From Wallemia ichthyophaga EXF-994 (lineage: Eukaryota; Fungi; Basidiomycota): a stretch of 32,000 nt of DNA. Both the position numbers and the translations under genes were made by a program. Location: assembly GCF_000400465.1 (NCBI RefSeq), contig NW_008806275.1, positions 369,656-401,655 of the forward strand, written 5' to 3'. Below are positions 1 to 32,000 of this stretch, piece after piece. Under the pieces are notes generated by a model. That model was given only the letters and a program-made list of their open reading frames with translations. It made no database searches and was not told the origin of the DNA. The number at the start of each line of letters is the position of its first letter. Within the stretch, counting starts at the first letter, position 1.

Positions 1-378
1 CAAATATCCCAAGCATACTCTTTTGGGCCTCTTTACTATCTTACAACAGCTTTATACACGAGTTTGGAAACCGGTTTTTTTGTTCCATTTCCGTATGCCC
101 TTTTTGATCAATACAATCAAGTTTACCATTTAATTTCCGTACTCTTCAGCCCACTTTTTAGATTCCTTACGTCAACTTGATTGAAATGCATTGAACTTTA
201 TACGTGATGGTTTTCAATAGTGGGATGCAGTGCGGTAATTCGTAGCTCTAAAACATTATTTCTTTGGTGTTAGGGATGCGAAACTAATGCTACACTCTCT
301 ATGTTCGAAGTATTTGATTACATGTATTGGTTTTATGATATCGTGATGAAGACGATAAGGATTTTAGCGGATTTGTGA
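1..378 (+). CDS. possible 3' end of an unidentified multi-exon gene entering from the left edge
   Basis: Frame from nt 2 stays open when three canonical-looking introns are removed (93-149 GTATGC..TTCAG, 171-220, 235-273), giving ...HFLDSLLGCSAGCETNATLSMFEVFDYMYWFYDIVMKTIRILADL, stop TGA 376-378. No family recognised. Confidence 0.3.
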
Positions 379-453
379 TTATTTTAATAAATAGCTAAAA
401 TTACTTCCAACAATGTGCTTAATGTGAAGCAACATTAATTATAAGACATGACT

Positions 454-3500
<3,047 letters not shown>

Positions 3501-3522
3501 CGTCACTCTGATAGACGCAATC

Positions 3523-4410
3523 ATGTCGCAAAATCTAAGTTACCTACAATCTCAACTCAACAATAGAAAGTCCCACTCTGAAAAAATCTCTTCAAGCTTG
3601 AATAAGCCTTCTCGTCATAAGGATGATTTCATTAAGTCCAATAGAGTCTTCGCATACCAGCACGAGCTTGATAAGCACGAAAGGCGGGATAGAATCAATA
3701 AACGTCGTGAAGATTTTGCACTCACTGAGGCCCAAGATGAAGCTCGTAAACAAAAGATGAAAGAAGGCATCAAACGATACAACGCACTCAAAGCCAACAA
3801 GGCTAAACCTACATCTGAAGAGAAGGATTTATTACAATTTGACGGTAATCTGACATCCGACTCTTCTGATTACGATTCAGACGATCATAATCTGGTATTT
3901 ACTTGATTACAGCTTATTATGCTGTATCTAACTTGTCGTTCACAGGATGCACTCACTGAAGCTGAGGATGAACTAGGTAGAACCGTCTTAGTCTCTAGAA
4001 GACAGAAAGAGATACTCAATCCGTTATCAAACAAGCACTACAGAGTCAAAGGGACAGCCATATATGGTGATAAATTAAGTACGGATTGGAACGTATATGA
4101 GCAAAGTCCTGAAGAGATTGAACGGTTCAAAGCTCACTATTCAGATAAGGGTTACATACGCGATCCAACAAAAGATAAAGATCAGCGTCATAAAGGAGCT
4201 TCCTTCTATAAATTTGGTGATGATTCAATTAAACAGCAACAAATCAATGACTTAAAAGCCAGTCACCATGAAACTATCATCAAGAGAGATCAAGCCGCGT
4301 ATTCATACAGAAATGCCCGTATGATGCTCGTAAAACAATATCAACCGAATAGGATAATAGGCAGAAATCGGGCGGACAATCTGATTGATGAAGCTATAAA
4401 CACATCGTAG
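3523..4410 (+). CDS. CCDC174/DUF4078-like coiled-coil protein
   Basis: ORFs 3523 and 3919 join via intron 3895-3945 (GTATTT..TCTAAC..CACAG). Motifs EAEDELGRT and DQRHKGASFYKFGDD..QQQINDLKASHHET resemble DUF4078. A probable in-frame 42-nt intron lies at 4319-4360. Confidence 0.75.
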
Positions 4411-4620
4411 CAATACAACAAGATGGCAAAGAAAATAATTAGATTGTCAATGATCGAAAATATTGTTGATAATAGCTGTCTTCGCTTCTGTTCTCCAGTG
4501 AATTTTCAATGCTGAGGTAATCGTCAAATGTTTCTGAGTCGGTATATTCATTGATTTTTTGCTCGTAATTTGTGTAACTATTGTAATATTTAAAATTGAC
4601 CTAGAAGATCTATCAAGTAC

Positions 4621-6938
4621 CTACTCCTGATATATTATTATTTCATTGCTATCAACATTTGGATCGATTGCTTGTTGAACAGCATCAATAATGTCTAACT
4701 GATGATCATCAATATCTCGCATTCTTTCCTCGATCATTTCTCCAACATCAATGCAAGATTCGTATTCGTGATTGTGATGTCCGTTATCGTCATTGACAGC
4801 ATCAACTTCAGATATAGTACCAATAGAACTATTTCTTCTGCTTGAGGGTATACTTTGCAAACTCATCCATCGTTTTACGGGCGCAAATGATCTAGTTGGA
4901 GTACTTGGAGGTGTCTTTATAGTTTGAAATGGCGACATGTTTTTTCGATTTTTAAGATTTTTGGGTAGATATTTCAGTGTACTGTTCATGTTTGTAGAGA
5001 AATGTCTCTCCAAGGATGTAAATAGTCTAGGTCGATAAAAATGCTGCCAATAGTCATGAGACAAATGAGCTTCAGCTTTGCTTTTACCCTGATACTCCAA
5101 ATCTTTTGTCTCTTTAATATTATTGTCTTGGTCAATTTTAAAAAATTCTGCTGATGGCAAAGGAATCGAGGTTAGAGAATCAAATGAAACTGAAGATGAA
5201 GTTTGTCCAAGAAATAAATCTATGGCTGCTTGCTTATCAGCGTCTAATAAAGAATTTGCGTAGTATCTCTTAATATTTTCAACGAGATCACGTGAGTGAC
5301 TGTGTATATTAGAAAGATACTAATTTAAGAGATCAACCTCACCTATTCCATTGATTAATTTTGCGATAAGTTTCCACTCGATTAACGAGCGCACTTCCGC
5401 CATACTGAAGAGCAATCGCTAAAACATTTTAACAACATTAGCAAAGTTCACGAGAAGAGGAGGCTTGAAAAGACTTACTATCACCATGATCATGGTACAT
5501 TTCAGTAAGCATATTGACAGCATCAGTATCATGTACAAGAGCAGGCTTCTCAATAATACCGAGAGCGTGCAATTGATGAGTGAAAGCCACCTTTCCAATG
5601 ACAAATTGTGCAGCATTCGTACGATCCAAACAGTCAACACAATTTGTTCTAGTTATGCCACATTGCCGCTGATCGTTTTTGGAATGATAAAACCCCGTAC
5701 TCTGAATGGAATCAATGGCAAAATTTTCCAAGAATCCTATGACATCTTGATTAGATTTAGATGCTCTTGACATGTCCCACGAGGTCATTTTGATTTTGTT
5801 ATCTTGACTTAAAAATTGATTAAGGTGTTGAATACACTCATTATAGCTATGAAGTAATTTTGATTCCCTTGGCACGCGTTCGCGACACTTTACCAAATTT
5901 AAAACAAAGGTTGGAGAGCCGTAACGTTGGAAGAGATTCTTAAAATGAATAGCAGCGTTACGATAGTAAGGATCAACAGGTGCAACTAAGGAAATTTAGT
6001 GTGGTAAGAGACAATTAAACATGAAGAAACTCACTGTTAATCATAGGCTTCAGCCCCATTTGAGGATCCTGACTCCAAAATAAAGGTACAGAACCTCTAT
6101 ATTGTAAGAATGAAGTAAAATTAGGATTAATTTTGTGATCCAAATTCTGTGAAGTGAAGGGTGTAGTTAAGGTATCAGAGACGATTTGTTCAGATTCGAC
6201 TTCATTAGCTACGTGTCCAAATTCATTTGAACCTCTTTTTAGGTATCTGGCACCGGCATAATGACGAGATCTTCTAGCGATCAAAGTGACGTAGATGACA
6301 CGACCGAAGACAATTAATTTAGATTGATCAACAAAGCCATGAATGATTGGTAGAATCCAAGAAGACTTTGGTAAATGATTTGGATTCAAGATGGGAGTGA
6401 GTAGATGATGATTCCAAATGAAGCGATCGTTGAAATGAAAGAAATTGAAAGGAAGATTGGAAGTCAAGTTAGATTGCAAAGAGCATGTCAAGTCGTAAGA
6501 GTAACTAAAGTAAAAGTTCTTACTTAAGTCGACTTGTTTGAACGTATTGAGCAATTTAGACTCAAGTTTACCTCCCAAAAACGACTTTTTTGGGGAAAAG
6601 TTAATCAATAGAGTATCGTCAACGTGATAAATGTAATGACCACCTAATAAGCAAACAGGGGATCTTCTAGTGATGAGAATGAGATAAGGGAACTTCGTGA
6701 ACTTGATAAAACCAAGAACGCCGTAAAAGTTGATAACCTTATTCAATCCACCAGATTCTAATTCAATCAATTTCAAGAGCTGATTAACATCTTTAAAAGT
6801 ATAAACGTTGTCATCATCTTCAATTTGGATTTCGATAGATTTATGTATTTTAATGACTTTATAAAAATCAAGAGATTGATTAGTACCAATAATGATGAAG
6901 CTTGATTTGATTTCATATAAAGTGAACTTGTCCAGCAT
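4621..6938 (-). CDS. FIG4: SAC-domain PI(3,5)P2 5-phosphatase
   Basis: SAC1-homology domain (FYFSYSYDLT, RRSRHYAGARYLKRG, RGSVPLFWSQ), catalytic CX5R RTNCVDCLDRTN, and FIG4-type LQYGGSALVN and DADKQAAIDLFLG after three GT-AG introns. Confidence 0.95.
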
Positions 6939-7027
6939 TTAGATGACGGCTGAGAGATAATAAGATAATCAATGGTATACAAAACAAATAATCAAATGTA
7001 ATCAAATGGATGTTGAGCGATAGATAA

Positions 7028-7940
7028 TTAACAGCAACCACCTTTCTTTGTTTCATTGTCAGAAGTTGGTGTCACGGTAATAGTTTCTCCATTTGAAGGT
7101 TTAATTGAATCGCCACCTTCTAAAGCTTTAGTTGCGACTAATTGATAGATGTCAGTTAAAATATTTTGGAAAGCAGATTCAACGTTTGTGGAATCTAAGG
7201 CTGAAGTTTCAATGAATCTAATTGGGTTAGAAGAAGGTGTACCGTCTTCTAATTTAGACTTTTCCTCTGTAAAGGATTGAGCTTCTGCGGTTGGTACAGC
7301 TCGAAGGTGTTTCAAGTCTGATTTGTTTCCAACGAGCATGATGACAATGTTTGAATCGGCGTGATCTTTTAACTCTTTCAACCAGCGTTCAACGTTTGCG
7401 AAACTAGATTGTTTACCAATATCGTAAACAAGTAAAGCACCGACAGCACCTCTGTAGTAAGCAGAAGTGATAGCTCTATAGCGTTCTTGACCAGCTTTAA
7501 GGGAGGTTAGAGAGGTTTGGTTTAGACAAAGCAGTAAAAGGAGTTACCAGTATCCCAAATTTGAGCTTTTATAGTCTTTTGATCGACTTGTAAAGATCTA
7601 GTGGCGAACTCGACGCCAATAGTAGATTTAGAGTCCATATTGAATTCATTTCTAGTGAATCTGGATAGTAGATTACTATTGAGCTGTTGAGTGAGTTTAC
7701 TTTAAGGTGAATAGATACGTCTTACGATTTACCAACACCACTATCTATAAAGTATCACTGTTTGTAAGAGTATTTGATATAATTAACAAAGCTCACCACC
7801 GATTAAAACTACGTAAATCCATGTCAATGTAGGTCAAATTGCAGGAAATTCTACTCATTTTAAACAAGTAATCATAAGAGCTTGCTTCTGTTGCCCTGTT
7901 TAAATATTAACAAGGTACAAATCACATTTTATACAAACAT
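7028..7940 (-). CDS. YPT31: Rab11/Ypt31-family small GTPase
   Basis: Spliced [78 protein letters not shown]-terminal GGCC. ATG is split by intron 7896-7938; intron 7813-7858 is probably AT-AC. Confidence 0.96.
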
Positions 7941-7998
7941 TGTGATGACTTGGCTGTTAACTACAAACTCCCAAGTTGCTGAATTTGCTCAAGTTGAT

Positions 7999-8481
7999 AT
8001 GAAATTAATTCGGTAAATCATATTTAATTTTTAAACTCAAATTAATTTATTCGCAGTTTCCTTCAGAAGCTAAATAATGAATCTGTGACGATTGAGTTGA
8101 AGAATGGTTCGATTGTACATGGTACTATGATGAGTGGGTTGCTGATTTCAACGAGTATTTCAAGTGGTATTGACACTTCCCCTCACAGACTGCGATCCCT
8201 CCATGAATGCCCACCTTCGTAGTGTTAAGCTCATCACGAGGAACCTTCCGCCTACAAACCTCGATACTATCTCCATTAGAGGAAACAACATTCGATACTT
8301 CATTCTTCCTGATTCCTTACCTTTGGATACTCTCCTTGTAGATGACGCTCCCAAGCCAAAAGTTAATAAGCGCAAAGAAGCAATCAAGGAAAGGTCAAAG
8401 TCTGTTAGAGGTTCTGGCCCTCAAAGAGGTGGTCCTAGAGGCGGTAGAGGTGGCCCTAGAGGTAGAGGTGGCCCACGTTAG
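7999..8481 (+). CDS. SMD1: small nuclear ribonucleoprotein Sm D1
   Basis: [43 protein letters not shown] plus RG/GR-rich tail; two GT-AG introns. Confidence 0.96.
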
Positions 8482-8535
8482 TATTATCCTATTTATTTGT
8501 GTACTTTTCTTCTTTTCTACCTTCTGCCATCTCCA

Positions 8536-8919
8536 ATGACTGGCTTGTCTAGATTCTTTGGATACACAGCCGCTTTAAGCTTGTTTTACTTTCTGTCCCT
8601 TTTCCATTTCATCAAAATCCCACTCATCGATCGCAGCACTTGTGATATCGCCCTACCTTTCGTAAGTAACATCACAACATGAAACACCCCAACAAACTCT
8701 CCCTATTAGATTCCGTGGTGGTTATTAGTCTCATTCGGTAGCTATTCTTTAGCCAGCATTGGCTTCGGTCTATTCACCTTCAAAGACTGTCCAGACGCGT
8801 ACACTGAGTTGCTTACTGTAAGTCCACTCAAATCCTATCAACGCCGTTTGTTAACCCTTTATCAGGAAATATCGCAAGCTAAAGACCACCTACGCTCAAA
8901 AGGTGTACATGTTGACTAG
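8536..8919 (+). CDS. DPM3: dolichol-phosphate mannosyltransferase subunit 3
   Basis: Three exons give MTGLSRFFGY..LPFIPWWLLVSFGSYSL..FTFKDCPDAYTELLTEISQAKDHLRSKGVHVD, the DPM3 signature. Confidence 0.92.
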
Positions 8920-8947
8920 ACGATACCAAGACAGCGATATTACAATA

Positions 8948-10057
8948 CTAAGATGACGACTTGCTTCTTATATGCCTACCATCATCCTTATCAGCTTCTG
9001 CAGCTACCCATATCCTCTTCTCCTTATGCATTTCCCGCGCCTGCTCTTTATTCTGTGCTATCTTCTGCGTAGATGGAAAATCCACATCCCAATACCCAGG
9101 CGGTGTTTTTGCACGTGGCCAATGCGATCTATGCCTTGAAGATCTGTCTCTATGTTCTTGTGCAGTTCCTTCACCAACTGAATTCCAGAAATCTCTACAA
9201 CAAAAACAATCACCGCCTATCATATGCTTCCTTTCCTCCTTATTTCTGACTGTCTCATTATACTTATAATTTAGACCTTTATTGTTGTCTGGGTTAATAG
9301 GGTATAACTTGTTAATTGATTGATTCTCATCAGTTTTTGGTATAGATGTTGCGTATCTTCCGCTACCTTTATTCTAAGGCTTCACTTAGTTAATTATAAC
9401 AAAGAAACTTCACCTTACTTTAAATGGATTTTGCTCGTGGTTGTTATCTGATTTGCGCCTCAATTTCCGAAGATCATCACCATTGAATTTCAATCTCTTG
9501 TTGTTATGATAGTCAAGATACTTTATTGAAGTCGGGGTGAGTTCATCATCTGAATCCCATTTAGCTTTCTTTGGAGGTGTTACGTTGATGTGTTTAGATA
9601 TCGCCTCTTTACGCTTAAATGGAGAAGCAGAAGTTGACTCTGTTGCTGAACTGGATGGTGATTGAGCTGTAGTTGAAGAAGAAGGCGAGCTTTCAAGGTT
9701 GTTGCTCGGTCTAAGAGGTTTACTCAGGTGTCGAGCGAGATTCGATTTATCTCGACTCAGTGAAAATGGTTCCCTGACCTCATCATCTTCATCGATAAGC
9801 AGCGAGTGTATGTAATTCTTTGATGGAGACGTAGACTTGGATTGCTTCTTCTCAAACCACCAAATTTTAAATTCCAGCCACGCCTTCTTATCATCATTAT
9901 ATTGCGCAACTAAATCATTATAAGACAACTGGAGCAACTCAAATCTAACCGAGAGATCCAAATGATCAGAATTATAGCAATTATAATTATTTTTATAAAA
10001 ATTATTTATTTTATTCGTTATTTCCTCCTCGAGTCGCTTTAGTAACTTGAAATCCAT
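8948..10057 (-). CDS. CTP1: Ctp1/Sae2/CtIP-family DNA end-resection factor
   Basis: ORF 9410-10057 (N-terminal coiled coil, S/T-rich linker) splices via a GTAAGG..CCTTAG intron into GRYA..INPDNNKG..VRNKEERKHMIGGDCFCCRDFW..SRHRSHWPRAKTPPGYWDVDFPSTQ (CxxC and RHR motifs). Confidence 0.9.
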
Positions 10058-10069
10058 CGTGGCTGCTGG

Positions 10070-10292
10070 TTAAGAAGAAGGATTGAGGCCTTGCGAGATG
10101 CCTTTAAATGCACCGTAAGTTCCCTTCCTTATTCCAGTGTTGGCTTGTTCAAAGTATTCTTGCACTGGATCGCCTTTACGCGGTACCTACGCATACGTCA
10201 GTTGGTCTCTGTCTGATAGCAATTCAGCATACCATTCTTGCCGTGGAAGCAGAAACAGCAGCCAAAAGTACAGCAACTTTAGTCAACCTCAT
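10070..10292 (-). CDS. 58-aa spliced small ORF with signal-peptide-like N-terminus (not in ORF track)
   Basis: ATG at 10292 (A at -3); 46-nt intron 10187-10232 (GTATGC..CTGAC..GTAG); product MRLTKVAVLLAAVSASTARMVPRKGDPVQEYFEQANTGIRKGTYGAFKGISQGLNPSS; stop 10070-10072. Confidence 0.65.
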
Positions 10293-10377
10293 TGTTGATG
10301 TTTAAAGAAATATGCCCGCGGTTGAATGAATACGCATTCCAATGCCGCGCATTTCTTGACCTGTACCGTCATTCCCC

Positions 10378-11019
10378 ATGGAATCGAATTATCCAAAGAT
10401 CGACCTTGAGTCAAAAGAACACTTGAAATTCTTAGAGGGATATTACAAGAATGAATTGTTTTCACAAGTTGATAGCAGCCAAGATGATAACGACGCGCTC
10501 AATTCACTGCTAAACACGTACTTCAACAAAACCTTCAGCTTGATACATCCAAATATTAAAATAAACGGTCAAAACTACTCAGACTTAAATTTTGATGATG
10601 ATGTCGAATTTGAACACTTTGACGATAAGCTGCGCTTACAAATGTCTGAATTAGACAGCAACATTGAACAATTACAGAACAGATTGGCCGAAAAGAGAAA
10701 GCTAGTGCCATTGGAATTGGAGGAATTGTTAACAAGACAATTAAAGAGGAAGAACACCTCAAATGTGCCTGATAAGGACCACCAAGATGGCGATGACGAT
10801 GTCAACGTCGATAAAGATCAACTTGACTTAACATTCAACAAGGACGGTCTTGAAGATATAGGCGTCAATCTTAATGACCTTTTAGCCGTGAGTTACGCGT
10901 ACATTCACGTGGTATACGCGTAATTTACTAACTTACCGTTTTAGAAATTACCACAACAAATATCAAAATTAGAGAGAACGAAGAACCTCAAAGATGACTT
11001 GAACTGTATAGAATCTTGA
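10378..11019 (+). CDS. NSL1: kinetochore Mis12-complex subunit Nsl1/Mis14-like
   Basis: PKIDLES..PNIKING..EHFDDKLRLQM..LAEKRKLVP pattern typical of Mis14/Nsl1; last intron 10888-10944, stop TGA 11017-11019. Confidence 0.75.
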
Positions 11020-11068
11020 TTTGTTTTGAAATTTGTATTATTTGTACTTTTATTTATTCTAAACGCGT
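10888..11068. promoter_or_regulatory. cluster of three MCB-type ACGCGT elements and one TCACGTG upstream of RHO4, partly inside the NSL1 intron
   Basis: ACGCGT at 10895-10900, 10916-10921 and 11063-11068; TCACGTG at 10905-10911. Confidence 0.4.
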
Positions 11069-11111
11069 CGTTCCCCGCGATCTCGCCTTCCTTAAAGTGA
11101 CACGATCACCT

Positions 11112-11873
11112 ATGAATAACACGTTACCTGCAGGTAGGAAACCTGATGTCAAGAAGAAGCTGGTTGTAACTGGTGATGGTGGATGTGGGAAGGTACGCTG
11201 GCTTAAATGCGCAGTGGAGTCGCTAACCCTAATCGATAGACGTGTTTGTTGATTGTTTACGCAGAGCATAGATTTCCTGAGGTTTGTTGGTTAGAATCAA
11301 GCAAGAATCATCTAACGAATCGTTAAAAGGAATACGTCCCCACTGTTTTTGAAAATTACGTCTCGTATCCAACATTTGATGGCAAGATAGTTGAGTTGGC
11401 GTTATGGGACACGGCTGGTCAAGAGGAATACGACAGGTTGAGACCATTGTCATATCCAGAATCCGATATTATTCTCATAGTTTTCTCGATTGATTACCCA
11501 ACATCTTTGGAGAACGTCAAGGATAAGGTTGGTGAAATGTTTACTACAGGACACCTCTAACTCGTCCATTAATCAGTGGTTCCCTGAAGTTTCTCACTTC
11601 TGCTCAGGAGTTCCAAGGATATTAGTCGGTACAAAGATAGATTTACGACAAGATCCAGAGACAAGAAGAATGTTAAGTATGCAAGGTTTGAAACCAGTAT
11701 CATACGAGCAAGGTGTCGCTGTATCTAAAGAGATCGGTGCGGCCAAGTACATTGAGTGCTCAGCGAAGAAATCTCAAGGTGTGATTGAACTGTTTGATCA
11801 AGCGCTTAAGGAATCGATGAAAGGCAAGCTGACTAAATTTGTGAAGAAGCGCAGGAATTGCGTCGTGTTGTAA
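11112..11873 (+). CDS. RHO4: Rho-family GTPase (Rho4-like)
   Basis: [60 protein letters not shown] and CAAX CVVL; three GT-AG introns. Subfamily assigned from the switch-region sequence. Confidence 0.9.
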
Positions 11874-11931
11874 TTTATTCCTAGATATCCTCCTTGTACA
11901 AACGCTTTCATCTTGATTGTTAAACTGTCCA

Positions 11932-12623
11932 ATGTTTATTCAATCACGCGAAATTTTAGATAAGAAGAGTCTCTTTGTTGCTTACTTGATTCCTGTTTCA
12001 TCTGATAAAGATGTGCGTCGCATAATGATGATTAGAAACCTCTGACATCACCAGATATCCCAAGCTAAACTTAAAATTAGACAGAGCCAGAGTAGCTCTC
12101 CTAGTCATTCCATTTCCGCCTACAGATTCGTTGGTCTTAAATCAAAGAAAATTGGCCTGAATCAGGACGACTTCACTGTCAAAACCGCTTACGATGACGA
12201 TGGCGAGAAATGGGCTGGAAAGAGAATCCTTGAGGTATTGGAGCAGACGTGAGTAATTTGTTTTGATAGCTTTGTTCTATTAATCGTTTTCAATCAAGTC
12301 AAACGCTTGACGCACTCATTGTCGTATCGCGCTGGTACGGCGGAATTATGCTAGGACCAGTACGCTTCCAGCATATAAAAGATCTAAGTCTAGAAGTTTG
12401 CAACGAGATGAAAAAGAATGAAGGGATGCGCGAGAGTTTTGAGTTGCTACAAGGCCTAGATGAAAGCATAGCAGATGTGCGAAGTAAATTAGGCATGGAG
12501 AACAAGCCGACATCCTATGATAGCATTGATTTCGTAAAATCACAGCGTCTAATCAAAGCTAGGAAGGGTACTTTAGACATTTTGAAGAAGAAATTGTCTC
12601 ATAAAGTGGAAAGTGCCAAGTAG
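11932..12623 (+). CDS. IMPACT/UPF0029 (Yih1 ancient-domain) protein without RWD domain
   Basis: Spliced MFIQSREILDKKSLFVAY..SHSISAYRF..YDDDGEKWAGKRILEVL..VVSRWYGGIMLGPVRFQHI. Confidence 0.85.
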
Positions 12624-12799
12624 AAAGTAGGCCAGTTTAAAGCATTTCAGATGGTGCTTTATCGCGCTCCACCTATTATTATGTGGATATAAAGACACTT
12701 CACGCTGCAATTCGATTCAAGGAGACGTCTGTTAACATGATTGGATATGATTATTATAATTGGATGTATGTATGATTGAAATTGTTATTGTTAAGGGAT

Positions 12800-13407
12800 C
12801 TATCCGTAGACGAGACTGAGTATAAGTTAGAGCGTGTAAGGTAGAGAAGGAAATAACCCACCGGAAAACGTCATTTTGCACATAATAAGAACCATCTTCC
12901 GGCATAAGTTGGAATACTTGTGAGAAAGGAATAGGGTTTGGGCTGTCGTCAACCATAAGCTGACCAGTAACCAATACCAACAAAGAAGCGACGGATCCGG
13001 ATGAAGGCTGAGCGTCAATGGTGTCTGTCTTGTGAGCAACTTTCTGGAAAGGGAGCGATTCCAGCTTTTCAAGGATAGAGTTCACGCCCAAGATCTGGTT
13101 AGACTCCCAAGTTAGCATGCTTCCATCGCGCTGTGAATTGTGAGGTGGATAGGTTGGTGGTGGAGTTACGCACGTATAAACCGCGGAGATTAGCTCTGTT
13201 TGAATCGAAAGTGGAGTAGTAGAACTGGTTATTAGAGTGAGTGGTATTGATAACCCAACGATTCAGCTGCCCACCTGCGTAAACTAAAACCCATGAGAAC
13301 CGCGGTCGATAAGTTAGAAGTTGTAAACTCACTTGAGCTGCAATTGTGTTTGGATCAGACCTATCAGAGTTTAGCAATTTCAAAGGAATTTTGAATATTT
13401 TTTACAT
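12800..13407 (-). CDS. NTF2: nuclear transport factor 2
   Basis: Spliced [68 protein letters not shown]. ATG split by intron 13361-13405; 9-nt microexon 13275-13283. Confidence 0.95.
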
Positions 13408-13443
13408 CTTTTGATCACCGTATACAACAGAGTGCTTTTGGTT

Positions 13444-15060
13444 ATGCAGCCAAGTGAAAATATCTGGTCATCAATTTTAGACAGCGTTTCCAATAGCCAA
13501 TCAAGGCTGCCTTCTAAGAATGTTCTCTTGTTAGGTGTGTCCTTATTATTCCCAGCTACAAAAGGCTGATTCTGTTTCGCAGGTCAAACTGGAAGCGGGA
13601 AATCATCTGTTATTTCACATCTTACAAACAAGCCAATCAATTCATCTCATAAAGATTACGGTTTAAGCGTAGAATATTCGGATGTACACGATATCGCTGA
13701 TGATGAAGTTATGGCTAGAATGTCCATCTACTCAATACCAAACTCAAATAAGATTTATACCGATTTAATTAAGCTTATTATTACCCCTGAAACTATTTCA
13801 GACCTTTTAGTCGTCATTCAGCTCGATTGGGAAAGGCCTTGGAGCTTTATTGATGATTTGAGCAGGTGGATTAGCTGGATTGATCTGCATATTAGCCATC
13901 TTAGAGGTCTCGATGACAAATTCAATTCTCTCCTTCAAGATCTTCAACTTAAGTTAAGGCGCTATCTTGAAAACTACACTGAACCTTCTTCAACCTCAGA
14001 TAATAAATCGTCAGTTACAAAACTCGCTATGGGCTTAGAAGATCCTCTCCCTCTTGATAAAAGTACTCTCACTCATAATTACTCTTCAATTCCACTCGTC
14101 ATTCTTTGTCACAAATCTGACACAATCGACAAAGCTCAAAACATAAAGAAGGACGGTTGGGCCACTGATGATAACGTCGAATGGATACAACAAGTTCTAA
14201 GGGGGATTGCCTTGAAGTGTGAGTTCTTCTACTCTCACTTTACTCTCTAACTATTATCAGATGGTGCTGCTATAGCCTATACCTCGATAAATAAGCCTGA
14301 AACTATCAATCTTGCACGTGAATATATCTACCATAGGTTATTTCAACCAGATGCTCAATCGCATGCACCGCGTTCATTCCCTTTCAATAGGCGAGCTGTC
14401 ATCGTTGAGCATGACGCCGTTTTCATTCCATCCGGATGGGATAGCTGGGGAAAGATTACAGCTCTGAGGGAAGGTATTAGTCCTACAGAAGATATAGTCA
14501 ACGAAGGATGGGATAACCAATTGAATGGCGATCAAGATGCACAACCCAAATCATCTAAAATCTTTCAAGACGTTATACACGATCCTACTAGATATCATTA
14601 CAATTTATCAACTCAACAGGACACAGAGCTCGTTGCAGAATCCGAAACAAACTTCCTTGCAAAGCATTTCGAGTCACTTTCCAAAGATCCACAAAGAGAT
14701 CCACGCAACACATTCAAGCAAGCCTCTAAACCTGAAAGCGTATCTTATGGCTCAGGTATAGTAGGTCCTATGGACAGTGATAGTTTGAATCTACCCTCAG
14801 TTGAGAGAGTAATGAGGAATGAGACAAGCGGTATTTCGGAAAACACGGAGAGCAATGACGCCACCAGCACACCATTCAAGCCCAAACTAAGCCACACACA
14901 CTCAATGAGCCACTCACAGCCATTCACCCCTACATCTACTAACAATCCACCTTCAAGCCAGTCAAATCAAGGAACTCCTTCAGCTATCGCTCCAAGTCAG
15001 CATGAAGTGTTACAGAACTTTTTCCAAAGCTTATTAAGTGCTAAGAAGACTGATAGTTGA
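13444..15060 (+). CDS. cytoplasmic dynein light intermediate chain
   Basis: NIWSSILDSV, P-loop GQTGSGKS, LDWERPWSF, WIQQVLRGIALKYGAA, FIPSGWDSWGKI, and C-terminal QHEVLQNFFQSLL helix; two introns. Confidence 0.92.
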
Positions 15061-15213
15061 TAACCAATACAAAAATGTAAAAATTGTTTTGCATGTTGTG
15101 CTTGCGAGTGTAAAATGATTAATAGTGAGGCGTGTGACTTACAGTGTCAACTAAACATAAATACATCTACAAAATGTGAACTATCCGATAGCGACTTGTT
15201 CATTCACCTCGAT

Positions 15214-16464
15214 ATGACCAATGATATCAAATCTGCCGAGAGCAACCTGGGCAAGCTGATGGCCAAAATGCAGTCAATTGATGGCGATAAGAATGCTGTA
15301 AGCGATTCTAAACCGAAGAGGAGCAACAAGAAGGACTCTAAACCGGCTGAGAAGGGTGGTTCGAAGAAGACACCCACGGCGAATAAGGATAAAGCCGATA
15401 AGACAGACAATAAGAATAGAAAGCAGCAGACCCAGCCGAAGCAGCAGAAAGCAACTCCTTCACCCTCAAAACCCAAAGAAGAAGCCAAACCAACCAAAAA
15501 GCGTAAGTTAGAGCAGTCTGGAGAACAAAAGAATGTGAATAAGGGCGATAAGAAGAAGGCTGAGAAGATTGAAGGCGATGGGAATACCTCGTTACAAGCT
15601 AAAATGAAGAAAAGCTTATCAGGTGCTAGATTCAGGTATGCATCATATGCGCATTTCTGCGTCCAAATCTGACGTATCCAGGTGGATAAATGAGACGCTA
15701 TACACGACTGATTCTCAAGAGGCGCATGAATTGATGCAGGATGATCCTAGTATCTTCAACGAGGTGCGCATCGCTTCTCCAACGACAAAAAAGCTAACAG
15801 CAGTTCAAACAGTACCACGAGGGATTCGTAGAGCAGACAAAGTCTTGGCCTCAAAACCCTGTTGAAGTGATCGCCAAGTCGCTCTCATCGCTTCCTACAA
15901 GTTCTACTCTGATCGTTGATCTGGGATCGGGCCCAGCCACGCTTGCCAAAGCGTTACCGAAGCACAGGGTGTTATCATATGACCTGGTTGAAGCTGAAAA
16001 TGGAGCTGTCGTCGAATGCGATATCGCGAAGAAAGTTCCGCTGCCTACAGCCTCAGTCGACAGGGTCGTCTTTTGCCTTAGCCTTATGGGATCAAATTGG
16101 GTTGGAGCTATCACTGAGGCCGAAAGAATACTCGTCGCAAAGTAAGGTTCCCCAGCTCACAACTTTAGACAGCTGACCAAGGCAAACAGGGGCAAAGTGC
16201 ACATTGCCGAAGTGAAATCGAGATTCTCAAGCATAAATGAGTTTGTAGAACTAGTCTCGCACTTCGGACTTAAGCTCGTTGACAAGGTGGGTTTTGCTTG
16301 GCACTATCATGTGATATCATTGACGACTCGCATAGGATGAGTCAAACACCCACTTCGCCAACCTGGTGTTCACCAATGGCGGCAAAAAGGACATGGTAAA
16401 CATGAAGGAGCTAACGGACAAAGGGAAGAATATTTTGAAGCCTTGCTTGTATAAAAGACGCTAA
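15214..16464 (+). CDS. RRP8: 25S rRNA m1A methyltransferase
   Basis: Lys-rich N-terminus, LSGARFRWINETLYT, YHEGF..WPQNPV, VDLGSG, FCLSLMGSNW, AEVKSRF, C-terminal LKPCLYKRR; four introns. ATG 15214 preferred over 15115. Confidence 0.95.
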
Positions 16465-16483
16465 TATGAATGCACGTTGAATC

Positions 16484-16702
16484 TGCCAAGAAAATTAGGT
16501 ACGCGTACCCATTCACCGCAAATAGTCGTGGCGCAAAAAGAGTAGTCGGAATTGATATGAACAAGGTTATATCAAGCTGCGTATCTCTTCGGTCACTCTT
16601 CCTACTTTTAATTTAGTAACCGTGAGAACCAGCTGACACCCTTTGACTCTAATCACTCAAGCTTCATAACCGCCAAGAGCTCAGAATTATATTACAGCCA
16701 AG
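16484..16702 (+). promoter_or_regulatory. ENA promoter with three GCCAAG (Rim101/PacC-type) sites and one GTGGCGCA (Crz1 CDRE-type) site
   Basis: TGCCAAGA 16484-16491, GCCAAGA 16672-16678, GCCAAG 16697-16702; GTGGCGCA 16528-16535 matches GNGGCKCA. Confidence 0.5.
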
Positions 16703-16707
16703 CAATC

Positions 16708-19700
16708 ATGCGGTCACTCCGAGAATCTTTCTCATCTGCAACCACCATGTTCGCAAACAAACCAAGTGAAACTTTGTCATCAACGGAGAAATCTGACCAA
16801 AGTGGGCGATGAGTAGACTGGATGATACGTGGCTAACATTTCTAAAGCACCAGCTCATGTCAGAGACTCATCCGATATCCTCCATGAACACAACGTCGAT
16901 CCCCTGCTCGGGCTTTCTTTCGGTAGGGTCGATCAGCTGCAGAAGGAATTCGGACCCAACAGATTAAAACCCCCGCCCAAACCATCTTTGCTGAAGATAT
17001 TCGGTACTCAGATCGGAAATGCTGTAAGTTGCACGCTCGCCTTGCCTCTTAATCTCATATGTCGTCATTGTAGATGACACTCGTTCTGATAGCTGCAATG
17101 GCTGTCTCCTTTGGTACACAAGACTGGATTGAAGCAGGCGTCATTGCTGCTCTCGTTATCCTCAACGTCACTGTCGGATTTACCCAGGAGTGGAAGGCTG
17201 AAAAGACTGTTGCTGCCCTCGAAAGTGTGGGTAAATAATACATGCTAATAACTTGTCTAACTCATAAAACAGGTAGGAAGTCCTACCGCTGTTGTCGTAC
17301 GGCACGATGCTTCAAACAAAGGTCATGAAGGAAAAATTATCGATGTTCAAACCGACGAAGTTGTTCCAGGCGATATTATGATGGTTAAAATTGGAGATGT
17401 TATTCCTGCTGATGGAAGAGTTATTGCCAATCACATATCCAACCTCGAAGTAGACGAAGCCTTATTGACTGGTGAATCTCTACCCGTCGCTAAGCAAACT
17501 GAAACACTCGATGACAAAACATGCCCTGTTGGTGATCGTCTTAACATGGTTTTCTCCGGTAGTCAGGTGACAAAAGGTAGAGCTAGATGCGTAGTCACTT
17601 CAATTGGAATGAATACTGAGCTTGGTTCTATATCTGAAGCTTTGGCAACAAAAGCTGATTCTAAAAAGCGCGGTTGGAGAAGATTTTGGGAGAAAACGCA
17701 GGTTTTCTTAGGTGTAAAGGGTACAACCCCACTTCAAATAAAATTGAACAAGTTGGCCTACTTGCTTCTTGCATTAGCAATCATATTTGCCATCGTCGTC
17801 GTCAGCTCAACTGGATACGTTGACATTCCAGATTCCACGGCAACTTATGCAGTTGCTACTGCTATTTCTGTTTTGCCTGCTTCGCTCATTGCTGTAGTTT
17901 CGCTAACACTTGCAACATCTTCAAGAGAGTTAGCTAAGAGGAACGCATTAGTTCGTAAGATGGATGCAATCGAAACGTTGGCAGGTGTAACAGATATCTG
18001 TTCAGACAAGACTGGTACTATCACTGTCGGAAGAATGGTTTTAAAGAAGGCTTGGGTGCCTTCACGTTCTGAATCAACGGACACCAAAGTCGGACAAATC
18101 TATGCCGTTGAATCGGGTAAAGATCCTTACTATCCAAGAGGCACAATACAAGCACAAGATAACAACGCCGACGACAATGAGAGTGACGTATCAGATAGCG
18201 ACGTCGTTCATGTAAATGAATTGGATTCTTCATTTCAGGAACTCGTTCAGTCGGCTGCACTCAACAATATGGCAACAATATCAGCTGGTGATGAAGGAGG
18301 CGAATGGGACGCCAAAGGGGATCCAACAGAGATTGCCTTACAAGTGTTCTCTCATAAGGCTGGTCATGGTAAACCTCATTTGACACATCAACCTAAGCAT
18401 AGAGCAAAGAAGGAAGATCATCCTGCGCCTAGGGCTGATGTAAAGGGTCACTTTGAGATGTTAATCGAACATCCCTTCGATTCATCTATCAAAAGAATGA
18501 CTACTGCATGGAAATTCGTTGATGCTCAGAATGCCGACGATTCCAAGCAACATGTCTTCATTTATATGAAAGGTGCAGTCGAGAGGGTGCTAGAAAGATG
18601 TACACATGTTTCAATAGGTGATAAATCAATTGAGATGACAGAAGATGCCAAAGATGACATCATAAAAAAGATGGACCAGTTGGCAGCTGAAGGATTGCGT
18701 GTTTTGGCTCTTGCTGGTAGAACGGACCGTCTTTCCAATGCTCAGACTGTGAAGGAAACTAAGAGAGACGATGTAGAAAAAGGGTTTGGTCTGTTAGGCT
18801 TAGTTGGTATATTTGATCCGCCAAGACCTGAGTCTAAAGGGGCTGTCTACGATTCAAGGCGAGCATCGATAGTCGTAAGAATGCTTACGGGTGACCATGC
18901 AGCAACAGCCGCATCGATCGCGATGTCAGTGGGCATCCTAGATAAGAATCACTCCAAATCTGCTGTAATGACTGGCCAACAATTCGATGCAATGACTGAT
19001 GAAGAGGTAGATGCACTTGAAGAGCTCCCCGTGGTGGTAGCGAGATGTGCTCCTGAAACTAAGACTGGATTCGTTGATGCCTTACATCGTCGAAAACGTT
19101 TAACTGTTATGACTGGCGACGGTGTGAACGATTCACCTGCCCTTAAGAGAGCCGATGTTGGAGTTGCAATGGGACTCAATGGCTCAGATGTTGCAAAGGG
19201 TGCTGCCGATATCGTTCTGGCAGACGACAACTTCTCTACTTGTGTTCGTGCAGTCAGAAAGGGTAGATCGGTTTTTACAAACTTATCAAAATTTTTAGTC
19301 TACTTACTTGCTGGTAACGTTGCGGAGGTCTTGGTGTTGCTTATCGGGTTGGCTATTCGTTCTGACGGCAATGCTGTCTATCCTATCTCACCAGTTGGTG
19401 CACTGTAAGTAGTAAACTTGATGCGTGGATTGTCTGACAAACCGCGAAGCGTAATAAACACTCTTACAATCGGTCCAGTAGCTTTCGCGCTCGGTATCGA
19501 ACCAACAGCAGACGACACGATGCTTCAACCACCTAGCAACTTCTTCACTATATTCACACCTACATGGTTCCTGGATCTATCCTCTTATGGATTTGTTTCG
19601 GGTGCACTCTGTTTTGCTAATTACATCATCGTCATCTATGCAAGAAACGACGGTAATGAAGATGTCTCTGCCAATTGCAATGAGGGTGCTGTCAACAGTG

Positions 19701-20145
19701 AATGTGAAGTCATATACAGAGCAAGAGCTGCAGCATATGCCTCACTATTGCTCATGCTGATGATCCTTGCATTTGGCTGCAAACATACAACTCGCAGTGT
19801 TTTCAAGATGAATCTGCTTGACAACAAGCTCCTCATTTGGTCAGCTGGGCTGCTATCGCTCAGTGTCTTCCCGGTTATCTACATTCCTGGTAAGTGCCTC
19901 TCTCAATGATATCACATATCTCATTACGTTAATTAGTGATCAAAGATCGTGTCTTCCAGGTCACTGGTATTGGATGGGAATGGGGAATGATTGCAGCAAC
20001 CGTTTTGATATTCTTCGGGTACTTGGAATTATACAAAGCTATAAGAAGGTTATATATTAGAAGATCTATCAAGAAAGCTGATGTGGAGAATTTCAATGAA
20101 AAGGAAATTCGACTTGCACCAACAATGGAACCTAAAACTATTTAA
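16708..20145 (+). CDS. ENA1: ENA-type (P2D) Na+/K+-exporting P-type ATPase
   Basis: TGES, M4 LPASL (P2D-type rather than PEGL), phosphorylation site ICSDKTGT, GDPTEIALQVF, MKGAVERV, MLTGDH, TGDGVNDSP; five GT-AG introns. Confidence 0.9.
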
Positions 20146-20201
20146 ATAAATTTCGTAATGTATTTAAAGTTGAAGCAATTGAATCTCTTATACGCACCTT
20201 C

Positions 20202-23200
20202 ATGGGTACGGAGATAGCTAGAGCGGAAAGCTTAAACTGGGTGGATTTCAAACACTTTCTCAATAATGAATTAGTCGATAATTGCATGGAATCAGAGATA
20301 ATTGAATTGCTGAAGAAATCGCAATCAATTGAATCTCCTTTATCAATCAAGTATACTTACATCTACAACAAGCTCATTATTTTCAACAAAAATCTTCCTT
20401 TTTTAACTCAAAGCGTCTCAAAAAAAACTTGGAAAGCTTTATTGAAGCGTCATGGCTATGACGTCGTTACGCGTAATCTTGCCAACATGTCTACCAGAAT
20501 ACCATTGTATGTCTTGCAAGATTACATTAGATCAACGCAGAACATTCATCTTTTGCATCCAAGTAACCACCACTTAGCCGCGTACGGTGACTACAATTAT
20601 TATACATTACTCGCCAGTATAGCTATTAGATCGTCTGGCGATATCGACGTGGCGCGTAAGTGTTTCCAATTACTCGACGCTCACAGGCAAGATACTCATC
20701 AGAGCAAGTTCATAAGATACGATGAAGGTCTTTTGAGCTTTTTTATAACCATCTCCAAATTGTGGCGCAAGAATCAAGACAATGACGATATCACAAAGCT
20801 TTTGGGAGAGGTTTTGACACAAGCTGACATAAATATCCTAAACACGACGAACGTTATTGCGAATGCTGTTATCAAGTTACTCAAATCATTCCCCATTCAA
20901 TCCCGTTTCAAATATCTCCACAAAATAGAAAAGAGGATCTCGCTCGCGATGACAATAGACGGTCAGCTCCTTCCAGGTATAACCTACAATGATACACCAC
21001 AATTTGAAGGTTTTAGTATTTCCATACTTTACTTCCTACCACGTAAAATTTCACTACCGCTGCTCGAAAACATAAAGCTTGGAATATTACGAACAAGTTA
21101 CGCAACTGGCATACCTTCAAGTCTCAATAAGAAGCTGTCACCTTTGATGGAAATAGACAAAGAATCATACATCAACGGATACAAAATCGCAATATTAGCT
21201 AGGGACAACAATAAAACTCATCTGATTCATGGCAAGGACTTAAAAAGCGACAAATTTACAAGGGACATCATAAACAATGTCAGAGATCGATGTAAAACAG
21301 CATCAGATAGAGAATTACGAAGGAGGCTTGTTAGCAAGCTGCTGCTATACTCGGCTCTAAGCAATACGGAACTATATAACTCTCTGAATTGGGCTTTGGG
21401 TCGCTTTGTTAACGATGACCTGATAAGGAGTGAACTACTTGCTGGATATAATGGCTTTGAGTGAGTCTGATGCTTTATATAACTCCGAGCTTACATAAGC
21501 GAATAGTTATGGCATGGTTGATCATTATCTACACTTCTTTGACGAGCTATCAGGCTTAGCAGCGATTCAAGGTCAGTTATTTGTGTATTTGAAAGCAAAT
21601 ATTAACAAGATTCTAGGTTTGGGACAAGATGTTCCAGTAAATAGGCAGCACGTTCGTGCATCTATACTTCAAGCTGCTGATACTGGTAATAAGCTACTGA
21701 AGAAATACCTGGAAGTTGCATCACACTCTTCAGAGAAGTTGTCTGAGTTCGCAGTCGAAGAATACGACAATCTATCAATGCTACTTCTTGGAGTACTCAA
21801 TAAAAGATTTGAGCTTATTGAAAGGCTGAGGAAGTTGCAATACGGTAAGGAAGCCTTTGCAGAATTTGTGGGCAAGCTACTTGAACCAATTAAAAAGCTT
21901 TATGGGGAATGGCTAGTAAACAAACTCAGTGCTAAAAAAGGCTCTGCAATTTACCAACCAGCCAATCCTCCAATCATGCTTGTCCAACCGCACGACGTAC
22001 TCCAACTTTACGATTCACAAATTGACATCACTCAAGTGCTTCATCTGCCACCATCAATACTTGGTGCAATAGTAGCATGTGAATTCATCGATACATTGGC
22101 TGAATATATGCAAAAAATCCGCGATGAGCACCCTTCCAATGCAAATGAACCCACCAAAACCTGCTATTATTCCAAGATACCATTTGTCATCTCAGTTCCA
22201 GAAACACGTAAACCACTTGGAAAGCGTTTGCGGCGCCTATTTGAAGATTATACACCATATTTGTCAGCAATTGCCCAGGAGGAATTAAAAAATGTTAACG
22301 GGTACCTGCTTCAGACTGAGTGGTTGAGAAGTGCTTTTGGAATCAACTTTTGGTACAAAATGCTGCAGAAAATTGGTAAACGCGAGAGGACGACTGTGTT
22401 AACTAGTACATTAAAGTCTCTTGCCGATCAGATGTCAAATACTAAAGCCAATGTTCTTGATTACTTTTATGCTGTCGTTGGTCTAGCAGCACCAGACCGT
22501 TGCTATGACATGACGGAGTTTCTCTGTTACTTACATTCTTGCGATACTAAATTGTTTCTAGAGCAACTCGACATTGATGACATTCTCAATGATACTGGAA
22601 TCTTTATTGAAGCAACTATTAAAGAGGAGTAAGGATTGAAATTTGCTTTGTCTTATTATTGACGTCTTCTTAGATACATAAACATGTATCAGGACAATCA
22701 ATGGCCAACAAATCCTTACCAAGTCGTCTCAAAAGTATTTACGCTGCTTAATTGTCAACCATACAGGGCCGAAAGATTAAGATGCAACCGAATCTCTAAA
22801 TGCCTGAGCACGAACTTTCAACAAAAGCTAGCTGAATTGTCTACGCATAGTCTCGCTTCTGCGGTGAATGTCAATATCGAGAGTGACAAACTTGTTGCAC
22901 AAGACGCTTACTCAAATAGCAGTTGGTTCATAGGCATTAATCTGTTGGCAGGCAGTCGAAACGGAGCTAATCAGATGCATGTTCAAAGGATATTAACCAA
23001 GATGAAAGAGAACCAGGCTAATTATACTAAACAACAATGGTCGTCGATGTTAAAGGATTTAATAACAGTCTTGACGCCGGTCGGACTTCAAGCTCATGAT
23101 TCTATAATTGTCGAACTTATCGCAATTGCGAGAGATTCGGATCAAGTGCAAAGCCAGTTGAGATTGTTCAATGGTGGCTTATTAAGCACTATACCTGTCA

Positions 23201-24591
23201 GCAAAGCCAGACATTTCGTATTTAGATTATTTGACTTGATCGGAAAGAAAGAGATCCATAAGCTAACTACTATTAAGCTAATAGCAAGTGGTATGATGGT
23301 TCATGCGCAGTCAGTGATGACAGTAAAAGAAGTCTGTGAGCATTTGACAAGTATAGCCGATCAGGTTGATCATCCCAGCATTCAAGGATTCATCGTAAAT
23401 CAGTTGCTGAGAATGGTGAATAATGATCTTCCAATGAAAGTGATAGAGAACACGTTGCGATTAAACTTCAACACCATTATCAGCCAAATGGAACTCTCCA
23501 CTGAAATGATCTCATTGATCCGTGATACGTCAGTCGACTTTTCAGACATTCATTTGAAAAATATCACAGACAATTTAGATCTAGATGCAGGCAACAAACC
23601 TTTCGTAGAAGCAGTGTTTATGAGGACGCCCGAAGATATCCCTAATGGCTTCCGTCTAAAGTGGTTTCATTCTTTAGAACGTTTCGCTAATCGCTACATG
23701 GTGCGATTGGGTGTACTTGCTATCGCTTTTGGAGACAGAGTAAAGCTGTCGCATGCAGTCGCATGCCGAAGCGTCCCAACGCTATTCAAAAACTTTGCTA
23801 TTAGGTGGGAGAGTTTCTTCGATAAGGACTCAACACTGCTGGAGGTGATACTTCAAAGTTGCACGCGTCTTGTCTATGCACTTGATGAAGACTTAAAGTT
23901 GGGTTCTACTCAAAATGGAGCAATTATCGACAGCTTATTCAATTACTCAATTGATTTTGATCAGGAAGCTTTCAACTCATTCACTTGTCTTCATAGCTTA
24001 GATAGGAAGTCAGACAAATCTTCGAATACTTTTACCTGGCAAGTTTTAGGCATACTGGCGGCGCATATGAAGAAACTCGAGGTCTTGAGAGAACCTTTAA
24101 AGGCGCTAAAGCTAGCTCAATTTGTCCATGAGTGCCTTGATCATATGGCTGCGACGCTCATTGGTAGTTTGGAGGAAATTAAGTTCGTCATTGATACTTT
24201 AAGTCAAAGTAATGTTGGTGTTTTTTCTCAGCGTCTGTGTTTGCATTTATTAGTGAGTGACATATCAATATTTAATACTACTGACAGGAAGAAGGTATAC
24301 AAATCTGTTTTGTTTAACCAAAAGCTGGATGGCGGTCTGTCAGAAGTTCAAGACCATTTTCAAGATGAATATGTCGAAATTTTAGCTGAATATTACGCAA
24401 AGGTCTTTGACGATTTAACTGCCATCAAAGTCACAAACCAAGCTGTTGAGGCTGGAGTTTCAGATAAATCCATTTACGCTTATCTGAAACCATATACAGG
24501 AAGCGCGCTTGTGAAAGCACATACAAAGGAATTATTGTCAAATGACAAGTACAGGTATGTTGCCTCTAGATTACTTCTTCACAGAGTGTAA
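20202..24591 (+). CDS. large orphan protein (~1432 aa), predominantly helical-looking
   Basis: Three long ORFs join in frame via introns 21461-21506 (GTGAGT..AATAG) and 22629-22673 (GTAAGG..CTTAG). No motif recognised; termini uncertain (possible extra donor at 24588). Confidence 0.8.
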
Positions 24592-26322
24592 GGGAAACAC
24601 CAAACACTATAATCTTGTAGATTATTATCGTTGATTGTTTATTCCTCTTTTGAGACTCAACTGCGCTATACGTAACTGTGCAATCGCGAATACTACATAT
24701 GTAGCACACACCGGGAACCTCAATACCTTTCAAGCCTCTTCAGATCAGAAGGGAGACGACGGCGACATTTTAATTTGACGATCGAAATATGAATTTATGA
24801 CACAAGGTGATTCTACTGTTAGCTTAATGAATATCTTTTAATAGGTGTTAAACGAGGTTTTATCTATGTTGGAATCGGGTCTTCATTCATCAGAGCAGCA
24901 ATAATCCAACAACTAGCTGGTTCGTATTTCTAAAATCATTATGTTCTTCACCCCTGCACTTTCGATCATTTCAACCCTCTTCACGCGGTTGTCACACAGT
25001 AGCATGCTCAATGATGTACTTGCCCTAGCATTAAAGTCCCTGCAGGTTAGAGCAATACAGATATCATTCTGTAGTGATTGAATTTCCGACTAAATTAAGA
25101 ATAGTTCGATGGTGAATAGTGTTATTTAGCGCTCTGTTATATCCAGCTAATTGTGGAGTATCGCAGGAAGAGTAATTTGAGATTCAAAAATGTACCTTCG
25201 TACTATGATGCTCATTAAGAATTTAATGCAGCCTTAACCGCGTTCTCATTTCAATTATTAGAAATCTCGAAATTCACCTGGTGAAGCCAGTCGCGATTTC
25301 AGAGTTGGGCTGACCCTCAGTTTTCTTTGCATGAATTGTATTTCAAGAGGTTTGTTAAAAGCCTGAATGACACTACTTTTTCCTTGGAGCCAGCATTGAG
25401 TCGTTTGGACGCTAATTATTAGAAAACGTAAATTGAGTTTATAGAGCCAAATACTAGTGTTTTTTTCTGGGCTCTTATGGTCTCCATGATCCAAAGGAAT
25501 TCATTTCCATCCATTAATCCCATCAAATTCTCCAATTCTATCTTATAGCGTGCATCAGAGCAACGTCGAATTCCAACTTCCAAGCAGCCTACAGGGCGCC
25601 GTTGGAGGCTCAGGGATAAATCTTTGGTGATATTTTGTAAAACACATTCAGAGCTGTTTACGAAGCTTTTTTATTTGGAGATCGTCAAAACTCATAAATC
25701 ATCCATCTGAGATGAAGTAGGTGGTAGTCGGGAAATTCAACTCTGTGAATGTTCAGCGAAGGGTTGATGTTATGATATATTTGAGATGCTTTAGTGATTA
25801 TGAAAATGATAATTTTGCTAAATCATTCAATTGTCAGTATACAATATCTCTGCGATCGTCTTCTCACTTATTTGATCATTTGCAGTGTGTGCCTTGAGCA
25901 GATTTAAATCAATTGATTCCTTTGTAATGTTGAAATCGTCTCAAGGTATTAACAGAACTATTTAAAACGCCCTTTCATCCATAAACACATTTCGATGTCA
26001 TCAGATATGTAGATAAAAATCCTAGATTGAGCGTTTTTGGGGTGCAAAGAGAGAAATAAATCCAATAATACATCTAAGCAATCGTTAATGTACTGAATAT
26101 GCATATTAATATTCTCTATACATCCCTTACACAGTAATTTTATGACTAAGAGGCATCATCGAAGACAAAGATTGACCAAAGGAATCGATGAAATTTCAAG
26201 CACAAGAAGAACAAGAAGCAGCAGAAGCCCGGACAGATAGACAAGACGACTGGGATATTAACCACTTGGTCAAATAGACAACAATTCATTTTACTAAAAA
26301 TACACGCTCTATGTCAGCTCTG

Positions 26323-28531
26323 TCAATTAATCAAGTGACTACTGGGCAATTTTAAAGCCACCTTCAACAGCTCCACCCTTGTATGCTCCGATTGAGGTGA
26401 CTCTCTAGCTTCATTCCGCTGTGCTTGTTGTTTCTTAGCGGTACTAGATCTGCTAGCTCTTTTTGATCGTTTGTTTGTGACTGGTTTGGGTATACTGGGT
26501 GCGACGACTTTAAAAACTGACGATGTAGCAGGTCTATTACTGCCATCATCACTGTAGTTGTCATCGACGTCCATCTTAATCTCCTCCGGTTGAGCTTTGA
26601 CGTCGACATTGTTCCGTGCCTGAGTATCCATGTTCACTTTTTCTGCCATTTCCTTCAATGAAGCCAACACACCGGCTGGATCATCTTCTGGCCTCTGGTG
26701 AATTTCTTCATGGGGTAATTTGGACAATTCTCTAATACTTTCATTGAACAACAGTGTGTGGCTGTGGACCTTCGATTGAGTCGACCGTAGGTATGACTTG
26801 TACGCTAAATCTCTAATCTCCTTTCGTCTAACGTCGTTGTAATACTCGAATGACTGCTTTACACTACCGTCCACACACCCACTCTTTATCTTCTTGTACA
26901 CATCCTCAAACATTGCGAATTGATCTGACACTCTATATATGTACTTTTCTCTGAAGTATTTGTAGAGGCGCTGAGCACGTTCATCGTCTGGCTGTATACC
27001 AGAGTCTATTAATGACTCTTTGATAAACCTCGATATGCTCCGCAAAAACGCCTTGCCTTGCGTACCGCCAAAAAAGACATCATCGATGTACGCCTCGCCG
27101 TTCTTTATCTGATCGTGCAGGTAATTCCTGTAAAAGACCTCCCATCCCCCGTTCCCGGGAACTGGTTTGACTGGGCCATACTTTTCCTTGAGATACTCAT
27201 ATATCTCCGCCGACCTCTCATCATTCATCCGCTTGGACATTACATGTATCATGGCATCCCCTTCAACATGATAAGCTGCCTTGATCAAGTTGTCATTGTT
27301 GGCGCTCAATAAGAGTGGAACGTTCTGAAACGATCCGTAGTCAAGTACTGTGGCCTGTCGTGGTTCATCTTTATCTACCTGTGGTTCAGGTGCTGGTTGT
27401 GGTTGCGGTGTTTGAGATTGTGGGGTAGATTGTTGAGGAGTTTGTGATCGCTGATGAGGTTGAGGTGTTTGGAAATGCTGTGATTGATACTGCTGCTGAT
27501 GTTGATGCTGATGGTGTTGTTGTTTCGGCTGGACATGGGTTGCATACTTGAAATAGAATCCTCTTTTCGGCGGAAGATACACCGGTCTGAAATTACTTTC
27601 CGTAGGCGGCGTACACACCGGCTGGAGGAACGGAGTATTGAATCTCCATCTGGATGGAATCAGAGACCAAGGATCATCAACTGGCAATGTGTAAATCATC
27701 AGTCAAAACAATGAGATTGAACCCACACTCATCAGCTTTGATAGAACCATCAGCATTCTTTTGATATGGATCTTTCTCAAGTTGCTCCTGCTCCTTTTTC
27801 GTCAGCCGTTTTTTCTGAATCCTGGACTTCTTGGCGTAGATGGAAGGTGTGTTGAGAGGAACAAAAGGATTGGGTTCTGAGTAGAGCCTCAGGTTGTCTA
27901 AAAACTGTGATGGGTTAAAAACGTCCAATTGATAAGATGGTTTGGGCTGTTGGGCATCGTCGACTTGGTGAACCAATGGAGAAGGCTCTGTGGGTTTGAC
28001 GTCTTCATCCTCAGATTCTTCCTCATCCTCTGAATAGATACCCCAAGCTATTGGCAGGGATTGATGTACAACGGGTTTATCGTTGACAATTACGTAATTT
28101 GAGCTTTCTTGTTGCAACAGAGAAAGAAAGAAGGATTCAAACTCGATGGCCTTTGAGTGGAAGTAATTGTCAGGGGGATTGTACATCTTTGCGTTATTCG
28201 ATATTAGCAGTAAATCCGCTTTGAGAGCATCCAAGTCCTTATAACAAGACTTGGATTTAACGGTGGAGAGATCCATCGGGAATTTGATGAGCTTGGTGTA
28301 GTCTCTGAGTAATTTTGTATTTACTGGCTTGTGGAAGATACCCTCGCTGTCAAATTCCCATAAAGAGTGTACGATATCGCTGATGGATTGCGTGAGCGAC
28401 TTGGACTGCTTCTCTGGGAGCTGGGCTTCTTGCGGCTGCTCGAGCTTATCATCGAATTTAGTGAAATCCTTATCGTCCAAGATGAGATCATTGTTTATTA
28501 GATCAGTGTCGAAAATATCGTCGTAGTCCAT
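26323..28531 (-). CDS. bromodomain-containing protein (BRD7/9-like, basidiomycete type)
   Basis: Bromodomain (IFHKPV..DY..IKFPMDLSTVK..NAKMYNPPDNYF) joined by a GTGGGT..GCCAG intron to ORF 26323-27699 (DYGSF, YIDDVFFGG..AFLRSI, Q/H/P-rich linker). Start taken as MDYDDIF at 28531. Confidence 0.85.
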
Positions 28532-28544
28532 CTTGTGTACGCCG

Positions 28545-30017
28545 ATGATGGAGGTCAGCCTTAGAGATCTAAAATTATTATTATTAGGCGGTGTATCTGC
28601 GAGCGCTATTATTTGGCTTTCTAGATGTTTATTCGTGACCCAGCCCAAAAAATCTGTAACTAGCAGCTCTTTAGCTTCATCGTCGACACACACACCTGCG
28701 GAGCACAGTGAGGACCTGATAAGAGAGCAGCTATCGAGGAATTATGCGTTTTTAGGCGACGACTCAATGTCTAAGATACGCGGCTCGTTCGTCGTGATCA
28801 TTGGTTTGGGCGGCGTCGGATCCTGGGCCACGACGATGCTGGTACGCTCTGGAGTGTCTAAAGTTAGGCTGGTAGACTTTGATCAAGTCACTTTATCCTC
28901 TCTCAACAGACACGCAACAGCTCAATTAAAAGACGTTGGGAAATCTAAAGTGGATGGTGTGAAACAATACCTCAGCTCAGTGGCACCTTGGTGCCAAATA
29001 GAAGCCCAAAATGAGCTCTGGAATGAAGGCGTAGATGGGGATAGACTGCTGTCAGGTAGTCCTGATTATGTTATCGACGCAATCGATCACATACCGACCA
29101 AAGTCGCTTTATTGAAGAGGTGTAAGCAACTCAACCTCAATGTTCTGTCTTGTGCAGGCGCGGGTGCTAAACAAGATCCCTCACGTGTCCAGATTGCTGA
29201 CATGTCCAACACATTCGAAGACCCTCTCGCAAGAACGATCAGACGCAAGTTGAGATCTGATGGCGTTGGTATACCGTGGGTGTAACATTTCTTAGGAGTG
29301 TAAATCAATAACAGAACTTCAGTGTTGTCTATTCAACTGAGAAGCCAGGTGATGTCAAACTTCTTCCACTCCCTGAGGAAGAATTTGCCAAAGGCAAGGT
29401 GCAGGAGTTGTCTGCCTTTGATGATTTTAGAGTGAGACTTCTTCCTGTGTTGGGTGGGTTGCAACCATGTTCTTTGTTGCACCGCTGACACTCAAATCAG
29501 GCCCCCTTCCTGCAATGTTCGGTTTGGCTGCGTCGACTCATATCCTATTATCGTTGGCAGGTAAAGAGGACTACGCGCCATTGCCTGTGAAGAACAGACC
29601 GAAGCTATACGAGAAGGTTTTTAGAGACTTCCACAAGAAGGAAGGAAAGCCTACTGTGTACGGCTCAAATGAGTGAGAATACTATCTTCAATAAACCAAC
29701 CATACTGATGGACACGCAGACCAATATGCATCGACGTAAATCAAGTTGGCTACATCCTGGACGAGATCTACAATGCCAAGAGCGCTCTTCCACCACACAA
29801 CACCCTGTCTAGACCAGCTTTAGTTAGATGGGACACGTCCAAGCCACTCTCTATCACCAACTTGGCTGCTATGGAATACAAAGATGCTCAGCATCATTAC
29901 GGATCACTATTGAGTCAATGCGAAGGGTCTGGTCTACTAGTTTGGGGTCAGGAAGCGCAAGATTACTTCACTAGAAAGTCGAAGGAAGTTGAAAAGGATC
30001 TCAAAGCATTAGAGTAG
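28545..30017 (+). CDS. TCD1: ThiF/E1-like tRNA threonylcarbamoyladenosine dehydratase
   Basis: N-terminal TM, EQLSRNYAFLG, GLGGVGSW, VDFDQVTLSSLNRH, VIDAIDH, DPLARTIRRKL, VVYSTEKP, LGPLPAMFG; three introns, stop 30015-30017. Confidence 0.92.
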
Positions 30018-30183
30018 TCATATGTAGCTTATTCATATAGAATACAAGGAATACCTCCATCTAAACTTTCAGTTAAGCCAGTTTACATCAGAGCATTACA
30101 AACGACAAATTCTGGTATGAAGTACAGCGAGCAGCCAACCAAACCTCCGCAAAACGCAAAAGGAATGACGGCCAACAAGCAAC

Positions 30184-30300
30184 TAATGTCCAAAATGCCA
30201 TTTGCAGCTATATCTGAGAATGGATAATAACTTTGGTGTCATCGTCTTGTTTAGAGGGAGGTATGACATTTCCAAAACAAAAGACAATAACTCAAACAAG
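30184..30300 (-). ncRNA. candidate box H/ACA snoRNA targeting 18S U1414/U1415
   Basis: Hairpin (TGTTTGAG/CTCTAAACA), H box AGACGA 30247-30242, second hairpin (CCAAAG/TTTTGG), ACA 30189-30187 plus 3 nt. Pocket TTATTGTCTT and ACCTCC pair with 18S GAGGCAAUAA and GGA(A/G)GU, 15 nt from the H box. Upper stem is weak. Confidence 0.5.
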
Positions 30301-30376
30301 GTACTGGCTTTAGTTAATGACTGTATAGATTGTTAGATGGTTGTATATCCAAGTAGAAGTGCGAATAGCGTAAACG

Positions 30377-30465
30377 TTGTCAGCGTTAGAAAGTGTCTTT
30401 TGGTAAATAGTTATCTTCAGCGAGTTTACAGAAGCAGAACTGTTATTTACTTGATCATCATCGAA
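30377..30465 (-). ncRNA. snR61: box C/D snoRNA, snR61/SNORD38-like (25S Am1133, yeast numbering)
   Basis: Box C ATGATGA 30461-30455; guide CAGTTCTGCTT (30442-30432) antisense to 25S AAGCAGAACUG, followed by D'-like CTGT; box D CTGA 30383-30380; ~14-bp external stem GTGCGAATGGGCGTA/TACGCTATTCGCAC. Confidence 0.85.
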
Positions 30466-30579
30466 TACGCCCATTCGCACCTCAACAGCAATTTACTTAC
30501 AAATTGGCTTTCCCAATTATTGAGTTCATTCAAATCTGCATGGCCAGGTCAGCGACTTCAAAATGCGTTAAGTCCGCAG

Positions 30580-30670
30580 TATGTTCAGTTGGTGGTGCAT
30601 ATGCGTTGGTACATTTATTCTTTCACCCGCGATTAGCAGCCCGTAATGGGTGGGCGTTTCATCATCGATC
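30580..30670 (-). ncRNA. snR55: box C/D snoRNA, snR55/SNORD33-like (18S Um1269, yeast numbering)
   Basis: Box C ATGATGA 30665-30659, box D CTGA 30588-30585; guide ATGCACCACCA is antisense to 18S UGGUGGUGCAU and the D+5 rule hits U1269; extra CCACCCAT is antisense to the adjacent AUGGGUGG; flanking CAGTA/TACTG stem. Confidence 0.85.
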
Positions 30671-30964
30671 TTTACTGAGGACTTGAGAGCACTCACCCAA
30701 TGTATACAAACGGCCAGGATGGATATATCATTCATAGCCTCATTTGACTCTGAAAGATTTATCCGCTCCTCACCGTAGCGAATAAAAGATTGCTCGAGCG
30801 AACAGCAAAATTTATAGGCGCAAAAAAAATCAGATTATATAAAGTCACACGCGTTTTAAGTACTGTTTGTAATCTAGCATCTGAGTATGCTTCTCTGAAT
30901 CTCACATGTAACATTTCACTCACTTTGCGCGTCAATTATCGTGTTTGCTATCATCTTACAAAAC

Positions 30965-32000
30965 TCAGTGCTTATGATTGTGCTTGTGTCCATTTCCATG
31001 GCTATGTGCATATCCGTCTTCTCCAGCCTCGTCTTCCTCCTCATCTCCGGGGAAGTTCCAGTCTTCAAAGCCGTCCTCGAACATCTCTTGAAGCTTGACC
31101 CACTTATCGTCTTGGTATTCCATCTTCATGATTTCATTGTATTCCTTCATTTCTTCGTCATTCAGCAAACACTCGTCGAATGCCTCCTCTATTGCTCTAA
31201 AATTTTCTTTCCTTCCAATCATTACTAGCTCTTGCCTTTTGTCGCCGTGTTGGCCTTCGAAGTCGGCTTTTATTGCTGTCAGTGCTAAGCCATCAACGTC
31301 CCAATCCTCTACTGGGGTCGACACATACCACGGATTGCCACCGCCAATAGTCAGCATGACACCTGCTTGACTCAGCTCACCCATCTGCTCTCTAGCTGGA
31401 AGCCAAATGAAGCCCTTTGAACGGAATAATCCGGCAAATATTGACGATTGCTTGTCTCGAAGTCTTGCTGCTGGATCTAATTGTGGTTGAATGTCTGTGT
31501 TTACTTCTTCTTCATAATCATCATCGCTTTCTTCATTGTCTTCGTCGTCTGCTTCACTTTTATCTTGATCTTCATCTTCTTCTCCCCCCTCATCCTTCCC
31601 CTCCTGGTCTTCTTCCATAGCATCTTGTATAATTACCCAGTATTTGCTGATGAGCTGCCACAATCTCAGTGGGTGGAATGGTCTGCGCCTTCTGTAGACA
31701 AAGTGGCTGATACCATATTCCTCAGTCTCACTGGAGTTCAGGTAAGACATTTCACGAGGAATTGAAAGTCACACTTACGGTTTTGGAGCCAACTTGGTCT
31801 TTCCATCAGCTTGTTTCACCTCTATAGGCAGCATCTCGCGCAGCGATTGCAACCAACCAGCCGACGTGACACATGTCTCATACTGAGAAGCAGATTAATA
31901 GCAATCCTATAGGGCACAGTGAACCCACATCAAACTTGTTGGTATTCAGCACCTTCTTCAAATCAACTTTTGAGTATGAGCATTCAGAAATCTCAGCCTT
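30965..32000 (-). CDS. CobW/COG0523-family zinc metallochaperone GTPase, C-terminal part (truncated by window end)
   Basis: AGWLQSL..PETEEYGISHFVYRRRRPFHP..RSKGFIW..WSQAG-like LSQAG..GDKRQELVMIG, acidic insert, His-rich tail HSHGNGHKHNHKH; intron 31731-31778 plus one further upstream. Confidence 0.9.

Follow-up and report, generated by a model that had tools for sequence, protein, structure and literature searches.

AT-AC type II introns have AT...AC ends and a 5′ splice site that departs from the U2-type consensus only at +1, and are known but very rare. Those of human SCN4A/SCN5A and TAF2 have conserved borders (Wu & Krainer 1997; Sheth et al. 2006, PMC1557818). Sheth et al. counted 15 in human, 6 in mouse and 3 in fly, whereas worm and Arabidopsis had none, and the type makes up about 0.003-0.008% of animal introns, which sets a low prior for any candidate (PMC1557818). 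The corresponding pair of changes has also been engineered: in yeast and human introns, a G1A mutation was rescued by changing the last base from G to C (Parker & Siliciano 1993 and later work, summarised in PMC1557818). In fungal annotations AT-AC introns are rare (PMC7072748), and AT-AC II introns have been hypothesised in the xylanase genes of filamentous fungi (PMC1557818).

The intron described here lies in the RAB11/YPT31 gene of the halophilic fungus Wallemia ichthyophaga and is a new example of this kind. It was studied in a window of 32,000 nt, by which we mean the whole stretch of DNA that was analysed. On the basis of the genomic sequence, we consider it highly probable that positions 7858-7813 of the minus strand form a genuine spliceosomal AT-AC type II intron, with U2-type signals otherwise, and that this is the main junction K13|V14 of the gene. 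It resembles the human introns in its ends, its 5′ site, its conserved borders and its rarity. It differs from them in belonging to a basidiomycete without minor spliceosome, in its length of 46 nt and in its host gene, which encodes an essential housekeeping GTPase; moreover, sister species of Wallemia differ, AT-AC versus GT-AG, at the same boundaries, and the use of the major spliceosome is one that we infer. With the engineered double mutants it shares the pair of changes and the predicted A/C mechanism, but the Wallemia case is natural, fixed and conserved, whereas the laboratory rescue was only partial. The xylanase introns are likewise fungal and hypothetical, with U2-like signals, but they belong to another gene and another phylum. 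U12-type AT-AC introns have the same terminal dinucleotides; their 5′ and branch sites are different, and the clade of Wallemia lacks the minor spliceosome (PMC10639083). A literature search found no paper joining Wallemia and AT-AC introns.

The RAB11/YPT31 gene of Wallemia

The coding span covers 7028-7940 of the minus strand, and its spliced translation is a protein of 222 amino acids with a C-terminal GGCC prenylation motif. The assignment to RAB11/YPT31, originally made from the sequence alone, was borne out by homologue search: the protein is 99% identical to W. ichthyophaga proteins (Rab-11A in UniRef), 89-93% identical to those of W. mellicola and 66-76% identical to the named Rab11/Ypt3 of other fungi, plants and animals. 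It has the Ras-family G domain (PF00071 is precomputed on its homologues), the Rab11-type motifs DYLFKVVLIGDSGVGKS...GGCC and the C-terminal CC site. The gene is under strong purifying selection, with 11-16 amino-acid differences between lineages against third-position differences of 41-60%.

Exon 1 contributes only the AT of the start codon (7927-7926, alternatively 7940-7939), and intron 1, which splits this codon as AT|G, occupies 7896-7925 (30 nt, donor GTGATT) or, in its alternative form, 7938-7896 (43 nt, donor GTTTGT). Such a start-codon-splitting intron (AT|GT...AG|G) was found in all four Wallemia lineages, namely W. ichthyophaga, W. mellicola, W. hederae and KERN, an uncultured Wallemia-like lineage; in the relatives it is seen at loci L001 (~2915-2968), L007 and L023. 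Exon 2 (7895-7859) is followed, after the intron in question, by exon 3, a 16-nt micro-exon GTAGTTTTAATCGGTG at 7797-7812 that codes for VVLIG and the first base of D. Exon 4 is a 19-nt micro-exon, ATAGTGGTGTTGGTAAATC, at 7726-7744; exon 5 spans 7675-7548 and the last exon, including the TAA stop, 7494-7028, all on the minus strand.

A still smaller exon of 5 nt, coding for part of KS-N-LL, is common to W. mellicola, W. hederae and Cryptococcus gattii, and we take it to be old because all three carry it. In the relatives it reads TAATC (L001, 3179-3183), CAATC (L007, ~3272-3276) and TAACT (L033). W. ichthyophaga no longer has the intron that follows it, so that TAATCTACTATCC is contiguous from 7675 onward; in the KERN lineage both flanking introns are gone. 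The 5-nt exon is skipped by public models. The KERN fungus recurs in several metagenomes (ENA KERN20-1 and others, and Logan runs; L008, L023-L032). The C-terminal segment of its Rab11 is 86% identical (P0133); GC3 is ~0.2. In its RAB11, introns 3 and 4 are missing and AITSA|YYRG is interrupted by an additional intron. The gene is neighboured by LSM upstream, as in Wallemia, and by HbrB downstream, unlike Wallemia.

Wallemia Rab11 also carries a specific insertion of ~11-14 residues before FIETSALD (7259-7218, minus strand). The inserted DNA is bounded by GTCTAA...AATTAG, measures 42 nt, is in frame and could be mistaken for an intron; it is judged to be coding because it is conserved at the protein level across lineages. 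In W. hederae a separate intron (GTAGGC...CACAG) lies within this insertion.

Boundaries of the probable intron at K13|V14

On the minus strand the region reads ...TAC TTG TTT AAA|ATGAGTAGAATTTCCTGCAATTTGACCTACATTGACATGGATTTAC|GTA GTT TTA ATC GGT G|GTGAGC..., with AT at 7858-7857 and AC at 7814-7813. The intron (ATGAGTAG...TTGAC...TTTAC, 46 nt, phase 0) was delimited by direct reading, by enumeration of splice-site pairs and by comparison with relatives, and its excision gives YDYLFK-VVLIGDSGVGKS. In the enumeration, every GT, GC or AT donor was combined with every AG or AC acceptor between exon 2 and exon 3. Positions 7858-7813 form the sole pair that gives LFKVVLIGD without gain or loss, so that the AT-AC ends stand at boundaries which restore both the frame and the protein. 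This agrees with the original prediction, in which removal of the same segment was said to restore LFK-VVLIGD and all coordinates of which match ours.

It had also been claimed that there is one GT-AG alternative only, giving LFK-MILIGD, and the enumeration confirmed this as well: 7854-7809 (GTAGAA...ACGTAG, 46 nt; GT at 7854-7853, AG at 7810-7809) is the sole frame-preserving GT-AG pair, and the NCBI model P0005 uses it. If this pair alone were spliced, the AT-AC ends would be a chance shadow and Wallemia Rab11 would have MILIGD. The overwhelming rule of GT-AG termini speaks for such a reading, as does a control from elsewhere in the window. An ORF-joining candidate GT-AG intron at 29673-29719 of the plus strand (GTGAGA...CAG, 47 nt) is shadowed in frame by ATGAGT...CAC at 29669-29715, 4 nt upstream, which is the mirror image of the RAB11 case and indicates that such pairs arise by chance.

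The donor GTAGAA had been dismissed as poor. Weak it is, but this point is indecisive alone, as the ORF-joining candidates of the window include introns with unambiguous yet weak donors without G at +5, namely GTATTT (3895-3945, plus strand), GTAACT (7547-7495, minus strand) and GTATAT (2298-2251, minus strand). Further variable donors are GTAGGT in a candidate at 4624 (minus strand) and GTAGGC in W. hederae. The donor candidates of the window are defined solely by ORF continuity and codon usage. Two attempts were made at a splice consensus: when ORFs were joined by means of an EM-trained weight matrix, false candidates predominated, and addition of a codon-usage filter left ~16 confident groups, too few for a reliable weight matrix though sufficient to establish GTGAGT and GTAAGT as the commonest donors and the existence of weak ones. 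As far as the genomic sequence tells, the 5′ splice sites of the compact W. ichthyophaga genome appear rather degenerate. Weak donors thus occur in the genus, which favours splicing of the GT-AG pair to the extent that strength alone cannot dismiss GTAGAA.

The relatives are more informative. The boundaries read AAA|ATGAGTAG...TTTAC|GTAGTT (46 nt) in W. ichthyophaga and AAA|ATGAGTAGC...GTTTAC|GTAGTG (51 nt) in six strains of W. mellicola and a second lineage of the sebi complex, where the intron starts with ATGAGTAG as well. In the two haplotypes of the KERN lineage they read AAA|ATAAGTAT...ATATAC|GTAGTC (50-53 nt). The AT...AC termini predicted for W. ichthyophaga are therefore shared, at this position, by three deeply divergent lineages with intron interiors that cannot be aligned, and the borders are conserved in orthologous genes. 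At identical boundaries, GT-AG introns are found in W. hederae (AAA|GTGAGT...TTACAG|GTGGTT, 44 nt), the sister species of W. ichthyophaga (PMC6738226), and in Cryptococcus gattii ypt3 (AAG|GTATGG...ATATAG|GTCGTC, K|V, phase 0). W. hederae does not have the shifted alternative, because its GTGG contains no AG. The presence of GT-AG introns at K|V in phase 0 in W. hederae and Cryptococcus implies that this position is old, and the AT-AC reading leaves it unmoved. The two KERN haplotypes differ by indels inside the AT-AC intron and by none at its ends.

At third codon positions the three AT-AC lineages diverge by 0.41-0.60, which leaves the intron interior effectively randomised. Nevertheless, the 3′ end is TAC in all of them though the flanking intron is scrambled, against CAG in W. 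hederae and TAG in C. gattii. In the 5′ site, +2 and +4 to +6 are the same in all lineages; +7 is A wherever the ends are AT-AC, and T in W. hederae. The donor of the shifted pair varies between the AT-AC lineages (GTAGAA, GTAGCA and GTATTT).

Comparison of the two readings at the protein level leads in the same direction. With the AT-AC junction, all differences between lineages fall at free sites, that is, at intron +3 (G/A, both purines), at the third base of V14, at the third base of V15 (T/G/C/T) and at the paired +1/-1. With the GT-AG junction, the same differences make residues 14-15 MI, MM and II versus VV, in an otherwise identical stretch of the beta-1 strand and P-loop. Among 115 instances of the Rab11 motif in the top hits, these two residues are VV in 110, IV in 3, MV in 1 and LV in 1, the second being V throughout. 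Splicing at the GT-AG pair alone would require I, M and I where V stands in 115/115 Rab11 relatives. It would further need a slide of 4 nt relative to W. hederae and Cryptococcus that restores exactly the universal VV; put otherwise, the intron would have slid in three lineages and returned in W. hederae, where VV happens to be recreated. It gives no reason for the retention of A, C and G, its positions -6 to -4, in three otherwise scrambled introns. Taken together, retention of the AT-AC pair over deep divergence and the fact that W. hederae and Cryptococcus have GT-AG introns with these very boundaries amount to more than chance, and we regard exclusive use of the GT-AG pair as very improbable.

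One observation counts in its favour. The four bases after the AC, GTAG at 7812-7809 (minus strand), comprise the codon of V14 (GTA) and the first base of V15, and contain the AG at 7810-7809, which is strictly conserved. V14 is encoded by GTA in all three AT-AC lineages, where GTA is used in 1/11, 4/11 and 0/11 of the other conserved valine codons, and agreement of all three lineages is limited to 13 of 62 four-fold sites. Since GTA is rare yet kept, and few four-fold sites are identical, the AG at exon +3/+4 looks selected; judged by the genomic sequence, it is conserved beyond expectation, and a plain AT-AC model does not account for it. The AT-AC conclusion is left standing, because the evidence against exclusive use of the GT-AG pair is much stronger, though this AG may reflect dual use at a minor level or an auxiliary function.

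The same conservation could mean that both pairs are spliced appreciably, 7858-7813 giving a VV isoform and 7854-7809 an MI isoform of Rab11. Each pair keeps the frame and removes 46 nt, and both the AC and the downstream AG are kept in the three AT-AC lineages, the latter by way of a rare valine codon. An isoform under selection would hardly drift between MI, MM and II in the invariant beta-1 strand and P-loop, however, and the shifted donor is weak and unconserved, so that appreciable dual use seems unlikely to us.

A third possibility, put forward tentatively and also rated as less probable than its absence, is that the AG 4 nt downstream of the AC is a selected part of the splicing device, as a helper, or alternatively that the in-frame GT-AG pair is an evolutionary bridge. 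In a fungus with short introns, the first catalytic step may already depend on a 3′ AG; a helper AG would then aid early recognition of the 3′ site, for instance by the small U2AF subunit, and the A/C pairing would pick the AC for ligation. As a bridge, an in-frame GT-AG pair could let an essential gene pass between the GT-AG and AT-AC states.

Signals and predicted mechanism

The highly probable AT-AC intron was compared with the signals of both spliceosomes. Its 5′ splice site, A|TGAGTAG at 7851-7858 (minus strand), is U2-type at +2 to +7 and has A for G at +1. As RNA, the sites of the AT-AC lineages are A|UGAGUA or A|UAAGUAU and match the U2-type consensus except at +1, which is the criterion of Sheth et al. 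2006 (PMC1557818). ATGAGT had been described as the GTGAGT consensus of this genome with only +1 changed, and the window is in line with this: GTGAGT and GTAAGT are the commonest donors among its ORF-joining candidates, GTGAGT foremost.

The 5′ end of U1 is conserved as AUACUUACCUG. In each of the three AT-AC lineages its duplex with the intron is most stable in the AT register, while the shifted register has GUA only, three contiguous matches; U1 complementarity thus prefers the AT register, a further point against splicing of the GT-AG pair alone.

At the 3′ side, TTGAC at 7823-7827 (minus strand) is the likely branch site, of yUnAy type, with a putative branch A at 7824, 11 nt from the AC end; a second TTGAC was read directly at 7837-7833 of the same strand. 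The relatives have GCTAAC, TTAAC and CCTAAAC/CTGAT at the equivalent place. The 3′ splice site itself is TAC (7813-7815, minus strand) in place of YAG, and TAC is kept in all AT-AC lineages.

The AT-AC termini and a branch-to-3′ distance of ~11 nt, which suits U12 introns, would be compatible with splicing by the minor spliceosome. A U12-type intron is expected to have /ATATCCTT at the 5′ site and TCCTTAAC as a branch site 10-15 nt from the 3′ end. The 5′ sites found here are ATGAGTAG or ATAAGTAT, not ATATCCTT, and the branch-region motifs TTGAC, TTAAC and CTAAAC are of yUnAy type, with no TCCTTAAC; the branch site, as far as it can be assigned, is thus U2-like rather than U12, as originally proposed. 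In addition, no convincing minor introns are found in Ascomycota and Basidiomycota, which have lost most or all minor snRNAs (PMC10639083). A U12-type intron is therefore scarcely conceivable here. The absence of a minor spliceosome from Dikarya, together with the U2-like 5′ site, points to a U2-dependent intron of AT-AC type II; the predicted classification is supported by the U1 register, the absence of ATATCCTT and the lack of minor snRNAs in Basidiomycota (PMC10639083). An Rfam scan of the window gave a snoRNA only, a C/D-box snoRNA of snR61/Z1/Z11 at 30383-30466 (minus strand), with 55.8 bits against a gathering score of 45.

The following course of splicing would be consistent with these signals. 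U1 would pair with AUGAGUA in the AT register, and the major spliceosome would cleave before A(+1). In the second step, a non-Watson-Crick pair of A(+1) and C(-1) would replace the G/G pair, so that the exons would be joined after AC and the AG 4 nt downstream would be bypassed. The G-to-A and G-to-C changes would then be a natural compensatory pair, with G...G in W. hederae and A...C in W. ichthyophaga.

The readings were weighed by multiplying a prior of ~1 in 10,000 for an AT-AC II intron by rough likelihood ratios for five lines of evidence, all of these being our own estimates and not computed statistics. The lines were the restored VV, the intron position shared with W. hederae and Cryptococcus, the conservation of AC together with the next G, the placement of the variation, and the GTA anomaly, which counts against. 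By these rough estimates AT-AC splicing leads by two to three orders of magnitude. We temper this for model error and for the genomic nature of the evidence, and settle on a strong probability for AT-AC as the main junction, a small one for dual use and a smaller one still for GT-AG only.

If RNA confirms the AT-AC junction, Wallemia would provide a conserved natural example of A(+1)/C(-1) terminal bases in an organism with the major spliceosome alone. The sister species, with G...G and A...C in one intron, form a built-in evolutionary control. Moreover, a 46-nt intron in an essential gene is a tractable substrate for the handling of AT-AC introns by the major spliceosome and for the purpose of the AG four bases on; the in-frame GT-AG pair conserved beside the AT-AC pair is a further notable trait.

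Genomic copies, RNA-derived sequence and gene models

Non-canonical termini may also result from an error at 7858 or 7813, made in sequencing or in assembly, or from decay of a pseudogene. Nothing was found that speaks for either. Seven fetched W. ichthyophaga loci, which represent 16 contigs (12 + 4), show zero differences within the intron; the one SNP among them, at 7753, lies in the next intron. Position 7858 is hence A, as originally read, and not G. The terminal bases are the same throughout the W. ichthyophaga loci, six W. mellicola strains and several independent contigs from metagenomes and Logan, and the strong purifying selection on RAB11 argues against a non-functional copy. An artefact can be set aside as exceedingly improbable.

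Splicing at the AT-AC pair is expected to give the mRNA junction TTTAAA|GTAGTTTTAATC, with TTGTTTAAAGTAGTTTTAATCGGTGATAGTGG as diagnostic string, and splicing at the GT-AG pair TTTAAAATGA|TTTTAATC, with TTGTTTAAAATGATTTTAATCGGTGATAGTGG. HiSeq RNA-seq data exist for W. ichthyophaga EXF-994 (Zajc et al. 2013, PMC3849046). RNA-derived sequence was sought in the 90% cluster of the gene, which held only genomic ORFs and annotation models, and the spliced form was sought in the Logan and ENA contigs L012, L020 and L022, in which the introns are still present. In JGI metagenome contigs, a protein-guided scan with the Wallemia-specific segment gave no match, and neither did a metagenome scan with a degenerate DNA pattern across either spliced junction. 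A second homologue search, with a profile of the Wallemia-specific C-terminus, returned more contigs of the lineages in hand and no lineage beyond them.

It was foreseen that annotators would mis-model this gene, and every inspected public model is wrong here except that of JGI. Of the public W. ichthyophaga models, P0005 starts with MILIGDSGVGK, from an ATG at 7857-7855 and the GT-AG pair, and P0122 starts with MDLHSGVGK. The models from the W. mellicola population genomes have nonsense N-termini, and that of W. hederae is garbled after LFK; MAKER, whose ab initio predictors included Augustus, had been used to annotate the population genomes (PMC6738226). The JGI model of W. mellicola CBS 633.66 (P0125) is the sole inspected public model with VVLIGD. 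It also carries KSSVLSRF, which is impossible with canonical junctions, the 5-nt exon being skipped. P0125 was rejected as cDNA evidence because of these further non-canonical junctions, which suggest that it was probably built from homology and not from cDNA and is not independent evidence.

The split start codon, the AT-AC intron and the micro-exons (16 and 19 nt, and 5 nt in relatives) account for the truncated or garbled state of RAB11 in essentially all Wallemia annotations; gene finders limited to GT-AG lose conserved genes of this sort. Public gene models were rejected as an unreliable guide to exon structure, in view of two apparent fusions at this locus. A W. ichthyophaga model near RAB11 joins LSM and DPM3 domains (L013, 440-1414), and a model of 2814 amino acids upstream of RAB11 (L021, 1-4415) combines a dynein light intermediate chain with a methyltransferase and a P-type ATPase.

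Follow-up and report, generated by a model that had tools for sequence, protein, structure and literature searches.

The window analysed here, a stretch of 32,000 nucleotides from the basidiomycete Wallemia ichthyophaga EXF-994 (contig NW_008806275.1, positions 369,656 to 401,655), contains a small open reading frame (smORF) on the reverse strand, directly upstream of the DNA-end-resection gene CTP1. Counted from the first letter of the window, the smORF begins with an ATG at 10292 and consists of exon 1 (10233..10292; 60 nt, 20 codons, MRLTKVAVLLAAVSASTARM), a phase-0 intron of 46 nt (10187..10232; GTATGC...CTGAC...TAG) and exon 2 (10070..10186), in which 38 codons (VPRKGDPVQEYFEQANTGIRKGTYGAFKGISQGLNPSS) are followed by a TAA at 10072..10070. 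The intron has GT..AG ends and, as read from the sequence, a branch-like CTGAC 11 nt ahead of its 3' TAG. Translation of the spliced frame gives a product of 58 aa, whereas without splicing a stop would be reached after 22 codons. The TAA and the CTP1 start codon are separated by a spacer of 12 nt (10058..10069, reverse strand, CCAGCAGCCACG), so that the CTP1 ATG at 10057 lies in the same frame as the smORF, and the A at -3 of the CTP1 start is contributed by this spacer. A sequence-only reading of the window had drawn the smORF with this ATG, the 10232-10187 intron, the TAA and a 12-nt in-frame gap to CTP1, and all of these elements were confirmed in the sequence.

The downstream gene, also on the reverse strand, encodes 354 aa in two exons: exon 1 (9419..10057) comprises 213 codons, and exon 2 (8948..9373) holds the CxxC and RHR motifs and the SAE2/CtIP C-terminal domain and ends with a TAG at 8950..8948. 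The 45-nt intron between them (9374..9418; GTAAGG...CTAAG...TAG) is absent from an RNA-derived contig of a related species, L001, which is described below. Pfam assigns the product to PF08573 with 48.1 bits vs. a cut-off of 19.8 (E 2.8e-12), the two motifs (GGDCFCCRDFW and SSRHRSHW, both in exon 2) are invariant in a four-species alignment, and the protein shares 99% of its residues with Ctp1-domain proteins of W. ichthyophaga. Judged by its sequence, the gene is a Ctp1/Sae2/CtIP homolog, and the name CTP1 is justified. The Ctp1 protein itself has no unusual features; the oddity is what sits 12 nt upstream of it. On its other side, the smORF diverges from a Mis14/Nsl1-like kinetochore gene on the forward strand (10378..11019; exons 10378..10887 and 10945..11019, intron 10888..10944), the two starts being separated by an intergenic region of 85 nt (10293..10377) with two CGCG cores.

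The locus was compared with that of another strain of W. ichthyophaga (L008/L012), W. hederae (L003), W. mellicola (L002/L013) and a species of the W. sebi complex (genomic Logan contigs L010/L011), as well as with a partial contig, L009, from a species nearer to W. ichthyophaga, and with a distant relative that is represented by four metagenomic contigs (L004-L007) and whose CTP1 is 44% identical. By tBLASTn, the peptide was found between Mis14 and CTP1, on the CTP1 strand, in the contig of every relative fetched, and the same-strand adjacency of smORF and CTP1 is thus conserved across the relatives compared. A two-exon model with a phase-0 intron at the same place, just after the (K/R)M that trails the hydrophobic stretch, could be built in six taxa. 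In the relatives, these introns measure 42-53 nt, have GT..AG ends and each contain a CTRAY-like branch motif, although their sequences cannot be aligned between taxa despite the shared position.

The two exons have evolved very differently. Between W. ichthyophaga and the W. sebi-complex species, exon 2 retains 84% identity, compared with 71% for Mis14 and 66% for CTP1, whereas exon 1 is only about 28% identical across taxa, yet still hydrophobic. Over five taxa, 19 positions of exon 2 are invariant, and the conserved core reads PVQ(E/D)YF(E/Q)QA..G..KGT.G.FKG..Q. Within Wallemia, exon 2 has a dN/dS of 0.05-0.07, with about 0.1 nonsynonymous changes per site vs. 0.69-0.78 synonymous changes, the latter being saturated; the closest pair, W. 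mellicola and the W. sebi-complex species, differs in exon 2 by 10 synonymous vs. 3 nonsynonymous changes. Because the synonymous sites are saturated, no extra constraint on exon 2 at the level of DNA or RNA is visible. The comparison across Wallemia by tBLASTn and dN/dS that the sequence-only reading had proposed therefore places orthologues under purifying selection at the same locus.

Evidence from RNA comes from L001 (Logan SRR23314750), a 2.4-kb contig of a W. sebi-complex species that contains Mis14, the smORF and CTP1. Apart from five exact gaps, L001 agrees with the genomic contigs L010/L011 at 99.7-100% identity; the gaps match predicted introns, one each in Mis14, the smORF and CTP1 and two in DPM3/LSM. 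Since the gaps coincide exactly with predicted introns, L001 must have been assembled from RNA reads. It encodes a spliced smORF product of 56 aa, P0001, identical to the model predicted from L010. Splicing of the smORF is thus seen in an RNA-derived contig of a W. sebi-complex relative and not in W. ichthyophaga itself; for the 10232/10187 junction proposed earlier, this means that the equivalent intron is removed in the relative. A search for further RNA-derived contigs via CTP1 protein clusters returned L001 alone.

The peptide appears to be an orphan. It matched no Pfam family at E values up to 1, and a profile search of the PDB with it returned nothing. In 5.8 billion protein clusters, a word-indexed search with both the single peptide and a five-species profile found P0001 only; an exhaustive HMMER search of 1.84 billion representative proteins found no homologue besides P0001, and three repeat proteins that were matched there were rejected as compositional, since their scores were summed from many short stretches. 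Two scans of JGI metagenome contigs, one with a profile of the peptide and one with a profile of CTP1, revealed no relatives, Rfam returned nothing over 8800-11200 at E values up to 1, and no paralogue of the smORF was found elsewhere in the window or in the fetched loci. The earlier suggestion of a lineage-specific peptide agrees with these results, the family being present in Wallemia and one distant relative only.

The peptide is also absent from the public Wallemia proteomes of the searched collections, and the smORF is missing from the gene annotations of the locus in W. ichthyophaga, W. hederae and W. mellicola. Among about 15 billion predicted proteins, the sole copy derives from a transcript contig. 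All gene callers missed the smORF because the intron splits its reading frame: micro-genes that are split by an intron and wedged into tight loci elude eukaryotic predictors as well as prokaryote-style ORF callers. This missing annotation is what speaks for the view that the smORF is a chance ORF, i.e., no gene but merely promoter or 5' UTR sequence of CTP1. Against it stand the ORF, intron position and splice signals conserved in six taxa, a dN/dS of about 0.06 and the spliced RNA, and we consider the probability of a chance ORF negligible. The conserved intron position, the purifying selection and the spliced RNA-derived contig of a relative put the smORF far beyond chance; it is a genuine, hitherto unannotated protein-coding gene of the Wallemiomycetes. 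The spliced smORF with a hydrophobic leader postulated in the sequence-only reading is therefore borne out as a coding gene, with the same intron site in five other taxa.

What the product might do is indicated mainly by its N-terminus. The leaders of all five sequences begin with a positively charged MR or MK, followed by an uncharged run of 13-17 residues, and a rule-of-thumb scan places small residues at -3/-1 and then K or R (STA/R, ASA/K, ISA/K, ISA/K and CYS/K, with the slash at the presumed cleavage site). In W. ichthyophaga, the leader comprises an n-region, an h-region of 13 residues and small residues at -3/-1. This is the pattern of a classical cleavable signal peptide, from which cleavage and export are predicted, and a leader whose sequence drifts freely while staying hydrophobic fits a signal peptide. 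The mature part, with 39-47 residues, is cysteine-free, hydrophilic (GRAVY -0.8 to -1.0), basic (pI about 9.4-9.9) and glycine-rich (8-15%). AlphaFold2, run with a two-sequence alignment, models a leader helix over residues 2-18 and a second helix over residues 25-51 with low confidence (pLDDT 67, pTM 0.30). A precursor of 55-66 aa might thus lose its N-terminal 16-20 residues as a signal peptide, directly behind which the intron is located, and cleavage would leave a peptide of about 40 residues that is probably helical. It would enter the secretory pathway and act outside the cytosol, either secreted or associated with the cell wall or a lumen.

Alternatively, the N-terminus could be an uncleaved signal anchor, which would make the product a single-pass membrane micro-protein of the ER, Golgi or plasma membrane with a soluble tail of 40 residues. 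Such an anchor is suggested by h-regions of 14-17 residues that are very hydrophobic in W. mellicola, the W. sebi-complex species and the distant relative, where the Kyte-Doolittle mean over 11 residues reaches a maximum of 3.4-3.6, as well as by the low-confidence AlphaFold2 model, in which residues 2-18 form a single helix. However, 13-17 uncharged residues are few for crossing a membrane, the small -3/-1 residues followed by K/R fit signal peptidase in every taxon, and the leader drifts in sequence (28% identity) in a way that most functional membrane helices do not. An anchor therefore seems unlikely, and the product is best regarded, on the basis of its sequence, as a new small orphan protein that is free of cysteine and has a leader of the secretory type.

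The junction between the two genes is very short throughout the genus. The spacer measures 12 nt in W. ichthyophaga and W. hederae, 9 nt in the L009 species and 6 nt in both W. mellicola and the W. sebi-complex species, in each case behind a TAA, the base after which is C, T, C, A and A in the five taxa. In the distant relative, a TGA is followed by an AT-rich spacer of 71 nt that is out of frame and contains several stops in the CTP1 frame. The smORF is always directly upstream of CTP1, whether the spacer is short as in Wallemia (6-12 nt) or 71 nt long as in the distant relative, and since the latter combines a long spacer with a different frame, near-zero spacing and a shared frame are traits of Wallemia and not a requirement of the gene pair. 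Conservation of the frame in relatives, which the earlier reading had required, thus holds for the five Wallemia taxa and fails in the distant relative. Although the spacer has changed in length at least twice, it is a multiple of three in all five Wallemia taxa; by a crude count, this would occur in roughly 1 in 9 cases under neutrality, a thin signal that genome compaction as discussed below leaves unaccounted for.

The sequence-only reading had further argued that a terminator and a promoter do not both fit into 12 nt. This is right, but it is nearly as true of the neighbouring genes. In the window, the tandem gaps from the Mis14 stop to the next ATG and from the LSM stop to the DPM3 ATG are 92 and 54 nt, the DPM3 and CTP1 stops converge with 28 nt between them, the Mis14 and smORF starts diverge over the 85 nt mentioned above, and convergent coding ends at the locus lie 28-50 nt apart. 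Within the same 20 kb of W. mellicola, tandem coding sequences are spaced by 19, 40, 59 and 86 nt. The NCBI models of W. ichthyophaga merge neighbours into proteins of 2880 aa and 533 aa and into an LSM+DPM3 chimera. Coding sequence makes up almost three quarters of the 9.6-Mb W. ichthyophaga genome (PMC3849046). Because the gaps between neighbours are likewise too short, overlapping transcription units appear to be the rule in this genome, and the smORF-CTP1 pair looks like the extreme of a continuum of crowding, not a special device. The idea that the spacing is itself a regulatory device is weakened accordingly, given that other tandem pairs are only 19-92 nt apart and that public gene models repeatedly join such neighbours.

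The reading that we consider the most probable, albeit with some reservation, treats the smORF as a gene in its own right that encodes a small protein of the secretory pathway and, through genome compaction, shares part of its transcription unit with CTP1. The smORF mRNA would end no more than ~100 nt into the CTP1 coding sequence, and a candidate poly(A) signal is provided there by two overlapping AATAAA hexamers (10005..10015, reverse strand), which lie within CTP1 codons, 55-65 nt past the smORF stop, in the NKIN of a conserved NKINNFYKNN(F/Y)NCYNS motif; the relatives also have the A/T-rich coding stretch that holds this pair, and the hexamers could be there by chance in an AT-rich stretch that encodes Asn and Lys. 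Productive CTP1 mRNAs would start inside the smORF gene, in its intron or in exon 2. The AUG of the smORF has a strong context, with an A at -3 in all six taxa, and the sole other upstream AUG shares the smORF frame. In eukaryotic scanning and reinitiation, following the GCN4 paradigm, ribosomes should rarely reinitiate 6-12 nt after an ORF of 56-58 codons. Little Ctp1 would thus be obtained from a dicistronic RNA, which makes a start of CTP1 mRNAs inside the smORF most likely. Read-through RNAs with both ORFs probably exist too and would yield little Ctp1, and a transcriptional or translational dampening of CTP1 may be a side effect. The very low dN/dS together with the leader indicates that the peptide is made for its own sake and not only as a translational brake.

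No promoter element for CTP1 could be demonstrated within the smORF gene. In each taxon, the interval between Mis14 and CTP1 shows a 2-6 fold enrichment of cores of the CGCG/MCB type; fission yeast ctp1 is listed among MBF-dependent genes in the literature. No positional conservation of these cores was found across the taxa, and the notion of a conserved MCB/CGCG promoter of CTP1 within the smORF was dropped to a mere lead, since the positions differ between taxa. By analogy, the cores are a lead for a promoter of either CTP1 or Mis14. Exon 2 and the spacer are free of ATG in W. ichthyophaga, while W. mellicola and L009 have an out-of-frame ATG in this region.

The main competing explanation is a functional dicistronic mRNA or a long conserved uORF, in which synthesis of Ctp1 stays low because the smORF is translated, perhaps with recruitment to the ER through SRP, and Ctp1 is made only by rare termination-reinitiation or leaky scanning. 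The preservation of a 6-12-nt spacer in five Wallemia taxa and its length in multiples of three would suit this model. L001, moreover, runs without interruption from the smORF into CTP1, with the smORF stop and the spacer retained, yet it breaks 58 nt past the Mis14 stop, inside the 86-nt gap to the next tandem gene; this single observation suggests that contig breaks can mark real transcript ends. However, L001 is unbroken through all of Mis14(-), smORF, CTP1 and DPM3(-), so that it crosses the divergent promoter of Mis14 and the ends of convergent genes just as it crosses the junction. Being assembled from short reads, and crossing these boundaries too, the contig does not demonstrate single molecules, and its continuity fits a bicistronic RNA or overlapping separate transcripts equally well. 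A mere ribosome trap would need neither the strong purifying selection nor the secretion-type leader, almost no Ctp1 would be expected behind a strong AUG context and 56-58 codons, and the distant relative has a 71-nt AT-rich spacer. In Agaricomycetes, read-through polycistronic transcripts lower the expression of the downstream gene, as the dicistronic model would have it, but the co-transcribed genes are also transcribed independently (PMC4503453). On balance, such a brake on Ctp1 appears doubtful. Far less probable still, although the multiples of three would find an explanation in it, is the bolder version in which the smORF and CTP1 of Wallemia form a true conserved dicistronic mRNA and the ribosome, having translated an ER-targeted micro-protein, terminates at the UAA and restarts 6-12 nt further on to make Ctp1. 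If it were true, the in-phase linker (12, 12, 9, 6 and 6 nt) would have been selected for coupling of the smORF to Ctp1, and the pair would be a eukaryotic cellular case of operon-like translational coupling between two unrelated proteins.

The shared frame in the five Wallemia taxa raises the further question of a fusion between the signal peptide and Ctp1, produced either by read-through of the smORF stop or by an alternative intron that removes it. A hypothetical intron of 48 or 51 nt (GTGCAT...CAG) would keep the frame in the window, and the NCBI model of W. hederae, P0003, does splice smORF exon 2 onto CTP1. This model is partial, though, and its GTCAGA donor is absent in W. ichthyophaga, while the GTGCAT...CAG donor/acceptor pair is not conserved and the equivalent splice in W. 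mellicola would be out of frame. The alternative intron was therefore rejected as unconserved and absent from the RNA contig, in spite of being in frame in the window. Concerning read-through, UAA, the least leaky stop, is used in all five Wallemia taxa, L001 retains the smORF stop and the spacer, and in the distant relative the frames differ and the spacer contains several stops. An ER-directed DNA-end-resection factor would also be biologically senseless. A fusion is thus highly improbable, in agreement with the sequence-only reading, which had itself called read-through unlikely; the UAA shared by the five taxa and the different frame in the distant relative uphold this judgement.

An independent small gene that overlaps its neighbour has partial counterparts in several known systems. 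Conserved-peptide uORFs, such as the arginine attenuator peptide of arg-2/CPA1 and the CPuORFs of plants, stall ribosomes in cis and are usually 20-50 codons long; to our knowledge, they have no signal peptide. The smORF resembles them in lying directly upstream of a main ORF and in its conserved amino-acid sequence, but differs by being spliced, by its secretion-type leader and strong UAA, and by the normally spaced neighbour in the distant relative. If it were co-transcribed with CTP1, it would work like a long conserved-peptide uORF. Hydrophilins and small glycine-rich stress proteins such as Hsp12 and Sip18 are cytosolic and have no leader. The likeness to them is one of composition only, the smORF product being small, hydrophilic, glycine-rich and from a xerophilic/halophilic genus, and in contrast to them it has a leader and shows no sequence similarity; by analogy, the resemblance may serve as a lead.

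Fungal small secreted proteins (SSPs) are a counterpart with regard to the product: a signal-peptide-like leader, small size, restriction to a lineage and the lack of a Pfam domain are shared features, whereas most described SSP families are cysteine-rich (PMC8596622, PMC4759460) and the mature smORF peptide is cysteine-free, with about 40 residues. The arrangement finds a counterpart in the read-through or polycistronic units of Agaricomycetes, which were described by long-read sequencing as a phenomenon that declines outside this group (Gordon et al., 2015, PLoS One, PMC4503453); Wallemia does not occur in the text of that study. In both cases, same-strand neighbours of a basidiomycete leave too little room for a terminator plus a promoter and are covered by continuous RNA, and lowered expression of the downstream gene is the expected consequence. 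The smORF differs in being known from a short-read contig, in the upstream partner of only 58 codons and in the spacer of 6-12 nt. By analogy, the smORF and CTP1 would operate in the manner of transcription units that overlap or are read through in other basidiomycetes. Nothing about the locus is categorically new, as both the arrangement and the product extend known kinds.

The junction of 6-12 nt with a low-abundance DNA-repair gene offers a compact natural test case for the ways in which overlapping or read-through transcription units are resolved and downstream ORFs translated in compact fungal genomes, a question left by the polycistronic work on basidiomycetes. For the annotation of the genus, a conserved and strongly constrained gene is added that public Wallemia annotations in the searched collections miss, and several chimeric or split public gene models are flagged around the smORF-CTP1 locus. 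For the biology of Wallemia, fungi that are more halophilic and xerophilic than any others known, the smORF establishes a new family of orphan peptides that are cysteine-free and have a leader of the secretory type; the family is a candidate for cell-surface or stress biology.

The genes flanking CTP1 are closely packed in the window. An LSM/Sm-like gene with an RG-rich tail (8164-8481, plus strand) ends 54 nt before the ATG of DPM3 (8536-8919, plus strand), and only 28 nt lie between the DPM3 stop and the stop of CTP1 on the opposite strand (8948, minus strand), so that the 3' UTRs of both genes must overlap in antisense. As a symptom of how small the tandem spacers are, the NCBI gene models of another W. 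ichthyophaga strain (GCA_004918415.1, contig L012) merge adjacent same-strand genes into chimeras: a 2880-aa model joins DLIC to a methyltransferase and to a P-type ATPase (L012 1-6614), a 533-aa model joins a Ras/Rho GTPase to Impact_N and spans the position of Mis14 (L012 7447-9680, window ~10378-12600), and a 137-aa model joins LSM to DPM3 (L012 11139-11931, window ~8160-8920). In the reference annotation of W. mellicola CBS 633.66, CTP1 is cut at its intron into two proteins of 226 aa (EIM24187.1) and 90 aa (EIM24186.1). The W. hederae CTP1 model P0003, annotated as "partial" (L003 3001-4246), is a chimeric prediction as well: its N-terminus (RQVTRKEDPVQEYFEQANTG) lies within exon 2 of the spliced micro-gene upstream of CTP1, here termed smORF, and its intron, whose splice donor GTCAGA is not conserved in W. 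ichthyophaga, skips the smORF stop, the spacer and CTP1 codons 1-5.

A candidate 3'-end signal for the smORF mRNA lies inside CTP1 itself. At window 9960-10020 (minus strand), a near-pure A/T run that contains AATAAA twice as well as TATAAA encodes NKINNFYKNN(F/Y)NCYNS, the best-conserved part of the N-terminal region of Ctp1, and judged from its sequence this run could double as such a signal. For Mis14, one of the two ends (positions 1 and 2448) of the RNA-derived W. sebi-complex contig L001 falls 58 nt beyond the Mis14 stop, about 29 nt short of the ATG of the next tandem gene, and may represent the Mis14 poly(A) site; the opposite end lies within the LSM coding region.

Upstream of the smORF, a 58-codon ORF with a GTG start (10289-10465, minus strand), probably a chance one, overlaps the 5' end of Mis14 in antisense. 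Its TGA overlaps the smORF ATG (ATGA), and an ATG within the 85-nt intergenic region (10293-10377) belongs to this ORF; it would be a uATG if smORF transcription started upstream of it. In each of the six taxa, the interval from Mis14 to CTP1 has a density of MCB-like CGCG cores (ACGCG/CGCGT) 2-6 times that of the sequence around it (window 10293-10377 and 10180-10200; same interval in L002, L003, L004, L008 and L010), and the positions of these cores are not conserved among the six. In strain L008 of W. ichthyophaga the smORF intron contains a perfect ACGCGT where the window strain reads TATGCGT, and another lies upstream of the smORF in a distant relative.

The G+C content of the whole window was computed as 40.5%, below the published figure of 45.35% for the W. 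ichthyophaga genome (PMC3849046).

The distant relative, very AT-rich and found only in metagenomes, is represented by contigs L004-L007 (Logan SRR27437231 and SRR23143848; ENA ERZ28602115 and ERZ27248804). Its CTP1 is 44% identical to that of the window, CTP1 and Mis14 are devoid of introns while the smORF intron is kept, and the gene order Mis14-smORF-CTP1-LSM-Ras is retained. These contigs may represent an undescribed wallemiomycete lineage.

Follow-up and report, generated by a model that had tools for sequence, protein, structure and literature searches.

A probable non-coding host gene for snR55-type, snR61-type and CD53-like box C/D snoRNAs between the CobW-domain and TCD1 genes of Wallemia

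Cluster II of the fungal snoRNAs (snR57-snR55-snR61) was found in nearly all fungi examined (PMC3596301). In the Basidiomycota, the Euascomycetes and Rhizopus all snoRNAs of the cluster are intronic and the exons of the host lack coding potential, and in the Euascomycetes the snR57 intron has been lost from the cluster (PMC3596301). In the clusters of Neurospora crassa splicing was shown by RT-PCR, and one exon-encoded snoRNA was reported (PMC2780460). The same work provided experimental detection of CD53, an orphan RNA located on chromosome IV with CD34 (snR55) and CD38 (snR61) (PMC2780460). The CD_53 family has been listed only "loosely" in the Pezizomycotina (PMC5824354). Exons of a single nucleotide between snoRNA introns are known from spliced clusters in Candida (PMC5033589), and snR61 was shown to use extra base-pairing beside its target (PMC3116282).

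The locus described here was identified in a 32 kb stretch of DNA (hereafter: the window). A CobW-domain gene on the minus strand (stop codon 30967-30965) and the TCD1/ThiF gene on the plus strand (stop codon 30015-30017) converge here; 950 bases lie between their stop codons, and the minus strand of this gap carries two introns with strong splice signals. We consider it very probable that the gap is occupied by a minus-strand non-coding snoRNA host gene, which represents the Wallemia form of fungal cluster II. The predicted features, in the order of transcription, are the following:

30808..30851, minus strand: candidate promoter block of the host (CGTGTGAC...T8...TATAAAT), of putative function
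30816-30810, minus strand: TATA box within the candidate promoter block
30697..30790, minus strand: host exon 1; the 5' coordinate is a guess, the 3' edge is the donor of intron 1
30536..30696, minus strand: intron 1, 161 nt (donor GTGAGT, branch site GCTGAC at 30553-30548, acceptor CAG)
30570..30684, minus strand: external stem of the first snoRNA (arms 30684-30674 and 30580-30570)
30583..30669, minus strand: snR55/U33-type box C/D snoRNA, in intron 1
30501..30535, minus strand: host exon 2, 35 nt, non-coding, not conserved
30321..30500, minus strand: intron 2, 180 nt (donor GTAAGT, CTAAC at about 30336, acceptor CAG)
30356..30483, minus strand: external stem of the second snoRNA (arms 30483-30467 and 30371-30356)
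30378..30466, minus strand: snR61/U38-type box C/D snoRNA, in intron 2 (Rfam RF00476, 55.8 bits)
30054..30320, minus strand: last exon of the host, which holds the third snoRNA; the 3' coordinate is provisional
30054..30261, minus strand: third box C/D snoRNA, CD53-like, about 185 nt, in the last exon

In its main properties the locus agrees with the UHG/gas5-like hosts described for cluster II (PMC3596301, PMC2780460, PMC5033589). It shares with them the succession of snR55 and snR61, each in an intron of its own, the same guides and rRNA targets, and short, poorly conserved exons that are free of ORFs, the internal one of which can shrink to 1 nt. The snR55-type RNA lies directly upstream of the snR61-type RNA, each in an intron with canonical signals, in all three Wallemia-like genomes compared, and the snR57 intron is lacking, as in the Euascomycetes. 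Wallemia differs from the described clusters in that a CD53-like RNA follows snR61, in the unusually long external stems (11-19 bp) of all its snoRNAs, and in the position of the host, which is confined to a narrow gap between two protein-coding neighbours, the genome being very compact. The locus is thus an additional, ordinary case of a type of host gene that has already been published for fungi, including the Basidiomycota.

Related loci were found via the flanking proteins. The comparison covers the window and two Wallemia-like contigs, denoted L001, in which TCD1 is 94% identical and the C-terminus of the CobW protein 73% identical, and L002, which is more distant (TCD1 76% identical). 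Four other contigs, L003-L006, are 99.2% identical to the window. The order CobW - RNAs - TCD1 is unchanged in L001-L004, the contigs that are long enough to judge; around a TCD1 relative of 62% identity the locus was not syntenic. Elsewhere in the window, a large exon (17378-19405, plus strand) codes for a P-type sodium ATPase of the ENA type. It shares 94% identity with a protein of Wallemia ichthyophaga, the next named matches being those of other Basidiomycota with at most 63% identity, which places the window in a Wallemia species. Wallemia is a basidiomycete genus that tolerates salt and dryness.

In the three-way alignment both intronic snoRNAs stand out as near-invariant islands, whereas the exons and the intron spacers can hardly be aligned. 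Between the window and a near-identical contig 8 differences were counted in 971 bases, none of them in the mature parts of these two snoRNAs. All three RNAs have a box C near the 5' end and a box D near the 3' end, joined by a terminal stem, and in the flanking stems the pairing is kept despite sequence change.

The earlier note on this DNA had proposed two minus-strand introns of 161 and 180 nt, each with an ATGATGA...CTGA arrangement and a flanking inverted repeat, and had remarked on their length relative to other introns. Both introns are present, the boxes were found in each (30665-30659 and 30588-30585 in intron 1; 30461-30455 and 30383-30380 in intron 2), and inverted repeats surround both RNAs. 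The length contrast also holds: other introns in the window measure 41, 44 and 47 nt (junctions 29282/29324 and 29455/29500 in TCD1, 19888/19936 in the ENA ATPase gene), so that the snoRNA introns have about four times the normal length. These lengths were taken from protein-to-genome alignment, which was used instead of a regular-expression intron scan that yielded mostly false positives above 100 nt.

The lengths of the two introns vary between 161 and 184 nt in the three genomes. Intron 1 measures 170 nt in L001 and 173 nt in L002, with donor, CTGAC branch site and acceptor kept; intron 2 measures 184 and 172 nt, respectively, with donor, CTAAC branch site and acceptor kept. The internal exon has 35 nt in the window, 37 nt in L001 and a single nucleotide in L002. 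The latter (about 6372-6380, minus strand) resembles the 1-nt exons of the Candida snoRNA clusters.

These signals bear on the possibility that genuine snoRNAs arise here, as they do in S. cerevisiae, by cleavage of a polycistronic precursor that is not spliced, with the splice-site look-alikes remaining unused. In Wallemia the third RNA lacks an intron, and the long terminal stems on all three RNAs could support a processing that is free of splicing. Nevertheless, donor, CTRAC and acceptor hold corresponding positions in three genomes, with unalignable sequence in between, and the L002 introns abut with a 1-nt exon, as in the spliced Candida clusters (PMC5033589). An unspliced precursor therefore appears very improbable, and the intronic arrangement is the reading followed below.

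Exon 1 of the host has no conserved ORF and is poorly conserved apart from ATTGG|GTGAGT at the donor, and no sense ORF of at least 25 residues is common to the window, L001 and L002. The window does contain ORFs, namely an antisense ORF of 99 residues (30337-30636, plus strand) and sense ORFs of 55-56 residues, and in contigs that are near-identical or related to it automatic callers also place short ORFs at this locus. One could imagine that the locus encodes a small protein and that the snoRNA-like features are accidental. However, both L001 and L002 lack all of these ORFs, conservation tracks the RNA boxes, guides and stems rather than codons, and an Rfam match exceeds its gathering score, which leaves a small protein with a practically negligible probability. 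The ORFs called over the snoRNAs (54-63 residues; 30310-30480 on the minus strand of the window, 7544-7708 in L003, 6496-6687 in L002) are artefacts, because none is conserved between the genomes. The 99-residue ORF had been suspected in the earlier note to be a miscall, in line with its absence from L001 and L002. With ORFs that are not shared, and exons that diverge while snoRNAs and splice signals stay, the host looks non-coding; the proposal of a non-coding snoRNA host gene made in that note gains support from the same pattern.

The candidate promoter block begins 114 nt 3' of the CobW stop codon. In L001 42 of its 44 bases are the same, with diverged flanks; in L002 the block was not recognisable in the three-way comparison. 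With this TATA block, kept in two of the three genomes, the host may have a promoter of its own. The alternative is that the snoRNA introns belong to a long 3' UTR of the upstream CobW gene, the snoRNAs being released from CobW transcripts or from read-through. The CobW stop codon is indeed on the same strand, and only some 270 nt separate it from the first donor downstream. In L002 this distance is about 195 nt with no clear conserved promoter block, and Wallemia genomes are very compact. On the other hand, the TATA-bearing block between stop codon and first donor is kept in the window and L001 despite its diverged surroundings, a CobW mRNA with introns in its 3' UTR would be prone to nonsense-mediated decay, and the cluster II hosts that have been studied in fungi are separate non-coding genes (PMC3596301, PMC2780460). 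Taken together, we regard an origin from the CobW transcript as unlikely and prefer a separate host gene. A donor-like GTGAGT further upstream, at 30923, was dropped as it is not conserved in L001.

Within the promoter block, at 30843-30850, the plus-strand reading AGTCACAC resembles the Homol-D box of fission yeast (CAGTCACA), which serves snoRNA and ribosomal-protein promoters. The Homol-D-like 8-mer occurs three times in the window, against 0.9 occurrences expected, and was not seen in L002.

The first snoRNA has its box C (ATGATGA) at 30665-30659, a guide, UAUGCACCACCA, at 30601-30590, and its box D (CTGA) at 30588-30585. The 12 nt of the guide, located before box D, pair with positions 1266-1277 of yeast 18S rRNA in 11 Watson-Crick pairs and one G-U pair, with U1269 facing the fifth base ahead of box D; this uridine corresponds to human U1326. 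Guide targets were placed on the rRNA sequences of S. cerevisiae, which had the expected lengths (1800 and 3396 nt) and the known sites Um1269 and Am1133 at the expected positions. The guides of the first and the second RNA would presuppose UGGUGGUGCAU and AAGCAGAACUG in the rRNA of Wallemia.

In its function the first RNA would correspond to yeast snR55, human SNORD33 (U33) and N. crassa CD34 (RF00472, RF00133; clan CL00054): its box D guide is predicted to select the same U1269, and it likewise lies directly upstream of snR61. Outside boxes and guide the Wallemia RNA is unrelated to these homologs, resembling neither yeast snR55 nor the snR55-like RNAs of unrelated contigs. The match to the Rfam snR55 family (RF00472), which in the window covers the full length of the RNA, scored 17.2 bits there, 24.7 bits in L001 and 22.5 bits in L002, all below the gathering score of 50 that defines membership of snosnR55/SNORD33. 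Within Wallemia the RNA is well preserved, with about 70 of 81 positions invariant in three genomes. A model (R1) was built from 12 snR55-like RNAs that adjoin snR61 in unrelated fungal contigs; in the window, L001 and L002 its top match coincided exactly with the guide plus box D of the first snoRNA (E 0.003-0.005, to be read as rough values). The similarity to R1 is confined to this functional element, as is usual for RNAs of this class. The first RNA is therefore called snR55/U33-type by function and position and not a member of the Rfam family, an assignment supported by guide, boxes and gene order.

The inverted repeat around the first RNA (AAGTCCTCAGT / ACTGCGGACTT) forms a stem in both the minimum-energy and the centroid fold. 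Its arms differ in sequence between the genomes with complementarity kept, and the stem reaches 13 bp in L001 and 19 bp in L002. The 5' half of the RNA contains a GC-rich element, CGCCCACCCAUUACGGGCUGCUAAUCGCGGGUG (30625-30657, minus strand), which is invariant in three genomes. The snR55-like RNAs of the unrelated contigs lack it. It has no rRNA complement longer than 10 nt and may represent an internal hairpin or an extra guide.

The second snoRNA is readily assigned. Its box C (ATGATGA, 30461-30455) is followed by the D' guide CAGUUCUGCUU (30442-30432), by CUGU as box D', by the C' motif UGAAGA within 30420-30410, and by box D (CTGA) at 30383-30380. The guide forms 11 Watson-Crick pairs with positions 1129-1139 of yeast 25S rRNA, placing A1133 at D'+5. 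The accessory element UUUACCAAAAG (30407-30397) pairs with 25S positions 1121-1131, which adjoin the target. Against the gathering score of 45, the Rfam family RF00476 matched with 55.8 bits in the window, 55.9 bits in L001 and 47.7 bits in L002, and the RNA thus belongs to this family in all three genomes; no other Rfam family attains its gathering score anywhere in the 32 kb. The Rfam alignment of the window puts box D on CUAA, but the real box D is the CUGA found 6 nt further, as L001 and L002 show. The arrangement of box C, guide and box D is beyond chance, since no matches to this pattern are expected from shuffles of the window.

Both guides had been named in the earlier note, and both were recovered: that of snR55 with 12 pairs to yeast 18S rRNA and U1269 at D+5, that of snR61 with 11 pairs to 25S rRNA and A1133 at D'+5. 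The Rfam matches it anticipated were obtained for snR61 (55.8 versus 45 bits; the family score is passed in three genomes) but failed for snR55 (17.2 versus 50 bits). The adjacency of the two RNAs, which it gave for the yeast cluster, is found across fungi in the published survey, as are the non-coding intronic hosts that it mentioned (PMC3596301).

With S. cerevisiae snR61, human SNORD38 and N. crassa CD38 the second RNA has in common the D' guide CAGUUCUGCUU for 25S Am1133, the C' motif UGAAGA and the accessory element UACCAAAA beside the target. It differs from them in the sequence of box D', which is CUGU instead of CUGA, in the presence of GACACUUUCUA before box D, and in the box C of L002, which reads GGGAUGA. 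The element GACACUUUCUA (30387-30397, minus strand), the 11 nt before box D, is invariant in three genomes and lies outside the Rfam snR61 consensus; possibly it is a second guide specific to this lineage. The flanking inverted repeat GAGGTGCGAATGGGCGT / ACGCTATTCGCACTTC has a duplex energy of -28.2 kcal/mol and is present as a stem in the minimum-energy and centroid folds, with a z-score of -2.2 for the intron. The sequences of its arms change in L001 and L002, with complementarity retained.

A third box C/D RNA, overlooked in the earlier note, is found just downstream, in the same place in all of L001-L006 (11425-11630 in L001; about 5955-6150 in L002). It is about 90% identical in L001 and invariant at its two ends in L002. 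The RNA is closed by a terminal stem of 13 bp (30261-30249 / 30066-30054) that covaries, from CCUCCCUCUAAAC / GUUUAGAUGGAGG in the window to GCCUUUUUUC / GAAUAAGGC in L002. Box C, at 30245, reads ACGAUGA in the window and has the canonical form AUGAUGA in L002. It is followed by an invariant single-stranded stretch (30238-30217), a D'-like CAGA, a long variable hairpin and the C' motif UGAUGU, after which come AAACUGGCUU and box D (AAACUGGCUUAA plus box D: 30084-30069). A stop codon and a 1-nt indel in L001 show that this region is not coding.

No Rfam family matched the third RNA, even when it was searched alone, and on this ground snR57, U14, snR4/snR45 (U13-like), snR190 and U3 were rejected as identities. 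By eye, the third RNA also lacks complementarity to the domain A and B sites of U14 on 18S rRNA and to helices 34 and 45, and the layout published for snR4/snR45 is a different one (PMC5464676).

The closest described relative is CD53 of N. crassa, the sequence of which (EU780977) was taken from the supplement of PMC2780460. The two RNAs fall in the same length class and share the succession of box C, a conserved single-stranded stretch with AUCCAU, a long variable helix, a C' motif (UGAGUU/UGAUGU), UAAAC(U/C)GGCU and box D. Their common motifs are UGAUGACA(A/C)C..AGU..AUCCAU and UGAGUUAAA(C/A)(U/C)GGCUU..CUGA. Both are located downstream of snR61 and both have no evident rRNA target. In contrast to CD53, the Wallemia RNA has no intron of its own, carries the 13-bp terminal stem and has an unrelated central helix.

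The link between CD53 and the snR55-snR61 pair extends beyond N. crassa. A metagenome scan for the snR61 guide plus accessory element yielded 32 contigs (L011-L042), in 26 of which a snR55-type guide (U1269 at position 5, then CUGA) is found 183-222 nt upstream of the snR61 guide. A CD53-like RNA follows snR61 in 13 of the 32, about 375-520 nt downstream, and these 13 relatives of the third RNA are closely matched by N. crassa CD53. Among the ascomycete-like CD53 members the helix between D' and C' covaries, as judged by inspection of the sequences. It seems that a three-member cluster snR55-snR61-CD53 is widespread. With an HMM made from the non-Wallemia members, the two best matches in each Wallemia locus were the two ends of the third RNA (nhmmer E 0.4-9, a weak similarity if taken alone); a 22-mer from the third RNA gave zero matches in a metagenome scan of its own. 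Considering motifs, layout and position together, homology of the third RNA to CD53 is probable.

At eight distinct non-Wallemia loci the CD53-like RNA resides in an intron of its own, in which the donor precedes box C by 39-54 nt and the branch site follows box D at a distance of 50-64 nt. Between the acceptor of intron 2 and the third snoRNA no donor-like site was present in the three Wallemia-like loci, which is why the RNA is placed in the last exon. In Wallemia the place of this intron thus appears to be taken by a long terminal stem.

Complementarity of the third RNA to yeast 18S, 25S and 5.8S rRNA is limited to matches of 8 nt and a single match of 11 nt (18S 251-261), which is not placed for methylation, and no guide of at least 10 nt next to box D or D' that sets a known modified nucleotide opposite position 5 was recognised. 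Since the conserved single-stranded stretches fit no methylation site, CD53-type RNAs possibly do not guide methylation at all. Box C/D RNAs with another role exist: snR4 and snR45 guide acetylation. We tentatively suggest, as a speculation that may well prove wrong, that the CD53 family predates the split of Basidiomycota and Ascomycota, has been tied to snR55-snR61, and acts as a folding chaperone or as a guide for another enzyme, the intron having been swapped for a stem in Wallemia.

From the known biogenesis of intronic box C/D snoRNAs the following course may be proposed. RNA polymerase II would start downstream of the TATA box at about 30816, and the two long introns would be spliced out, leaving the spliced exons as by-products without a function of their own. 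Snu13, Nop56, Nop58 and Nop1/fibrillarin would assemble on the box C/D kink-turn while the intron is made or debranched, the long external stem would hold the kink-turn together, and exonucleases would trim the released introns back to the particle. For the box D guide of the first RNA, the predicted target of 2'-O-methylation is the uridine of the small subunit that corresponds to yeast U1269. By means of its D' guide and the accessory element UACCAAAA, the second RNA would direct methylation of the large-subunit adenosine equivalent to yeast A1133. The third RNA is probably released from the same transcript, with its 13-bp terminal stem in place of an intron.

To the biology of fungal snoRNA clusters the locus adds little. 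For the annotation of the Wallemia genome it would add a missed non-coding gene with three snoRNAs, and the short ORFs called there are spurious. Of interest to specialists are, in this very compact genome with its introns of 45 nt, the long flanking stems on all three snoRNAs and the loss of one intron, and also the linkage of a CD53-type RNA to snR55-snR61 in distant fungi. If the early origin suggested above for CD53 were true, this family would be much older and wider than reported.
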